DNA from: Candidatus Binatia bacterium
Lineage (GTDB): Bacteria > Methylomirabilota > Methylomirabilia > Rokubacteriales > CSP1-6
Length of the DNA: 64,000 nt
Assembly (NCBI GenBank): GCA_035635995.1
Contig: DASPZZ010000190.1
Location: 47-64,046 of the forward strand
Direction of reading: 5' to 3'
The notes under the pieces were generated by a model. The model made no database searches and had not been told where the DNA came from. It saw only the letters and a program-made list of their open reading frames with translations. The position numbers and the translations under genes were made by a program. Shown here piece after piece: positions 1 to 64,000 of this stretch; the stretch's first letter is position 1, and each line of letters starts with the position of its first letter.

Positions 1-302
1 GCCCGTATGTGGTGCGGGGGTTCGACTACGACTACGTCGGGATCCTATGGCTCAACGACCTCATCTGGCGTGGCCACAGATGGCGGGTCGACGCGAATGC
101 CGTTGAAGAAACTGGCTTCATGAACCTGGTGACCGCAGCCCGCCACGAACTCGCCAGGGCGTCCGACGGCCCAGCGGCAGCACGGCTTCTTCATCGTGTG
201 ACACAGACCTATCGCATCCTGTTCACTCGTGCACTCAAGGGCATCTGCGTCTGGGTGCCGGACGCTGAGACTCGTGCGCACCTCGCCTCAGCGATTGTGT
301 GA
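1..302 (+). CDS. 3' end of DUF2075 / Schlafen-group-3-like DNA/RNA helicase domain protein (partial, runs off window)
   Basis: RGFDYDYVGILW and TYRILFTRALKGICVW resemble the C-terminal helicase motifs of DUF2075 proteins; frame open from position 3. Confidence 0.7.
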   Translation, partial: PYVVRGFDYDYVGILWLNDLIWRGHRWRVDANAVEETGFMNLVTAARHELARASDGPAAARLLHRVTQTYRILFTRALKGICVWVPDAETRAHLASAIV

Positions 303-304
303 CC

Positions 305-780
305 ATGACTGACGACCGCGACGCCGCGGTCCGCCTGCGCGCCTTTGATTTCCTGACCGATCAGCGCCGCCGCTTCGGCGAAGCCTCCATCCCACGGGTA
401 GTCCTCGAACGCGGCTTCGACTTCGAGGGCGTCAGAGTCCCCCTGATCGGTCCGCAGGGGATCTTCAAGCCGGCCATCCTGCCCGAGCTGCCCCTCACCA
501 TCACCACCGCCCCGCCGGTCGAACACCGCGAGCGCCCCTACGACGATGGGTTCACTGCAAGCTCCACCACGCCGCCTTCGACCGCTACCTCATCGGCGTC
601 ACACCCGACCTCGAGGTCACCGTGCGCCTCGACGTGCTGGAGGAAATCGACGGGCCGATGCTCCAGCATGGTCTGCAGGGCTTTCAAGGCCGGCGCATCC
701 ACGTGCCGCGCGCCGACCATCTGAAGCCCAATCGCGACTTCCTGGCCGAGCGCTACGCCCTCTTCCGCCGCGCGAGCTGA
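305..780 (+). pseudogene. HNH restriction-type endonuclease, internally deleted and frameshifted
   Basis: N-terminus (MTDDRD...RPYDDGFT) in one frame to ~556; from 556 a different frame reads CKLHHAAFDRYLIGVTPDL...LAERYALFRRAS* (stop 778-780), the second half of an HNH motif and a typical C-terminus. Confidence 0.8.
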
Positions 781-940
781 GCTGGCTGTATCCTTCCGAG
801 CACGCCGACGGCGGAAACCTCACGACAATCCTCGCCGGCGGAAGGTGCGACGCTGCGCTGTGTATCGAGATCTACACGTTGACCGGGAGAAAGCTGGAAG
901 CGTAGAGTCGCAATAGAACCCCTTCGATAGGAGGTAGGCC

Positions 941-1252
941 GTGGAGCACCCTATCCACAAGGTGAAGGCGTTCGAGATCGAAGGGCCGTACCGACTCCGG
1001 ATCGAGTTTGAAGATGGCCTGGTTCGGACGATCGACTTTCGATCGGTGTTGGAAGGCGAGCTTTACGGTCCGTTACGCGACCTCAACCAGTTCAACGCAG
1101 TCTCACTCGACCGCGAAGTTCACACGCTCGTCTGGCCCAACGGCGCCGATTTCGATCCCGCCACCCTGCACGACTGGCCCGAGCACGAAGCGGGTATGAT
1201 CGCGCTCGCGCGGCGCTGGGCCGCTGCCACACGCGGAGAGCAAACCAGCTGA
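941..1252 (+). CDS. DUF2442 domain protein (putative antitoxin-like)
   Basis: YRLRIEFEDG...TLVWPNGADFDPATL signature; GGAGGT RBS at 930-935. Confidence 0.85.
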   Translation: MEHPIHKVKAFEIEGPYRLRIEFEDGLVRTIDFRSVLEGELYGPLRDLNQFNAVSLDREVHTLVWPNGADFDPATLHDWPEHEAGMIALARRWAAATRGEQTS

Positions 1253-1442
1253 CCCACCGGAGTTCGCCGACCACGACCGCGCTCGTGAACTGTTCGGAGC
1301 GGGGCACGCCGCTGAGCCATCTCACGTACCCTGGCAGTGGGCGGCGTCGCTACCAACCGCCGAGCGCCTGGGACATTATCGCGCTCCCGCGGCGACGGGC
1401 CGCCGCTACCACACGCGGCGAGCAGCCAGATGACCCCCCGGA
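1199..1442 (+). repeat. Imperfect ~62-bp direct repeat (1199-1261 and 1378-1442) duplicating the 3' end of the DUF2442 gene
   Basis: ATCGCGCTCGCGCGGCGCTGGGCCGCTGCCACACGCGGAGAGCA... versus ATCGCGCTCCCGCGGCGACGGGCCGCCGCTACCACACGCGGCGAGCA... Confidence 0.75.
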
Positions 1443-1488
1443 TCGATTCCAGTCGCCGGCGACCGAAGGTTTGAGCCGTACTTGAGCC

Positions 1489-2238
1489 CTACTGAAACAT
1501 CACCGGGATGGATCCCCCGCTGGCGTCGATCGCCACCCCGGTAACATTCGCCGCCTTCGTCGACGCCAGGAACGTCACGACCTGCGCAATCTCCGACGCA
1601 TCCACGATGCGTCGAATCGCATTACTCGCCGCCCGCCGCTCAGTCTCCGCGTCGGTACGTTCCGTTCGCGTCTGCCCGGGGTGCACCAAATTCACGGTGA
1701 TCCCGTGAGCCCCAAGCTCGTCCGCAAGCGTCTTGGTCAAGTGCACGATGGCGGCATTGCGCAACCCGCTGATATTCCCGGACCGGCGCCCGGAGAGTCC
1801 CCCGATGTTGACGATCCGTCCCCAGCGGCGCTGCTCCATGTGAGGTGCCACCGCCTTGGCGCACCGCAGGTAGCCGACCACCTTGGTGTCGATGTCCTCG
1901 AGCAGAGTCTTGTCGTCGGCTTCCGCGAGTGGCCCGCGCACCATGCCGCCCGGCGTCGAAGCATTGTTCACGAGCACGTCGACGCGCCCGAACGCCGCCA
2001 GGGTGGCTTCAATCAGACGCCTGACGGACTCCGAGCTCATCGTGTCGGCGACGATCGGAACGACGCGCCGCCCGGTCTCGTTCGCGAGCGCCTTGGCCGT
2101 CTCGTCCAGGGCCTGTCGCTGCCGGGCGCAGATCGCCACATCGACACCCTCAGTGGCCAGCTCCTTGGCAATCGCCCGGCCGATACCCCTGCTCCCACCC
2201 GTGACGATCGCGACCCGCCCAGCCAGTCCCAGGTCCAT
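1489..2238 (-). CDS. Short-chain dehydrogenase/reductase (SDR)
   Basis: TGGSRGIG Rossmann motif, VDVLVNNA, GRIVNIGG; canonical YxxxK not evident (SGLRN), so an atypical SDR. Confidence 0.9.
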   Translation of the reverse strand: MDLGLAGRVAIVTGGSRGIGRAIAKELATEGVDVAICARQRQALDETAKALANETGRRVVPIVADTMSSESVRRLIEATLAAFGRVDVLVNNASTPGGMVRGPLAEADDKTLLEDIDTKVVGYLRCAKAVAPHMEQRRWGRIVNIGGLSGRRSGNISGLRNAAIVHLTKTLADELGAHGITVNLVHPGQTRTERTDAETERRAASNAIRRIVDASEIAQVVTFLASTKAANVTGVAIDASGGSIPVMFQ

Positions 2239-2815
2239 GTGCAATCCCCTCCCCCGAAAGTTCTGTAGCGGGAGAAGACTAGCTCATCTGCCCCCGGAAC
2301 TTCCACGCGCTAAAACCAACCAGCACTGTCGCGATGAACCAACTGGATCACGACCGGGCCCGCGCCCGGGTTCGTGAAGCTCGAAGGGCCGATGTACCTG
2401 ATAGACTGGCGCATCTGGCCTCTGAACCGCCATGCGCTGACGCCGACGAGGACGCGCGCGCCGCGAAGCAGGCGATTCTCGTCCGTGAGAAACTTCCCCA
2501 GCGCCCTCCTTCTGGAGTCCCGTCGGGCAAGCATTTCAGTCACTTCGAGCCCGTCGGCGCCCGCCGGACGGCCCGGGCTGCAGCGCCGTGCGTGCTCGAT
2601 TCCACGCGACATTGCTTGGAACGACAACCGGCGGACCGCTCCGGCGAAGGGGCGAGATTCTCCGGAGCCGGGGGGACCAGATCGAAAAAATATGGGCGAA
2701 ACGTTTTTGAATCGCCGGTCGCAGAGTTATACTCAGCCTCTCATTGCGAGCTGTCCCGGCAGCTCTGATTGACAGCGGCCAACGACCAGTCCGGGCGCAC
2801 ACGGAGGTAAAGCTG

Positions 2816-3454
2816 ATGTGGAAACGCGAGGAGCCGCCACGTCCGACGAGCGCCCCGGCTAGTCCGGCGCAGGTACCGTCTGTTTCGGCGCCAGCACCGG
2901 CCGTTTCGGTGCCACCACCGTCCCTTTCGGCGCAAACACCGTCCTACTCATCGATGTCGTCTGGTGGATTCGATCAGACGCAGAAGGAGCCACGGCCTAT
3001 GCACGAAGAACTGGCGAGCATTGGAAAGAGCATTGTCATCAACGGCGAGCTGAGCGGCAGCGAGGACCTCACGATCGAGGGGCGCGTCGACGGCAAGATC
3101 GAGCTGCGCGACCACGTCCTGACGGTCGGATCGAACGGGAAGATCAAGGCGGCGGTCAGTGCCAAGGCGATCGTCGTCCTCGGCCACGTGCAGGGCAACC
3201 TGAACGCGACCGAGAAGGTCGACATCAAGGACAGCGGTTCGGTCGAAGGCGACATCGTGGCTCCCAGAGTCGCGATCGCCGATGGATCGCACTTCCGCGG
3301 CAGCATCGACATGCAGAAGAAGGACCAGCCGACCGCGGCGGCGGACCGGCCGCTCGGCGGGTACAAGGCCGATTCGAAGAAGTCGGAGACGCAGAAGTCG
3401 GAGACGCCGAAGCCGGAGCCGTCGCTCGTGAACGGCGAATTCATTCGCGTCTGA
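2816..3454 (+). CDS. Bactofilin (polymer-forming cytoskeletal protein) with Pro/Ser-rich N-terminal tail
   Basis: SIGKSIVINGELSGSEDLTIEGRVDG...GSVEGDIVAPRVAIADGSHFRGSIDM beta-helix; GGAGGT RBS at 2803-2808. Confidence 0.92.
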   Translation: MWKREEPPRPTSAPASPAQVPSVSAPAPAVSVPPPSLSAQTPSYSSMSSGGFDQTQKEPRPMHEELASIGKSIVINGELSGSEDLTIEGRVDGKIELRDHVLTVGSNGKIKAAVSAKAIVVLGHVQGNLNATEKVDIKDSGSVEGDIVAPRVAIADGSHFRGSIDMQKKDQPTAAADRPLGGYKADSKKSETQKSETPKPEPSLVNGEFIRV

Positions 3455-3461
3455 GCCGACG

Positions 3462-4166
3462 TTGAATTCAGATCACCGAAACGGTGGGCTCTCGGGTCTC
3501 GTGGCCCGTTTGGGCCGGCAGATCTCTCGAATCGACAACGAGTCGGGGCGTGTTGTCGTCGAGCCGCGTACGGTCGCTGCCGTCTCCGCCGAGACCGTCT
3601 ACGCGAGCAAGACTCTCCCAAACTTCCTGTCTCTTGTGTTCTCTCGGCCCGCCCCCGACGTGGTAGACCTGGGTCCCGTGATCGGATCGAATATCACGTT
3701 CTTCGGGGAACGGGTCGGCTGCAAGATCCACATCGAGGACCTCTACGCCGACATCGATCGCCACGTCCGGCAGGGCGAGGCCGACCAGCTTCCGGAGTTT
3801 CTGAGCGGTCGGTTCGCCTTGCCTGACGCGAGCGTCGATGCGGTACTGGGCTGGGACGTCTTCGACTATCTCGCTCCGGCGGCGGCGGGCGTGCTCGCCG
3901 AAGAGCTGGTGCGGATGCTACGGCCGGGCGGCGTGCTGCTCGGGTTCTTCGGCGCCCGCGCATCGGACGACCCGCGCTACACCAAGTACTTCATCGAGGA
4001 CGAGACGCACCTTCGCTACCGCTTCTACCCCTCGTCGTGCGGCCGGCGGTGGGTCTTGCAGAACCGCGACATCAACATGATGTTCGCCGGCCTCGAGGTG
4101 TACGACTCGGTATTGTTGAAGTCAGGGGTCCGAGAGATTCTCTTTCGGAAGCGCGCCCTGAGCTGA
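3462..4166 (+). CDS. Class I SAM-dependent methyltransferase-like protein
   Basis: VVDLGP motif I-like, SVDAVLGWDVFDYL, MLRPGGVLL; 7 bp after bactofilin; start codon uncertain. Confidence 0.75.
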   Translation: MNSDHRNGGLSGLVARLGRQISRIDNESGRVVVEPRTVAAVSAETVYASKTLPNFLSLVFSRPAPDVVDLGPVIGSNITFFGERVGCKIHIEDLYADIDRHVRQGEADQLPEFLSGRFALPDASVDAVLGWDVFDYLAPAAAGVLAEELVRMLRPGGVLLGFFGARASDDPRYTKYFIEDETHLRYRFYPSSCGRRWVLQNRDINMMFAGLEVYDSVLLKSGVREILFRKRALS

Positions 4167-4182
4167 CTTCGCTCCGATTCTT

Positions 4183-5046
4183 TCAGCTCCGGCCGGCGAG
4201 CTTGCGCCCCTGCTCCAGCACGCCGAAGGAGCGCGGCGTGCTCGGCATGAGGAATCGGTAGCCGCTCGCGATCAGGCGCTCGATGTTCTTCGCGTCCGGG
4301 TGCGGGTGGCCGCACGGGACGTTGTGGTCCTTGCAGATCTTCAGAATGCGGTCGATCGCTTCGGCGACCACCGGATGCTCGTACTCTCTGGGGTGACCGA
4401 GCTCCTGGCTCAGGTCCCCTTCCCCGATCAGCACGACGCCGATGCCGCGCACTTCCTGGAGCATCCGGGGTAGATTCTCGATGGCGCGCGTGTCCTCGCA
4501 CTGGATGATCGCGAGGATCTCGCCCTGCGGTGCCAGTGGCCAGACGTCGGCCCGCGCGTAGTATTCCTGCTGCGTGAGTCCCCAGTAGCGCGCCGCCCGA
4601 GCCGGGGCATCGCCGCGGATGCCCGGCGGCTGGGAAAGCGGCGCGCTCGGCAAGCGCGGATAGCGGCAGGCGCTGACCGCGTTGCGGGCCTCTTCCACGG
4701 TGCTCACGTGCGGGAAGATGATGCCGAAGACGCCGATGTCGAGCACCTGCTTGGCGATCCACTGGTTCATCTCGCCGCCGTTCGGCGGGATGCGGACCAG
4801 CGGCGTCACCCTCGGCGCCAGCGTCCCGCCCTGCACGATCTGGCGCCGGTCCAGCATGTACTGGAGCGCGTCGCGCAGCGCCGGCGCGCTCATGGGCGCG
4901 TGCTCCATCTCGAACGCGACGCCGTCGAAGGGCGAGCCGGCCAGCGCGCTGGCGGTCTCGACGTCCACCGGAGCGAATCCGACGAAGGCGGTCTTGCCTT
5001 CCTCCAGGGCCTTGATGACGCCGTTCAGGCGGGGAATCTCGGGCAT
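4183..5046 (-). CDS. HpcH/HpaI family aldolase
   Basis: FEMEHAP, PLVRIP, VLDIGVFGIIFPH, IQCED, GEGDLSQELG. Confidence 0.9.
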   Translation of the reverse strand: MPEIPRLNGVIKALEEGKTAFVGFAPVDVETASALAGSPFDGVAFEMEHAPMSAPALRDALQYMLDRRQIVQGGTLAPRVTPLVRIPPNGGEMNQWIAKQVLDIGVFGIIFPHVSTVEEARNAVSACRYPRLPSAPLSQPPGIRGDAPARAARYWGLTQQEYYARADVWPLAPQGEILAIIQCEDTRAIENLPRMLQEVRGIGVVLIGEGDLSQELGHPREYEHPVVAEAIDRILKICKDHNVPCGHPHPDAKNIERLIASGYRFLMPSTPRSFGVLEQGRKLAGRS

Positions 5047-5055
5047 GGCCGTCTC

Positions 5056-6078
5056 CTATCTCGAAGCTGGAAGCCTGGTCTTCAGGCGGCTGTACACCTT
5101 GCGCGCGTTACCTTCGAAGACCTTGCGCCGATCCTCGTCACCGAGCCGGAGCCCTTCGACGTACCGCTTGGTGTCGTCGTAGTAGTTCCCGGTCTCCGGG
5201 TCGATGCCGCGGACCGCGCCGACCATCTCGGACGCGAACAGAATATTGTCGACCGGGATAACTTTGAAGAGGACGTCGATCCCGGGCTGATGATAGACGC
5301 AGGTGTCGAAGTAGACGTTGTTCAGCAGGTGGTCCTTCAGGAGTGGCTTCTTCAAGTCCTGCGCAATACCACGATAGCGCCCCCAGTGGTACGGGACCGC
5401 CCCGCCGCCGTGCGGGATGATGAGCTTCAGGCTGGGAAAGTCCTTGAAGAGGTCGGCGGTGATGAGCTGCATGAACGCCGTCGTGTCGCCGTTGATGTAG
5501 TGGCCGCCCGTCGTGTGGAAGTTGGGGTTGCAGGACGCGCTGACGTGGATCATCGCCGGCACGTCGAGCTCGACCATCTTCTCGTAGAAGGGGTACCACC
5601 ACTTGTCGGTCAGCGGCGGATCCTTCCAGTACCCACCCGACGGGTCCGGGTTCAGGTTGCAGCCGATGAAGCCGAGCTCCTTGACGCAGCGCTCGAGCTC
5701 CGCGACGCAGTTGGTCGGCGGCACGCCCGGGGTCTGCGGCAGCTGGCAGACGCCGACGAAGTTCTGGGGATAGAGCGTGCAGACGCGATGGATCAGGTCG
5801 TTGCAGACCTGAGCCCAGTGCAGACTGGTGGTCGCGTCACCGATGTGATGGCCCATGCCGGCCGCGCGGGGCGAGAAGATCGTGACGTCGGTCCCGCGCT
5901 CCCGCTGGAGCTTGAGCTGCGCCTTGTCGATCGACTCGCGGATCTGGTCGTCGCTGATGCTCAGGGTCCCCTTCGAGCGCGCGGACGACGGCTCCTTCAG
6001 ATCGGCGATCTGCTTCTGCCGGTACGCCTCCAGCTCCTTCGGTGCCGTCGTGTAGTGGCCGTGACAATCGATGATCAT
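5056..6078 (-). CDS. ligJ: 4-oxalomesaconate hydratase (LigJ, amidohydrolase_2 family)
   Basis: MIIDCHGHYTTAP, NLNPDPSGG, PHGGGAVPYHWGRYRG, FDTCVYHQPG, FASEMVGAVRGIDPETG. Confidence 0.9.
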   Translation of the reverse strand: MIIDCHGHYTTAPKELEAYRQKQIADLKEPSSARSKGTLSISDDQIRESIDKAQLKLQRERGTDVTIFSPRAAGMGHHIGDATTSLHWAQVCNDLIHRVCTLYPQNFVGVCQLPQTPGVPPTNCVAELERCVKELGFIGCNLNPDPSGGYWKDPPLTDKWWYPFYEKMVELDVPAMIHVSASCNPNFHTTGGHYINGDTTAFMQLITADLFKDFPSLKLIIPHGGGAVPYHWGRYRGIAQDLKKPLLKDHLLNNVYFDTCVYHQPGIDVLFKVIPVDNILFASEMVGAVRGIDPETGNYYDDTKRYVEGLRLGDEDRRKVFEGNARKVYSRLKTRLPASR

Positions 6079-6176
6079 GAAGCCCTCCCGGCGTCGACTC
6101 TCTCGACCAGGCGAGCATCGTAGTCCCCCACCGATCGGATCGTCAAGGCGACGACGCCCAGGCCAGCGCCGGCTCG

Positions 6177-6620
6177 CTAGCCAGCGCCGGGCACGCGGAA
6201 CCGCGTCAAGAGAATCACGAACGCCACGACGGATACGATGCTTCGCACCGCGTGCAATCGCGCCCACCGACCCAACAGGCGTGCCGCCTCTGCGCTCTGC
6301 GCGTCCAGTGTCGGATCGAGCAGGCGTCGATTCGTCGGGAGCACGACGATGAGCGTGAACGGGACGAGCGCCCCGAGGAGCAGCGCTCCCAGAATCGTCG
6401 GCGCGTCACTCCGCTGCCAGCCCGCCGCGACTCCGGCAGCACAGCCGACCAGCGCCAGGCACGCCTGCATGACCGCGCCACGCTTGTAGCTCGGACCGAA
6501 CTCGCGAACCGCCAGCTCCGGTCCGCAGCCGACGCGGGCCGGATGCTCGACGGCGCTGACGTAGACGGCCGCGCCGGCGAAGAGGCCGGTCGCCACCGTC
6601 GCGACGATGAGCAAGAGCAT
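6177..6620 (-). CDS. DUF1772 / anthrone oxygenase family membrane protein
   Basis: GLFAGAAVYVSAVEHPAR, PFTLIVVLPTNRRLL, RWARLHAVRS. Confidence 0.8.
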   Translation of the reverse strand: MLLLIVATVATGLFAGAAVYVSAVEHPARVGCGPELAVREFGPSYKRGAVMQACLALVGCAAGVAAGWQRSDAPTILGALLLGALVPFTLIVVLPTNRRLLDPTLDAQSAEAARLLGRWARLHAVRSIVSVVAFVILLTRFRVPGAG

Positions 6621-6629
6621 ACGGGCGCC

Positions 6630-7499
6630 CTAGTAGCGCCCGCCGCGGATGAACCGCGCGATGCCGGCGGCGACCTCGGCCTCCTGGTCGACGAAGCCGT
6701 GCGGCGAGCGGCCCTGACAGGCCTCGACGCTCGCCCGGGCGCCCGCCGGGCTGCTGGGGCCGCCGGTCACGGTGACGACCTGCTCGCGCGCCCCGTTGGT
6801 CCGCTCGGTGATCTTGCCCATGAGGCCCGCGGGCGAGCGGATGCACGTGTCGGCGGCGTGGCCGACGACGAGCACGGGCACCTGGATCGCTTCCAGGTGG
6901 AGATCGAACACGGTCTGCGTCAGCCACGGCTTCTGCCCGACCTTGCTGCCGCCCGACATCAACGCGGACGTGAGCACGAGGCCGTCGGGCGCCGACGGGC
7001 TCGAGAGCCGCGCGGCCGCGTTCACCGCGGAGATCGTCCCCCGGCTGGTGCCCACGAGCCAGACGGACGCGCTCGTCCGCCGCCGCACGTCGGCGACCAG
7101 CTTGCCGAGGTCGTCCGCGTGCTTCCCCGCGGCCCGGAATCCGGCCAGGCCGTCCTCGCCGGGATGATCGGACGGCGCGTCGACCAGCGCGGTGATGAAG
7201 CCCTCATCGTGAAACTGCGGGAGCGAGCGCACGAGCGAATTGCCCTTGAGCGCTCGCGGGCAACCCCTGGTGTCGAGATCGAGGTGGCCTCCGCCGCCCA
7301 CGAGCAGCACGACCGCGATCGGCTCGCCTGGCGCCGACGTCTTCGGCTTAGCCAAGGCATAACGGGTCGTGGTGCCGTCATGCGTCTCGAGCGTCACCAC
7401 CTCGCCGCATCCGTCAGCGCCGGATATGGGGGGCGATTGCGTGAGGAGCGCCGCAACCGCAGCCAGCAAGAGCACCGCGCGCAGCGAGGATCGCATCAC
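6630..7499 (-). CDS. Secreted alpha/beta hydrolase
   Basis: Signal peptide; nucleophile elbow VGTSRG; HAADTC and PHGF candidate Asp/His. Confidence 0.8.
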   Translation of the reverse strand: MMRSSLRAVLLLAAVAALLTQSPPISGADGCGEVVTLETHDGTTTRYALAKPKTSAPGEPIAVVLLVGGGGHLDLDTRGCPRALKGNSLVRSLPQFHDEGFITALVDAPSDHPGEDGLAGFRAAGKHADDLGKLVADVRRRTSASVWLVGTSRGTISAVNAAARLSSPSAPDGLVLTSALMSGGSKVGQKPWLTQTVFDLHLEAIQVPVLVVGHAADTCIRSPAGLMGKITERTNGAREQVVTVTGGPSSPAGARASVEACQGRSPHGFVDQEAEVAAGIARFIRGGRY

Positions 7500-7708
7500 C
7501 GCTCTCTAGGACGGACGTTCCCGCTCCGATGCGAGCGGACCTGGGTACCGGCCGCCACATTGCCGCTCACGCAGACACGGTAGCCGTCTGGATCGAGGAC
7601 CTCGAACTCCACGAGGCCGTAGAACATCCGTTCAGGTCCTCGAACCAGAGGCGTCGCTCGGACGTCGACCACTTGCAGCACGGGGACCACGCGCCGGAAT
7701 TCAGACAC
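7496..7708 (-). pseudogene. VOC/glyoxalase-bleomycin resistance family gene with in-frame internal deletion (70 aa)
   Basis: N-terminal VVPVLQVVDV joined directly to C-terminal GPERMFYGLVEFEVLDPDGYRV; central ~60 aa of the fold absent. Confidence 0.65.
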
Positions 7709-7730
7709 GGGAGTCGGTCGTCCGGCCGGT

Positions 7731-8669
7731 CTACTCCAGATCCAGCGTGTTGCGGGGAAACATCTCCTCCGGGCTCACCGCGCGCGGCAGGATCTTCTGG
7801 TCGCAGGCGAACTGGATCACCGCCGCCAGCGCCTTGCGATTGTTGGCGACACCGTACGGGAGCGGGTCGTCACCGACCACGCTGCGGCGCTGCGCCAAAG
7901 CCTGGGCGTCGGCCGTCAGGTTGGCACCCGCGCCGAGCTGCTTGAGAAACGCCGCCTTCGCCTCCTTGAAGGCGCCGAACAGACGCGGCGCCAGGGTCGC
8001 GTCGGCCTGCAGCAAGGCGTCCTTCACGACGACCGTGTGGTTGACGGGATAGATCCCGGTCTTCCGGTACCACGCCGCCTCCGCCTCGCGGGCGCTCGGG
8101 ATGAGCGGCTTGACGTCGGGCGAGTCCACCGGCCCGGCACCGATGGCCGCGGCGAGCTCGCCCTTGGCCAGCATCTCCCCGAGATTCGCCCCCGGCCGCT
8201 CCATCACGTTCGCCGGCTTCCGGTACTCCTGAACGTGCTCCTCGTCGACGACGACCCAGGTGATCCGGCTGAGATCGACGCCGTACTCGGTCGCCAGGAT
8301 GCCGCGCGCCCAGACGCCGGTCGTGACGGTGTACGCGCGCACCCCGACCTTCTTGCCCTCGAGGTCACGGGGCGACGTCACGCCCGACGTCACGTTGTAG
8401 GCGATCGGCGAGTGGTGGAACTGGCGCATGACGAACACCGGCAGGGCCGTGAACGCCTTGCCGTGCGCCTTGGCCGTGAGATAGGTCGTGATCGCCATCT
8501 CGGAGACGTCGAACTCCAGCGTGCGGACCATGCGTCGAAACGCGCCGACGATGGGGCTCACCTCGACGTGCTCGAGCCGGACGCCGGGCGCGGTCACGGT
8601 GCCGTCCTTGAGCCCTTTCGTGTGCGCGTAGGTCGCGAGCGCCGTCTTGAGGACCGCCGTCGTCGTCAT
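7731..8669 (-). CDS. 4,5-dihydroxyphthalate decarboxylase-like protein (substrate-binding-protein fold)
   Basis: FRRMVRTLEFDVSEMAITTY, LPVFVMRQFHH, VGVRAYTVTTGVWARGIL, GIYPVNHTVVV; ATGA overlap with Rieske gene. Confidence 0.8.
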   Translation of the reverse strand: MTTTAVLKTALATYAHTKGLKDGTVTAPGVRLEHVEVSPIVGAFRRMVRTLEFDVSEMAITTYLTAKAHGKAFTALPVFVMRQFHHSPIAYNVTSGVTSPRDLEGKKVGVRAYTVTTGVWARGILATEYGVDLSRITWVVVDEEHVQEYRKPANVMERPGANLGEMLAKGELAAAIGAGPVDSPDVKPLIPSAREAEAAWYRKTGIYPVNHTVVVKDALLQADATLAPRLFGAFKEAKAAFLKQLGAGANLTADAQALAQRRSVVGDDPLPYGVANNRKALAAVIQFACDQKILPRAVSPEEMFPRNTLDLE

Positions 8670-9988
8670 GGCGCGGCGCAGGCCTGGCGGAGATCCTTCG
8701 TCGCCTCGAGCCAGTCGGCGTCGCGCGGCAGGATCACGCCGCCGGAGCGGTGACGATAGAGCGACGGGTCGTCGACGCCTGGCGGCACGGTGCCGTTGTC
8801 GCGGAGCGCCCTGGCGGCGTTGAGGACCCGGCGCCGTGTCCGGATGACCATCGCGTCCGAGGTCCCCAGATGCTCCTGCGTGCGGTCGTAGATCGGCCCC
8901 ATGCTCTCCGTGACGGCCTGGTCTTGTTGGTGGATACCGGCGATCCCGGTGAAGCTCTCGGTGCGCTGCGCCGCGCGGTCGATCAGGTAGTCGTTGTCCT
9001 TGTGCTGGGCGAGGCGGAACTTGCCGAGCCAGTCCGTCGTCTCCGGCAGGAACTCGAAGCCGCCGGGCCGGGCGCCGGCCGCCGCGACCGCCCGGCCGCC
9101 GGCGTTGAGCCCGGACGCGCCGCCCGCGGCCCCCGTGCCCACGCGCGAGCGCGGCGCCGTGATGCTCCAGAACATCAGGTGATCGTCGTCGATGGGCACC
9201 CAGGCACGGACGAGGACCTGCATGCCGAGGATGCCGGTCGGGATCATCGTGAAGAACGGGAACAGGAAGTGGGCGATGCGCCAGTAGTGCGTATCCGCCT
9301 CGGCCGGCCGGTAGGCGCCGTAGGAGGTGCCGAACCCGGTGTCGACGACCTCGTACTTCGGGGCGCGGTCGGCCACGTTGTAGTAGTCGAACGTGCCCGG
9401 CGTCGTCTGCTCGGGCCGGACGGCACCCAGATGGAGGAACCCGAGATGGCTCGTGTCGATGTCGCCTTCGAGCGCCTGAAACCAGTTGCACTCGCGGAGC
9501 ACTTTCTGGACGGCGTACTCGCCCTTCGGCAGCATGTTCGGCTCGAGGTCCGGCAAGGGCGGCGGCGTCTGGCGCGGGCCCATGTACGCCCAGATGACGT
9601 CGTTCCGCTCGACGCACGGATACGCGGTCGCGCGAATCTTCGACTTGAAGTTGCTCTCCTCCGGCTCGCTGGGCATGTCGACGCAGTGGCCCTCGCAGCT
9701 GTACTTCCAGCCGTGGTAGACGCAGCGCAGGCCCTCTTCCTCGTTACGACCGAAGAAGAGCGAGGCGCCGCGGTGCGGGCAGTGGTTCTGGATGAGGCCG
9801 ATCTTGCCGGACGTGACGCGGAAGGCGATCAGGTTCTCGCCCATGAGCCGGACGCGCACGGGCGCTCCGTCCCGCTCCGGCAGCTCGCTCGACGTGAGGG
9901 CGGGAACCCAATACTGGCGCAGCAAGGCCCCGACCGGGGTGCCGGGTCCGACGCGACAGAGCAGCTCGTTGTCCTCTCGGGAAAGCAT
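8666..9988 (-). CDS. Rieske non-heme iron oxygenase, phthalate 4,5-dioxygenase/LigXa-like
   Basis: CPHRG...CVYHGW Rieske ligands; EGDIDTSHLGFLH mononuclear iron site; QDQAVTESMG, EHLGTSD. Confidence 0.92.
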   Translation of the reverse strand: MLSREDNELLCRVGPGTPVGALLRQYWVPALTSSELPERDGAPVRVRLMGENLIAFRVTSGKIGLIQNHCPHRGASLFFGRNEEEGLRCVYHGWKYSCEGHCVDMPSEPEESNFKSKIRATAYPCVERNDVIWAYMGPRQTPPPLPDLEPNMLPKGEYAVQKVLRECNWFQALEGDIDTSHLGFLHLGAVRPEQTTPGTFDYYNVADRAPKYEVVDTGFGTSYGAYRPAEADTHYWRIAHFLFPFFTMIPTGILGMQVLVRAWVPIDDDHLMFWSITAPRSRVGTGAAGGASGLNAGGRAVAAAGARPGGFEFLPETTDWLGKFRLAQHKDNDYLIDRAAQRTESFTGIAGIHQQDQAVTESMGPIYDRTQEHLGTSDAMVIRTRRRVLNAARALRDNGTVPPGVDDPSLYRHRSGGVILPRDADWLEATKDLRQACAAP

Positions 9989-10006
9989 CGTGCCCTCCTC
10001 GTCTAT

Positions 10007-10127
10007 AGGCTCACCTCGGACGGCGGGGCCCCAGCCCCGCGACGTCCTGCGGCTCACACTACCACCTGAGGCTCGCCTCGGACGGCGGGGCCCCAGCCCC
10101 GCGACGTCCTGCGGCTCACACTACCAC
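10007..10127. repeat. Tandem pair of 59-bp REP-like elements (period 62 bp)
   Basis: AGGCTC(A/G)CCTCGGACGGCGGGGCCCCAGCCCCGCGACGTCCTGCGGCTCACACTACCAC at 10007-10065 and 10069-10127, one mismatch. Confidence 0.95.
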
Positions 10128-10134
10128 TGCGCCA

Positions 10135-11889
10135 CTATGCCACCGTCGTCGTCCGTACGTTGCCCTGGACGAGCCGGCGTACCAGCACGACCACCGCGAG
10201 GACGACGACCGTCATCATCAGGGCGGCCACCGCCGCCTCTTCCAGGCGCCCGTTGGACCACTGGCTCAGGAAGAGCGTCGGCAACACCGTCGACTTGGCG
10301 CCGTACAGGAAGGCGACCGTGGCCAGGTCGCTGAACGAGACGGTGAACTGGATCACCCACCCCGCGAGGAAGCCGTTCTTCACGAGGGGCAGCCAGATCC
10401 GCCGAAACGTCGAGGTCCACGAGGCCTTGTGGATTCGCGCGGCCTCCTCGAGCTCGCGGCTGATCTGGATCATGCTCGAGCCCATGATCTGGGTCCCGAA
10501 CGGAAAGCCGCGCACGATGTGGGCCAGGATCATGACCGAGAGCGTGCCATAGAGGATGGCGAGAGGCGAGAGCAGCACGGCCCAGAGGATCCCGAGGCCG
10601 AGCACGAGGGAGGGCACCGCCCAGGGCACCCAGGCCACGAGGTCGAGGAGCCGCCGGCCCCGGTAGCGGCTCCTGGTGACCACGTAGGACACCAGCGAGT
10701 AGAGGACCATCCCGACCGTCGTGGCGACGATGCTCATCACCAGGCTGTTGGTCAGCGCCAGCCGGTTCACCCGCAACGTGAGCATCCGGCGCCAGTTGTC
10801 GAGGGTGTAGCTCGCCGGGTCGAAGACGTCCAGCCCGATGAACCGGATGAAGCTCACCTGAATCAGCATCACCGCCGGCAACACCACCGACACGACGAAA
10901 AAGAGCACCACGAAGCCGAAGGCGACCCAGCGCAGCTTGCCCAGCGCCATCGGGCGCGCGGAGTAGCCGCGCCCGGTCACGGTCGTGTAGTCGCGCTTGC
11001 CGAGAAACCGCCAGTTCACGAGGACCAGGCCGAAGGTGATCACGAGCAGCATGACCGCCATCGTCATGCCGGTCCGGAAATCGGGCGGGAAGATCTGCAC
11101 CATGCGCTCGTAGATCTTGTTCGTGAGGACGTAGATGCCCGAGCTGGTGCCCAGGAACACTTCCGTCTCGAACGAGGAGAGCAGCCGGGTGAGCGACAGG
11201 ATGAAGGCCGCCAGGATCGCGGGGCGCAGGAGCGGAACCAGGATCCGCTGGACGGTCCGTCGCGGCGAGGCTCCGCACATGCGGGCCGACTCCTCGAGCG
11301 CCGCATCCATGTTCCTGAACGCCGGCACCAGGAAAATGGTCAGGAGCGTGGCCCACCCGGTGACGCTCACGAAGATCAAGCCGCCATACGAGAAGATGTC
11401 CAGAGGTCCCGTGTCGCCCGCGAAGAACGGAAGCTGGCGAAGGAGCTGATTGAGATAGCCCTTCTGAGGGCTCAGCAGCAGGGCCCAGCCGAGCACCTTG
11501 CCCAGCAGCGGGAAGAAGAACGAAAGGATCAGCAGGAACTCGAGCCGGTTGCGGAACGGACAGTCCGTGCGCGCGATGATCCACGCCAGCACCACCGCGA
11601 GAGCCAGCGCCAGCACCGCGCGAACCGTGGAGAGCCAGACGGTGGTCCACAGGATCTGCCACACCTCCGGCTGCGCCATGACGGCGAACGAGGCGCGGAT
11701 CGACTCGACCGAGATGGCTCCGGCGCGCCCGGGCGGAGCGTCCCTGAACCCGGCCAGCAACGCGGTCACGACCGGCGTCACGGTGAGCACGGCGACCCCG
11801 ATCAGCAGCAGGGTCGGCAGCCAAGCCCACGCCGCAACGCGCGGCCACCGGAGAAGCCGAACCCGATCGGTCTCTGTGACGGTGGCCAC
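10135..11889 (-). CDS. ABC transporter permease, fused two-domain (FbpB-like)
   Basis: ~12 TM segments; two EAA loops (LEESARMCGAS, LEEAARIHKAS). Confidence 0.92.
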   Translation of the reverse strand: MATVTETDRVRLLRWPRVAAWAWLPTLLLIGVAVLTVTPVVTALLAGFRDAPPGRAGAISVESIRASFAVMAQPEVWQILWTTVWLSTVRAVLALALAVVLAWIIARTDCPFRNRLEFLLILSFFFPLLGKVLGWALLLSPQKGYLNQLLRQLPFFAGDTGPLDIFSYGGLIFVSVTGWATLLTIFLVPAFRNMDAALEESARMCGASPRRTVQRILVPLLRPAILAAFILSLTRLLSSFETEVFLGTSSGIYVLTNKIYERMVQIFPPDFRTGMTMAVMLLVITFGLVLVNWRFLGKRDYTTVTGRGYSARPMALGKLRWVAFGFVVLFFVVSVVLPAVMLIQVSFIRFIGLDVFDPASYTLDNWRRMLTLRVNRLALTNSLVMSIVATTVGMVLYSLVSYVVTRSRYRGRRLLDLVAWVPWAVPSLVLGLGILWAVLLSPLAILYGTLSVMILAHIVRGFPFGTQIMGSSMIQISRELEEAARIHKASWTSTFRRIWLPLVKNGFLAGWVIQFTVSFSDLATVAFLYGAKSTVLPTLFLSQWSNGRLEEAAVAALMMTVVVLAVVVLVRRLVQGNVRTTTVA

Positions 11890-11890
11890 G

Positions 11891-13039
11891 CTAGTAGTCG
11901 AATAATTTAGAGCCGATGACCCACTTGAGAACCTCGGTGATCTGGCGCTCGGCCTTGTCGTCGCCGGCGAACTGGAGCTTGAACTTCGCGGGGTCGTCCA
12001 GCGGTCGCGGCGCCACGTCGGCGCGGGCCGGCGTGTTGCCGAGTGCCTGCACCCGCCACTCCGCGTACTCGCGGCTCAGCATGAAGTCGACGAAGACCTT
12101 GGCGGCGTTCGGGTGCGGTGCGCTCTTGACGACGGCGAACAGCGGCGACTGCGTGCTCACGCAGCCCGGCTCGAGACAGAGCTTCGTGATCGGCACGGTC
12201 CCCATGCTGTATTCCACGCGCCAGGGGCCCCCGAGCATGGCGTGGAGCTCGCCGCGCGCCACCTCGCCCGACTCGTTGAATCCGAGCAGCTTGGGCTTGA
12301 GCCCGGCGAACTCGCGGACGAAGCCTTCGCCGTAGTCCTTCGCGTTCACTTCCTTCAGCCCATACACGTGGTAGGCGCCGATGTTGGCGATGCGCGGATC
12401 GGTGAACGCCACGCGCTTGCGCTTGATGAGGTCGACCCAGTAGGGGTCGCGCACGAGATCCCAGTAGCTCTTGGGGTACTTCTCCGCCGGAACCAGCTTG
12501 GTGTTGACGTTCAGGCCGCTGACGCTCGCGAAGACGCCGGCGAGGTGGGTCTCCTTGTTCATGACGGGCCAGCGCCACTTCACGCTGGGGTCGAGCGCCG
12601 TCGGAGGAATGAACTCCTCGCCCAGACCCCGCCAGGCGATGGTCCGGCCGCTCTGGCCGCCGCACTGGTAGACGTCGGCCTGCACGCGGCCGGCCGCGGC
12701 CTCGGTGCTGATCTTCTCCACGAGCTGATAGCCCGGTCCCAGAACCTGACTCACCTGGATCTCGGGATACGCCTTGTTGAAGGCCGTGATGGTGCCCTCG
12801 GCCTCCGTCGCCTGGGCGCAGCTGTACCAGATCACCTCGCCCTCTTTCTTCGCGGCGGGGACGATCTTGCTTTTCCACTCCGCCATGGCGGCCTGGAACT
12901 TCGCCGGCGACGCGGAGGAATCGGCCGGCGCGGCGGCCGGCGTCTTGGCCTGCGCCCGCACCGTCTCCGGGGCCGACCCGATGGCCACGACTGACACGAC
13001 GAGGCCCGAGACCACCGCTGCCAATCGCCGCCTGTTCAT
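11891..13039 (-). CDS. ABC transporter extracellular solute-binding protein
   Basis: Signal peptide MNRRRLAAVV; AKKEGEVIWYS; APHPNAAKVFVDFMLS. Confidence 0.9.
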   Translation of the reverse strand: MNRRRLAAVVSGLVVSVVAIGSAPETVRAQAKTPAAAPADSSASPAKFQAAMAEWKSKIVPAAKKEGEVIWYSCAQATEAEGTITAFNKAYPEIQVSQVLGPGYQLVEKISTEAAAGRVQADVYQCGGQSGRTIAWRGLGEEFIPPTALDPSVKWRWPVMNKETHLAGVFASVSGLNVNTKLVPAEKYPKSYWDLVRDPYWVDLIKRKRVAFTDPRIANIGAYHVYGLKEVNAKDYGEGFVREFAGLKPKLLGFNESGEVARGELHAMLGGPWRVEYSMGTVPITKLCLEPGCVSTQSPLFAVVKSAPHPNAAKVFVDFMLSREYAEWRVQALGNTPARADVAPRPLDDPAKFKLQFAGDDKAERQITEVLKWVIGSKLFDY

Positions 13040-14154
13040 CGCGGTCTGCCCCCGTTGACGCCCGCGGATTCGTCGACGGTCCTCGGCCAGACCCTGACCG
13101 CTCGCGGCGACACGAGCAGCCGCGCCCGCGCGTCGTGAGGCAGCCGAGGATCTTCCGGGCCCGTCGCCCTCACCGTGAATTTGCCGAGGTCCACGACGTA
13201 CTCGACGTGACCACTGACGTATACCGAGGATCGCACCACGCCGACCCAGGCGCCGTCTCGCTCGGCCGCGCGCGCCTCCACGGCCTCGGGGCGGAAGGCC
13301 AGCAGCACCTCTTGCCCGTCGCTCCACGCCCCGGCACCGCCGACCGGCATGCAGAAGCCGCTGTCCTCGACCTCCGCCACCCAGCTGCCGTCGTCGGCGC
13401 GGACGATGCGGGCCGGCAGATGATTGGCCCGACCCAGAAAATCCATGACGAATCGTGTGCTCGGGCGCTGGTAGACGTCCTCCGGACTGCCTTCCTGCTC
13501 GATGCGACCGGCGTTCATGACCACGACGCGATCCGAGAGCGTCATCGCCTCGGCCTGATCGTGCGTCACGAAGATGCTGGTGATGCCCAGCTTGGCCTGC
13601 ATGTCGCGGAGCTCGAACCGCATCTCTTCCCGCAGGCGCGCGTCGAGGTTGGAGAGTGGCTCGTCCAGCAGCAGCACCTCGGGATTCGACACCAGGGCCC
13701 GCGCCAGCGCCACCCGCTGCTGCTGGCCGCCGGACAGCATGGGCGCGGGCCGCTCGTGCAGACCGCCGAGCCCGACCGTGGCGAGGATCGCCATCACCCG
13801 GTCGCGGATCTCCGCGCGAGGCACGCGGAGCTCTCGCAGCGGGAACGCCACGTTCTCGAAGACCGTCATGTGCGGCCAGATCGCGTAGCTCTGGAAGACC
13901 ATCCCCATGCCGCGTCGCTCCGGCGGCACGAAGAGTCCTGAGGCCGCCGCGGACAGCGGCCGGCTGCCCAGGTAGACGTCGCCCCGATCCGGCCTCTCCA
14001 GGCCGGCGACCAGCCGCAAGGTGGTGGTCTTGCCACAGCCGCTCGGTCCGAGCAGCGTGAGGAACTCCCCGGCCTTGGCTTCGAAGCTCAGGTCGTTCAC
14101 CGCGATCACGGCGCCGAACGTCTTGACCAGACCGGTCGCTCGAACGGTGCCCAT
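13036..14154 (-). CDS. ABC transporter ATP-binding protein (PotA/FbpC-like, TOBE domain)
   Basis: GPSGCGKT, LSGGQQQR, LLLDEPLSNLD. Confidence 0.95.
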   Translation of the reverse strand: MGTVRATGLVKTFGAVIAVNDLSFEAKAGEFLTLLGPSGCGKTTTLRLVAGLERPDRGDVYLGSRPLSAAASGLFVPPERRGMGMVFQSYAIWPHMTVFENVAFPLRELRVPRAEIRDRVMAILATVGLGGLHERPAPMLSGGQQQRVALARALVSNPEVLLLDEPLSNLDARLREEMRFELRDMQAKLGITSIFVTHDQAEAMTLSDRVVVMNAGRIEQEGSPEDVYQRPSTRFVMDFLGRANHLPARIVRADDGSWVAEVEDSGFCMPVGGAGAWSDGQEVLLAFRPEAVEARAAERDGAWVGVVRSSVYVSGHVEYVVDLGKFTVRATGPEDPRLPHDARARLLVSPRAVRVWPRTVDESAGVNGGRPR

Positions 14155-14247
14155 CGTGTTGGTGCGTAATCCAATCACCTGCGCCTCCCCACGGCAAGCC
14201 CAAAAATCCTCTGACGGCAACAGGATGTCGGCTCATACACTGCTGCC

Positions 14248-15543
14248 GTGGACTGGAGGAAGCTCGCCTACGTCCTCGTGCCCGCTCTGGCCCTCGCGGT
14301 GGTGGTCTTCGCGGTGCTCAGCCGGCTGGTCGACCCGCTCCCACCGCGGCGGATCACCTTCAGCGCGGGTCGCGAGGGCGGCGCCTACTACACGTTCGCG
14401 AAGGAGTACGCGCGGCTGGCCAAAGCGGACGGCTTCACGGTCGAGATCCTGACCGGCGCCGGGTCGGTCGAGACGCTCAAGCGCCTCGCGGCGGGCCACG
14501 CCATGGCCGGCTTCGTCCAGGGCGGCACCGCCGAAGCGGCGCCGACGGATGGCTTGCTCTCGCTCGGGAGTCTCTACTACGAGCCGGTGTGGCTGTTCCA
14601 CCGGCGGGCCAAGCCGCTGCGCGGCCTCGCCGACCTCCGTGGCCACCGGATCCAGATCGGCGAGGAAGGGAGCGGCATCCGGCCGCTCGCGGTGCGCCTG
14701 CTCCGCGACAGCGGGGTCACCGCTCAGAACTCGACGCTCCTCGCCCTCGCCAGCGAGGGCGCGGCGACCGCGCTGGAGACGGGCCGGATCGACGCGGCCT
14801 TCTTCATCATGGCGCCGAGCGTGCCCCTGGTGCGTCGCCTTCTGCTCAGTCCGACCGTGAGCCTCTGGAGCGTCCGGCGCACGCTCGCCTACACGACGCG
14901 CTACCGGTTCCTGTCGACCGTCACGCTCGGCGAGGGTGTGGTCGACCTCGTCGAGGACGTGCCCGACCGCGACGTCCTCTTGCTCGCCGCGACGGCGACG
15001 CTCGTGGTGCGCGAGGACGTCCACCCGGTGATCGTGCGGCTCTTGTTGAAGACCGCCGAGACCGTGCACAGCCGGTCGGGCCTGTTCGAGGCGCCGAACA
15101 TGTTCCCCTCCGACGCGTTCGTCGAGCTGCCGCTGCACGAGGTCGCCCGGCGCTACCTCCGGAAGGGACCGCCGTTCCTGGAGCGATTCCTCCCCTTCTG
15201 GATCGCCGTGACGGTCGAGCGCTGGGCGCTGCTGATCCTGCCGGCCGTCGGGCTTCTTCTGCCGCTGGTCCGCATCCTGCCCTCGCTCTACAACCAGTCG
15301 ATGCGGCGCCGGATCACCCGGCGGTACCGAGTGGTGCACGAGATCGACCACACGCTCGCGCGGAGCACGCCGGAAGAGGCGCGGGCGGCCGCCGAGCGGC
15401 TCCGGGGCGTGCAAGCCGAGATATCAAAAATGCCGCCGCCCCCGCCCGGCCTCATGGGCGAGCTCTACCACCTGAAGGTTCATCTGGAATGGCTGCTCGA
15501 GCAGGCCGACGCGCGGGCGGCCGACCGTCACTCGCCCAGGTAG
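14248..15543 (+). CDS. TAXI-family TRAP solute receptor with C-terminal membrane extension
   Basis: AGREGGAYY, TGAGSVE, LGSLYYEPVWLF, IGEEGSG, LPLHEVARRY; then PFLERFLPFWIA and a TM helix. Confidence 0.85.
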   Translation: MDWRKLAYVLVPALALAVVVFAVLSRLVDPLPPRRITFSAGREGGAYYTFAKEYARLAKADGFTVEILTGAGSVETLKRLAAGHAMAGFVQGGTAEAAPTDGLLSLGSLYYEPVWLFHRRAKPLRGLADLRGHRIQIGEEGSGIRPLAVRLLRDSGVTAQNSTLLALASEGAATALETGRIDAAFFIMAPSVPLVRRLLLSPTVSLWSVRRTLAYTTRYRFLSTVTLGEGVVDLVEDVPDRDVLLLAATATLVVREDVHPVIVRLLLKTAETVHSRSGLFEAPNMFPSDAFVELPLHEVARRYLRKGPPFLERFLPFWIAVTVERWALLILPAVGLLLPLVRILPSLYNQSMRRRITRRYRVVHEIDHTLARSTPEEARAAAERLRGVQAEISKMPPPPPGLMGELYHLKVHLEWLLEQADARAADRHSPR

Positions 15544-16265
15544 ATCTCGCGCGTCCGCGGGTGCGCGACGACTTCGCCGCGCGTGCCTTCGACGACCACC
15601 TCGCCGAAATGCAGCACGGTGATCCGCTCGGCGAAATCGAGCGCCACGTCCATGTCGTGCTCGATCATGACGATCGTCACGTCGCGCGGGATGCCGGTGA
15701 CCAGCCGGAGCACGTCGCGTCGCTCGTCGATCGAGAGCCCGGCGAAGGGCTCGTCGAGGAGCAGGACCCTGGGGTTCTGGGCCAGGGCCATGGCGACCTC
15801 GACGCGGCGGCGCTCGCCGTAGGAGGTCTGGGCGAGCGGGCGGGCGGCCAGGTGGTCGAGCGCGACCCGGGCCAGCGTCTCGCGCGCTCGGGCGATCAGC
15901 GCCGCCTGTCGGTCGAGCCTGACGAACGGGTTCCAGCGGCGCCGCGACAGACCGAGCAGCGCGAGCGTGACGTTGCGCAGCAGCGTCTCGGCCGGGAAGA
16001 GCGTGATGATCTGGTACGTGCGGGCGATCCCCAGGTGGAAGCGGCGGCGGCTGGGGACGCGCGTGATGTCGCGGTCGAAGAGCGTGACCGAGCCGCCGTC
16101 GGGCCGGAGCTCACCGGTGATGAGGTTGAAGAGCGTCGTCTTCCCGGCGCCGTTGGGACCGATGATGAGGCGGCGCTCGCCGGGCTCGACGGCCAGATCG
16201 ACGCCGGCCGTGACGCGCAGCCCGCCGAACGACTTGTCGAGTCCGCGCACGGCCAGCGCGCTCAA
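15528..16265 (-). CDS. Branched-chain amino-acid-type ABC ATPase (LivG-like)
   Basis: GPNGAGKT, SYGERRRVE, LLLDEPFAG, IEHDMD. Confidence 0.92.
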   Translation of the reverse strand: MSALAVRGLDKSFGGLRVTAGVDLAVEPGERRLIIGPNGAGKTTLFNLITGELRPDGGSVTLFDRDITRVPSRRRFHLGIARTYQIITLFPAETLLRNVTLALLGLSRRRWNPFVRLDRQAALIARARETLARVALDHLAARPLAQTSYGERRRVEVAMALAQNPRVLLLDEPFAGLSIDERRDVLRLVTGIPRDVTIVMIEHDMDVALDFAERITVLHFGEVVVEGTRGEVVAHPRTREIYLGE

Positions 16266-17455
16266 ATCACGTGCCGGGTGCGCAGCTCCGTGATCTGCTC
16301 CGGGCGATACCCGAGCTCGGCCAGGATCTCATCCGTGTGCTCGCCCAGCGTGGGCGCGCGGTGGCGGAAGCGCCCGGGCGTCTCGGAGAGGTCGACCGGG
16401 GTCGGAGCGAGCGGCGCCGGCCGGGATAGACCCGGATACTGGGTGTCCACGAGGAGGCCGGCCGCGCGGACGTGCTCGTCCTCGAGCGCCTGCTGCGGCG
16501 AGTAGAGCGGGCCCGCCGCGATCCTGGCGGCCTCGAGCTCGGCGAGCGCCTCCGCGGTCGTGCGCTCGGCCGTCCACTCCGACATCCGCTTCGAGATGAT
16601 CTCGCCGTGGTCCCCACGGGCCAGGTCGTCCTTGAACCGCGAATCGGTGAGCCAGTGGTCTTCACCCATGAGCTTGGCCCACCGCCGGAACATCGGCTCT
16701 CCGATCGCGAGGGCGAGGATCCAGCCGTCCCTGGTACGGAACAGATCGGACGGGGCCGACGTCTGGCCGCGATTGACCGTCGCGACTCGATCGACCTGGA
16801 TCGCTTGCTGCTCGACCAGCGTCGGGTTGTTGAAGGCGATCGCGGTCCGGAGGAGCGCGCCCTCCACCTTCTGCCCCCGGCCGGTCTGCCCGCGCGCCAT
16901 GAGCGCGGCCAGGGTGCCGAACGCCGCGAGCGACGCCGTGCCGCAGTCGACCCAGGCGACGGCGGCTCGCAGCGGCTGCTCCGGCGTGCCGGTGAGGTAC
17001 GCCGAGCCGCACATCACCTGACCGATGCCGTCGAACCCGTGCTTGCCGCTCCACGGCCCCCCGGCGCCGAACGCCGTCACCGTCGTGAGAATGATGTCGG
17101 CCTTCACCCGGCGGAGGCTCTCGAGGTCGAGCGCCAGCGCGCGCAGCACCTCGGGAGGCAGGTTCGCGACGACGACGTCGGCCGTGGCCACGAGCTTGCG
17201 CACGATCTCGCGGCCCTCCGGGCACGCCGGGTCGAGCGTCATCGCGCGCTTGTTGCGGTTCATCACCAGATACAGGGCACCCACGCCGTCCTCGGCCACC
17301 GGGGCCACCCACCGGTCCTCGCCGCCGCCCGCGCGCTCGATGCGGATGACGTCGGCGCCGAGGTCTCCCAGCAGCGCGGCGCAGTACGGCCCGGCGATGT
17401 AGCGCCCGAAGTCGAGGACCCGGACGCCCGCGAGCACGCCGCGCAGGTCGCTCAC
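16262..17455 (-). CDS. Family III CoA-transferase (CaiB/BaiF)
   Basis: VLDFGRYIAGP, LGADVIRIE, NRNKR, APTLGEHTDEIL; GTGA overlap with upstream gene. Confidence 0.92.
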   Translation of the reverse strand: MSDLRGVLAGVRVLDFGRYIAGPYCAALLGDLGADVIRIERAGGGEDRWVAPVAEDGVGALYLVMNRNKRAMTLDPACPEGREIVRKLVATADVVVANLPPEVLRALALDLESLRRVKADIILTTVTAFGAGGPWSGKHGFDGIGQVMCGSAYLTGTPEQPLRAAVAWVDCGTASLAAFGTLAALMARGQTGRGQKVEGALLRTAIAFNNPTLVEQQAIQVDRVATVNRGQTSAPSDLFRTRDGWILALAIGEPMFRRWAKLMGEDHWLTDSRFKDDLARGDHGEIISKRMSEWTAERTTAEALAELEAARIAAGPLYSPQQALEDEHVRAAGLLVDTQYPGLSRPAPLAPTPVDLSETPGRFRHRAPTLGEHTDEILAELGYRPEQITELRTRHVI

Positions 17456-17889
17456 TGGAGCGCCAGCGGCTGCCCGTCGAGGTCCTCGGCTCTCTCGATC
17501 TTGATGAGCACGCCGAACCCCTTCTTGTCCGGATCGCGCTCCTTCTCGGGCTGAACGAGGCGCCGCCAGATCTCCTCGTACACCGGGCCGGACTTGACGA
17601 TCTCCGCGGTGCCGTAGAACCGGGCGATGCCGCCCTTCGGCAGCACGCCGGCCTCCCGCAGCTGAGGCTTTCTGAAGAAGACCGTGACCTTGGTCTTGTC
17701 CTTCCAGTTGGCGCTGGTCGTGCCCTTGCCGCGCTCCCACAGCGCGATGTGGTCGTCGTCGTACACCATGGTGCTGCCGCGCGGCGTCACCTGGGCGAAC
17801 CCGTTCGGCAGCACCGTGGCCACCAGGCATACGGCAGTCGGAAACGCGGTGTTGATGTGCTCGTGCAGAACCTTGGGAATCGTGGCCAC
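17452..17889 (-). CDS. Pyridoxamine 5'-phosphate oxidase-like (flavin-binding split barrel) protein
   Basis: CLVATVLPNGFAQVTPRGS, ARFYGTAEIV; GGGAGG RBS. Confidence 0.75.
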   Translation of the reverse strand: MATIPKVLHEHINTAFPTAVCLVATVLPNGFAQVTPRGSTMVYDDDHIALWERGKGTTSANWKDKTKVTVFFRKPQLREAGVLPKGGIARFYGTAEIVKSGPVYEEIWRRLVQPEKERDPDKKGFGVLIKIERAEDLDGQPLALQ

Positions 17890-18007
17890 CCGAGCCTCCC
17901 TTTCTTCTCCAGCCGCGGTGTCAGGAGTGCGCCCGCTCCTCCCGCGGGATTATGCCGCGGCCCGTCGACGATGTCGACCGGGGTACCGGGTGCTAAGCTT
18001 CCCGAGC

Positions 18008-19510
18008 ATGAGGACAGGAGACGAGTATCGCGCGGCGCTGCGCGACGGGCGCAGGGTCTGGGTCGTGGGCGAAGGCCTGATCGACGACGTCACGGTGCAC
18101 CCGGCGACGCGCGCGACGGTGGACGAATACGCGGCCTGGTACGATCGCCACTTCGACCCGGAATGGCAGGACGTGGTCCTGACGCCGCCCGACGCCCAGG
18201 GGAGCCGCGTCCCGCGCGCCTTCGTCCTGCCCCGGAGCACCGACGACTTGCGGGGGATGGGCCGCTGCTTCTCGGCGACGACGTTCCTGAGCGCCGGCAA
18301 CATCACGCACACCCCGGCCTACGGCAACCTCATCGCGCTGGGCATCCTCGACGCGGTCCACCAGCGAAACGTCTCGCCGGAGCAGATCGCGAACGCTGCC
18401 GCGTTCCGCGACCTCATCGCCCGCACCGGGCGCTTCCTCACGTTCTCGGCCGGCGCCGCGACGATCGGCTACCGCCTGCGCGAGGACCCCAGCGAGCGCG
18501 CGGCGCTGCGGCTCGTCCGCGAGACCGATGCCGGCCTCGTCGTCCGCGGCAAGGTCGGCATGCACACGAGCCCGGTCTACGCGGAGGACGTCTACGTCGG
18601 CAGCCACTGCGGAATCGACCGCGGCGCGCATCGCGCGACCTTCATCGTTCCCGTGGGCGCGCCGGGGGTGACCGTTCTCTGCCGCAAGATCTCCGCCCGC
18701 CACGCGAACCCGTTCATGGCTCCGTTGAGCAGCCGCTACGACGAGCTGGACGCCCAGATGTGGCTCGACGACGTGTTCATCCCCTGGGAGCGCATGTTCC
18801 TCATGGACGTCACGCCGGAGCCGATGGCCTCCTGGCTCTTCTGGCATCAGCTCTACTGCTGGCTCTCGAAGGCGGAGTTCACGCTCGGCCTGGCCCTGGC
18901 CTGCACCCACGCCATGGGGCTCGTCGAGCACGAGCCGACGCTCGAGTACCTCATCGACCTCGTCGTCGACGTCCAGACCGTGCGGAGCTGCCAGACCGCC
19001 GCCGAGCTCGACCCCGAGTTCACGGCCGAGGGCTTCTGCGTGCCGGGACGGGGCCACATCGCGGCCGGCAGCATCGCCATGCAGAAGGCGCGCCAGCGCA
19101 TGGCCGAGATCCTGAGGATCCTGCCCGGCTCCTCCCTCGTCGTCGCCCCGTCGGACAAAGACCTGGCGGCGCCGGAGGTCGCGGCCGGGCTGGAGGAGTC
19201 GTTCGCGGGCGGAGGCTACACGGCCCTGCAGCGCGCCGCCCTGCTCCAGCTGGCGGGCGACCACGTCGCCTCGGCCCTGGACGGCCGCGAGTCGGCGTTC
19301 GAGCTGCACGCCAACGGCGGCATTCCCGCGTGGCGCGGGCGGATGCGACGCTACTTCAGCCGCTACAACGAGCTGGCCAACGGCGTCCTGCGCGCGCTGA
19401 ACGTCGACATGCCGGCGATCGACCTGGACAGCCTGCGCGCCGCGCCACTGGCCCCGCGACGCCAGGTCACTCCGCCGACCACTACGCCACCGCCCGCCAG
19501 TCGGGGCTAA
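18008..19510 (+). CDS. 4-hydroxyphenylacetate 3-hydroxylase family (HpaB-like) flavin monooxygenase oxygenase component
   Basis: MRTGDEYRAALRDGRRVW, DVTVHP, ETDAGLVVRG, PLSSRYDELDA..LDDVFIPWERMF. Confidence 0.88.
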   Translation: MRTGDEYRAALRDGRRVWVVGEGLIDDVTVHPATRATVDEYAAWYDRHFDPEWQDVVLTPPDAQGSRVPRAFVLPRSTDDLRGMGRCFSATTFLSAGNITHTPAYGNLIALGILDAVHQRNVSPEQIANAAAFRDLIARTGRFLTFSAGAATIGYRLREDPSERAALRLVRETDAGLVVRGKVGMHTSPVYAEDVYVGSHCGIDRGAHRATFIVPVGAPGVTVLCRKISARHANPFMAPLSSRYDELDAQMWLDDVFIPWERMFLMDVTPEPMASWLFWHQLYCWLSKAEFTLGLALACTHAMGLVEHEPTLEYLIDLVVDVQTVRSCQTAAELDPEFTAEGFCVPGRGHIAAGSIAMQKARQRMAEILRILPGSSLVVAPSDKDLAAPEVAAGLEESFAGGGYTALQRAALLQLAGDHVASALDGRESAFELHANGGIPAWRGRMRRYFSRYNELANGVLRALNVDMPAIDLDSLRAAPLAPRRQVTPPTTTPPPASRG

Positions 19511-20466
19511 GAATCAACCGCCGCCTCGCGCGGTCGAAGTGCCGCCACCGCCCAGCGCCAGAGCCGCCGCGTCCCCGGCACCAGGCCGTCGGGCATGAAG
19601 ACGACGATGACGACGAAGATGGCGCCGAGGACGAAGTTCCACCGCTCGATGTAGGCGCTCGCCACGTTCTTGACGATCACGACCAGGCCGGCGCCGACGA
19701 TCGGCCCGAGCAAGGTCGCCGTGCCGCCGGAGATCACCATCAAGAGCGCCTCGGCGGACGCGGTGAGCGCCACCGCCTGCGGGCTCACGAACTGGTTGTA
19801 GTAGAGGTAGAGAAGCCCCGCCACACCGCTCCAGAAGCCCGAGAAGAGGAACGCGAGAAACCTGATCATCCAGACGTGGTAGCCGAGCGCGTTCATGCGC
19901 CTGGGCTGGTCCCGCGTGCCGCGCACGCTGGCGCCGAACGGCGAGGCGACGAAGACCGCCATCGTGGCCACCGCGGCGAGGAACACCGCCAGGGTCGCCC
20001 AGTAAAAACCCGCCGGCGAGGCGAGCGACAGCCCGAGCGGGCTCGGCCGGCCCCGGATCGCGATGCCGTTGTCGCCGTTGGTGATGCTGATCCATCGATA
20101 GGCGACGCCCCAGACGATCTGGCCCAGGGCCACGGTGATCATGACGAAGCCGAGGCCGGTGCCGCGGAGCGCCAGCACCGCGAAGGCCGCGGCGGCGACG
20201 AGCGTCAGCGCCAGCGCCCCGGTCGTGATCGCGATGTGACCGTGGCCGTTGTTCATGATCCGCGCACCCGCGTACGCGGCGATGCCGAAGAGTCCGGCGT
20301 GGCCGAGGCTGACCAGCCCGGCATAGCCGGCGAGCACGTTCACCCCGAGGGCGAAGATGGCGTAGAAGAGAACCTGGCTGGCGATGTTGACGTAGTAGGT
20401 CCCGCTGACCCAGAGCGGTACCGCGGCCAGGATCACCAGCGCGGCGGCGAGCCCGGCCCGCCTCAC
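19507..20466 (-). CDS. Branched-chain amino-acid ABC permease (LivM-like)
   Basis: GYAGLVSLGHAGLFG, TNGDNG, SPFGASVRG, GGTATLLGPIVG. Confidence 0.92.
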   Translation of the reverse strand: MRRAGLAAALVILAAVPLWVSGTYYVNIASQVLFYAIFALGVNVLAGYAGLVSLGHAGLFGIAAYAGARIMNNGHGHIAITTGALALTLVAAAAFAVLALRGTGLGFVMITVALGQIVWGVAYRWISITNGDNGIAIRGRPSPLGLSLASPAGFYWATLAVFLAAVATMAVFVASPFGASVRGTRDQPRRMNALGYHVWMIRFLAFLFSGFWSGVAGLLYLYYNQFVSPQAVALTASAEALLMVISGGTATLLGPIVGAGLVVIVKNVASAYIERWNFVLGAIFVVIVVFMPDGLVPGTRRLWRWAVAALRPREAAVDS

Positions 20467-21323
20467 GCCGCCTGCCGTCCGAAGAGGCCCTGCGGCCGGA
20501 CGACCAGCACGATCAGCATGGGCAGGAACAGCACGACGTAGGCGAGCTCGGGAAACATCGCCTGACCGAAGTTGTAGAGGAAGCCGACGACGAAGCTGCC
20601 CACGAGCGAGCCGAGCAGGCTGCCGCTGCCGCCGAGGATCACGACGACGAGGGCCAGCGGGAGCATCTCATGGTCGAGCCCGGGATAGACCGAGAGGATC
20701 GGCCCGCCGATCACGCCGGCGAAGCCGGCGAGCCAGGCGCCCAAGCAGAACACGAGGGTGAAGAGCCGCGAGACGCGGATGCCGACCACGCGGGCCATCG
20801 CCGGATCGTCGACGCCCGCGCGGATCATCGCGCCGAGCCGCGTCCGCTCGAGGAGGGCCCAGAGGGCGACGGCGAAGATCACCGCGATGAGGCTGATGGC
20901 CAGGCGATACGTGGGGAAGCCGAGGCCCAGCAGCGAGGTGGCGCCGCGCAGCGCGCTCGGCGTGGCGATCCGGATGGGATCACCGGTCCACACCATGAGG
21001 CAGACGTCGGCGATCATGAACGAGAGGCCGAGGGTCACCAGGACCTGCGCGAGCTCGGCCCCGCCCAGCCGGCGCAGGATGAGGCGCTCGACGATACCGC
21101 CCAGGGCGGCCACCAGCAGCCCGCCCACGAGCGCGGCCGTCCAGAAGTCCATCCCCCGCGCGATCAGGCTCGTCGCGAGATACGCGCCGAGCATGAAGAA
21201 CGAGCCGTGCGTCAGGTTCGGGATCTTCATCAGACCGAAGATGAGCGAGAAGCCGGCGGAAAGGAGGAAAAGGAGGCCGCCCAGCGTGATGCTGTTGACC
21301 GCCAGCACGACCCACAAGCTCAT
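20463..21323 (-). CDS. Branched-chain amino-acid ABC permease (LivH-like)
   Basis: GFSLIFGLMKIPNLTHG, TRLGAMIRA, VRPQGLFG. Confidence 0.92.
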   Translation of the reverse strand: MSLWVVLAVNSITLGGLLFLLSAGFSLIFGLMKIPNLTHGSFFMLGAYLATSLIARGMDFWTAALVGGLLVAALGGIVERLILRRLGGAELAQVLVTLGLSFMIADVCLMVWTGDPIRIATPSALRGATSLLGLGFPTYRLAISLIAVIFAVALWALLERTRLGAMIRAGVDDPAMARVVGIRVSRLFTLVFCLGAWLAGFAGVIGGPILSVYPGLDHEMLPLALVVVILGGSGSLLGSLVGSFVVGFLYNFGQAMFPELAYVVLFLPMLIVLVVRPQGLFGRQAA

Positions 21324-21380
21324 GAAGTTCCGGTCCGAGCGGCGGCTTTGCCGCCGCAATCTGCTTCTGGGGGAGGTCGG

Positions 21381-21403
21381 GAGGGGGCCGTCCCGGCCCC
21401 CTC
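21381..21403. repeat. GC-rich hairpin (10-bp perfect stem) between SBP and permease genes; REP-like or mRNA stabiliser
   Basis: GAGGGGGCCG-TCC-CGGCCCCCTC. Confidence 0.75.
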
Positions 21404-22637
21404 ACGTCTTGAGTGGCGGATAGTCGCGCGAGTACACCGGCTGCGACAGGAACCACTTCTCGTCGTAGGTCCAGAACTGGCTGACCTTGGGATAGGTCTT
21501 GATCGTGGTATTGACGAGCTTGTCGCCCTTCTTCTCGCACCGCCGGACGTAGAAGCTCCCGACCACGTTACCGAAGTGATCGAAGGAAAACGGTCCGCGG
21601 GGCGTGTCGGTAAGCGCCACCGCGCGCAAGGCCCGGTTCAGCGCGTCCTTGTCGTCGGTCTTCCCGCCCGTTTTCTCGAGCGCGGCTTCCGCCACCATGC
21701 CGTTGATGTAAAGCCCGGCCGAGTAGAGGCCGGGGCTGTTGCCGTAGTCGCGCACCATCCCATCGATGAGGCGCTTGTTGCTCGGCGTGTCGAGGTCAGC
21801 CGTGTAGGCCGAGCACGAGATCAAGCCGACCGCCTCGTCGCCGAACGACTTCAGCAGCGCGTCGTCGCAGGACGGCCCGCCGCCCAGCACCGGCAGCTTG
21901 AGGCCCTGGTCCTGGTACTGCTTCATGAACTTCAGGGGGTTCGAGCCCGCGAACCCCTGGACCACGGCGTCGACGGAGCTGATCTGGGCCAGATACGGCG
22001 TGTAGTCGGGCGTCACGAGCGGCGGCCACAGCTTCTTCACCACCCGGCCGCCCGCGTCCTCGAAGACACGCTGGAAGCCCGCCATCTGCTCGTGACCGAA
22101 GGCGAAGTCGTCGGCGATGGTGATGACGCGCTTGAACTTCAGCTCCTTCGCGGCGTAGTCGGCCAGCGGGTGCATCGGCTGCGCCGAGGTCGCGGAGGCC
22201 CGGACGAAATACGGGTTGGGCCGCCGCTGCGTCATGTCCTCGGCCGCGGCCAGGCTCAGGATCGGCACCTTCGCCTGCGCGGTGTAGTCGGTGATGGCGA
22301 GCAGCTCGAACGCCGCGAGCGGCCCCAGGATCATGTCCACGTTGTCGCGCTCGACGAGCTCTTGCGTCTTGGTCTTGGTGCCGGCGGGGTTGCCGCCCGT
22401 GTCGGCGACGACGAGCTCGACCTTGCGCCCGGCGAGCGTGTAGTTCCGGTCCTTGAAGAAGCGAATCGTCCCCTGCTCCATCTGGATCCCGCCCTGGGCG
22501 AGCGGCCCCGTCTTCACCGTGAGCAGGCCGATACGGACCGGCTTCGACTGCGCCACCGCCGGGAACGGCAGCGCCGCCGCGAGCGCCGCGCCCGCGGTGC
22601 CCGCCAGGAATTTCCGTCGATCGGGACTGACCGCCAT
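21402..22637 (-). CDS. Branched-chain amino-acid-type ABC substrate-binding protein, Tat signal
   Basis: DRRKFL twin-arginine motif; VADTGGNP; DTPRGPFSFD; AGGAGG RBS. Confidence 0.92.
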   Translation of the reverse strand: MAVSPDRRKFLAGTAGAALAAALPFPAVAQSKPVRIGLLTVKTGPLAQGGIQMEQGTIRFFKDRNYTLAGRKVELVVADTGGNPAGTKTKTQELVERDNVDMILGPLAAFELLAITDYTAQAKVPILSLAAAEDMTQRRPNPYFVRASATSAQPMHPLADYAAKELKFKRVITIADDFAFGHEQMAGFQRVFEDAGGRVVKKLWPPLVTPDYTPYLAQISSVDAVVQGFAGSNPLKFMKQYQDQGLKLPVLGGGPSCDDALLKSFGDEAVGLISCSAYTADLDTPSNKRLIDGMVRDYGNSPGLYSAGLYINGMVAEAALEKTGGKTDDKDALNRALRAVALTDTPRGPFSFDHFGNVVGSFYVRRCEKKGDKLVNTTIKTYPKVSQFWTYDEKWFLSQPVYSRDYPPLKT

Positions 22638-22654
22638 GCCAGGTCCTCCTTTTC

Positions 22655-22709
22655 ATAGCCGCGCCTCGGCCGGCCGGGCCCCAGCCCCGCGACGGCCTGC
22701 GGCGCGCAC
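22655..22709. repeat. Dispersed diverged copy of the 10007-10127 REP-like element
   Basis: ATAGCCGCGCCTCGGCCGGCCGGGCCCCAGCCCCGCGACGGCCTGCGGCGCGCAC aligns ungapped with 10005-10059. Confidence 0.85.
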
Positions 22710-22719
22710 GCCGGCCGAC

Positions 22720-23883
22720 TCAGTAGCTCTTGGGGAGCCCGAGAACGTGCTCCGAGAGGTAGTTGAGCACCATCTGCTGCGAGACCGGCGCGATCTTGTA
22801 GAGACGCACCTCGCGCCAGAGCCGCTCGACGTAGAATTCTTTCGCGTACCCGTAGCCGCCGTGGGTCTGGAGCGCGACGTCGCACGCCTCGAAGCCGGCC
22901 TCGGCCGCCATCAGCTTGGCGGTGTTCGATTCGGCGCCGCACGGCCGGCCATTGTCGAAGAGCCACGCGGCCTTGAGACACATGAGCTCGGCGGTCTCGA
23001 GCTTCGCCCAGGCCAGCGCGAGCGGGTGCGCGATCGCCTGGTTCTGGCCGATCGGACGGTCGAACACGACCCGGTCCTTCGCGTACTGCACGCCGCGCTC
23101 GAGCGCCGCGCGCCCGATCCCGACCGCCTCGATCCCGGTGAAGATGCGCTCGGGGTTGAGCGAGTCGATGAGGTGATAGAAGCCGCGGCCGACCTCGCCC
23201 ACGACGTTCTCGGCCGGGATCTCGAGCCCGTCAATGAAGATCTCGTTCGAGTCGACCGCTGCCCGGCCGAGCTTCTCGATCTCGCGCACCGTGATCCTGG
23301 CGCGATCGAACTCCGTGAAGAACAGCGTCATCCCGCCGAAGGGCGCGGCCGCGTCCCGGGGCGACGTGCGCGCGAGCAGCAGGATGTGGGTCGCGTGCTT
23401 GGCGTTGGTGTTCCACACCTTGCGCCCGTTGACGACGTAGCGGTCGCCCTGGCGTTCGGCCCTCGTCTGGATCCGCGAGGTGTCCGTGCCGGCGTTGGGC
23501 TCGGTCACGCCGAAGGACATGACGATCTCGCCCGCGGCGACGCGCGGGAGATAGCGGCGCTTGAGGCCCTCCGAGCCGTGCTTGATGACGGGCATCGGGG
23601 GGAAGAGGTAGAAGTGGATCGGCGAGGCGCCCGTCGTGCCCGCGCCGGCGGCGCAGATCTCGTGCAGCATCAGCGTCGCCTCGGTCACGCCCAGGCCCGA
23701 CCCGCCGTACTCTTCCGGAATGATCATGCCGAGCCAGCCAGCCTGCGCGAACGCCCGGATCCAGTCCACCGGGTACTCCGCCTTGCGATCCTTCTCCAGC
23801 CAGTAGTCGAGCGAAAAGGATCGCGCGAGCGTGGCGACTTCCTTGCGGATCAGCTCCTGCTGCTCTGTCAGCTGAAAGTCCAT
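22720..23883 (-). CDS. Acyl-CoA dehydrogenase
   Basis: PEEYGGSG, FGVTEPNAGTD, VNGRKVW, LNPERI, QTHGGYGY. Confidence 0.95.
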   Translation of the reverse strand: MDFQLTEQQELIRKEVATLARSFSLDYWLEKDRKAEYPVDWIRAFAQAGWLGMIIPEEYGGSGLGVTEATLMLHEICAAGAGTTGASPIHFYLFPPMPVIKHGSEGLKRRYLPRVAAGEIVMSFGVTEPNAGTDTSRIQTRAERQGDRYVVNGRKVWNTNAKHATHILLLARTSPRDAAAPFGGMTLFFTEFDRARITVREIEKLGRAAVDSNEIFIDGLEIPAENVVGEVGRGFYHLIDSLNPERIFTGIEAVGIGRAALERGVQYAKDRVVFDRPIGQNQAIAHPLALAWAKLETAELMCLKAAWLFDNGRPCGAESNTAKLMAAEAGFEACDVALQTHGGYGYAKEFYVERLWREVRLYKIAPVSQQMVLNYLSEHVLGLPKSY

Positions 23884-23999
23884 GGGCGCGATTGTAGCCC
23901 AACATCCGGTTGGCGGTCGCTCCGCGTCGCGGGCGTGAGCGTGGAGGCGGCGGCCCAGCGCGTCCCCATGACTGAGGGCGGGGTGCTATGATGCGCGGC

Positions 24000-24755
24000 A
24001 TGGCGGTGCAGGGGCTGTACGCGCTGCAGAACGGGTTCATGGGCTTCGAGCGCTCCGGGCTCTTCTATGGGGAGTTCTCCGGCGACCGCGTCCAGATTCC
24101 CATCGCCTGCTGGCTCGTCCGCACCTCCGAGGCGATGATTCTCTTCGACACGGGGCTGTCGCCGCGCGCGGTCCCGGGCATGATGCGCAGCGACCCGCTC
24201 GCGCGCTTCACGGACGAGGATCTGCTGATCCACCGGCTCGACCTCGTCGGCCTCGAGCCCGACAACGTGGACATGGTCGTGCTCTCGCACCTTCACTTCG
24301 ACCACGCCGGGGGTGCAGCGCTCTTCCCCAAGTCCGAGCTGATCGTCCAGAAGGACGAGTACGCGTACGCGCACTACCCGAGCTCGTTCTTCGAGTCGTT
24401 CTACTATCGCAAGAACTTCGACCTGCCGGGTTACCGCTGGCGGCTGCTGGACGGCGACACCGAGCTCCTGCCCGGCGTGACGATCCTGAGAACCGACGGC
24501 CACACGCCCGGCCACCAGTCGCTGCTGGTCGAGCTGCCCGAGACGGGCCCGGTCATCCTCACCGGCGACGCGTGCTACTGGCACGAGCACGCCGACAAAG
24601 AGCGCGTGCCCGGCGTCGTCTGGAATCCGACGCTGGCGCTCCACTCTCTCCGAAAGCTGAAGACGATCGCGCGCCTCGTGCGCGGTCGCATCTTTCCCGG
24701 TCACGATCCGGTCTTCTGGGAATCCGTCAAGCAAGCGCCGGACGCCTACCGCTAA
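24000..24755 (+). CDS. N-acyl homoserine lactonase family metallo-beta-lactamase
   Basis: SHLHFDHAGG, GHTPGHQS, LTGDA, PGHD; start chosen 7 nt after TATGAT (alternative 23988). Confidence 0.88.
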   Translation: MAVQGLYALQNGFMGFERSGLFYGEFSGDRVQIPIACWLVRTSEAMILFDTGLSPRAVPGMMRSDPLARFTDEDLLIHRLDLVGLEPDNVDMVVLSHLHFDHAGGAALFPKSELIVQKDEYAYAHYPSSFFESFYYRKNFDLPGYRWRLLDGDTELLPGVTILRTDGHTPGHQSLLVELPETGPVILTGDACYWHEHADKERVPGVVWNPTLALHSLRKLKTIARLVRGRIFPGHDPVFWESVKQAPDAYR

Positions 24756-24772
24756 GGGTCAAGGAGAAAGCC

Positions 24773-25984
24773 ATGAAAGACGGCCTCAGGTTCGTGGACA
24801 GTGACATGCACATCATGGAGCCGCCGGATCTCTTCGAGCGCTATCTGGATCCGAGGTTCAAGGACCGGATCAGCGTGCCGGTGGGCGCCGACGGACGCCC
24901 CAAGCGCGGCGCCGCCGGCCTGACCGTCATCGACGGAATCCCGACCTCGGACATGGACCTCCAGCAGTACCGCAAGCGCGTCCGCAACAGCGGGCCGCAG
25001 AGCACGCAGCCCCTGTCGGGCTCGCGGCTCTTCGACACCGGCCGGCTCGACTTCGCCGTCGAGCGCGACTACGACCCCGTCGCCCAGGTGATGGGCATGG
25101 AGCTGGAGGGGGTCGACATCGCGGTGCTGTACCCCACCGCCGGCCTCGCCTTGCTCGGGCGCGACAACATGGACCCGCAGCTCTCGCTGGCGATCTGCCA
25201 GGCGTACAACAACTGGATCCATGAGTTCTGCGCGTACAGCCCGGACCAGCTCAAGTGGGTGGCGATGCTGCCGGTGCACGACGTGCACCTGGCCTGCCGC
25301 GAGCTCGTGCGGTGCGTCCGGCAGCTCGGGGCCGTCGGATCGTTCATCCGCCCGAACCTCGTGAACGGGCACTACTGGCACTCCAACTACTGGGACCCGC
25401 TCTACACCGTGCACGAGGAGCTGAACGCCACCTGGGGATTCCACGAGGGCGTGAGCGCCATCTACTCCCGCATGATCCCGCTGTACGGCGAGAACCGCTT
25501 CTATCGCCACGTCGCCAGCCACTGGATCGAGATGCAGCAGGCCCTGATCGCGATGGTCATCGGCGGCGTGTTCGAGTTCCATCCCAAGCTCCGGGTCGGT
25601 TATCTGGAGGCCCAGAACTCCTGGGTGCCGGGCGTGCTGACCCGCATCGAGTGGGATTATCCCCAGTATCGCGACTCGCACGCCCCGTACCTCGCGCTGA
25701 CGCCGCGGGAGTACTTCCGGCGCAACTGCTGGGCGGCCGTCGAGGGGAGCGAGCCGGAGATCGAGGCGACGGCGGGGCTGATCGGCGCCGACCGGATGTG
25801 CATCTCGACCGACTACCCGCACTTCGACTCCAACTTCCCGCACGTCTCGACGAACCTCTTGAAGAACGTCCCCCGCGAGATCGCCGCGCAGATCATGGGC
25901 GGCGGGGCGCATCTCTACGGTTTCACCGACGAGCACTTCAAGAAGGCCGCCGCCGCGGCGGCGAAGATCGGCTCGCGGCGCTGA
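24773..25984 (+). CDS. Amidohydrolase_2 family protein
   Basis: VDSDMHIMEP, GFHEG, YLEAQNSW, STDYPHFDS; AAGGAG RBS. Confidence 0.9.
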   Translation: MKDGLRFVDSDMHIMEPPDLFERYLDPRFKDRISVPVGADGRPKRGAAGLTVIDGIPTSDMDLQQYRKRVRNSGPQSTQPLSGSRLFDTGRLDFAVERDYDPVAQVMGMELEGVDIAVLYPTAGLALLGRDNMDPQLSLAICQAYNNWIHEFCAYSPDQLKWVAMLPVHDVHLACRELVRCVRQLGAVGSFIRPNLVNGHYWHSNYWDPLYTVHEELNATWGFHEGVSAIYSRMIPLYGENRFYRHVASHWIEMQQALIAMVIGGVFEFHPKLRVGYLEAQNSWVPGVLTRIEWDYPQYRDSHAPYLALTPREYFRRNCWAAVEGSEPEIEATAGLIGADRMCISTDYPHFDSNFPHVSTNLLKNVPREIAAQIMGGGAHLYGFTDEHFKKAAAAAAKIGSRR

Positions 25985-25993
25985 GTTGAGGCG

Positions 25994-26017
25994 AGCCGGG
26001 GGCTCGAGCCCCCGGCT
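25994..26017. terminator. 24-bp perfect palindrome between convergent genes (putative bidirectional terminator or REP)
   Basis: AGCCGGGGGCTCGAGCCCCCGGCT; no U-tract. Confidence 0.55.
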
Positions 26018-26023
26018 TCCTCG

Positions 26024-26632
26024 TCACCGGGAAGGCCGGAGCCGCGGGTCGACCGCGAGCAGGAAGAACAGGAGGTACGCGGTTCCTCCGGCGAAGCCGC
26101 CCAGCACGTCGCTCAGCCAGTGAGACCGCAGGTAGAGCCGGCTGACTGCGATTGCCAGAATCAGCAGCACCAGGAGCACCGTCCCCGTCCACCGCCAGAC
26201 CCGGCGCAGCTCGATGGTCCACAGCACGTAGATCAAGCCGCCGAAGAACACGACGGCGCCGAAGGTGTGGGCGCTCGGGAATCCGTATGGAGACAGCTTG
26301 GGGCGAGGGCGCGCCACGATCCACTTGGTGAGCGCGAAGGCGATGAACGATCCGACGACCATCGCCGGGACGTGCCGGGCCAAGCGATGGCCGTGGCGCT
26401 TGAGCAGAACGAACGTGAGGGCGCTCAGCGGGATCAGCCCGTAGCCTGACCCGACGCCGCTCAGCACCCGCATGAGAGACTTGACGTGCGGGTGCGCCGT
26501 CGACCGGGCCAGGGCGTCCACGGTGTGGTCGAGGTCGAAGAACCGCTGGTCGAACGCGAACGCGGCGAGGACAAGGAATGCGAGCGCAGAGACGATCGCC
26601 AGAAGGAGCACCGCCCACCGGAGCGCTTGCAT
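26024..26632 (-). CDS. PAP2 family membrane phosphatase
   Basis: KWIVARPRP, FPSAH, SRLYLRSHWLSDV. Confidence 0.92.
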   Translation of the reverse strand: MQALRWAVLLLAIVSALAFLVLAAFAFDQRFFDLDHTVDALARSTAHPHVKSLMRVLSGVGSGYGLIPLSALTFVLLKRHGHRLARHVPAMVVGSFIAFALTKWIVARPRPKLSPYGFPSAHTFGAVVFFGGLIYVLWTIELRRVWRWTGTVLLVLLILAIAVSRLYLRSHWLSDVLGGFAGGTAYLLFFLLAVDPRLRPSR

Positions 26633-26670
26633 CGGTCGGCCCTGATTATGGCACGGCGGCCTTCGACGAC

Positions 26671-27372
26671 ATGCAGGCACGGCTCGGGCGGCTCGACTGG
26701 CGGGCCATCGAGCGCTCGCTCTGGCAATGGGGCTACGCGAAGACGCCCCCCGTGCTCACCCCGTCCGAGTGCGCCGAGCTGATCGGCCTCTACGGCGAGG
26801 ACGAGCGCTTCCGGAGCACGATCGACATGGCGCGCTACAAGTTCGGCGTCGGCGGATACCGGTACTTCGCCGCGCCGCTGCCGCCGCTGGTCGAGGCCCT
26901 GCGCCGCCACGCCTATCCCCCGCTCGCCGGCATCGCCAACCAGTGGGAAACCGCCCTCGCAAGCGCCATCGTCCATCCGCCGACTCTCGACGGGCTGCTC
27001 GCGGTCTGCCATCGGCGCGGCCAGACCAAGCCGACGCCGCTGCTTCTCCACTACGAGGCCGGCGGCTACAACTGCCTGCACCAGGACCTCTACGGCGACG
27101 TCGTCTTTCCCCTGCAGCTCACGTGCTTCCTGAGCCGGCGCGGGGTCGACTACACCGGCGGCGATTTCCTGCTGGTCGAGCAGCGGCCGCGCGCGCAGTC
27201 ACGGGGCGAGGCGATCGCCACGGAGCAGGGCGAGATCGTGATCTTCACGACGCGGCACCGGCCGGTCGAGGGCACGCGCGGCGTCTACCGGTGCGCCATG
27301 CGGCACGGCGTGAGCCGCGTCGCGTCGGGATCCCGCTACACACTCGGCGTCATCTTCCACGACGCCAAGTAG
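26671..27372 (+). CDS. 2OG-Fe(II) oxygenase (DUF2086-like)
   Basis: YNCLHQDLYG (HxD), EQRPRAQSR, RHGVSRV, RYTLGVIFHDA. Confidence 0.88.
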   Translation: MQARLGRLDWRAIERSLWQWGYAKTPPVLTPSECAELIGLYGEDERFRSTIDMARYKFGVGGYRYFAAPLPPLVEALRRHAYPPLAGIANQWETALASAIVHPPTLDGLLAVCHRRGQTKPTPLLLHYEAGGYNCLHQDLYGDVVFPLQLTCFLSRRGVDYTGGDFLLVEQRPRAQSRGEAIATEQGEIVIFTTRHRPVEGTRGVYRCAMRHGVSRVASGSRYTLGVIFHDAK

Positions 27373-27423
27373 GTCCGACGACCAGCCGCTTTCCGTCCTC
27401 GCTCATGTGATATCGTGCCGTGC

Positions 27424-28788
27424 ATGAGCGCGGCCGCCCGCCTCGCCGAGTTCATCGTCAAGACGTCGCTCGAGGATTGCCCGTCGGAAGGCGTCGTCCG
27501 GGTCCGCCGGGCCGCCCTCGACACGCTGGGCGTCATGCTGGCCGGAGCCGACGAGCCCGTCGCGCGTATCGTGCGCCGGGTCGTCCGTGCCGAGGGGGGC
27601 ATCCCGCTCGCGACCGTCGTCGGCACGCCGCTCAAGACCGCGCCCGGCTGGGCCGCGCTCGCGAACGGCGCCGCCGGGCACGCGCACGATTTCGACGACA
27701 CGAACTTCGCGCTGCTCGGTCACCCGAGCGTGCCGCTCCTGTCGACGGCCCTGGCCGCCGCGGAAGCCGAGATGGCCGACGGGCGGGCGCTCGTCCTCGG
27801 GTACGTTGTCGGCTTCGAGGTCGACGTGACGCTCGGGCGGGCGCTGAACCCCGACCACTACACGCGGGGCTGGCACGCCACCTCCTCGATCGGCACGCTC
27901 GGCTGCGCCGCGGCGGCCGCGCGCATCATGGGGCTCGACCTCGTCCAGACGCGCAACGCCCTCGCCATCGCCGCCTCGCACGCCTCCGGGCTCAAGGAAA
28001 ACTTCGGCTCGATGACGAAGCCCTACCACGCCGGCCACGCCGCGCGGAATGGCCTCCTCGCCGCCCAGCTCGCGCGCGAGGGGCTGACGGCGTCCGAGAC
28101 CGCGCTCGAGGGCCGCCAGGGCTACGCCGCGGCCTTCGGCGGCTCACACGGACTCGAGCAGGCCCTCGAAGGGCTCGGCCGCACCTGGCATCTCCTCGGG
28201 TCGGGGATCGCCGTCAAGCCCTACCCCTCGTGCGCCCTCACGCACTCGGCGATCGACGCGCTCATCGACCTTCGCGTCGAGCACCGGCTGAGCGCCCGCG
28301 ACGTCGCCGCCGTCCAGGTCGGCGTGAACCGCGTCGTCCCCGACGTGCTCGCGCACGCGCGGCCGACGACCGCACTCGAGCGGAAATTCTCGATGCAGTT
28401 CTGCGCCGCCGCCGCGCTCGCCGAAGGCCGCGTGGACTTCGGCTCGTTCGCCGACGGAGAAGTCGCCAACCCCGAGGTGCGCGAGCTGATGGAGCGGGTC
28501 TCGATGGTCGTCGACGCCGGCCTGCCGGAGGGAGTCGAGCAGCATGCATGGAGCCGCGTGACGGTCCGGCTCCGCGACGGGCGCACGCTCTCGACCGAGG
28601 CGCGGGGCGCTCGGGGCCACCCCGACACGCCCCTCTCCGACGCGGCGCTCCGCGAGAAGTTCCTCGCCTGCGCCGGCGCGGTCCTGGCCCCGGACGAGGC
28701 CGAGGGCGTCGCCGAGCAGATCGGCCATCTCGAGGACGTCCCCGACATCCGCGCGCTGACCTCGCGCCTCGAGGGAAATCTAGACTAG
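27424..28788 (+). CDS. MmgE/PrpD family protein
   Basis: HAHDFDD, GHPS, RGWH, GSMTKPYHAG, VKPYPSC, KFSMQF. Confidence 0.92.
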   Translation: MSAAARLAEFIVKTSLEDCPSEGVVRVRRAALDTLGVMLAGADEPVARIVRRVVRAEGGIPLATVVGTPLKTAPGWAALANGAAGHAHDFDDTNFALLGHPSVPLLSTALAAAEAEMADGRALVLGYVVGFEVDVTLGRALNPDHYTRGWHATSSIGTLGCAAAAARIMGLDLVQTRNALAIAASHASGLKENFGSMTKPYHAGHAARNGLLAAQLAREGLTASETALEGRQGYAAAFGGSHGLEQALEGLGRTWHLLGSGIAVKPYPSCALTHSAIDALIDLRVEHRLSARDVAAVQVGVNRVVPDVLAHARPTTALERKFSMQFCAAAALAEGRVDFGSFADGEVANPEVRELMERVSMVVDAGLPEGVEQHAWSRVTVRLRDGRTLSTEARGARGHPDTPLSDAALREKFLACAGAVLAPDEAEGVAEQIGHLEDVPDIRALTSRLEGNLD

Positions 28789-28808
28789 GGTTCGAACAGG
28801 AGACCGGA

Positions 28809-30002
28809 ATGGGCGTGCTCGACGGGATCAGGATTCTCGAGCTGGCGCGGGTGGCGCCGGCCGAGCTGCCGGCGATGATGCTGGCCGACATGGGCGCCGA
28901 GGTTCTCAAGATCGAGACGCCCGAGCCCGGCCGCGCGACGAGCGACGAGTGGGTGCGGCGGACGATCTACACCTTCGTCAACCGCAACAAGCGCTCGATG
29001 ACGCTGAACATGAAGTCGCCGGAGGGGCAGGCGGTCTTCCGGAAGCTCGCCACGACGGCCGACGTCCTCGTCGAGGGCTTCCGCCCAGGCGTGATGAAGC
29101 GCCTCGGTGCCGACTACGAGACCCTTCGCCAGCTCAACCCGCGGCTCGTCTACTGCTCGCTCTCGGGCTTCGGGCAGGACGGCCCGTACCGAAACTACCC
29201 TGCGCACGACATGAACTACCTCTCGCTGGCGGGGGTCCTCAACCTGATCGGCGAATCGGACCGCAAGCCGGTCATTCCCCTCAACCTGGTCGCCGACTAC
29301 GCCGGAGCCAGCCTGCACGGCGCCCTCGGCATCGTGCTGGCGCTCTTCGCTCGCGAGCGGACCGGCCGCGGCCAGCACGTCGACGTCTCGTACCTCGACA
29401 CGACCGTCTCGCTCCTGGCGGCGACGCCCAACATGCGCTTCTTCTTCAGCGACGGCCTGGCGCCGCGCCGCGGCGAGGGATTTCTCGGCGGGTCCTACCC
29501 CTACTACGCCATCTACTCGACGCGCGACGACAAGCTCCTCACGATCGGCTGCACCGAGCCGTGGCTCTGGGAGAACTTCTGCAACGCGATCGGGCGGCCC
29601 GACTTCAAGCGCTTCGCGCGGAGCTCCGATCAGTTCGTGCGCGCCGCCAACGCCGAGGAAGAGGCCGCGCGGCGCGAGATCGAGGCGCTCATCAAGACCC
29701 GCGACCGCGACGAGTGGTACGACTTGCTCGTGAAGGCCGACGTCTGCGTCGGGAAGGTCTACGACGTCCCCGAGATGGTGGAGGACCCGCAGATCAACCA
29801 CCGCCGGATGATCGTGGACGTCGAGCACCCCACCCAGGGCCGCGTGCGGCAGATCGGCGTCGCGATCAAGCTGTCCGACACGCCCGGGACGATCCGAAGC
29901 GCGGCGCCGATGCCCAACGAGCACACCGAGGACGTGCTGAAAGACTTGGGGATGACGGCCGCCGAGATCGCGGAGCTCAAGCGAAAGGGAATCGTCGAGT
30001 AG
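28809..30002 (+). CDS. Family III CoA-transferase (CaiB/BaiF)
   Basis: LADMGAEVLKIE, NRNKRS, EGFRPGVM, SGFGQDGPY, HDMNY, VADYAG. Confidence 0.93.
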   Translation: MGVLDGIRILELARVAPAELPAMMLADMGAEVLKIETPEPGRATSDEWVRRTIYTFVNRNKRSMTLNMKSPEGQAVFRKLATTADVLVEGFRPGVMKRLGADYETLRQLNPRLVYCSLSGFGQDGPYRNYPAHDMNYLSLAGVLNLIGESDRKPVIPLNLVADYAGASLHGALGIVLALFARERTGRGQHVDVSYLDTTVSLLAATPNMRFFFSDGLAPRRGEGFLGGSYPYYAIYSTRDDKLLTIGCTEPWLWENFCNAIGRPDFKRFARSSDQFVRAANAEEEAARREIEALIKTRDRDEWYDLLVKADVCVGKVYDVPEMVEDPQINHRRMIVDVEHPTQGRVRQIGVAIKLSDTPGTIRSAAPMPNEHTEDVLKDLGMTAAEIAELKRKGIVE

Positions 30003-30009
30003 CGATCGC

Positions 30010-31218
30010 GTGACGCCAGCCTGGCGCCAGCTGACGCTCCTCTCGCTCGCCGAGTTTCTCGCCCTCTCGCTCTGGTTCAGCGCCTCCGCCGTCCTGCCGG
30101 CCCTCCAGCACGACTGGGGCCTCGGTGACGGCGGCAGCGCCGGCCTCACGATCGCCGTGCAGGCCGGATTCATCGTCGGCACCCTCATCAGCGCGCTCAC
30201 CAACCTCCCCGACGTTTTCTCCGCGCGCATGGTGATGAAGGTCGGCATCACGCTGGGTGCCCTGAACAATGCCGCGCTCGCGCTCTGGGTCTCGAGCCTG
30301 GGGCCGGCGCTGGTGCTCCGGTTTGCGACGGGCCTGTGCCTGGCCGGCGCCTATCCCCCGGCGATGAAGATCATGGCCACCTGGTTCCGCGAAGGCCGAG
30401 GGCTGGCGCTCGGGATTCTCGTCGGCGCTCTCACCGTCGGCTCGGCGGCTCCGCACCTCATTCCCGGTCTCACCGAGCTCCCCTGGCGCGGAACTCTGCT
30501 CGTCGCCTCCGCGCTCGCCCTGGCGGGCGCTGCCCTCGTCCAGCTCTGCGTGGCCGACGGACCGCACCGATTCCCGTCGGCTCGGTTCGACATCCGGATG
30601 GCGGCCGCCGTCTTCGGCGAGCGGGGTCCCCGCCTGGTGTGTCTGGGCTACCTCGGCCACATGTCGGAGCTCTACGCGATGTGGGCGTGGATCGCGGCGT
30701 TCCTCGCGGCGAGCCTCGACGCCCGCGGCGGCGGCAGCTACGCCGGGCTCAATCCGAGCGGCGCCACGTTCCTTGTGATCGCGCTGGGCGCGCTCGGCTG
30801 CTGGGCCGGCGGGCTCGCCTCCGACCGGTGGGGCCGGACGGTCCTCACCATGACCGCGATGGCGCTCTCCGGAGCCTGCGCAGCGACGATCGGCCTGACG
30901 TTCGGCGGCCCGCCGCTCGTGACCCTGCTCGTCGCCGTCGTGTGGGGCGTCACGGTCATTGCGGATTCCGCCCAGTTCTCGACCGCGATCACCGAGCTGT
31001 CGCCGCCCGCGTACGTCGGCACGGCCCTCACCACCCAGACGTGCGCCGGCTTCGCGCTGACGATGGTCTCGATCTGGCTCATCCCGCCGCTCGTGACGCG
31101 TGCCGGCTGGCGGTGGGCGTTCGCCGCGCTGGCGATCGGGCCGGCGCTCGGGGTTCTCGCCATGGGCCGACTTCGGGCACTTCCTGAGGCGATGAAGCTG
31201 GCCGAGGGCCGTCGCTGA
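30010..31218 (+). CDS. MFS transporter
   Basis: ~12 TM helices; LSLWFSASAV, YPPAMK, ASDRWGR, ADSAQFS. Confidence 0.92.
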   Translation: MTPAWRQLTLLSLAEFLALSLWFSASAVLPALQHDWGLGDGGSAGLTIAVQAGFIVGTLISALTNLPDVFSARMVMKVGITLGALNNAALALWVSSLGPALVLRFATGLCLAGAYPPAMKIMATWFREGRGLALGILVGALTVGSAAPHLIPGLTELPWRGTLLVASALALAGAALVQLCVADGPHRFPSARFDIRMAAAVFGERGPRLVCLGYLGHMSELYAMWAWIAAFLAASLDARGGGSYAGLNPSGATFLVIALGALGCWAGGLASDRWGRTVLTMTAMALSGACAATIGLTFGGPPLVTLLVAVVWGVTVIADSAQFSTAITELSPPAYVGTALTTQTCAGFALTMVSIWLIPPLVTRAGWRWAFAALAIGPALGVLAMGRLRALPEAMKLAEGRR

Positions 31219-31240
31219 ACGGGCGAGCAGTCCGGAGAGG

Positions 31241-32299
31241 TCAGACGGCTGGCTGAGGAAACGCCTGGAGTCGGCGCAGCAGCGGGAGGCCCTGACCGGT
31301 GAGCCACTCCTTCGTCGAGTCGTACCCGTAGCGGAGCGCCGCCCGACTCGCCTCGAAACCCATCGACGGCCCGAAGAGGGGCGTGTCCTCTCGCGTGGGC
31401 TGGATCAGGTGGAACTCGCTGCGGGGATGCTTGATCCGGAGCGTCGACAGGCCGAGCTGCAGCAGGTTCTGGCTGTAGATGCGGCCCGCCTGCTCCATGA
31501 TCGTGTAGAGGCCACGACTTCTCAGCGGAACGATGCCGGAGTCGGGGCTCGGGACGAGCGGGTTGATGACGATCACGACGTCGGCACCCGCCTCGGCCGC
31601 GAGATCCGCGTGGCCGCTGAAGCCGACCCCGCCGTCGACGTAGTCGCGTCCGCGCAGGGTATAGGGCTCGAAGAAGCCGGGAATCGCCGAAGACGCCGCC
31701 ACCGCCTCGCTGATCGGGACGTCTAGGAGCCCGTCGCGGCCGAACACGACACGCTGCGCCCGGTCCAGGTCGATGGCCGGGATCAGCAGGACGCGCTCGA
31801 GCGCCGTGAAGGAGTTCTGCAGCCCGGCGCTGGCCAGCGTCTCGCGCATGTATTGCTCGAGCGCCGCCAGCGAGAAGAACCCGGCCGGCAGGTCGCGCTC
31901 CGCGGCGGCCAGCATGTCGGGGACCGAGCCGCGTACCGCGGTCATCGCGTTCTTGCTGACGGCCCAGAGGAGCCGGCCGAACCGGCCCGCCGCATGGCGG
32001 AAGGAGTTCGTGGCGTAGACGGCGCCGCGCCGGAAGTTGAGCGGGTGCTCCAGATCCTGGTCGATGATGCGATAGATCTCGGAGGCGCGGACGCCGTTGG
32101 CGAGGAGCGTCGCCACGACGGAGCCCGCGCTGCAGCCCACGTAGATATCGAAGTCGCCCGCGCCGCTGAGCCGTTCCTCGATCGCCGCGATGACACCGAC
32201 TTCGTACATGCCGCCGATGACGCCGCCGCCCGCCAGGGCCAGGGCGTAGCGGGGCCGTCGCGACCGCCAGCGGCCCACCACGCGCTCGAGGAAGTTCAT
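31241..32299 (-). CDS. Patatin-like phospholipase
   Basis: LAGGGVIG, GCSAG, ASSAIPGFF, YVDGG. Confidence 0.92.
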   Translation of the reverse strand: MNFLERVVGRWRSRRPRYALALAGGGVIGGMYEVGVIAAIEERLSGAGDFDIYVGCSAGSVVATLLANGVRASEIYRIIDQDLEHPLNFRRGAVYATNSFRHAAGRFGRLLWAVSKNAMTAVRGSVPDMLAAAERDLPAGFFSLAALEQYMRETLASAGLQNSFTALERVLLIPAIDLDRAQRVVFGRDGLLDVPISEAVAASSAIPGFFEPYTLRGRDYVDGGVGFSGHADLAAEAGADVVIVINPLVPSPDSGIVPLRSRGLYTIMEQAGRIYSQNLLQLGLSTLRIKHPRSEFHLIQPTREDTPLFGPSMGFEASRAALRYGYDSTKEWLTGQGLPLLRRLQAFPQPAV

Positions 32300-32411
32300 A
32301 CCTGACTCATTCTAGCAACCTTGTCAGCAAGCGAGTTGCCAGCCTAGCCCGTATCCGGAAACCGCTAATTTCACTGACGATCACTCCAGCGGCCGATTGT
32401 ATAACTGTCGG

Positions 32412-32591
32412 GCAAAGCGGCAAGTTCTTTGACACCTGGTCGGTCCCCTACCGCGGCTGGTCAAGAGCACTGCGAGGCTACCGATCAGGTCCGGACCACC
32501 CCCTCCGGAACGAATCTTGGCTCGGGTCTCGGCGCGCCGCGTCGCGGTCCAGTCGGGTGGCTAGGAACGACGCCAACTTATAACCCCACCC
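32412..32591 (+). ncRNA. Candidate structured non-coding RNA or leader (family not recognised)
   Basis: TATAAC at 32400-32405; 11-bp stem 32434-32444/32480-32490 with one G-U pair enclosing an inner stem; further stems 32491-95/32504-08 and 32555-60/32586-91. Confidence 0.35.
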
Positions 32592-32693
32592 TGTGCTTGG
32601 TATCGGCCTTGCTCCGAAAAAGGCGCGATGATCCGATGGCTCCAGGAGTCGGTCCGCCACACGCGCGCCTCGGGACCGCGCGCCGGTGACCGC

Positions 32694-33413
32694 ATGAACG
32701 CCGGGCTCCGGGCCGACCTGCACATCCACACGCGGGAGGCGGAGCCCTTCATCACCTACAGCGCTCGCGACGTGATCGCCCGCGCGGCTCGCGAGGGCTA
32801 TCGCGTGCTCAGCATCAGCAATCACGACACGCTCACCTTCAGCGACGAGCTGGCCGCCTATGCACGCGACCACGGGATCGTGCTGATCCCCGGCGTGGAG
32901 GCCACGGTCGAAGGGCGCCACGTGCTCGTCTACAACGCCGACGTCGCGCCCGACAAGCTCCGGACCTTCGCCGACCTTCGCCGATATCGGACGCCCGAGT
33001 GGCTCATCGTCGCGCCCCATCCGTTCTTCCCGGCGTCCTATTGTCTGCGCGAGAAGCTCTGGCAGGAGATCGAGCTGTTCGACGCGATCGAGTTCAGCCA
33101 CTTCTACACGCCGCGGCTGGATTTCAACCGGGCGGCGGTCAAGCTGGCCCGCGCGGTGGGTCTGCCTCTCATCGGGACGTCCGACAGCCACCTCGACGAG
33201 CAGTTCGGGACGACGTTCTCCCTCATCGAGGCCGAGCCTTCGGTCGAATCGGTGCTGGCCGCGATCAGGAAGGGCCGGCTCAGCGTCGTCAGCCGACCAC
33301 TGAGCCTCACGCGCTGCCTGAGTATCGTCGCCCGGCACGCGCTGGGGGCCGGTCGGGAGCGTGCGCGGACGCGGCTACGACCGTCCCCTCAGACGATCCT
33401 CACGCCGCGCTAG
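32694..33413 (+). CDS. PHP domain metal-dependent phosphoesterase
   Basis: DLHIHT, ISNHD, PGVE, APHPF, GTSDSH; alternative start 32628. Confidence 0.9.
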   Translation: MNAGLRADLHIHTREAEPFITYSARDVIARAAREGYRVLSISNHDTLTFSDELAAYARDHGIVLIPGVEATVEGRHVLVYNADVAPDKLRTFADLRRYRTPEWLIVAPHPFFPASYCLREKLWQEIELFDAIEFSHFYTPRLDFNRAAVKLARAVGLPLIGTSDSHLDEQFGTTFSLIEAEPSVESVLAAIRKGRLSVVSRPLSLTRCLSIVARHALGAGRERARTRLRPSPQTILTPR

Positions 33414-33423
33414 CGCGCGGCCC

Positions 33424-34122
33424 CTACGCGAGGTCGAAGACCAGCACTTCGGCGGGCTCGAGTCCGATGAGCCGGAGCGTGGGCTGCGCGCTGACGGCGG
33501 CGCCGTCCCCCTGCCAGAGGGGCTGGCCGCTGAGCGTCACGGAGCCGCGCGCGACCTGCACCCACGCGTGGCGCTCCGGATTGAGCTCGTGAACCACTTC
33601 CTGGTCGCGCTCGAGCAGCACCGAGTAGAGGCGCACGTCCTGATGGAGAGTGACGCTCGAGCCGCCGCCACGAGGGCCGGCGATGAGGCGGAGCATGCCG
33701 CGCTTGTCGGGATCGGCGATGGCCTCCTGCTCGTAGCTCGGCTCGTAGCCGCGACGGTCCGGCACGATCCAGATCTGCAGGAAATGCACGAGCTCGGTCG
33801 GGGAGGGGTTGAACTCGCTGTGCGTCACGCCGGCGCCCGCGCTCATCCGCTGGACTTCACCTGGCCGGATCACGGAGCCGGTCCCCAAGCTGTCCCGGTG
33901 CTGGAGCGCGCCGGCGAGCACGTAGCTGACGATCTCCATGTCCCGATGCCCGTGGGTCGGGAACCCGCGACCGGGCTGCACGCGGTCCTCGTTGATGACG
34001 CGCAGGGTGCGGAACCCCATGTGGCTGGGGTCGTAGTACTCGCCGAACGAGAACGTGTGAGAGGTGTCGAGCCAGCCGAAATCGAAGTGCCCGCGGTCCG
34101 CCGCCGCACGTCGCGTGATCAC
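33424..34122 (-). CDS. Pirin family protein (YhhW-like)
   Basis: GWLDTSHTFSF, HGHRDMEI, MSAGAGVTHSE, FLQIWI. Confidence 0.95.
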   Translation of the reverse strand: MITRRAAADRGHFDFGWLDTSHTFSFGEYYDPSHMGFRTLRVINEDRVQPGRGFPTHGHRDMEIVSYVLAGALQHRDSLGTGSVIRPGEVQRMSAGAGVTHSEFNPSPTELVHFLQIWIVPDRRGYEPSYEQEAIADPDKRGMLRLIAGPRGGGSSVTLHQDVRLYSVLLERDQEVVHELNPERHAWVQVARGSVTLSGQPLWQGDGAAVSAQPTLRLIGLEPAEVLVFDLA

Positions 34123-34760
34123 AGCTGGGTCCCGGCCTGGCCGGCTTCCCTGATCCGGCGCAGGCGCTCGAGCTCGGGCGTGACGTACTTCTCGCGGCAC
34201 TCCGGACAGATCCCGTGTGTGAACTGGGCGTCGGAGTGCCCCTCGATGTAGGTCTCGACTTGCTGCCAGTAGTTCTGGTCGTCGCGCACCTTCTTGCAGT
34301 AGGAGCAGATCGGCAAGAGCCCCTGGAGCTGCTTCACCCGCAGGAGTGCCTCTTCGAGCTCACGCACCCGCTCGGCCAGGGCGGCCTGAAGCTCCAGCAT
34401 CCGGAAGCCCACCTGGACCCGCGCGCGCAGCTCCTCCCGCTCGAAAGGCTTCACGATGTAGTCGTCGGCGCCCGCCCCGAGCCCGGTCACGATGTCCTGA
34501 GTGCGGGCCTTGGCGGTCACGAAGATGATATACGGCTTCGGCTCGCGGCCCAGCGCGCGGATCCTCGTGCAGAGCTCGAGGCCGTCCATGCCGGGCATCG
34601 TCCAGTCGAGAATGGCGAGGGACGGCGGATCGTCGCCCTGAAAGAGCTCCCACGCCTGCTCGCCGCCCGACGCCGAGACGACCTGGTAGCCCCACCCGGT
34701 CAGGGAGGTCTCGTGCAGGCGACGGACGATCGGCTCGTCGTCGACGATCAGCACCCTCAC
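34119..34760 (-). CDS. Response regulator (REC plus C-terminal Cys-rich PICSYC...HGICPEC domain)
   Basis: VDD, LDWTMPGMDG, DYIVKPF; no HTH output domain. Confidence 0.92.
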   Translation of the reverse strand: MRVLIVDDEPIVRRLHETSLTGWGYQVVSASGGEQAWELFQGDDPPSLAILDWTMPGMDGLELCTRIRALGREPKPYIIFVTAKARTQDIVTGLGAGADDYIVKPFEREELRARVQVGFRMLELQAALAERVRELEEALLRVKQLQGLLPICSYCKKVRDDQNYWQQVETYIEGHSDAQFTHGICPECREKYVTPELERLRRIREAGQAGTQL

Positions 34761-35137
34761 GGCGCCGCCTCGATGTCCAGCCCTTCCGGCCAGGCCGGAT
34801 CGGCGAAGAAGGCCATGACCTGCTCGAGCTCGCGCGCGATCCGGGCGACGAGGTCGGGGCTGTTTTCCGTGTGTCCGTCGTGGGCCGCGTCCTCGAGCGC
34901 CAGCGCCGCGCTCTGCAGGCGCGTCGCTCCCAGAATCGCGGCCGAGCCCTTCAGACTGTGCGCGACGTGCTCGAGCTGGCGGATGTCGGCCGCGGTCATC
35001 GCGGCGCGCATCGCCTGCAGCCGCTTGGGACTGTCGTCGACGAAGATCCCGACCAGCTCGCGGAGCAGCACCTGATCGCCGCCGAGCCAGCGCAACGCCA
35101 CCGCGAGATCGACGGGCCGCTCGGCCGCGCCGTCCAC
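34757..35137 (-). CDS. Stand-alone Hpt phosphotransfer protein
   Basis: AHSLKGSAAILGA. Confidence 0.9.
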   Translation of the reverse strand: MDGAAERPVDLAVALRWLGGDQVLLRELVGIFVDDSPKRLQAMRAAMTAADIRQLEHVAHSLKGSAAILGATRLQSAALALEDAAHDGHTENSPDLVARIARELEQVMAFFADPAWPEGLDIEAAP

Positions 35138-35141
35138 GACG

Positions 35142-35963
35142 TCACACCTCCGTCAGGTCCTCGCCGACGGCGATCGCCCCGGCGAAGTCTTTCCCGGCCG
35201 CGGCCGCGAGCTCGGCGGGCACCGACCCCGGCATCAGGTGAGTGAGCACGAGCTTCTTCGCGCGCGCGTCCCGCGCGATCCGGCCGACGTCGGCGGGCTG
35301 GGTGTGGTAGGAGGCCAGGTCCGTGATCTTCTCCTCCAGCGTCGGCCATCCACAGCCGGGATACCAGGTGGTCCTCGTCATCTCGCAGCACTCGTGGATG
35401 AGGCAGTCGACGCCGTGGCTCCAGCGCACGAGGTTCTCGCACGGACGCGTGTCGCCCGAGACGACGATCGTGCGCCCTCCACCCTCGAACCGGAAGCCGA
35501 AGGCTGGCTTGACGGGGTCGTGCTCGACCAGGAACGCGCTCACCCGCACGCCGCCGACCTCGAGGAGCTTGCCCTCCTCGATCTCGGTCACGCGGACCTC
35601 CGGCGGGCGCCGCTCGTGCATGTGCGCGCGACGCACGTCGATGTCCCAGGTCAGATAGTCGAGCAGCTTCTCGACCTGGCGCTGGGTCCCGGCCGGGCCC
35701 CAGATCTCGAACGGCGCGTTCTGGCCGGCGATCCAGCGCGAGATGAGCAGATGACCGAGGTCGATCGTGTGGTCCGAGTGGTGATGGGTGATGAAGACGC
35801 GCGGCCAATCCCACGGGCGCACCCCGGCCTGGACGAGCTGGGCACCGACGCCCGAACCGGCGTCGACCAGGAAGCGCTCGTCGGCGAGCGACACGAGCGT
35901 CGCGGGGCCCCGTCGCTTCGGGTTGGGTGGCGGGCTCCCGGTTCCTAGAAGGACTCCGCGCAT
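35142..35963 (-). CDS. RNase Z/AtsA-like metallo-beta-lactamase fold hydrolase
   Basis: LLGTGSP, THHHSDH, SGDT, LIHE, YHT, LTHL. Confidence 0.9.
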   Translation of the reverse strand: MRGVLLGTGSPPPNPKRRGPATLVSLADERFLVDAGSGVGAQLVQAGVRPWDWPRVFITHHHSDHTIDLGHLLISRWIAGQNAPFEIWGPAGTQRQVEKLLDYLTWDIDVRRAHMHERRPPEVRVTEIEEGKLLEVGGVRVSAFLVEHDPVKPAFGFRFEGGGRTIVVSGDTRPCENLVRWSHGVDCLIHECCEMTRTTWYPGCGWPTLEEKITDLASYHTQPADVGRIARDARAKKLVLTHLMPGSVPAELAAAAGKDFAGAIAVGEDLTEV

Positions 35964-36009
35964 CAGTCTTCGAAGGATACTAGCATAGCGCGCGGTCGCC
36001 CCGGCCCGT

Positions 36010-37632
36010 TCAGAACAGGCCGACGATGTTGCCGTTCGCGTCGATGTCGATCCCTTCAGCGCCGGGCACCTTCGGGAGGCCCGGCATCGTGAGGATGTCC
36101 CCTGCGTACGCGACGACGAAGCCGGCGCCCGCGGAGAGCGCGACGTCACGCACCGTGATCGTGAACCCGCGCGGTCGGCCGGGCCGCTTCGGGTCGTCGC
36201 TGAGCGAGTTCTGGGTCTTCGCCACGCACACCGGCAGACGGCCGTAGCCCAGCGACTCGAAGCGTGACAGCTTGGCGGCGGCCACCGGCGCGAACGCCAC
36301 CCCATCGGCGCCGTACACGCGCTTCGCGAGCGTCTCGAGCTTCGCGGCCAGCCCGAGCTCGTCGGGATAGAGATAACGGAAGGCCGAGCGGTCGCTGGAC
36401 CGGATCGCGTCGAGGACCATGCCGGCGAGATCGGTCACGCCGGCGCCGCCGAGCTCCCAGCCCCGTGACACGCCGCAGGGCACCCCGAGCGTCCGGCAGC
36501 TGGACAGCACCGCGTCGACTTTCGCGTCGGTATCGTCGGTGAAGCGGTTCAGCGCGACGACCGGCGGGAGACCGAAGAGGCGCACGTTCTCGACGTGCTT
36601 GGCCAGGTTCTCCTCCCCGTGCAGCGCCAGGGCGCGCGTCGTGACGACGATGACCGCCGCCGAGGGCACCAGACCTCCGGTTCGACACTTGATATCCACG
36701 AACTTCTCGGCGCCCAGGTCGCTCGCGAAGCCGGCCTCGGTGACCACGACCTCGCCGAGCTTGAGCCCCAGCCGGGTGGCGACGAGGCTGTTGCAGCCGT
36801 GGGCGATGTTGCCGAACGGCCCGCCGTGGACGAGCGCGGGCGTGCCCTCGAGCGTCTGAACGAGGTTGGGCTTGATGGCCTCCTTCATGAGGACCGCCAT
36901 CGCGCCCGCGGCCCGGAGCTCGCGCGCCGTGACCAGAGTCCCCTCGCCCTTCTCGGCGACCACGATGCGCTCGACCCGCGCCTTGAAATCCTGGAGGTCG
37001 CGGGCCAGGCACAGAATCGCCATGACCTCCGAGGCGACCGTGATGTCGAAGCCGCTCTCCCGCGGGACGCCGTGGGCCGGCCCACCCAACCCGACGACGA
37101 CGCGGCGCAGGGCGCGATCGTTCATGTCGAGGGCGCGCTTCCAGAGAATCCGCCTGACGTCGAGTGCCAGCGCATTGCCCTGCGCCAGATGATTGTCCAG
37201 CATCGCGGCCAGGAGATTGTGCGCGGCCCCGATCGCGTGCATGTCGCCGGTGAAGTGGAGGTTGATGTCCTCCATCGGCGCCACCTGGGTGTGACCCCCG
37301 CCGGTTCCACCGCCCTTGGCGCCGAACACCGGCCCGAGCGACGGCTCGCGCATCGCGACGACCGCACGCTTCCCGAGCCGGCGCAGCCCGTCGGCGAGGC
37401 CGATCGTGGTGGTGGACTTGCCTTCCCCCGCGGGCGTCGGGGTCATCGCCGTCACCAGGACGAGCGCCCCGTCCGGGCGGGCGCTCGCGCGCTCGATCGC
37501 CTCCCAGCGGATCTTCGCCTTGTAGCTCCCGTACGGCTCGAGGTCGCCGCCATTCAACCCGAGCGCCTCGCCGATCGCCTGGATCGGCTGGAGCTTCACT
37601 GCGCGCGCGATTTCGATGTCCTGTTTTCCCAT
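36010..37632 (-). CDS. fhs: Formate--tetrahydrofolate ligase
   Basis: TPTPAGEGKSTT, REPSLGP, INLHFTGD, VHGGPFGNIAHG, KTQNSLSD, TMPGLP. Confidence 0.97.
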   Translation of the reverse strand: MGKQDIEIARAVKLQPIQAIGEALGLNGGDLEPYGSYKAKIRWEAIERASARPDGALVLVTAMTPTPAGEGKSTTTIGLADGLRRLGKRAVVAMREPSLGPVFGAKGGGTGGGHTQVAPMEDINLHFTGDMHAIGAAHNLLAAMLDNHLAQGNALALDVRRILWKRALDMNDRALRRVVVGLGGPAHGVPRESGFDITVASEVMAILCLARDLQDFKARVERIVVAEKGEGTLVTARELRAAGAMAVLMKEAIKPNLVQTLEGTPALVHGGPFGNIAHGCNSLVATRLGLKLGEVVVTEAGFASDLGAEKFVDIKCRTGGLVPSAAVIVVTTRALALHGEENLAKHVENVRLFGLPPVVALNRFTDDTDAKVDAVLSSCRTLGVPCGVSRGWELGGAGVTDLAGMVLDAIRSSDRSAFRYLYPDELGLAAKLETLAKRVYGADGVAFAPVAAAKLSRFESLGYGRLPVCVAKTQNSLSDDPKRPGRPRGFTITVRDVALSAGAGFVVAYAGDILTMPGLPKVPGAEGIDIDANGNIVGLF

Positions 37633-37642
37633 TGCTAGGTCC

Positions 37643-39988
37643 TCATGTCGGCCGCTCCGGCCGCGCCTCGGAGCGCCCGAGGAGCGACTCCGGACGAATC
37701 GGAAGCGTGGTGATCCGCACGCCGAGATGGCGCACGGCGTCGGCGACCGCGTTGGCGATCGTCGCCGGCGCGCCGATCGTCCCCCCCTCGCCCATCCCTT
37801 TCACGCCCCCGGGCGTGAGGGGTGACGGCGTCTCGAGATGACTGATCTCGATCGAGGGCAGGTCGTCCGCCTTGGGAAGCGCATAGTCCATGAGCGTCGC
37901 GGTGAGGAGCTGGCCGTCACCATCGTACACGACGGACTCGAGGAGCGCCTCGCCGATGCCCTGCGCGACGGCGCCGTGGATCTGGCCTTCCACGATCATG
38001 GGGTTGATCACGGGTCCGCAGTCCTCGACGAGCGCGTAGCGCTTCACGGCCACGCGCCCCGTGATCGGATCGACCTCGACGACCGCGACGTGCACCGCGC
38101 CCGAGAAGGTCGGCCCGGGAGGGTCGAAATAAACCGTGGCCTCGAGGCCGGGCGTGAGGCCGGCCGGCAGGCCGTCGAGCGGCGGCGAATACGCCATCCG
38201 CGCGATCTCGGCCAGGGCGACCGCGCGATCGGGAAGGCCGCGCACGAAGGCGCGCCCCCCGTCGAGCACCACGTCGGCGGCACTGGCCTCCAGCCGATGC
38301 GCGGCGAGCGCTCGCAGCTTGTGCCCGACCGCGTCGGCGGCGGCGCCCGCGCTCCCGAGCATCGCGACCGTGCCTCGGCTTGCAAAGGTGCCGCTGCCGC
38401 GCGGCGAGCCGGCCGAGTCGACGGGCTGCAGGCGGACCGCCTCGAGCGCCAGGCCCAGCCGATCGGCCACGATCTGGGCGATGGTGGTCGCGTGGCCCTG
38501 GCCCTGGGTGGGAAAGCTCACGACGCACCTGACGGTGGCATCCGGATCCACCGTGACCGTCGCCGCCTCGATGCCGGGCATGTCGGAGGCGCCACGCCGC
38601 CGGAAGCCCGTCGATCCCATCCCCGTGTATTCGGTGTAGCACGCGATGCCGATACCGACGAGGCGTCCGGCCGCGCGCGCCACCTGCTGCTCGCGTCGCA
38701 GCTCGTCGTAGTCGACCGCCGCCAGGACCTGCTCGAGCGCCTTCGGAAAATCGCCGCTGTCGTACGTGAAGCCGGTCGCCGAAATGAACGGATACGCCTC
38801 ACGCGGGATCAGGTTGCGCCGCCGCACCTCGGCCGGGTCGAGTCCGGCGCGCTCCGCGACGAGGTCGAGCAGGCGCTCCATCACGAACGCGCCCATCGTC
38901 ATGCCGACGCCGCGATAGGCGCCGAGCGGTGGCTTGTGGGTCGCCAGCGCCAGCGCTTCGTACTCGTACACCGGCGTCCGGTAGGGGCCCGGCAAGATGC
39001 TCGCCGTTCCCAGGGGCTCGAGGGCGCCGGTGACCGGGTACGCGTGATACGCGCCCGCGTCGGAAACGACCCGCGCCCGGAGGGCGAGCAGCGTGCCGTC
39101 GGCCGCGGCGGCAACCGCGACTGTCGTCCGCTGCTCCCGCGCCTGTGACCCCGCGGCGAGATTTTCCCGGCGCTCCTCGATCCATTTCACCGGACGGCCG
39201 AGCTGCCGCGCGAGCGCGGCCACCGCGACGTCTTCGGGGAAGACCTGCATCTTGAGCCCGAAGCCGCCGCCGACGTCGGGCGTCACGATCCGGACGCGCA
39301 TTTCCGGGAGCCCGAGGGCCGTCGCCAGCGCCGTGCGCAAGATCGACGGACACTGGCTGGGGGACCAGACCGTGAGGACCTCGCCGTCCCAGTCGGCGAT
39401 CATACCCCGCGGCTCGAGCGGCGAGGGCGCACAACGGCCGTGCCCGAACGTCTCGCCGACGACGATCGCCGCGCGCGCGAACGCGCCGTCGACGTCGCCC
39501 TGTCGGTGGCGACGTTGGAACAGGACCCGGTTCGCCGCGAGCGCCTGGTCCAGGGTCGCGACGGCCGGCCGCGGCTCCCAATCGACCGCGATCAGCGCGC
39601 GCGCGTCGGCCGCGGCGTACGGGCTCGCGGCCACCACGGCCGCCACCGCTTCCCCGCAGAAGCGCGCGACGCCGTCGGCCAGCGCCGGCCACGCCGTCGG
39701 CGTGAATCCCTCGCCCTCGAGCCGCGGGGCGAGCGGCTTCGTCACCGCGCGCAGCTCATCGGCGGTGACGACGGCGAAGACCCCGGGCAGGGCACGGGCC
39801 GCCGCGGCGTCGACCCGCCCGATCCGCGCGTGCGCGTGCGGGCTCCGGACGAAGCTCACGGAGAGCGTCTTGGCCAGCGTCAGGTCGTCGAGATATCGTC
39901 CGCGCCCGGCAAGGAGCCGCGGGTCCTCGAGCCGCTTGACGCGCATGCCGGTATAGCGCGGCGTCACCGGCGCCTCCGCCGCGCTCAT
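37643..39988 (-). CDS. Xanthine dehydrogenase family molybdopterin-binding large subunit (CoxL form II-like)
   Basis: KRLEDPRLL, VGGGFGLK, AYRGVG, QGQGH, GQIHGAVAQGIG, KGMGEGG. Confidence 0.93.
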   Translation of the reverse strand: MSAAEAPVTPRYTGMRVKRLEDPRLLAGRGRYLDDLTLAKTLSVSFVRSPHAHARIGRVDAAAARALPGVFAVVTADELRAVTKPLAPRLEGEGFTPTAWPALADGVARFCGEAVAAVVAASPYAAADARALIAVDWEPRPAVATLDQALAANRVLFQRRHRQGDVDGAFARAAIVVGETFGHGRCAPSPLEPRGMIADWDGEVLTVWSPSQCPSILRTALATALGLPEMRVRIVTPDVGGGFGLKMQVFPEDVAVAALARQLGRPVKWIEERRENLAAGSQAREQRTTVAVAAAADGTLLALRARVVSDAGAYHAYPVTGALEPLGTASILPGPYRTPVYEYEALALATHKPPLGAYRGVGMTMGAFVMERLLDLVAERAGLDPAEVRRRNLIPREAYPFISATGFTYDSGDFPKALEQVLAAVDYDELRREQQVARAAGRLVGIGIACYTEYTGMGSTGFRRRGASDMPGIEAATVTVDPDATVRCVVSFPTQGQGHATTIAQIVADRLGLALEAVRLQPVDSAGSPRGSGTFASRGTVAMLGSAGAAADAVGHKLRALAAHRLEASAADVVLDGGRAFVRGLPDRAVALAEIARMAYSPPLDGLPAGLTPGLEATVYFDPPGPTFSGAVHVAVVEVDPITGRVAVKRYALVEDCGPVINPMIVEGQIHGAVAQGIGEALLESVVYDGDGQLLTATLMDYALPKADDLPSIEISHLETPSPLTPGGVKGMGEGGTIGAPATIANAVADAVRHLGVRITTLPIRPESLLGRSEARPERPT

Positions 39989-41211
39989 TCGCCGAGGCAA
40001 TGGAACACGAGCCCGTCCAGCAGCTTGGGGTAGAAGTGGGTGGACTTCTGGGGAAGGAGCTCGCCGCCGCGAACGACCGCCTGGAGCTCCTCGGGCGTCG
40101 TCGGCCCGATGAGGAACGCCGCCTGACACTTGCCGGCCCGGGCGAGCTCGACGGCCTCGGCCCGGTCGGCGGTGTAGTCCACGTGCGTCTTCGCGTCGAG
40201 CTTGGCGTCGGTGATCCCGAGCAGCGGTCGGAGCAGTCCCTCGTGGAGGATCGACACGGCGAGCCCCCGCCAGGCCGGCGACGTCTTCTCCGGCCATGCG
40301 ATGTGCTCGAGCTCGCCGGGCTTGAGTCTCAAGAGGGCGGCGTCGGGTCCGCTGACGACGCCGATCGTCCGGTTCTCGAGCCGGACGGCCAGCGGGTCGG
40401 CGAGCGGGGCCACGTCGAACCAGCGGGCCGCCGCCTGCATCAAGTCGTCGAAGTCGAAGCCCGGCACGCTGTGAACGAGGCGATGGTTCGGCAGGATCGT
40501 CAGTCCCGGGGCCTCGAGCGCGAAGAACGCCATCAGCTTGTGGGCGGCGTCGGGGCGGCGCCCCGCGTACGCCACCGCGGTCTCGTACCGATGGTGGCCG
40601 TCGGCGATGATCACCGGGCGCGGTGCCATCAGCGCCTGGACGCGCGCGATCGTCGTCTCTTCGGTGACGCGCCAGAGGCGGTGACGCTCTCCCTTCAGGT
40701 CGCTCGCCTCGGCGATCGGGTCGCCGACGGGGGTCGTGGCGCGCCGAAGCTCGCCGCCCGGATCGGCGGCCAGCATGAAGAGCAGCCCGACGTCGGCGGC
40801 CGTCGCCTCGAGCAGGTCCATCCGGTCCCGCTTCGGTCCGGCGTGCGTCCGCTCGTGCGGCACCACCACGCCTCGCCCGTAGTCGCTCACCTCGCCGAGG
40901 GCGATGAAGCCCATCCGCGTCACCGGCTGGCCGCCGACGGTGTAGGTCTGATGGTAGGGGTAGATCGCGGGTTGCGCGTCGCGACGCCACACGCCGCCGG
41001 CGAGCCAAGCGTCGAGCACGCCCCGCGCGCCCCGGTACTTGTCGGCCGCCTCCTTCGGAGACGTCACCCGGACGATGTTGTGTGGGCTCATCGTGTAGAG
41101 GCGGTCCTGGGTCTCGGCGCTGATCTGGTCGTACGGCGGCGCGACGACCGACGAGATGTCGCGCGCCGTGTGGCCGGCATATCGGTAGCCTCGAAGGGCC
41201 CTGATCTCCAT
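39985..41211 (-). CDS. DUF1015 family protein
   Basis: APPYDQI, PHERT, IADGHHRYET, PQKSTHFYPKLLDGL. Confidence 0.92.
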   Translation of the reverse strand: MEIRALRGYRYAGHTARDISSVVAPPYDQISAETQDRLYTMSPHNIVRVTSPKEAADKYRGARGVLDAWLAGGVWRRDAQPAIYPYHQTYTVGGQPVTRMGFIALGEVSDYGRGVVVPHERTHAGPKRDRMDLLEATAADVGLLFMLAADPGGELRRATTPVGDPIAEASDLKGERHRLWRVTEETTIARVQALMAPRPVIIADGHHRYETAVAYAGRRPDAAHKLMAFFALEAPGLTILPNHRLVHSVPGFDFDDLMQAAARWFDVAPLADPLAVRLENRTIGVVSGPDAALLRLKPGELEHIAWPEKTSPAWRGLAVSILHEGLLRPLLGITDAKLDAKTHVDYTADRAEAVELARAGKCQAAFLIGPTTPEELQAVVRGGELLPQKSTHFYPKLLDGLVFHCLGE

Positions 41212-41326
41212 AGGCTGTCGTCGCGCGAGGCACTGTCAGACCAAACCCGTGCGAAGTCAAGCGTGCTAGACTTTCCGCGTGACGAGGTAAACTGCCCACC
41301 AGTCACGAACCCACAGGAGGTCGCCG

Positions 41327-41419
41327 ATGGGCGAGACCGCGGTTGCCACGACGACGGGCGTCGCTCAGGTGTTCGACCTCCACGCGCTGAAGGCCGGCGC
41401 CGACGGGACCGGGGCGTAG
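41327..41419 (+). pseudogene. 30-aa ORF with strong RBS; probable collapsed gene remnant or leader peptide
   Basis: CAGGAGG at 41314-41320; MGETAVATTTGVAQVFDLHALKAGADGTGA*; first ORF of the operon. Confidence 0.45.
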
Positions 41420-41440
41420 CCCCACTTCGGGAGGCGATGG

Positions 41441-41785
41441 GTGGGCAACGTGGAGCGCTGCGACAAGACGCTGGCGGTCAACGAGATGATGTTTCACGTC
41501 CGCCGTGACGCCGCGCTGCGCGCGCGATTCGTCAGCGACCTCGAGGGGCTCGCGCGAGAGTTCGGCTTGAGCCGTGCCGAGTACGAGGCGGTTCGCGACA
41601 AGGACCCCCGCCGGATGATGGACCTCGGCGTGCATCAGTACTATGTGCCGCAGATCCTCCGGCTGTTCTTCGGCGCCGCGCACAATAGCAACGCCAGCGC
41701 CGCCCTCGAGTGTTACCAGCGCGCATACCCGGAAGAGACGGCGAAGGCGATGGCCCTGCAGGCTCGGCTCGAGCGAGCGCGATAA
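41441..41785 (+). CDS. LigA-like small subunit of extradiol dioxygenase
   Basis: RARFVSD...EFGLSRAEYEAV...LGVHQY pattern; GGGAGG RBS; TAATG overlap with next gene. Confidence 0.75.
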   Translation: MGNVERCDKTLAVNEMMFHVRRDAALRARFVSDLEGLAREFGLSRAEYEAVRDKDPRRMMDLGVHQYYVPQILRLFFGAAHNSNASAALECYQRAYPEETAKAMALQARLERAR

Positions 41786-42627
41786 TGGCCCGGCTCGTCG
41801 GCGCGATGGCCATGACGCATTCGCCCGGCCTCACCGGATGGTTCACGCGGGCCTCCCAGGAATACCAGCAGCTCGCGCTCCAGGCGACCGCCGAGATGCG
41901 GCGCCGGTTGGAGGCGGCGCGCCCGGACGTCGTCGTGATGTTCAGCAACGACCACTTGCTCAACTGGCCGATCAACAACATGCCGGAGTACACCGTCGGC
42001 ATCGGCGAGGAGCACGTCGGGCCCGCCGAGTGGTTCGACGAGTGGCTCGCCATGGAGAAGTACCGTGTACCCGGCCACGCGCCGATCGCGCGGTGGATCG
42101 TCAACGAGGGCGCGCGCCACGGGCTGTCGCTCGCCTACCTCCGCGAGATGCAGTTCGACGACGGCATCTCCGTGCCGACCCACTACCTGAACCCCGACGC
42201 CCAGTTCCGGATGGTCCCCGTGACGATGAACTGCACCGTGCCGCCGATTCCGACGCCCGAGCGCGCGTATCACGTCGGGACGCTCATGCGCGACATGCTC
42301 GCCGCCTACCCCGGTGGCGAGCGGGTCGCGGTGGTTGCGACCGGGGGGCTCTCGCACGAGCCGGGCGGGCCCCGATACTTCTGGGTGGACGAGGAGTTCG
42401 ATCGATGGTTCCTCGATCTGTTGAAGAAGGGCGACCACGCGGCGCTGCTGCGCGAGTGCACGCTCGAGCGGATGGAAGCGGCCGGCTCCGGAGGGACCGC
42501 CGAGCTGCTCGCCTGGGTGCTCGTCCTCGCCTTCACCCGCGGTCCGGCGGACGTGCTCGCTTACATGCCCGCCGTGGCGTGGCGGTCGGGCACGGGCATG
42601 GTGGTCTGGAACGAGCTGGCCCGATGA
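41785..42627 (+). CDS. LigB-family (class III) extradiol ring-cleavage dioxygenase
   Basis: MTHSP, NDH, TGGLSHEPG, GTAE metal and catalytic residues. Confidence 0.9.
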   Translation: MARLVGAMAMTHSPGLTGWFTRASQEYQQLALQATAEMRRRLEAARPDVVVMFSNDHLLNWPINNMPEYTVGIGEEHVGPAEWFDEWLAMEKYRVPGHAPIARWIVNEGARHGLSLAYLREMQFDDGISVPTHYLNPDAQFRMVPVTMNCTVPPIPTPERAYHVGTLMRDMLAAYPGGERVAVVATGGLSHEPGGPRYFWVDEEFDRWFLDLLKKGDHAALLRECTLERMEAAGSGGTAELLAWVLVLAFTRGPADVLAYMPAVAWRSGTGMVVWNELAR

Positions 42628-42646
42628 CCGGAGGACCCTGACCCCG

Positions 42647-43585
42647 ATGGCGACCACGCACCACCTCGACCGGGAGACGGTCCACCGGGAGTGGAACAAC
42701 GCGCTGCCACCGCGGCTCACGATCGATCCGGGCGACACCGTGGTGTTCGACACGCGCGACGCCGCCGACGGATACTACTCGCCGACTTCCACCCACTCCG
42801 ATGTGCTCGCGCGTGGTCCGTTCCGCGGCCACCCGCTGACGGGTCCCGTGGCGGTCAAGGGGGCCCGGCCCGGCGACATCCTGACGGTGGAGATCCTCGA
42901 GGTGAAGCCCGCCGCCGCCTTCGGCTGGACAGCGATCCGTCCGGGCCGGGGCCTCCTGCCGGAGGCCGAGTTCCCGAAGCCGTTCCTGACGATCTGGGAC
43001 CTGAGCGACGGCACTCACGCGCGGATGGGCCGCGACGTCAGAGTCCCCATCGCCTCCTTTCCGGGCGTGATGGGCGTGGCCCTCGACGAGCCCGGCGGGC
43101 ACAGCACGATGCCGCCTCGGAAGAACGGCGGCAACATGGACATCAAGCAGCTGGTCGCGGGGACGACGCTCCTCCTGCCCGTCTGGGTGGACGGCGCCCT
43201 CTTCAGCGTCGGCGACGCTCACGCCGCACAGGGCGACGGCGAGGTGTGCGTCACGGCCGTCGAGATGATGGCGCGGGTCACGCTCCGATTCGGTCTCGAG
43301 CCCGGACGCGGGATCCGGGAGCCGCGCTTTCGGACACGCGGGCCGCTCGCGTCCGCCTTCGAGCGCGGGCCGTGCTTCGCGACGACCGCTCACGGCCCCG
43401 ACCTCTTCGCCAGCGCCCAGCAGGCCATCCGCTACATGATCGAGCACCTGGTGGACGAGCGCGGCCTCGGCCGCGAAGAGGCCTACATCCTCTGCAGCGT
43501 GGCCGTCGATCTCAAGATCAGCGAGATCGTCGACGCGCCCAACTGGATCGTCTCGGCGTTCCTTCCCGAGGCCGTCTTCGCGTGA
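42647..43585 (+). CDS. Acetamidase/formamidase family protein
   Basis: HPLTGPV, GGNMD, VGDAHAAQGDGEVCVTAVE, ISEIVDAPN. Confidence 0.93.
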   Translation: MATTHHLDRETVHREWNNALPPRLTIDPGDTVVFDTRDAADGYYSPTSTHSDVLARGPFRGHPLTGPVAVKGARPGDILTVEILEVKPAAAFGWTAIRPGRGLLPEAEFPKPFLTIWDLSDGTHARMGRDVRVPIASFPGVMGVALDEPGGHSTMPPRKNGGNMDIKQLVAGTTLLLPVWVDGALFSVGDAHAAQGDGEVCVTAVEMMARVTLRFGLEPGRGIREPRFRTRGPLASAFERGPCFATTAHGPDLFASAQQAIRYMIEHLVDERGLGREEAYILCSVAVDLKISEIVDAPNWIVSAFLPEAVFA

Positions 43586-43665
43586 GGCTCGACCGCTTCG
43601 AGCGGCGCGACGGCCGCCGGCTTGCCCGACACACGCACTTCTCGCTCTCGCCGGCACCCGCCTGA
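43582..43665 (+). pseudogene. 27-aa remnant resembling the C-terminus of a SnoaL/NTF2-like protein
   Basis: GTGA-coupled to the amidase; VRLDRFERRDGRRLARHTHFSLSPAPA*. Confidence 0.45.
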
Positions 43666-43697
43666 CTGGCGCGGGCCGGCCGCCCACAGGAGGGGCC

Positions 43698-44534
43698 ATG
43701 CACTACGGTGTCTTCATCTTCCCGACGGATTACTCGATCCGGATCGACGAGCTGGCGCGGGCCGCGGAGGAGCGGGGGTTCGAGTCTCTGTTCGTGACCG
43801 AGCACACCCACATTCCGACGAGCCGGCGATCGCCGTTCGCCGGCGGCGGGCCGCTGCCCAAGGAGTACGCCCACACGCTCGACCCGTTCGTCGGGCTCGC
43901 CGCCGCGGCGGCGGCAACGCGAACGCTCAAGGTCGGCACCGGCATCTGCCTCGTCATCGAGCACGACCCGATCACGCTGGCCAAGACGATCGCGAGCCTC
44001 GATCTCCTCTCCAACGGACGGTTCCTGTTCGGTATCGGGGCCGGCTGGAACGCCGAGGAGATGGAGAACCACGGCACCGCCTTCAAGACACGCTTTCGGC
44101 TTCTTCGCGAGCGGATCCTCGCGATGAAGGAGATCTGGACGAAGGAGGCGGCCGAGTACCACGGCGAGTTCGTCAACTTCGACCCGATCTGGTCGTATCC
44201 GAAACCGGCGCAAAAGCCGCACCCGCCGGTCCTGTTGGGCGGCGAGAGCGGTCACACGCTCCAGCGCGTCGTGGATTTCTGCGATGGCTGGTTTCCACGC
44301 GGGCGCAACGCCGAGGCGATCCTGCCCGGGCTCGTCGACCTGAGAGCGCGTGCCGCACGGGCCGGCCGAGACCCCGCGACCATCTCGGTGTCGGTGTTCG
44401 CGGCGAAGGCTGAGCGCGCCACGCTCGACGCCTATGCCGCCGCCGGAGTCACGCGCGCGATTTTGAGGCTGCCGTCGGAGGGTCGCGACCCGGTGCTGTC
44501 GCTCCTGGATCAGCACGCCAAGCTGATTCGGTGA
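43698..44534 (+). CDS. LLM class (probably F420-dependent) oxidoreductase
   Basis: AEERGFESLFVTEHTHIP, LDPFV, SNGRFLFGIGAGWNAEE, PKPAQKPHPP. Confidence 0.92.
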   Translation: MHYGVFIFPTDYSIRIDELARAAEERGFESLFVTEHTHIPTSRRSPFAGGGPLPKEYAHTLDPFVGLAAAAAATRTLKVGTGICLVIEHDPITLAKTIASLDLLSNGRFLFGIGAGWNAEEMENHGTAFKTRFRLLRERILAMKEIWTKEAAEYHGEFVNFDPIWSYPKPAQKPHPPVLLGGESGHTLQRVVDFCDGWFPRGRNAEAILPGLVDLRARAARAGRDPATISVSVFAAKAERATLDAYAAAGVTRAILRLPSEGRDPVLSLLDQHAKLIR

Positions 44535-44965
44535 GCGACCTCCCCGCCTTCGCCGCCGAGCTCCTGCGAGAGAGCCGGGTCGCCCGGCTCGGCACGGCGG
44601 ACCGGGCGGGTCAGCCGCTCGTCGTGCCGGTGTGCTACGTCTTCGACGGCCGGGCGTGCTTCTCCGCAATCGACGCGAAGCCCAAGCGGGTCGCGGCCGG
44701 GGCGCTCCGGCGCGTGCGCAACATCGCGGAGAACCCGCGCGTGTCCCTGGCCGTCGATCGCTACGACGAAGAGTGGTCGCGGCTCTGCTGGGTGATCGTG
44801 CAGGGGCGGGCCGACATTCTCACGGACGGGCCTGAGCGGGCGGTCGCCGTCGATCTCCTGCGGGCCAAGTACGCGCAGTATCGGGTTCTGGGGCTCGACC
44901 GAGAAACCGCGACGGTGATTCGCATCTCGCCCGAGCGAACGCTGTTCTGGAGCTGGAACGGCTGA
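44531..44965 (+). CDS. PPOX class F420-dependent oxidoreductase (Rv0121-like)
   Basis: VARLGT, IDAKPK, RRVRNIAENPRVSLAVDRYDEEWSRL, KYAQY. Confidence 0.9.
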   Translation: MSDLPAFAAELLRESRVARLGTADRAGQPLVVPVCYVFDGRACFSAIDAKPKRVAAGALRRVRNIAENPRVSLAVDRYDEEWSRLCWVIVQGRADILTDGPERAVAVDLLRAKYAQYRVLGLDRETATVIRISPERTLFWSWNG

Positions 44966-44986
44966 CGACAGACGAGGCGAGAGGAC

Positions 44987-46600
44987 CTAGCGCCTCTCGA
45001 TCTGGAGGCCGGCCTGCGAGACCAGCACGCCTGCCTGCCCGGCCTGGCGCATCGCCTGCGCCAGCCGGTGCTTCTCGATCCACGCCCTGATCTCGAGATC
45101 CCGGTGGATGTCGAAGAACTCCGCGGTCATGGTGATCAGCTGGGTCACCTTGCCGAGGTTGTCCTGGAGCTGGAAGACCTGCGCGTTCCGCTGGAAATCG
45201 TAGAAGTCGTAGACCGTGCACAGCGGGAACTCGCGCTGCAGATACCCTCGCACGACTCCGATCTTCGTCTCGTCGAGCGCCGGGTGGTCGAGGAACTTCC
45301 GCCACTGAGGCGCGAGCTCACCGTTGTCCGGGAGGGTGAGTCCTTGGAGGATACGCCGCTGCTTCTCCGTCAGGTCACCGATCGCGTCGTGGGACTCGTC
45401 GGTGGCCTCGTCGGGGGCCACCTCGTTGGCGGTGACCTCGATGTCCGCGGCGAAGGGCAGGATCTCGAGCGGAGCCGGAGCTGGAGCTGGGGGCGGCGTC
45501 GCCGGCGGGACACTCGCCCGCGGCGCCGCCGGCGCGGACGCTGGCCGCGTGTCGAACGTGCTCGTCAGCCGGTCGAGGAACTTCCTCCAGGTCGGCGCGA
45601 GGTCCCCCTGCGGGGCATCGCTCCGCGTGAGGTCGTTCTTCGACGCGCCGTTCTTCGGGACATCGCTCCTGGCGGGCGCGGGCGGCGCCGGGGGCTTGAC
45701 GACCTCGCGCGGGGCCGTGGGCTTCCCTTCCACCGGGCCTGGCAGCACATCGGGCACCTCGCGCGAGCGGCCACGGGGTGGAGGCTCTGTGGGCGGACGC
45801 AGCCCCTTGAGCACTACCGGCGGCCGCTCCGCTCGCTCACTGGCGTCCCTGCTGAGGGCGCCGTTCGTCGCCGCGGGCTCGACGATCCGGGGAGCCGCCT
45901 TGGGCTCGTGGAGCATCACGATCCTCGGCTCCTCGACCGGGACGAGCGGGACGATCTTCGGCTCTTCGCGCGGCGCGACCTTTGGCTCTTCGCGCAGCTC
46001 CTCCCGCGGCTCCTCGCGTAGCAGCACGAGCTTCGGCTCTTCGCGCGGCACGACTCTCGGCTCCTCGCGCGGAACGACCGCCTCCTCGACGATCGGCTGC
46101 TCGACGCGCGCTGGCCGCGGTGCGACCGTCTCGGAGCCGGGGGACGCCGGTGCCCAGTCGACCCGGTTCAGATAGAAGCCCGTCGTGCCGTTCGCCTCGA
46201 CGTAGCGAAACTCGAAGCAGTCGACTGCGGAGAAGCTGAGCAGCCGCATTTTGCGCACGAACGACTCGAGCAGGCGCTCCGCTACGAACACGATCCGCGG
46301 CGGCCACCCGGGCTCCAGGGTCGCGGGGACGAGTCGCTGCACCGACTCGGGATACTCGAGACACCACGCGTACGCCTCGAGCGCTCGCACGAGCATGGCG
46401 TCATCGGCGGTAAGGCCCAGGATGAAGAGGACCGGCACATGCTCACCGTCGATCGCGGCGAGCTCGACGCTCGTTCGGCCGAGATTGAGATTCGACGCGA
46501 GGATCTGGAGGCCGGGCTCCATGGCGTCGGCGTTGTCTGCGACGAGCGTTGCAAGATGCTGCAGACTTGTCACTTCTCGGCGCTTGAATGTCAGCTTCAT
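44987..46600 (-). CDS. Hypothetical protein: degenerate NucS/PD-(D/E)xK-like N-domain, Pro/Glu-rich repeat linker, globular C-domain
   Basis: 537-aa ORF with GC-genome codon usage; PREEP(R/K) repeats; duplicated G(D/E)LAPxWRKFLD motif. Confidence 0.75.
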   Translation of the reverse strand: MKLTFKRREVTSLQHLATLVADNADAMEPGLQILASNLNLGRTSVELAAIDGEHVPVLFILGLTADDAMLVRALEAYAWCLEYPESVQRLVPATLEPGWPPRIVFVAERLLESFVRKMRLLSFSAVDCFEFRYVEANGTTGFYLNRVDWAPASPGSETVAPRPARVEQPIVEEAVVPREEPRVVPREEPKLVLLREEPREELREEPKVAPREEPKIVPLVPVEEPRIVMLHEPKAAPRIVEPAATNGALSRDASERAERPPVVLKGLRPPTEPPPRGRSREVPDVLPGPVEGKPTAPREVVKPPAPPAPARSDVPKNGASKNDLTRSDAPQGDLAPTWRKFLDRLTSTFDTRPASAPAAPRASVPPATPPPAPAPAPLEILPFAADIEVTANEVAPDEATDESHDAIGDLTEKQRRILQGLTLPDNGELAPQWRKFLDHPALDETKIGVVRGYLQREFPLCTVYDFYDFQRNAQVFQLQDNLGKVTQLITMTAEFFDIHRDLEIRAWIEKHRLAQAMRQAGQAGVLVSQAGLQIERR

Positions 46601-46751
46601 CGAAGCATCCCCGATCCGTCGAGCAACCGCTGTGCCAGGAGAGCGCGAAGATTACAGCCAAGGAAACCGATGGGTTGCGTGTCAAGCGACGATCGAGGAA
46701 AGACAGCGTGACACGGTATATCGCCTACCTGTCATCGGCTCGCATAGGGTC

Positions 46752-46766
46752 GACAAAGAATTTGTC
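46752..46766. promoter_or_regulatory. Inverted repeat, candidate enhancer-binding-protein site
   Basis: GACAAA-GAA-TTTGTC, ~120 bp upstream of the sigma54 motif; second palindrome TGGCCAG-GGA-CTGGCCA at 46784-46800. Confidence 0.5.
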
Positions 46767-46883
46767 AACAATAAGAATTTACTTGGCCAGGGACTGGCCA
46801 CGGAGGTGAGAGGACCCGAAGCCAGACCTCCCGATCTCAGGGACTTAAAAGACAATTCTATAAATTGCCTGTGCTGGTTAAAG

Positions 46884-46899
46884 TGGCATCCGGCTTGCT
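46884..46899 (+). promoter_or_regulatory. Sigma54 (-24/-12) promoter for the GAF-GGDEF pair
   Basis: TGGCATCCGGCTTGCT fits TGGCAC-N5-TTGC(A/T) with exact GG-N10-GC spacing; AT-rich tract just upstream. Confidence 0.7.
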
Positions 46900-47027
46900 T
46901 AGGTGTGTATCGTATCAGTCTGAGCTCGGAGTTTCCGGACCCGAGCTCTTGGAGGCGACGGAATGCGCGCGGCGGACGCGGTGGCCGGCAGCGAGCCCTG
47001 CAGCAATCGGAGCTACCGACGTTGAAC

Positions 47028-48059
47028 ATGACCCAGGCGTTCAGAGAGCTCGTGCAGATCGGGATCACTCTGACCAGTGAGCAGGACCTCGGAACTCTGC
47101 TCGAGCGCATCCTCACCGAGGCCCGCCGGTTCACGCGCGCCGAGGCCGGCACCTTGTTCCTCCGGGAAGGCGACCAGCTTCGCTTTTCCGTCGTCCAGAA
47201 CGACAAGCTCGCGAAGGAACTCGGTCAGGAGGAGATGCGCCGCCGCCTCCAGGCCGAGCCCCTGAATCTCCGGGAGCTAAGCCTCGCGGGTCACGTCGCC
47301 CTCACCGGCGACATTCTCAATCTGCACGACACCTACATGATCCCGCCGGACCGGCCATACTCGTTCGACTCCAGCGTCGACGCGCGCCTGAACTACCGCA
47401 CCCAGTCGATTCTGGTGGTCCCGCTCCAGGACCCGGCGAACAACATCCTCGGCGTCCTCGAGCTGATCAACGCCCTGGACCGAGGACGCGTCGTGCCCTT
47501 CGATTCGCAGTACGAAAGCCTCGTGCGCTCGCTGGCGTCGCAGGCCGCGGTCGCGCTGCGCAACGCCAGACTGGAGGATCTCTCGTTCAAGGACGCGCTG
47601 ACGGACGTGTACAACCGTCGCTACTTCACGATCCGGATGCAGGAGGAGTTCAAGCGCCATTGCCGCTTCGGTGAGCCGCTCTCGCTGGCCCTGGCCGACC
47701 TCGACCACTTCAAGGACGTCAACGACCGCTTCGGCCACCGGGCCGGCGATCAGGCCCTGCGCGACGTCGCCCAGATCCTGGTGAAGCACTCCCGCAGCTT
47801 CAGCATCGTCACGCGCTACGGCGGCGACGAGTTCGCGATCATCCTCGTGAACACGGCCAAGGATGGGGGCCTCACCTACGCGGAGCGCATTCGTGGCGTC
47901 ATCGAGCAGCATTCGTTCCCGCACGGGCCGGTCACCGTCAGCCTCGGCGTCGCCAGCCTCCCGGAGAACGCCACGACGGTCGACGACCTCGTCGTCGCCG
48001 CCGACCAGGCCCTGTACGATGCCAAGCATCTGGGCCGGAATCGAGTCGCCGTCCCGTGA
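47028..48059 (+). CDS. GAF-GGDEF diguanylate cyclase (intact active site)
   Basis: DALTDVYNRRYF, DLDHFKDVNDRFGH, RYGGDEF; no RxxD I-site (RSFS). Confidence 0.93.
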   Translation: MTQAFRELVQIGITLTSEQDLGTLLERILTEARRFTRAEAGTLFLREGDQLRFSVVQNDKLAKELGQEEMRRRLQAEPLNLRELSLAGHVALTGDILNLHDTYMIPPDRPYSFDSSVDARLNYRTQSILVVPLQDPANNILGVLELINALDRGRVVPFDSQYESLVRSLASQAAVALRNARLEDLSFKDALTDVYNRRYFTIRMQEEFKRHCRFGEPLSLALADLDHFKDVNDRFGHRAGDQALRDVAQILVKHSRSFSIVTRYGGDEFAIILVNTAKDGGLTYAERIRGVIEQHSFPHGPVTVSLGVASLPENATTVDDLVVAADQALYDAKHLGRNRVAVP

Positions 48060-49114
48060 GCCCGTCGACGATGCTCGGCCGCGAACAACTCCTGGAGGAG
48101 CTCCTCGAGATCGGCCTCGCGCTCACCACCGAGCGCGATCTCTACGCGCTGCTCGAACGCGTTCTGGAGGCGGCGCGCCGGTTCACGCGGGCCGAGGCCG
48201 GCACGCTGTTCCTGCGCGAGGGCAACCACCTGCGGTTCGCGGTGGTCCAGAACGATTTCCTCCAGCGGAAGCTGGGCACCCTCGAGCTGCAGCAGCGGCT
48301 CCAGGCCGAGCCGCTTCGCTTGACCGAGCCGAGCCTCGTCGGCCACGTCGCGCAGACCGGCCAGCTCGTCAACATCGCCGACGCGTACGCGCTCGGCGCG
48401 CACGAGACGCGCGCCCTCAACCCGCGGTTCGACGCCGCCAGCGACTACTCGACGCGCTCGGTGCTGGCTGTTCCGCTGCAAGACCTCACCGGGAGCATCG
48501 TCGGGGTGCTCGAGCTCCTGAACGCCCTCGACGAGTCCGGCGCGATCGTTCCGTTCGAGCCCGACGACGAGAAGCTGATCCGGGCGCTCGCCTCCCAGGC
48601 TGCGGTCGCGATCCGCAACGCGCGACTCGAGAATCTCTCGTTCAAGGACGCCTCGACCGAGCTCTACAACCGCCGCTACTTCGACCTGCGGATCGACGAA
48701 GAGGTCAAGCGTCATACCCGGTTCGGCCACCCCCTGTCGCTCGTCGTCCTGAACATCGATCACTTCAAGCAGCTCGACGCGGACCACGGTGGTGCGGCGG
48801 GCGACGAGGTGCTCCGGGAGGTGGCGCGGCTGTTGCTCAAGCATTCCCGGAGCTTCACCATCATCGCCCGCCTCGACGGCGACGGGTTCGCGGCGCTGCT
48901 CGCCAACACACCCAAGGCCGGCGCCGTCACCTACTCGCAGCGGATCCGTGGCGTCATCGCGACCCATCCGTTCGCGCACGGGACGATCACCGCGAGCTTC
49001 GGCGTCGCCGGCCTCCCCGCTGACGCGGCCTCGGCGGACGACCTGATCGCGGCGGCCCAGCGGGCACTGAACGAGGCGAAACGGCTCGGCCGGAACCGCG
49101 TCACCGCGCTCTGA
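48056..49114 (+). CDS. GAF-GGDEF protein with degenerate active site
   Basis: Paralog of upstream gene; NIDHFKQLDADHGG and RLDGDGF replace catalytic residues; alternative start 48071. Confidence 0.9.
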   Translation: MSPSTMLGREQLLEELLEIGLALTTERDLYALLERVLEAARRFTRAEAGTLFLREGNHLRFAVVQNDFLQRKLGTLELQQRLQAEPLRLTEPSLVGHVAQTGQLVNIADAYALGAHETRALNPRFDAASDYSTRSVLAVPLQDLTGSIVGVLELLNALDESGAIVPFEPDDEKLIRALASQAAVAIRNARLENLSFKDASTELYNRRYFDLRIDEEVKRHTRFGHPLSLVVLNIDHFKQLDADHGGAAGDEVLREVARLLLKHSRSFTIIARLDGDGFAALLANTPKAGAVTYSQRIRGVIATHPFAHGTITASFGVAGLPADAASADDLIAAAQRALNEAKRLGRNRVTAL

Positions 49115-49202
49115 GGCCCCGTCGTGGCGTCCTGGAACGCCACCCGCGCTTGACTTGGATCGGGATCGTGTGTCATTAGGTTCCGCATCGAGGAGGAACC
49201 CG

Positions 49203-49883
49203 ATGAGCAAGAGCCCGTTCCGCGCACAGCTGGAAGCCGCCGTCAGCGCCCGACACAGCCGCCTGAACCCCTTCACCGAGAAGTGGGTCAAGGGCGAGCT
49301 GACGCGTGCCCAGCTCGGCGCCTGGGCGGCCCAGCACTATCAGTACGTCTCGCAGTTCGCGCGCTGGTGCGCCACCGTGTACGGCGAGTGTCCGGACCCG
49401 GACGCTCGGGACTTCCTGCTCGAGAACATCATCGAGGAAGAATCCGGCACCAAACACGTCGACCTGCTGATCCGCTTCGCGGAGGCGTGCGGCGTCTCCC
49501 GCACCGAGGTGGAGTCGAAGCAGCAGCTCCCGACGACCCGCGGGCTCACCGCGTGGTGCTTCGAGATGTCTCACCAGCCGTTCCACATCGCGGCGGCCGG
49601 GCTCCTCGTCGGGCTCGAATCCCAGGTGCCGGGCATCTACCAGCGCAACCTGCCGCCGCTCAAGGCGCACTACGGCTTCACGGATCACGAGGTCGAGTTC
49701 TTCGCGATCCACATCGAGGCGGACGAGGTCCACGGCGAGCGCGGCTACCAGATCGTCGAACGGCATTGCACGACCGCCGCGCGGCAGGCGGAGGCGGTCG
49801 ACGCGGTCCGCCAGGCGACCGAGATGCGCTGGCAATACATGACCGGCCTCTATCGCGCCTTCGTCGCGAAGGAGGAGATGTGA
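49203..49883 (+). CDS. CADD/PqqC/TenA-like heme-oxygenase-fold dimetal oxidase (HDO)
   Basis: ENIIEEESGTKH, GLESQVP, HIEADEVH ligand set; AGGAGGA RBS. Confidence 0.88.
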   Translation: MSKSPFRAQLEAAVSARHSRLNPFTEKWVKGELTRAQLGAWAAQHYQYVSQFARWCATVYGECPDPDARDFLLENIIEEESGTKHVDLLIRFAEACGVSRTEVESKQQLPTTRGLTAWCFEMSHQPFHIAAAGLLVGLESQVPGIYQRNLPPLKAHYGFTDHEVEFFAIHIEADEVHGERGYQIVERHCTTAARQAEAVDAVRQATEMRWQYMTGLYRAFVAKEEM

Positions 49884-50188
49884 GTCGCTGCCGTGTCGCC
49901 CGCCTGGAGAATCTCGCGGTCGGCCAGCTGACGCTGGTCGAGGCCGACGGCACGCGGGTCGTGCTGGCGCGCGTGAAGGACGACGTCTTCGCGTGCAGCG
50001 ACGAGTGCAGCCACCAGGGCGGCCCTCTCAGCGAGGGCCGGCTCTCCGGCACCCGGCTCGCCTGTCCCTGGCACGGCTGGATGTACGACGTGAAGTCCGG
50101 TGAATGCATGATGCCCACACGCGGCGGGCGGGTGGCGACCTATCCGGTGACGATCGAAGCCGGAGAAGTCTGGGTGGAGGTTCCCTGA
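49880..50188 (+). CDS. Rieske [2Fe-2S] ferredoxin
   Basis: CSHQGGPL...CPWHGW; GTGA overlap with HDO gene. Confidence 0.92.
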   Translation: MSRCRVARLENLAVGQLTLVEADGTRVVLARVKDDVFACSDECSHQGGPLSEGRLSGTRLACPWHGWMYDVKSGECMMPTRGGRVATYPVTIEAGEVWVEVP

Positions 50189-50189
50189 C

Positions 50190-50612
50190 ATGGCGCTCAC
50201 CCGAGAGCGGGCGCGCGCGAGCATCGAACGCGGCTTCGCCACCGCGCGGGCGCTCGGCTTCAAGGTCGCCATCGCCGTCGTGGACGACGCCGGCCACCTG
50301 GTCGTCTGCGATCGCATGGACGGCGCCCTCTGGGTGACGCCCGAGATCGCGCGTGCGAAGGCCAACGCGGCGGCCGCCTTTCACGCGACGACGCTCGATC
50401 TGGAAGAGCGGTTCGCCAAGCGCCAGCTCTTCGCCGACAACGTCGCGACGCTCGGCGACTACCGCTTCGTCTTCGGCAAGGGCGCGGTTCCGCTCGTGGA
50501 GGACGGGCGGATCGTCGGCGCGGTGGGCGTGAGCGGCGCCGTCCCCGCCGACAACGACCACACGATCGCGGACGCGGCCGCCGGCCATCCCGTCCTCCCT
50601 CGCAGCCACTAG
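50190..50612 (+). CDS. GlcG/HbpS family heme-binding protein
   Basis: VAIAVVDDAGHL..DRMDGA, ARAKA, IVGAVGVSGA...DH. Confidence 0.9.
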   Translation: MALTRERARASIERGFATARALGFKVAIAVVDDAGHLVVCDRMDGALWVTPEIARAKANAAAAFHATTLDLEERFAKRQLFADNVATLGDYRFVFGKGAVPLVEDGRIVGAVGVSGAVPADNDHTIADAAAGHPVLPRSH

Positions 50613-50685
50613 GGGGGCGGGGGCGGCGGCGGCGGTCCCCACGGCCGGGTCCCCTGGTACCGCTTTCTGAGGTAAAGTGGCGGTC

Positions 50686-50844
50686 ATGCAGTTCGAGGTC
50701 GAAGTGCATCGGAACGAGCTCGGCGAATGGGTCGCGATCGCCGTCGCCTGGAACGTCCAGGCCACCGGACACACCGAGAACGAGGCGCTCGCCCGGATGA
50801 TGGACGCGCTGGCGCACCACTTCAAGGCCTCGTCACGGAAGTGA
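50686..50844 (+). CDS. 52-aa HicB-like small protein (not in ORF track)
   Basis: MQFEVEVHRNELGEWVAIAVAWNVQATGHTENEALARMMDALAHHFKASSRK*; GTGA overlap with next gene. Confidence 0.65.
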   Translation: MQFEVEVHRNELGEWVAIAVAWNVQATGHTENEALARMMDALAHHFKASSRK

Positions 50845-52025
50845 GCGGCGCGCTCTCCGGCCTGCGGGTCATCGACTGCTCTCGCTTGATCGCCGGCGGC
50901 GTGCTCGCGACGATCCTCGCCGACTACGGCGCCGACGTGATCAAGGTCGAGAATCCGCGCGGGGGCGATCCGCTACGGACGTGGCTCCGGGACCGGGGCG
51001 AGCTCTGGTGGAAGGTGTATGCGCGCGGCAAGCGTTCGGTCACGCTGAATCTCGCCCGCCCGCAAGGGCAGGCGCTCCTCCGGCGGCTGAGCCGGAGCGC
51101 CGACGTCTTGATCGAGAACTTCCTTCCCGGCACTTTCGAGAAGTGGGGCCTCGGCTGGAGCGTGCTCTCCCAAGAAAATCCACGGCTCGTCTTCGCCCGC
51201 GTGTCCGGCTGGGGCCAGGACGGCCCGTATCGCGACCGGCCCGGGTTCGGCACGATGGTCGAAGCGATGAGCGGCTTCGCGGCGTCGACGGGCCCGGCCG
51301 ACCGGCCGCCGACGCTCCCGTCGTTTCCGATGGCCGACATGGTCGCCGCACTCTCGGGCACGGCCGCGGTCCTGGCCGCTCTGCGGCACCGCGATCACGC
51401 TTCCGGCCGAGGCCAGGTGATCGACATCTCCCTCTACGAGCCCTTGCTCTCCGTGCTGGGTCCGACCGCCGCCGAGTACGCGCTCGACCGCACGGTGCGG
51501 GCGCGCCACGGCAACCAGTCGGACAACGCGAGCCCGCGCGGCACCTATCAGACGCGCGACGGCAAGTGGGTCGCGCTGTCGGCGTCGACGCCCGCCTCGG
51601 CGACCGCGCTCTTCGAGGGGCTGGGCCTCCGGGGCCTTCTGAGCGACCCGCGGTTCGCGACCAACGACACGCGGGTCGCCCACAACGACCTCGTGGACGT
51701 GGCGCTCACGGGCGCCATCGGGGCACGCACGCTCGACGAGATGCTGCGTCTCTTCGAGACGATGGACCTCACGGCGTCCCCGGTCTACGACATTGCCGAC
51801 ATCACCAAGGACCCGCACGTGATTGCGCGCGGGATCCTCGTCGACGTTGCGGATCCCGAGCTCGGGACGGTGCGCATGACGGCGCCGACGCCGCGCCTGG
51901 GGGAGACGCCGGCGGCGATCCACTGGGCGGGACCCGCGCTCGGGGCGCACAACCACGAAGTCTACGGATCGCTCGGCCTGGACGAAGCCGAGCTCCACGC
52001 GCTTTCGCGCGACGGCGTCATCTGA
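50841..52025 (+). CDS. Family III CoA-transferase (CaiB/BaiF)
   Basis: DYGADVIKVE, RGKRS, ENFLPG, SGWGQDGPY, PMADMV. Confidence 0.93.
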   Translation: MSGALSGLRVIDCSRLIAGGVLATILADYGADVIKVENPRGGDPLRTWLRDRGELWWKVYARGKRSVTLNLARPQGQALLRRLSRSADVLIENFLPGTFEKWGLGWSVLSQENPRLVFARVSGWGQDGPYRDRPGFGTMVEAMSGFAASTGPADRPPTLPSFPMADMVAALSGTAAVLAALRHRDHASGRGQVIDISLYEPLLSVLGPTAAEYALDRTVRARHGNQSDNASPRGTYQTRDGKWVALSASTPASATALFEGLGLRGLLSDPRFATNDTRVAHNDLVDVALTGAIGARTLDEMLRLFETMDLTASPVYDIADITKDPHVIARGILVDVADPELGTVRMTAPTPRLGETPAAIHWAGPALGAHNHEVYGSLGLDEAELHALSRDGVI

Positions 52026-52921
52026 TGCGTCTCCGGGTCGGCGGGGCGGGGCGGAGGGGCACGAGTCTCTTCATGGGCCCCCTATTGCTCGTCGGGCTGC
52101 TCGGCGCGGGGTCGGCGTGGGGCGCCGATTATGGGGGACCGCTGATCGACGCCCACTCGCACGTGCCGAACGCCACCGCCATCGACGTGTACGTCGCGGC
52201 GATGAAGCGGCACAACGTCGTCAAGGTGGTGCTCCTCGGCGTCGGCGGTCTGCAGAAGGACGACACGGCCTGGCTGACGGCGGCGAGCAGGAAGTATCCC
52301 GACTACGTGGTTGCAGGCCTGCCCCTGCCCGACCCGACGTCCGAGAGCGCGGCGAGCCAGCTCGAGCTCCAGCTGAACCGGGGCCGGCCTCGAGTGATCG
52401 GCGAGGTCCACATGCGCCAGGTCGGCCGGCGCACGATCGATCGGGATCCAACCAGCGCCGCCTTCGGCAAGATCCTCGACGTGGCTGCGAAATTCGGCGT
52501 GCCGATCGTCATCCACTACGAGCTGACCGACGCGGCGGAAACCGCCCTCGATCGCGCGCTCGCCGCGCATCGAAAGGCCACGATCGTGCTCGCCCACGGC
52601 GGCGAAGGTCCGCCCGGCCGCCTCGACCGCCTGCTGCTGCGCAACCCCAATCTCTTCGTGGACCTCTCCGGCATGCACTTCCAGCGGACGCCCGCGCTGG
52701 CCTCCGAGACCGGCCCGCTCGATCCCGGCTGGAAGGCGCTGATCGAGAAGATGCCCGATCGCTTCCTGATGGGCGTGGACCTCTGGACGGCGCGGCTCTT
52801 CGAGCCGGTGATGCTCGATCGGCTCTCGCTCTGGACGCGACGGATCCTCGGCGAGCTCAAGCCCGACGTCGCCGAGCGCGTCGCGCATCGGAACGCCGCG
52901 AAGCTCTATCGCCTCGAGTAG
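52025..52921 (+). CDS. Exported amidohydrolase-family metalloprotein
   Basis: Hydrophobic signal; IDAHSH, IGEVH, IHYE, LAHGG, MGVD; start uncertain. Confidence 0.8.
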   Translation: MRLRVGGAGRRGTSLFMGPLLLVGLLGAGSAWGADYGGPLIDAHSHVPNATAIDVYVAAMKRHNVVKVVLLGVGGLQKDDTAWLTAASRKYPDYVVAGLPLPDPTSESAASQLELQLNRGRPRVIGEVHMRQVGRRTIDRDPTSAAFGKILDVAAKFGVPIVIHYELTDAAETALDRALAAHRKATIVLAHGGEGPPGRLDRLLLRNPNLFVDLSGMHFQRTPALASETGPLDPGWKALIEKMPDRFLMGVDLWTARLFEPVMLDRLSLWTRRILGELKPDVAERVAHRNAAKLYRLE

Positions 52922-54660
52922 TGACCGTGGCCGCCAACCCGTTCGCCGAGGCGACCGCGCGATCGCTGCTCGACGCCGCCGCCGCGCGCTGGGGCGAACG
53001 TCCGGCCATGGTGTTCGGCGACGCGCGCATCACATTCGCGCGATTCCGACAACAAGCGGAGGCGCTGGCCCGCGGCCTCTCGGCGCTCGGGATCGAGCAC
53101 GGTGACAAGGTCGCGATCTGGCTGCCCAACCGCCCGGCCTGGTTCTTCGCTCAGTACGCCTGCGCCACGATCGGCGCGATCGTCGTCGCTCTGAACCCGC
53201 GCTACAAGGCCCACGAGCTGACCTACATCCTCGGTCAGTCCGACACGAAGGCGCTGCTCCTGACCGATCATCTCGGCGGAATCGACTACCTCGAAACGCT
53301 CCACGAGGCGCTGCCCGGGCTGCCCGCTGCGGTTCCCGGCGAGCTCGCGTTCGAGAAATTCCGGGCGCTCCGTCACATCATCGTCGACGCCGACGACCCC
53401 TACGCGGGATGCCACAGACTCGCCGACATCTTGGATCTCGGCGCCGGCGAAGCGGGAGGGGCACGCGATCGGCGGAGTGGGACCCCCGAGTCCCGCCCGC
53501 AGCTCGAAGAGCGGCGCTCGGGCGAGTGGGTGACGGAGCCGATCGCGTGCCCCTCCCGCTTCGCCGGCGCCGAGCCCGATGACGTCTTCGCGATTCTGTA
53601 CACCTCGGGAACCACGTCGTTCCCGAAGGGCGCGATGATCACCCACCGGAACTGCGTCCCTCACGGGTGGAACATCGGCGAAGCGCTCGGGATGACGCCC
53701 GAGGACCGCGTGCTGCATGCGCTGCCGGCCGCGGGCACCTGGGGCGGTGTCAACATTCCACTCACGACCTGGAGTCACGGTGCCTGCCTGGTGCTGATGG
53801 ACGTCTGGGATCCCTTGCGCGCGCTCTCGCTGATCGAGCGCGAGGGCTGCACCGTGTGGAACGCGGTCGACACGATGGTCAAGGGCGTGCTCGAGCATCC
53901 CGACCTGGACCGTTACGATCGCTCGTCGCTGCGCACCGGCGGCCTCGGCTCCACCGGCGGCGGCGCCCACGGACTCTTCGAAGCGTTCGTGGAGCGGATC
54001 GGCGTGCGGCTCGGTTACGAGCCCTACGGCATGACCGAGATCAACGCGATGGCGATGCTCCACCACCTCGACGAGCCGCTCGCGCTGCGGAAGCTGCCGG
54101 GGATCAACCCCGCGCCCGGGCTCGAGGTCCGCGTGGTCCACCCGGACACCGGGGAGCCGTGCGCGCCCGGCCAGGAGGGCGAGCTGCAGTTCAGGGGCCC
54201 GCTGGTGACCCGCGGCTACTACCAGAAGCCGGAGGAGACCACGGCCGCCTTTACCGCCGACGGCTGGTTCCGCTCGGGCGACCTCGGCGTCGGAGATCGC
54301 GACGGCCACACGATCTTCAAGGGCCGGCTCCGGGAGACGCTCCGGATCAGCCACTTCATGGTCGCGCCCGGTGAGATCGAGGCGTTTCTCATGTCGCATC
54401 CCCAGATCGAGCAGGCGTTCGTCGTCGGCGTCCCCGACCCCAAGCTCAACGAGGCGCCCGTCGCGTACGTGATCGCGGCCGAAGGCTCACGGCTGACCGA
54501 GGATGAGCTCCGAGCGTTCTGCCGCGGCAAGATCGCCTCCTACAAAATTCCGACCGCCGTGCGGTTCGTCAAGGACGTGCCGCGCGCGCCCGGCCCGCAC
54601 GGCGACAAGGTCCAACGCGCCAAGCTCCGCACGCAGGCGATCAAGGAGGTTACACCATGA
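52921..54660 (+). CDS. AMP-binding acyl-CoA synthetase
   Basis: YTSGTTSFPKG, PYGMTE, GWFRSGDLG, KGR, APGEIE. Confidence 0.93.
   Translation: MTVAANPFAEATARSLLDAAAARWGERPAMVFGDARITFARFRQQAEALARGLSALGIEHGDKVAIWLPNRPAWFFAQYACATIGAIVVALNPRYKAHELTYILGQSDTKALLLTDHLGGIDYLETLHEALPGLPAAVPGELAFEKFRALRHIIVDADDPYAGCHRLADILDLGAGEAGGARDRRSGTPESRPQLEERRSGEWVTEPIACPSRFAGAEPDDVFAILYTSGTTSFPKGAMITHRNCVPHGWNIGEALGMTPEDRVLHALPAAGTWGGVNIPLTTWSHGACLVLMDVWDPLRALSLIEREGCTVWNAVDTMVKGVLEHPDLDRYDRSSLRTGGLGSTGGGAHGLFEAFVERIGVRLGYEPYGMTEINAMAMLHHLDEPLALRKLPGINPAPGLEVRVVHPDTGEPCAPGQEGELQFRGPLVTRGYYQKPEETTAAFTADGWFRSGDLGVGDRDGHTIFKGRLRETLRISHFMVAPGEIEAFLMSHPQIEQAFVVGVPDPKLNEAPVAYVIAAEGSRLTEDELRAFCRGKIASYKIPTAVRFVKDVPRAPGPHGDKVQRAKLRTQAIKEVTP
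53437..53574. repeat. 37-bp perfect inverted repeat with 64-bp spacer, in frame inside the acyl-CoA synthetase
   Basis: CTCGGCGCCGGCGAAGCGGGAGGGGCACGCGATCGGC (53437-53473) and its exact reverse complement (53538-53574); total 138 bp. Confidence 0.95.
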
Positions 54661-55775
54661 CCTTCCGCACCGCGCTGTGCGGGCTGCTCGGCATCGAGTA
54701 TCCGATCGTCCAGTCCGGCATGGGCGCTATCGCCGGGCCGGACCTCGTGGCGGAGGTGTGCCGGGCTGGAGGCCTCGGTATCCTGGCCGGCCTCAACGTC
54801 GTCCCCGACGATCTTCGGACGATGATCCGCCGCGTCCGCGAGCTGACCGATCGGCCGTTCGGCGTGAATCTCTGGCTGCACCGGGCGCTCCGACCGCCGA
54901 TCGATCCCGACGCGATCGGCGAGGAGACGGTGCGCGGCGCTCAGGGGATGCTCAACCGATTCCGCCAGCACCTGGGCATCCCGACGACGATGGCCCGACC
55001 CGGCCGGGCGCCCGATCTCGTGGATGCCGCGGTCGACGTCGTGCTCGAGGAGCGGCCGCCGGTCTTCTCGGCCGCGCTGGGATGGCTCGAGCCCGGGCTG
55101 GTGGAGGACTGCCGCGGGCGCGGCATCAAGGTCATGGCCATGGTCTCGACCGTGGAGGACGCGCGCACCGCCGCCGCCGGCGGCGCCGACGTGATCGTGG
55201 CTCAGGGAGGCGAGGCGGGCGGCCATCGGTCGATCGACGGCAAGCCGGCGTCACCCGAAGCGACCACGGTGGGGATCATGGCCTTGCTGCCGCAGGTCGT
55301 CGACGCGGTGCGGGTGCCCGTCGTGGCCGCCGGCGGGATCGCCGACGGCCGCGGGCTCGTCGCCGCCCTCGCCCTCGGCGCGAGCGGCGTCCTGCTGGGA
55401 ACGCGTTTCGTGGCCACGCGCGAATCGATGGCCCCCGAGCTCTACAAGAAGCGGCTGCTCGAGAGCGAGAGCGGTACCACCACGCTGACGGACACCCTCA
55501 GCGGCCTCTGGGCGCGCGCACTCGCCAATCGCTTCACGCGCGAGTACGCCGAGTCGGGCGCGCCCGTGCTGCCGCCGCTCATTCAGCGCAGCGCCGCCAA
55601 CGACGTCTACATCGCGGCGCTCAAGCAGGGCGACGCCGACTATTACCCGATGATGGCCGGCCAGAGCGTCGGTCTCGTCCGCGACCTGCCCGGCGCGGGC
55701 GAAGTGGTCCAGACCATCATCCGCGAGGCCCGCGCCGTGCTGAGCGCGCTTCCCGAGCGGATCCGCCAGGCCTAG
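54657..55775 (+). CDS. Nitronate monooxygenase / enoyl-ACP reductase-like FMN enzyme
   Basis: YPIVQSGMG, AQGGEAGGH, AAGGIADGRG, LGTRF, MAGQS. Confidence 0.92.
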   Translation: MTFRTALCGLLGIEYPIVQSGMGAIAGPDLVAEVCRAGGLGILAGLNVVPDDLRTMIRRVRELTDRPFGVNLWLHRALRPPIDPDAIGEETVRGAQGMLNRFRQHLGIPTTMARPGRAPDLVDAAVDVVLEERPPVFSAALGWLEPGLVEDCRGRGIKVMAMVSTVEDARTAAAGGADVIVAQGGEAGGHRSIDGKPASPEATTVGIMALLPQVVDAVRVPVVAAGGIADGRGLVAALALGASGVLLGTRFVATRESMAPELYKKRLLESESGTTTLTDTLSGLWARALANRFTREYAESGAPVLPPLIQRSAANDVYIAALKQGDADYYPMMAGQSVGLVRDLPGAGEVVQTIIREARAVLSALPERIRQA

Positions 55776-56229
55776 AGGCCCGCTTCGCCGTCCTCCGGGC
55801 CGCGGGCCGCCGGCGAAGCTCGACGGTGGCACCGCGCACGCGCCCGGCGCATTGGCGGCAGAAATACTTGACCTCCACCGGATGCCCGCACTCGGCGTGC
55901 ACCAGCGCGGTCTGCCGGTGGACGTGGCGCGAGCCCCACGCCGCGAGCGCGCCCACGACGACCCCCAGCTCGCGCCCCTTGTCGGTCAGGGCGTACTCCG
56001 CGCGGGGCGGATGGTCGGAGTAGAACCGGCGTGTGACGAGCGCGTGCTTCTCCATGAGCTTGAGGCGGTCCGAGAGGATGTTGGGCGGGATCCCCGGGAG
56101 GCTCCGCTGGAGATCCTGAAACCGTCGGGGCCCGGGCAGCATGTCCCGGACGAGCAGAAGGGTCCAGCGGTCGCCGACCAGCTCGAGCGACTTCGCGACC
56201 GGACAGGCCTGACCGTAACGCTTGGGCAC
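55717..56229 (-). CDS. HxlR family transcriptional regulator
   Basis: CPVAKSLELVGDRWTLL, PPRAEYALTDKG, HAECG...CRQC. Confidence 0.92.
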   Translation of the reverse strand: MPKRYGQACPVAKSLELVGDRWTLLLVRDMLPGPRRFQDLQRSLPGIPPNILSDRLKLMEKHALVTRRFYSDHPPRAEYALTDKGRELGVVVGALAAWGSRHVHRQTALVHAECGHPVEVKYFCRQCAGRVRGATVELRRRPAARRTAKRASRPGGSAREARSARRGPRG

Positions 56230-56250
56230 ACCCCGAGTCTATCGCACGTC

Positions 56251-56278
56251 TTGACAGAAAAGCTAGTGACTATAGAAT
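56251..56278 (+). promoter_or_regulatory. Sigma70-type promoter of the MATE gene
   Basis: TTGACA (56251-56256), 16-bp spacer, TAGAAT (56273-56278), in an AT-rich gap divergent from HxlR. Confidence 0.65.
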
Positions 56279-56288
56279 AGCAAGCTAC

Positions 56289-57638
56289 ATGGATCTCACG
56301 ACCCGGCGGCTGCTCGAGGGCCCCATCACCCCGACGCTGCTCGGCCTCGCGGCGCCGAACGTCATCATGCTCGTGGCCCAGGTCTCGATCAGCATCCTGG
56401 AGGCCTACTACGTCGGCTGGCTCGGCGCCGACGCGCTGGCCGGTGTCTCCGTCACCTTCCCGCTGGTCATGCTCATGCAGACGATGTCGGCGGGGGGCAT
56501 GGGCGGCGGGGTCGCCTCGGCGGTCGCGCGGGCGCTCGGGGCGGGGCGCCGCGCGGACGCGAGCCGGCTGGTGACGCACGCGATCGTGATCGCCCTGGCC
56601 ATGGCGGCCGCGTTCACCGCGATCGTGCTCGGCGGCGGGCGCGCGATCTACAGCGCGATGGGCGCGCGCGACGGCGCGCTGGAGGCGGCGCTCGCCTACT
56701 CGAACGTGATCTTCGCGGGCGCGGCGGCGGTCTGGCTGTTCAACACGCTCGCGAGCGCCGTCCGCGGCACCGGCAACATGCTGCTTCCGGCCGGCGTCGT
56801 GCTCGGCGGGAGCCCACTCCTCGTGGCCCTCTCCCCCGCCCTCATCTTCGGCTGGGGGCCGTTGCCCCGGCTCGGCGTCACCGGCGCGGCCCTCGCCGTC
56901 GTCGCGTACTACATGGTCGGCGCCCTCGTGCTCGTCGTCTATCTCGCCTCCGACCGGAGCCTGGTCCGTCTCTCGCCGACGGTCCGCTTCGAGCGCGCGC
57001 TGTTCCGCGAGATCCTGCGAGTCGGAGCGCCCAGCCTCGTCAACAACGTCATGACGAATCTGACCGTCGTCCTCCTCACGGCCCTGGTCGGGTCGTTCGG
57101 CACCTTCGCGCTGGCCGGCTACGGCATGGGCGTGCGCCTCGAGTATCTCTTGATCCCGCTCGTCTTCGGCTTCGGCTCGGCCCTGGTCACGATGGTCGGC
57201 ACGAACTTCGGCGCCGGACAGGGCGCCCGCGCCAGGCGAGTGGCCTGGACCGGCGCCTTGATCGCGGCCGCCGTCTCGGAGACGATCGGGCTCGCCGCGG
57301 CCCTCTTCCCGCACGCGTGGCTCGGTCTGTTCAGCGACGAGCCCGCGGTGCTCGCGGCGGGGGCCGCGTACCTCCGCGTCGTCGGCCCTGCCTACGGCTT
57401 CTTCGGCCTCGGACTGGCACTCTACTTCGCGTCGCAGGGAGCCGGGCGGCTCCTGTGGCCGATGCTCGCCGGCGCTCTTCGTCTCGTCAGCGCGGCGGCG
57501 GGAGGCTGGCTGATCCTCCGCTGGGCGCCCGGCGAGCTCACGGCGCTCTTCGCGGTCATGGCGCTGGCACTCGTCCTCTTCGGCTCCACCCTGGCCGGGG
57601 CGATCCGTCTCGGCGCCTGGAACACGGGACGGAACTGA
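56289..57638 (+). CDS. MATE family efflux transporter
   Basis: GWLGADALAG, RGTGNMLLP, ILRVGAP, VGTNFGAG; ~12 TM. Confidence 0.93.
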   Translation: MDLTTRRLLEGPITPTLLGLAAPNVIMLVAQVSISILEAYYVGWLGADALAGVSVTFPLVMLMQTMSAGGMGGGVASAVARALGAGRRADASRLVTHAIVIALAMAAAFTAIVLGGGRAIYSAMGARDGALEAALAYSNVIFAGAAAVWLFNTLASAVRGTGNMLLPAGVVLGGSPLLVALSPALIFGWGPLPRLGVTGAALAVVAYYMVGALVLVVYLASDRSLVRLSPTVRFERALFREILRVGAPSLVNNVMTNLTVVLLTALVGSFGTFALAGYGMGVRLEYLLIPLVFGFGSALVTMVGTNFGAGQGARARRVAWTGALIAAAVSETIGLAAALFPHAWLGLFSDEPAVLAAGAAYLRVVGPAYGFFGLGLALYFASQGAGRLLWPMLAGALRLVSAAAGGWLILRWAPGELTALFAVMALALVLFGSTLAGAIRLGAWNTGRN

Positions 57639-57647
57639 GGGCTCCCG

Positions 57648-58085
57648 ATGCCACGGATGCTCGATCTCATCCAGAAGATGCGGCAGGGGGAAATCCCGCC
57701 GCCGCCCGTCGCGACCCTGATCGGCTTCGCGTTGACGGCCGTCGAGCCGGGCCGCGCCGTCGTCGAATTGACGGCGGAGGGGCGCCACGCCAATCCCATG
57801 GGCACGCTCCACGGCGGCATCCTGTGCGACATGGCCGACGCCGCGATGGGGATGGCCTACGCCGCGACCCTGGACGAAGGCGAGACCTTCACCACCCTCG
57901 AGCTCAAGATCAACTTCCTGAAGCCGGTCTGGACCGGCAAGCTCGTCGCCACCGGGCGGGTCGTGAAGAGTGGGCGGACGATCGGCCTCGTCGAGTGCGA
58001 CGTCGTCGACGACAAGGAGCGGCTGGTGGCACGGGCGACTTCCACCTGCATGACGCTCCGGGGCGACGAAGCCAGGGGCCGCTAG
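57648..58085 (+). CDS. PaaI family thioesterase
   Basis: NPMGTLHGGILCDMAD, TLELKINFLKP. Confidence 0.93.
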   Translation: MPRMLDLIQKMRQGEIPPPPVATLIGFALTAVEPGRAVVELTAEGRHANPMGTLHGGILCDMADAAMGMAYAATLDEGETFTTLELKINFLKPVWTGKLVATGRVVKSGRTIGLVECDVVDDKERLVARATSTCMTLRGDEARGR

Positions 58086-58177
58086 CCCGAGTTCACCGGT
58101 CGCTCGCGCGATCGGCCGCCTGTCGCGGGCTCACGCACTCCGCTACAATGGCCTATCCCGACCCTAGGAGAGGCCCC

Positions 58178-59194
58178 GTGAAGCTCGATGTCGGCATGCT
58201 GACGCACGATCTGAAGTCCATCCCCGCCTACGCACGGAAGGTGGAGGCACTCGGGTACGACTGTCTCTGGTCCTCCGAGACCCAGCACGATCCGTTCCTC
58301 CCGCTCGCCGTCGCCGCCGGCGTCACGACGCAAATCCACCTGGGCACCGCGATCGCCGTGGCGTTCCCGCGGAGCCCGATGGTCCTCGCGCACATCGCGT
58401 GGGACCTTCAGAAGGCCTCCGACGGTCGGTTCATCCTCGGACTCGGCACGCAGGTCAAGGGGCACAACGAGCGGCGCTTCTCGGTGAAGTTCGAGTCGCC
58501 CGGGCCGAAGATGCGCGAGATCGTCCTGGCGCTGCGGCACATCTGGGACTGCTGGCAGAACGGGACGAAGCTCGGTTTCAAGGGGCAGTTCTATCGCTTC
58601 GACCTGATGACGCCCTTCTTCAATCCCGGGCCGATCGCGCACCCGAAGGTGCCGATCTACATCGCGGGCGTCAACCGGTACATGTGTCGGATCGCGGGCG
58701 AGGTCTGCGACGGCTTGCACGTGCACCCGTTCAACAGCCCGAAGTACCTGCGCGAGTACGTCAACCCCGCCGTGGACGAGGGGCTCCGGGCCGCGGGCCG
58801 GGCGCGCGCCGACTTCGCGTACACGACCGCGAGCTTCGTGGTCGTCGGCGACACCGAGGAAGAGCTGGCGCGGAACCGGCAATCGGTCAAGCAGCAGATC
58901 GCCTTCTACGCCTCCACCCGCACCTACGAGCCCGTGCTCGCGGCCCACGGCTGGCAGGATCTCACGCCGGCGCTGCACCGGAAGTCGATCGAGGGCGACT
59001 GGAAGGGCATGGCCGACCTGATCACCGACGAGATGCTCGACACCTTCGCGGTCACGGGGAGCTACGACACGATCGGCCGCCGGCTCAAGGAGCGCTACGC
59101 CGGGCTGCTCGACAGCACGGCGCTCTATCAACCGTATCAGTCGGGCCTCGACGATCCCCGGCTCCCGCGTCTGGTCAAAGAATTCAACGGGTAG
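58178..59194 (+). CDS. LLM class F420-dependent oxidoreductase (TIGR03617-like)
   Basis: SETQHDPFLPL, AFPRSP, LGLGTQVKGHNERRF, IAFYASTRTY. Confidence 0.9.
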   Translation: MKLDVGMLTHDLKSIPAYARKVEALGYDCLWSSETQHDPFLPLAVAAGVTTQIHLGTAIAVAFPRSPMVLAHIAWDLQKASDGRFILGLGTQVKGHNERRFSVKFESPGPKMREIVLALRHIWDCWQNGTKLGFKGQFYRFDLMTPFFNPGPIAHPKVPIYIAGVNRYMCRIAGEVCDGLHVHPFNSPKYLREYVNPAVDEGLRAAGRARADFAYTTASFVVVGDTEEELARNRQSVKQQIAFYASTRTYEPVLAAHGWQDLTPALHRKSIEGDWKGMADLITDEMLDTFAVTGSYDTIGRRLKERYAGLLDSTALYQPYQSGLDDPRLPRLVKEFNG

Positions 59195-59206
59195 AGGGTT
59201 CAACGC

Positions 59207-60448
59207 ATGATCGATCTCTGCGATCTCGGTGAGCGACCGCCACTCGGCGAGGTGCCGAAGCGGATGCACGCATACCTCGTCCGCCAGAACCGCTTCGGCC
59301 AGCCGCGCGACGCCTGGCGGCGCGAGATCATCCCGACGCCGACCCTCGGCCCCGACGAGGTGCTGATCTACGTCATGGCCTCGGGCATCAACTACAACAA
59401 CGTCTGGGCCGCGCTGGGCACGCCGGTCGACGTGATCGCCGAGCGGCAGCGGGCGGGCGAGCCCGAGGACTTCCACGCCGGCGGCAGCGACTGCTCGGGC
59501 CTCGTGTGGGCGGTCGGCCGGGACGTGCAGAGCGTGAGGATCGGCGACGAGGTGATCGTGCACAGCGGATGGTGGCGTCCCGACGATCCCTGGGTTCGCT
59601 CGGGCAAGGACCCGATGCTCGCCGAGAGCACGCGCATCTGGGGCTACCAGACGAACTACGGGAGCTTTTGCCAGTTCGCGCGCTGTCAGGCCCACCAGTG
59701 CGTCCCGAAGCCCAGGCGCCTGACGTGGGAGGAAGCGGGTTGCTTCCTGCTCTGCGCCTCCACGGCGTACCGGATGCTCATGGGTTGGCCGCCCCACGTG
59801 ATCGAGCCCGGCGACGTCGTCCTGGTGTGGGGCGCGGCGGGCGGCCTCGGCAGCATGGCGCTCGAGATCACGCGCGCGGTCGGCGGGCGCGCCGTGGCGG
59901 TCGTCTCCGACGATGCGAAGCGGAAGTTCTGCCAGGAGCACGGTGCAGTGGCCGTCATCAATCGCAGCCCGTTCACCCACTGGGGCCCGATGCCCAACAC
60001 GGAGGACACGAAGGCCTACGGCGAATGGGCGAAGGGCGCGCGCGCCTTCGGCAAGGCGATCTGGGACGGCCTGGGCGAGCGGGTCAGCCCGAGAATCGTC
60101 TTCGAGCATCCGGGCGAGTCGACCCTGCCCACGTCGGTGTTCGTCTGCTCGACGGGCGGCATGGTCGTCATCTGCGCCGGCACCACCGGCTACACCGCGA
60201 CGATGGACCTGCGCTATCACTGGATGCGCCAGAAGCGCTTCCAGGGCAGCCATCTCTCCAACGACGCGCAGGCGGCGGACGTCACGAAGCTCGTCAGCGA
60301 GGGCAAGGTGGACACGTGCCTCAGCCGTACCTACACCTTCGACGACATTCCGGAGTGCCACCAGTTGATGCTCGAGAACAAGCATCCGTACGGCAACATG
60401 GCGGTGCTGGTCAACGCCCGCCAGCCCGGCCAGGGCGCCTCCGGGTGA
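59207..60448 (+). CDS. ccr: Crotonyl-CoA carboxylase/reductase
   Basis: INYNNVWA, GSDCSG, WGYQTNYGSF, WGAAGGLG, VFEHPG, CAGTTG, WMRQKRFQGSH. Confidence 0.92.
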   Translation: MIDLCDLGERPPLGEVPKRMHAYLVRQNRFGQPRDAWRREIIPTPTLGPDEVLIYVMASGINYNNVWAALGTPVDVIAERQRAGEPEDFHAGGSDCSGLVWAVGRDVQSVRIGDEVIVHSGWWRPDDPWVRSGKDPMLAESTRIWGYQTNYGSFCQFARCQAHQCVPKPRRLTWEEAGCFLLCASTAYRMLMGWPPHVIEPGDVVLVWGAAGGLGSMALEITRAVGGRAVAVVSDDAKRKFCQEHGAVAVINRSPFTHWGPMPNTEDTKAYGEWAKGARAFGKAIWDGLGERVSPRIVFEHPGESTLPTSVFVCSTGGMVVICAGTTGYTATMDLRYHWMRQKRFQGSHLSNDAQAADVTKLVSEGKVDTCLSRTYTFDDIPECHQLMLENKHPYGNMAVLVNARQPGQGASG

Positions 60449-60462
60449 ACGGAGGGCTGACC

Positions 60463-60816
60463 ATGCGGATGATCGCGGCCATCGCGCTCCTCGTGCCGGC
60501 CGCCGTGGGCGTCGTCCCGGTGGGCGCACACCACGGCTGGAGCGGCTACGACTCGAGCAAGGAGCTCACGCTCACCGGCACCATCAAGGAAGCCGGGTAC
60601 GAGCATCCCCACGGTCACGTGCGCCTCGAGGTACCCGGCAAGGTCTGGCTCGTCGTGCTCGCGCCGCCGACGCGCATGGAGAACCGTGGACTGCCGGCCG
60701 CCAAGCTCCGCGTCGGCGCCAGGGCCACGGTCGTCGGCTACCCACACCGGAGCGTCGAGGACGAGATGCGCGCCGAGCGCATCACGATCGAGGGAGCGAC
60801 GGTGGAGCTCCGTTGA
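60463..60816 (+). CDS. DUF6152-like exported protein
   Basis: Signal peptide followed by AHHGWSGYD, HPH, EMRAERI. Confidence 0.75.
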   Translation: MRMIAAIALLVPAAVGVVPVGAHHGWSGYDSSKELTLTGTIKEAGYEHPHGHVRLEVPGKVWLVVLAPPTRMENRGLPAAKLRVGARATVVGYPHRSVEDEMRAERITIEGATVELR

Positions 60817-61307
60817 CTCCGGCCGGCGGCGTCGGCTGGCTCACGTCGCTCGAGTCCACCGCGGCGGCGACGGCGATGCGGCAGTCGCTGTGGCTCTATC
60901 CGATCGTCGAGATCCTCCACATCATCGGCTTCGTCGTCCTCGTGGGCAGCGCGGCGATGTTCGACTTGAGGCTGCTCGGACTCTCGCGGCAGCTCCCGGT
61001 GACCGGCATGGAGCGCCACCTCCTGCCGTGGGCGCGCGCCAGCGCGCTCCTGATCGTGCCGACGGGCGGCCTGATGTTCGTCGCCCACGCGACCGAGTTC
61101 GCTGGGAACCCCGCGTTCAGGCTGAAGCTCATCCTGCTCGTCGCAGCCGCCCTCAACGCCGCCGCCTTCCATTTCCGGCCGTTCCGGCAGGTCGCCGAGT
61201 GGGATCAGGGCGCGCGCGCACCCCTCGCGGCACGCTTCGCGGCCGGGCTCTCGCTCGTACTGTGGACAGGCGTGATCGCCTGCGGGCGGCTGCTCGCGTA
61301 TTTTTAG
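60813..61307 (+). CDS. DUF6644/DUF2214-like membrane protein
   Basis: LYPIVEILHIIG, FDLRLLG, FRLKL, GRLLAYF; TTGA overlap. Confidence 0.78.
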   Translation: MTPAGGVGWLTSLESTAAATAMRQSLWLYPIVEILHIIGFVVLVGSAAMFDLRLLGLSRQLPVTGMERHLLPWARASALLIVPTGGLMFVAHATEFAGNPAFRLKLILLVAAALNAAAFHFRPFRQVAEWDQGARAPLAARFAAGLSLVLWTGVIACGRLLAYF

Positions 61308-61312
61308 AGTGG

Positions 61313-61525
61313 GGGGCCCCGACATGGCCCCCCACACCCCCCCGGGCGGCGCGGAGCGCCCCGGGAAACCCGTGGCGCTCCTCGGTTTCGCGAGACTCGA
61401 CCAGGGGCCCCGACATGGCCCCCCACAGCCCCCCGGGCGGCGCGGAGCGCCCCGGGAAACCCGTGGCGCTCCTCGGTTTCGCGAGACTCGACTAGGGGCC
61501 CCGACATGGCCCCCCCGCGACCCCC
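61313..61525. repeat. Tandem 91-bp palindromic repeat (2 full units plus partial third) between convergent genes
   Basis: GGGGCCCCGACATGGCCCCCC starts at 61313, 61404 and 61495; intervening sequence nearly identical. Confidence 0.95.
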
Positions 61526-61541
61526 TCAGGGAGCGAGAGGC

Positions 61542-62339
61542 TCAGTCGTAGCCGGCGTCGCCAGGTAGGAGGACGAGCCGCTTGTCCCCCTCGATGATCA
61601 CGCGCGGAAGGATCGTCCGCACCTCGCGCCCCTTCAGTCTCTCGAGCGCGGTGGCGGCCGACGGCGCTCCGTCGAAGAGCTGCAGGTTCTTCACCGTGGG
61701 ATTGCGCAGCGGAAGCTCGCCACGAGCATTCGCATCGAGCGCCTCGCGCGGGGCGAGCCATCGGACCTCGGTGATCTCGCGCTCGTCGGCGACCGCTTCC
61801 TGACCCGGTGGCATCGCCGCCGCGAAGAAGCGCGTGTCGAAGCGGAGCGGCTGCGTCTCGGGCGTGATCCAGTGCGCGAAGTACACGAGCCCATCGGTCG
61901 CAAGCGTGAGGCGCTCGGCGCTCAGCATCTCCCAGAAGGCGCGATGATCGCCCTGACAGGCGCGCCGGTACGCCGAATAGCGCTGATCGTCCACGCGCAC
62001 CGGCTGACCACCGGGTGCGTAGGCGAGCAGGATCCCCACCTCTTCGAAGGTCTCGCGGATGACGCCGACCCAGTGACCGAGCGCCGCCTGCGGGGCGGCG
62101 GCGAGGTCGAGCCGGCGTGCGGCTTGGGCCGCGTCGACGCTCCGGCACCAGCCGGCGGCGTCGTCGCGGCCGTCGCTGACCTCGATCTTGCCCCCAGGAA
62201 ACACGAAGTCCCCGGCGGCGAACTTGCTCGCGCGGTGGCGGCGGATCAGGAGGACCTCGAACGCGCCGGCAGAGCGATCGCGCAGGAGGACGAGCGTGGC
62301 GGCCGGGACCGGCGTCACCGGCGCAGGTTTGACGGGCAC
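61542..62339 (-). CDS. NUDIX hydrolase (NUDT19-like)
   Basis: AATLVLLRD, VFPGG, IRETFEEVG, HWITPE..RFDTRFF; start approximate. Confidence 0.9.
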   Translation of the reverse strand: MPVKPAPVTPVPAATLVLLRDRSAGAFEVLLIRRHRASKFAAGDFVFPGGKIEVSDGRDDAAGWCRSVDAAQAARRLDLAAAPQAALGHWVGVIRETFEEVGILLAYAPGGQPVRVDDQRYSAYRRACQGDHRAFWEMLSAERLTLATDGLVYFAHWITPETQPLRFDTRFFAAAMPPGQEAVADEREITEVRWLAPREALDANARGELPLRNPTVKNLQLFDGAPSAATALERLKGREVRTILPRVIIEGDKRLVLLPGDAGYD

Positions 62340-62400
62340 GGTGTAGTGTGCCACGATGACGCGGCCGCTGTCATTCACTTCGTGGAGGACAGGTCTCTCT

Positions 62401-62862
62401 ATGAGCGCAGAAGCACGACTCAAGGAAAAGAACATCACGCTTCCCAAGACGACGAGCCCGATGGCGAACTACGTCGGCGCCGTACGGACCGGCAACCTGC
62501 TCTTCGTCTCGGGCCACGGGCCGGTCCGGGACGGCAAGGCGACCGCGCAGGGGAAGGTCGGAAAGGATCTCTCAGTCGAGCAAGGTTACCAGGTCGCGCG
62601 GGAGGTGGGCCTCGCCCTGCTGGCCACGGTGCGCGCGAACCTCGGCAGCCTCGACAAGGTCCGCCGCGTCGTCAAAGTCCTGGGCATGGTGAATTCGGCG
62701 GAGGGCTTCGGCGACCAGCCCAAGGTGATCAACGGATTCTCCGATCTGATGGTCGAGGTGTTCGGCGAGGCCATCGGCAAGCACGCGCGCTCGGCCGTGG
62801 GCATGGCCGCGCTGCCGGTGAACATTCCAGTCGAGATCGAGATGGTCCTCGAGGTAGAGTGA
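62401..62862 (+). CDS. RidA/YjgF family protein
   Basis: NYVGAVRTGNLLFVSG, NGFSDL, HARSAVG, PVEIE; GGAGGA RBS. Confidence 0.93.
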   Translation: MSAEARLKEKNITLPKTTSPMANYVGAVRTGNLLFVSGHGPVRDGKATAQGKVGKDLSVEQGYQVAREVGLALLATVRANLGSLDKVRRVVKVLGMVNSAEGFGDQPKVINGFSDLMVEVFGEAIGKHARSAVGMAALPVNIPVEIEMVLEVE

Positions 62863-62866
62863 GGCC

Positions 62867-63016
62867 ATGGCCGTGATTCTCGATCTGTGCGCGATGTTGA
62901 TCTCGCTGGTCTTCCTGTCGATCGTCGGCCTCGTCGCGGGCGTCTTGATTCCGGGGCTGTTCATGGCCGCCGCCGCCCCGTGGCTCGACTGGCTCCTGCC
63001 GATCAAGAAGCAGTAG
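62867..63016 (+). CDS. 49-aa hydrophobic small protein (not in ORF track)
   Basis: MAVILDLCAMLISLVFLSIVGLVAGVLIPGLFMAAAAPWLDWLLPIKKQ*; 4 bp after RidA; fills the gap to the convergent gene. Confidence 0.55.
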   Translation: MAVILDLCAMLISLVFLSIVGLVAGVLIPGLFMAAAAPWLDWLLPIKKQ

Positions 63017-63827
63017 CCGCCGGATCGATCAGTCCTGGCAGCATCCGCAGGGCCTCCGCGATCCGCGGCCCGTGCCAGGAGAAGGGCTTCCCGTCCACGA
63101 GGTGAATCCGACCGTCGCGAACCGCGGGTACCTCGCCGTATCCCGCGAAGTCGGCCAGATGGGCCCGCCTGAACCGGAACGGCTCGTCCGGGAGCAGAAT
63201 CACGGCCGGGCGTTGCGCGGCGACCTCGTCCAGCGTCACGGTCGGATAGCGCTCCGGCCGGTCGGCGAAGACGTTCCGCGCCCCGCAGACCCGCAGCATG
63301 TCGTGGATGTATGTGTCGCCGTTGATCGTCATGTACGGTCCGCGCCAGATCGGGTAGAACGCCGCCACCGGCGGCCGCCGCGCGCAGGCGCTCCGCACGC
63401 GCTCGTACAGCGGCTCGATTTCCCGGAGCATCTCGGCCGCGCGCGCCTGGGTGTCGGTCACCGCGCCGAGGTCGGCGATGAGCTGGATGCCCTCGGCCAC
63501 CGTGCGCGGGTACGTGACCCAGACCGGAATGGACCACGCGCGGAGCGTGTCGACGTGCTCACGGAGGTTTTCCTCGATGTTGGCGATGACCAGGTCGGGC
63601 TCGAGCCCCCGGATCTTCTCGAGGTCGGGATTCTTCTCGCCGCCGATCCGGGTCTTGTCCCTGACGACCTCGCGCGGCTCGACGCAATAGACCGTGACGG
63701 CCACCAGCGCATCGGCAAGCCCCAGAGCGCAGAGGGTCTCGGTGGTGCTCGGAACCAGCGACACGATCCGGCGCGGTGGCCGCGCCAGCTCCACGGCCGT
63801 CCCCGAGGCGTCGACGCGGGCCGCCAT
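63003..63827 (-). CDS. Helical-backbone metal receptor (BtuF/cobalamin-binding-like)
   Basis: RRIVSLVPSTTETL, GGEKNPD, NIEEN, LPDEPFRF, SWHGPR; no signal peptide evident. Confidence 0.88.
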   Translation of the reverse strand: MAARVDASGTAVELARPPRRIVSLVPSTTETLCALGLADALVAVTVYCVEPREVVRDKTRIGGEKNPDLEKIRGLEPDLVIANIEENLREHVDTLRAWSIPVWVTYPRTVAEGIQLIADLGAVTDTQARAAEMLREIEPLYERVRSACARRPPVAAFYPIWRGPYMTINGDTYIHDMLRVCGARNVFADRPERYPTVTLDEVAAQRPAVILLPDEPFRFRRAHLADFAGYGEVPAVRDGRIHLVDGKPFSWHGPRIAEALRMLPGLIDPAATAS

Positions 63828-64000
63828 CAGGCGATGCGTCGACTCCGCAGGCGCTCGACGAAGGCGAACGTCTCGCGGGTGCGCTCGGCGACCTCCTGAT
63901 CCCACTTCATGATCTCGTCCATCGGCGCCCGACGGTCGATCGCGTCCTCGAGGCTGGTCACCGCCACGCCGAAGAGCTTCAACAAGCGTCGCGTCTCGTC
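63827..64000 (-). CDS. 3' end of hypothetical protein (partial)
   Basis: Open frame DETRRLLKLFGVAVTSLEDA...RSRRIA* with TGATG overlap onto the next gene. Confidence 0.7.
   Translation of the reverse strand, partial: DETRRLLKLFGVAVTSLEDAIDRRAPMDEIMKWDQEVAERTRETFAFVERLRSRRIA

Follow-up and report, generated by a model that had tools for sequence, protein, structure and literature searches.

A conserved gene trio in Rokubacteria joins a CADD-like heme-oxygenase-like oxidase to a Rieske ferredoxin and a GlcG/DUF336 protein

Layout of the three genes

The window, that is, the whole stretch of 64,000 nucleotides that was analysed, comes from an uncultured soil bacterium, a Rokubacterium, whose genome is 99% complete in 365 contigs. 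The features considered are the following.

49203-49883, + strand: HDO, a heme-oxygenase-like dimetal oxidase of the CADD/PqqC branch (226 aa, ATG start)
49880-50188, + strand: stand-alone Rieske-type [2Fe-2S] ferredoxin (102 aa, GTG start)
50190-50612, + strand: GlcG/DUF336 (HbpS-like) protein, 'type A' (140 aa)
49190-49196, + strand: Shine-Dalgarno-like GAGGAGG, 7 nt 5' of the HDO start, as read from the sequence
41441-42627, + strand: class III extradiol ring-cleavage dioxygenase LigA/LigB, at a distance of 7.5 kb on the upstream side; a lead only, as a candidate further component

The arrangement given in the first-pass annotation, three genes joined by a 4-bp overlap and then a 1-bp gap, was confirmed at 49203-50612 on the + strand. 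The HDO stop and the Rieske start share GTGA (49880-49883), and the GlcG gene begins 1 base past the Rieske stop. The Rieske start has AAGGAGGA just 5' of it, with a purine-rich motif (49870-49877) lying inside the HDO gene, and the GlcG start follows a similar motif (50173-50180) inside the Rieske gene; as sequence features, these motifs are consistent with coupled translation. A scan for promoters and terminators between 48900 and 51000 found none, using a consensus that may not fit the host phylum. In metatranscriptomes, contigs resembling parts of each of the three genes at 85-95% were present in two RNA runs, X19 and X20, from two studies. These matches are relatives, seen as contigs only and with DNA carry-over possible, and none of the contigs spans the HDO-Rieske junction with 31 letters on each side.

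The oxidase: fold, metal ligands and the residues of CADD

HDO is a member of the HDO superfamily, with 112.4 bits against PF14518 (gathering score 28.9). Its AlphaFold model is all-helical (pLDDT 96.7), and the fold search found in it the seven-helix heme-oxygenase-like fold, with CtCADD as the best solved match (TM 0.88-0.93, rmsd 1.7 A) and CADD, PqqC, UndA, HrmI, FlcD and BesC as the top matches. The first-pass annotation had ascribed a full dimetal ligand set to the protein (EEESGTKH, ESQ, HxxxDxxH), and all of these motifs are present: the six ligands of CADD are kept as E79, H85, E139, H170, D174 and H177 (3His/3carboxylate). They are invariant in 21 diverse relatives, in a 54-row alignment and in 62/62 Rokubacterial orthologs, and they are unchanged across relatives down to 30% identity. 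A 3His/3carboxylate motif on the core helices is described for HDOs (PMC13108848). From these residues, HDO is predicted to bind two metals and to activate O2.

Public annotations vary and include 'TenA family transcriptional regulator', 'pyrroloquinoline-quinone synthase' and 'aldehyde dehydrogenase'.

We also considered that this fold could belong to a non-redox protein, which might be a binding protein, a hydrolase like TenA or an oxidase that, like PqqC, works without a cofactor, and whose gene order would be inherited synteny with no joint function. A PF03070 (TENA/THI-4/PQQC) match over residues 23-124 agrees with this, as do the diversity of public annotations and the fact that PqqC needs no metal. 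However, the invariance of the six ligands argues against it, and so does the score of only 73 bits with the PqqC model TIGR02111, for which the cut-off is 240. In addition, the trio stays intact while its flanks change, GlcG is swapped in place and stop/start overlaps are common (see below). We regard a non-redox protein as very improbable.

In CADD, the substrate is Tyr27 and the amine donor Lys152, corresponding to Tyr25 and Lys159 of NePabS, and the sources describe both residues as proven essential in both proteins. The first-pass annotation had placed Thr and Asn at these positions, and the HMMER alignment to CT610 (1rcw), from which the position pairs were counted by hand in its printed form, bears this out, with Thr25 for Tyr27 and Asn149 for Lys152. 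Thr25 is found in 62/62 Rokubacterial orthologs and Asn149 in 58/62, the others having Ser (3) or Thr (1). Likewise, two further tyrosines of CADD that neighbour its ligand Glu142, Tyr139 and Tyr141, correspond to Val136 and Leu138 in HDO and in 62/62 orthologs. Among 89 full-length HDO representatives (50% identity), Tyr and Lys co-occur in 35; those matching HDO with E <1e-30 are all without both. The CADD branch of HDOs comprises about 500 clusters at E up to 1e-10. HDO is thus a CADD relative devoid of the sacrificial pair, as had been proposed, and, with this pair gone, does not belong to the known type of self-sacrificing pABA synthase.

The gene neighbourhood agrees with the earlier statement that no pqq or folate-biosynthesis gene is adjacent. 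CADD-type genes are placed in a folate-biosynthesis gene cluster in the account of PMC9522330. Among the annotated genes at 34-64 kb of the window, there is no pqqA, pqqB, pqqD or pqqE, and no folate-biosynthesis gene occurs among the annotated neighbours of the trio; the formate-tetrahydrofolate ligase at 36010-37632 stands for folate use, not synthesis.

A pABA role for HDO is unlikely. It could still be imagined that HDO makes 4-aminobenzoate catalytically, with no sacrificed residues, converting a free precursor to pABA for folate, with the ferredoxin giving the electrons that CADD lacks. The nearest characterised relatives, CtCADD and NePabS, are both pABA synthases. Moreover, a dihydropteroate synthase scores over its cut-off on another contig of the genome, in which no PabB was found and the chorismate-binding enzymes are TrpE (539 bits, trpE_most cut-off 517.7) and a second TrpE-TrpG-ThiL fragment only; no Tyr/Lys-type CADD occurs among the seven Rokubacterial paralogs examined. 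Against this, HDO falls below the cut-off of the CADD family TIGR04305 (139.8 bits, cut-off 200), the two essential residues are replaced, a folate-biosynthesis neighbour is absent, and the proteobacterial sister family described below lies amid catabolic genes. Furthermore, most trio-less genomes of the same family also have a single chorismate-binding match, so that the order must obtain pABA another way; a clear second full-length chorismate enzyme was seen only in two of the trio-less family genomes checked (G010 and G087). An anticorrelation of PabB with the trio was also considered and dropped, since PF00425 counts over 151 genomes show no clean pattern. Taken together, we consider a catalytic pABA synthase quite unlikely.

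Partner genes across loci and the electron carrier

The triplet is conserved well beyond this genome and holds together throughout the bacterial order of its host. The first-pass annotation had called for a neighbourhood survey on this point and had named a lack of conservation as grounds for refutation; the outcome is in its favour. In 61 orthologous loci of other genomes, the order is HDO>Rieske>GlcG in 54, HDO>GlcG in 6 and HDO>Rieske in 1, so GlcG is kept in 60/61 loci and the Rieske gene in 55/61. The genes lie on one strand throughout, mostly overlapping or a few bases apart, while the genes flanking the trio change from genus to genus. GlcG occurs as type A in 44 loci and as type B in 16, the two being 32-34% identical to each other. 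As tblastn misses the divergent type B, 15 of 16 seemingly GlcG-less loci, and one seemingly partnerless locus, in fact carry it. Judged by these sequences, GlcG is replaced in place by a distant paralog, type A vs type B. The trio is real, conserved and uncharacterised. Literature searches returned no paper on a CADD or heme-oxygenase-like oxidase with a Rieske protein as a system, and nothing relevant on HDO with sulfonate, TauE or taurine, nor on PF14518 with ferredoxin.

The Rieske protein scores 64.3 bits against PF00355 (cut-off 20.3). Its CxH...CxxH cluster ligands C43, H45, C62 and H65 are invariant in 36 Rieske orthologs, as is C76. It matches over the full length the ferredoxins of naphthalene, biphenyl, carbazole and toluene systems, including T4moC (E 5e-8), and falls under every equivalog cut-off, so it is assigned to no named member. 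No ferredoxin reductase gene lies in or beside the trio at the annotated loci. The co-fold of HDO with the Rieske protein (score 0.01, mark 0.32) counts neither for nor against their pairing.

The proteobacterial sister family of HDO is 46-49% identical and has Ser/Gln at the positions of CADD Tyr27/Lys152. No Rieske gene was found in 80 loci of this family. Instead, a Fer2-like ferredoxin adjoins HDO in 51/72 loci, and a plant-type [2Fe-2S] Fer2 protein or a Fer2-FAD-NAD reductase lies at most 4 genes from it in 58/75. GlcG is near HDO in 25/80 loci; the order HDO>GlcG>reductase is seen in L144 and L147, as well as in L145 if a tblastn match to GlcG is accepted where the gene caller puts another ORF. 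The surroundings comprise GntR, aldehyde dehydrogenase, TauE and transporter genes. In Acidimicrobiia, more distant relatives of HDO (~39% identical) were retrieved in 38 loci by a genome-contig search with a single protein (P0142), which brought up this clade only. Within 8 kb of these, neither Rieske nor GlcG was found, except for a distant Rieske match in L063 and a GlcG in L068, which implies that an HDO of this branch can work without dedicated neighbours.

The carriers of the sister family make likely the electron-donor role that had been suggested for the [2Fe-2S] protein, its main support being that the carrier type is swapped between Rokubacteria and the sister family. This exchange, together with the gene order, suggests electron transfer from the Rieske protein to HDO. 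The first-pass annotation had added that native reductants are unknown for most HDOs. This is overstated: in vitro work on HDOs is described as relying mostly on artificial reductants (PMC13725569), but a tested HDO-reductase pair now exists in MboA/MboB, in which the HDO MboA requires for full turnover MboB, a [2Fe-2S] redox protein encoded beside it (PMC13725569, PMC13108848). The clusters for streptozotocin and azomycin are also noted to contain ferredoxin-like genes (PMC13725569).

Six loci have HDO and GlcG with no Rieske gene, which indicates that a neighbouring Rieske gene is not a strict requirement; other stand-alone Rieske ferredoxins are present in these six genomes. We examined whether the functional pair could be HDO with GlcG, the Rieske protein mainly serving a different enzyme; it might, for instance, maintain the reduced iron of the LigAB dioxygenase nearby. 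XylT-type ferredoxins keep the iron of catechol 2,3-dioxygenase reduced in this way. The retention of GlcG in more loci than the Rieske gene is in line with such a pair. In one distant genus (L076), LigA-LigB immediately precede HDO, and in about ten genera they share a contig with it, within ~11 kb. A LigB ortholog is missing from 5/6 Rieske-less genomes vs 3/55 with the Rieske gene, so the Rieske protein could serve the ring-cleavage enzyme instead. Nevertheless, as a test of dependence this co-loss was set aside, since it comes down to 2 independent contrasts on supported branches of the HDO tree, with which a sign test cannot reach significance. In most loci, it is the HDO stop, not LigAB, that the Rieske gene adjoins, either by overlap or at a distance of bases; LigB and the trio are on separate contigs in several genera, or 0.9 Mb apart on one contig. 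Finally, the sister family encodes ferredoxins of its own next to HDO, and no LigB family member occurs among its annotated cluster representatives. A Rieske protein devoted mainly to another enzyme is thus unlikely, and we keep to HDO as its probable partner.

The genes downstream of the trio (CoA-transferase, amidohydrolase, acyl-CoA synthetase and NMO) were tried as parts of the system and rejected. They are syntenic only in near genera and hence not part of the unit; queries from the window did not find them within 8 kb in 11/20 long loci. The suggestion that the CoA-transferase, the acyl-CoA synthetase and an FMN enzyme process the product was accordingly abandoned, as they accompany the trio only in near genera showing whole-region synteny.

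The third protein matches PF03928 (HbpS-like) with 109.2 bits (cut-off 25), and type B GlcG also matches this family. Its closest solved chains are EfgA (E 1e-10), NahX, HbpS and PduO, at ~30 to 45 bits each. The first-pass name 'GlcG heme protein' is not supported: heme binding by DUF336 proteins is reported, in the available text of PMC8153426, for HbpS and PduO only, and EfgA, its nearest relative of known structure, senses formaldehyde. The same source gives differing functions for DUF336 proteins, namely formaldehyde sensing, heme sensing or unknown. A literature search found no report linking DUF336 with Rieske proteins and, for NahX, no functional study among the matches listed.

Proposed system and comparison with known enzymes

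In our judgement, the three genes probably form one operon for a multi-component, O2-activating dimetal enzyme, with a multi-turnover HDO, a Rieske electron donor and GlcG as third component. HDO would bind two metal ions (Fe/Fe or Fe/Mn) through its three His and three carboxylates, activate O2 and carry out many rounds of oxidation of a free small molecule, without using up a Tyr and a Lys of its own as CADD does. Electrons would pass singly from a reductase encoded elsewhere to the Rieske ferredoxin, and from there to the oxidised metal site, which would be reset after each turnover, a scheme functionally akin to that of the Rieske protein T4moC in toluene-4-monooxygenase and of MboB with MboA. 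The GlcG/DUF336 protein may be an obligate third component; we would guess that it takes up a reactive product, e.g. an aldehyde, or serves the oxidase as effector. Gene structure, ligand set, fold, conservation of the trio and the swap of carriers between lineages are observed, whereas multi-turnover catalysis, the direction in which electrons flow and any GlcG function are inferred from them. The gene contexts (GntR/FCD regulators, transporters, ring-cleavage enzymes or aldehyde dehydrogenases) would point to catabolism and not to cofactor synthesis, where 'catabolic' is drawn from heterogeneous neighbours.

More tentatively, the trio and its proteobacterial counterpart could represent a new class of multicomponent oxygenase on the heme-oxygenase-like fold, a reading by analogy that we put forward as a minority possibility. 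HDO would be catalytic and would take its electrons from the dedicated [2Fe-2S] carrier, and the DUF336/GlcG protein would handle the product or act as effector, by analogy with the effector proteins of ferritin-like diiron monooxygenases, with catalytic CADD-type chemistry on a free substrate. A C-C or C-heteroatom cleavage yielding an aldehyde would be an example of such a reaction. If so, DUF336 proteins would gain their first role in enzymology, and a native reductant would be at hand for HDOs.

According to a 2026 mini-review (PMC13108848), function has been validated for only about a dozen HDOs out of more than 10,000. The trio may reveal how HDO-type enzymes get their electrons, and maybe a new reaction. 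Here, a branch neighbouring CADD no longer has the residues for suicide chemistry and shows a genetic link to a [2Fe-2S] carrier, which suggests a natural electron-delivery system, with a Rieske protein in Rokubacteria and a plant-type ferredoxin or Fer2-FAD-NAD reductase in Proteobacteria. The constant company of DUF336 proteins provides this poorly understood family with a concrete partner. Since genera in culture carry the sister family (Aminobacter, Achromobacter, Bordetella genomosp. 5 and Hydrogenophaga, as named in the sources), bench study is possible without cultivating Rokubacteria.

Among known systems, CtCADD (CT610) and NePabS resemble HDO in their six ligands and similar length, and rank first by sequence among proteins of solved structure (E 3e-25). 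They differ by the substrate Tyr27 and amine-donor Lys152, which are Thr and Asn in HDO, and by their folate-cluster setting, outside of which HDO lies; the sources on CADD, in their available text, mention neither Rieske nor GlcG partners, both of which HDO has.

PqqC has the same fold and forms the second-best group in the fold search (TM ~0.8-0.88). It is metal-free, whereas HDO has the full ligand set and no pqq gene among its annotated neighbours. PqqC is also the usual automatic annotation.

EfgA, NahX, HbpS and the C-terminal domain of PduO are, like GlcG, PF03928 members. None of them is described with an HDO in the available text of the sources, whereas the GlcG gene of the window lies in a trio with one.

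On our reading, toluene-4-monooxygenase (T4moH/C/D/F) is like the trio in having a carboxylate/His diiron site, single electrons from a Rieske ferredoxin of ~110 aa and a small extra protein. However, its hydroxylase has a ferritin-like fold, HDO a heme-oxygenase-like one, and its reductase is encoded in its operon, whereas the trio is without one. To our knowledge, its effector is not a DUF336 protein.

MboA and MboB, compared here by description and not by sequence, act in the mangotoxin biosynthesis cluster, where MboA works on a peptide and no DUF336 partner is mentioned in the available text. MboB is a three-domain reductase, whereas the carrier of the window is a Rieske ferredoxin. Nevertheless, this pair shares with the trio an HDO gene beside that of a [2Fe-2S] redox protein (PMC13725569), and MboB is the same kind of Fer2-FAD-NAD reductase as found at some loci of the sister family.

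The gene trio and its surroundings

The three genes lie head to tail on the forward strand, and gene positions and Pfam matches agree with the coordinates, overlaps and motifs proposed in the first-pass annotation.

Genes of the trio and of the region upstream (window coordinates)
41441-44965: LigA and LigB (class III extradiol dioxygenase), with an acetamidase/formamidase-family protein, an F420-dependent LLM oxidoreductase and a PPOX-class protein
within 44987-49114, - strand: 537-aa proline-rich protein, no Pfam match, back to back with two tandem GAF-GGDEF genes
49203-49883, + strand: HDO (heme-oxygenase-like dimetal oxidase); ATG start after a GAGGAGG motif; PF14518 far over cut-off
49880-50188, + strand: Rieske ferredoxin; GTG start overlapping the HDO stop in GTGA; PF00355 far over cut-off
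50190-50612, + strand: GlcG (DUF336) protein; starts one base past the Rieske stop; PF03928 far over cut-off

The G+C content of the window is about 70%, and the source assembly (4.09 Mb, 365 contigs) is 99% complete with 9% contamination; close homologs carry source-given Rokubacteria names. A scan of 48900-51000 found no promoter or terminator consensus, and such a consensus may not fit the host phylum. Contigs 85-95% like all three genes are present in RNA libraries of two studies, which is no proof of transcription or co-transcription.

Among 151 genomes of the phylum (a tally that takes in G029, G047, G058 and G101), most of those in the window's family have an HDO ortholog, 74-96% identical, as do a few from another family in the same order; a sharp identity gap lies below the orthologs, paralogs being 38% or less identical. 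We compared 61 orthologous loci from other genomes, omitting G029 and G058, as well as G031, G043, G070 and G109 (HDO match cut) and G086 (match at a contig end). The survey of neighbourhoods that had been proposed for the triplet shows it to be kept beyond the window genome, with the order HDO > Rieske > GlcG in 54 of the 61 loci, HDO > GlcG in six and HDO > Rieske in one (L085), where unrelated opposite-strand genes follow the Rieske gene. Gene order and strand are constant, and starts often overlap the preceding stop. In the loci sampled, the trio with a Rieske gene occurs only in Rokubacteria, being adjacent in 0/80 loci of the sister family (proteobacterial HDOs) and in 0/38 other loci.

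Cluster analysis of all neighbours gave no further universal partner, and by Pfam the flanks are mixed (GntR/FCD regulators, ABC and MFS transporters, dehydrogenases). The downstream CoA-transferase, amidohydrolase, acyl-CoA synthetase and NMO-type FMN genes recur only in 9 long loci that also share upstream genes; searched with the window queries, these four kinds were not found within 8 kb in 11 of 20 long loci. This patchy recurrence (9/20) rules them out as members of the system, and the product-processing role first given to the CoA-transferase, acyl-CoA synthetase and FMN enzyme is not supported. Upstream, the LLM oxidoreductase exceeds the TIGR03619 cut-off and the F420-dependent PPOX-class protein that of TIGR03668, and the row at 41441-44965 looks like a small catabolic set for aromatic or nitrogen compounds. 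In the window's genus, the block at 44987-49114 stands between this row and the trio; three GGDEF copies occur in related genera, against two in the window.

The HDO and the self-sacrificing pABA synthases

The best matches of the HDO among solved structures are the chlamydial CADD (CT610/CtCADD, E 3e-25) and a second 4-aminobenzoate synthase (9pj4), followed by PqqC. CtCADD is also the top fold match (TM 0.88-0.93, rmsd 1.7 Å) of an AlphaFold model built from 54 sequences (pLDDT 96.7). The metal ligands E79, H85, E139, H170, D174 and H177 are invariant in all HDO alignments made. In the portion of the CADD literature available, Tyr27 is described as the substrate and Lys152 as the amine donor, both essential. 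Counted along the printed alignment to CT610, these positions are Thr25 and Asn149 in the window HDO, as the first reading had placed them. Tyr139 and Tyr141, which flank the ligand Glu142 in CADD, are Val136 and Leu138. For the NCBIfam CADD model the HDO reaches 139.8 (cut-off 200), and for the PqqC model 73 (cut-off 240). Therefore, with ligands and fold matching, Tyr27 and Lys152 replaced and the CADD model below cut-off, the window HDO has the fold and metal site of CADD without the defining features of the self-sacrificing pABA synthases. Thr25 is invariant among 62 Rokubacterial orthologs, and Asn149 is kept in 58 of them, with Ser in its place in 3 and Thr in 1.

When 1.84 billion representatives were scanned in full with the window HDO, 504 clusters reached an E value of 1e-10 or lower. 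Among the 89 full-length rows of the best 150 clusters, Tyr and Lys occur together in 35, Tyr without Lys in only 3 and Lys without Tyr in none, the rest lacking both. None of the nearest relatives of the window HDO in these best 150 has either residue, so that the non-sacrificial state is, judged from this residue pair, a trait of several HDO subfamilies and not an accident of the window gene. Seven Rokubacterial paralogs (33-36% identical; L115-L121) fill all six ligand positions and have Trp/Phe at the CADD positions; neither a Rieske nor a GlcG gene lies within 3 kb of them. In the window genome's own paralog (L002, contig C288) the pair is Phe/Met, and Glu replaces the Asp174 ligand. A well conserved Acidimicrobiia clade (L032-L067), about 39% identical and of Phe/Leu-Ile type, has no ferredoxin or GlcG neighbours within 8 kb; it includes records titled Candidatus Aldehydirespirator.

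We consider it unlikely that the HDO is itself a pABA synthase. In favour of that reading, the window genome has dihydropteroate synthase (C198, L136), and its chorismate-binding enzymes are of the TrpE kind only, with no PabB found among them; however, most same-family genomes without the trio likewise give a single chorismate-binding match, and the trio thus cannot be how the order in general obtains pABA. The TrpE genes stand in the order TrpE-TrpG-ThiL on contig C87 (L134) and in a second, cut copy on C131 (L135), which may reflect strain heterogeneity, given the 9% contamination.

The Rieske protein as a candidate electron donor

The Rieske cluster ligands, CxH...CxxH, are invariant. In 36 orthologs (alignment A4), a fifth cysteine, C76, never varies, and C39 is nearly invariant. 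The absence of the Rieske gene from 6 of the 61 loci is a point against a dedicated donor; other stand-alone Rieske ferredoxins, in unrelated contexts, are present in each of the five such genomes searched. As a lead, the Rieske protein may work for the LigAB ring-cleavage enzyme, either instead of the HDO or in addition to it; LigAB is encoded 7.5 kb upstream of the trio in the window (41441-42627) and directly upstream of the HDO in L076. A LigAB ortholog is also missing from five of the six genomes with Rieske-less loci, and from only 3 genomes among those of the 55 loci with the Rieske gene (G029, G058 and G101 left out). Nevertheless, this co-loss amounts to only two supported independent contrasts on the HDO tree, which puts significance out of reach.

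The strongest comparative argument for the Rieske protein as electron donor to the HDO comes from the sister family, which is 46-49% identical to the window HDO, has Ser/Gln at the two CADD positions and bears the source names Aminobacter, Achromobacter, Bordetella genomosp. 5, Hydrogenophaga and other Proteobacteria. No Rieske gene was found in its 80 metagenome loci (L140-L219). A Fer2-like ferredoxin of about 114 aa adjoins the HDO in 51 of the 72 loci with a called neighbour, the usual block being HDO > Fer2-like > unknown 102-aa protein > Fer2-like (e.g. L191:4348-8695, L214:1138-7721), and 58 of 75 loci have a Fer2 protein or a three-domain Fer2-FAD-NAD reductase no more than four genes away from the HDO. 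This exchange of carriers fits an HDO that requires an external one-electron donor, for which a supply of differing [2Fe-2S] proteins by lineage would be expected. Within the same distance are also GntR/FCD regulators (32 loci), aldehyde dehydrogenase (19), an unknown 517-aa protein (18), TauE (15), a sulfite-oxidase-like Mo enzyme (10) and, counted separately, the Fer2-FAD-NAD reductase (6). These neighbours suggest an oxygenolytic cleavage that would give an aldehyde, perhaps with sulfite.

The GlcG protein and comparison with known systems

Two GlcG types, 32-34% identical, occupy the third position: type A, that of the window, in 44 loci and type B in 16. The presence of a remote paralog in the same slot argues that selection would act on the slot instead of one particular gene. 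The type is not strictly clade-bound on the HDO tree (5 state changes), type B being found inside type A neighbourhoods in L113 (G146) and L077 (G093). Type B shares 60-73% identity with proteobacterial GlcGs but only about 33% with type A, a hint of lateral acquisition. In the sister family, a GlcG of this kind lies near the HDO in 25 of 80 loci, often beside aldehyde dehydrogenase. L144 (5001-8110) and L147 read HDO > GlcG > reductase > ... > GntR, and in L145 a tblastn match to GlcG falls between HDO and reductase, where the gene caller puts another ORF.

The closest solved relatives of the window GlcG, at 29-45 bits, are the formaldehyde sensor EfgA, NahX, HbpS and the PduO C-terminal domain. 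The available part of the EfgA paper describes DUF336 roles as elusive, heme binding as established for HbpS and PduO, and several members as belonging to aldehyde-producing pathways. The heme-protein label first given to the window GlcG is not supported by the results. We would guess at a link between GlcG and aldehydes, which its pairing with aldehyde dehydrogenase in the sister family would fit.

No published description of an HDO with a Rieske ferredoxin or DUF336 partner was found, most subscription journals lying outside the search. The trio would represent an uncharacterised, non-sacrificial HDO system of the CADD branch with its own electron carrier. A tested precedent is the HDO MboA, which, in the parts of the sources available, requires MboB, of the phthalate-dioxygenase-reductase type; these also note that the streptozotocin and azomycin clusters contain uncharacterised ferredoxin-like genes (PMC13725569; PMC13108848). 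The window Rieske protein itself is similar to ferredoxins that act as stand-alone components of aromatic oxygenases, among them T4moC of the diiron toluene-4-monooxygenase.
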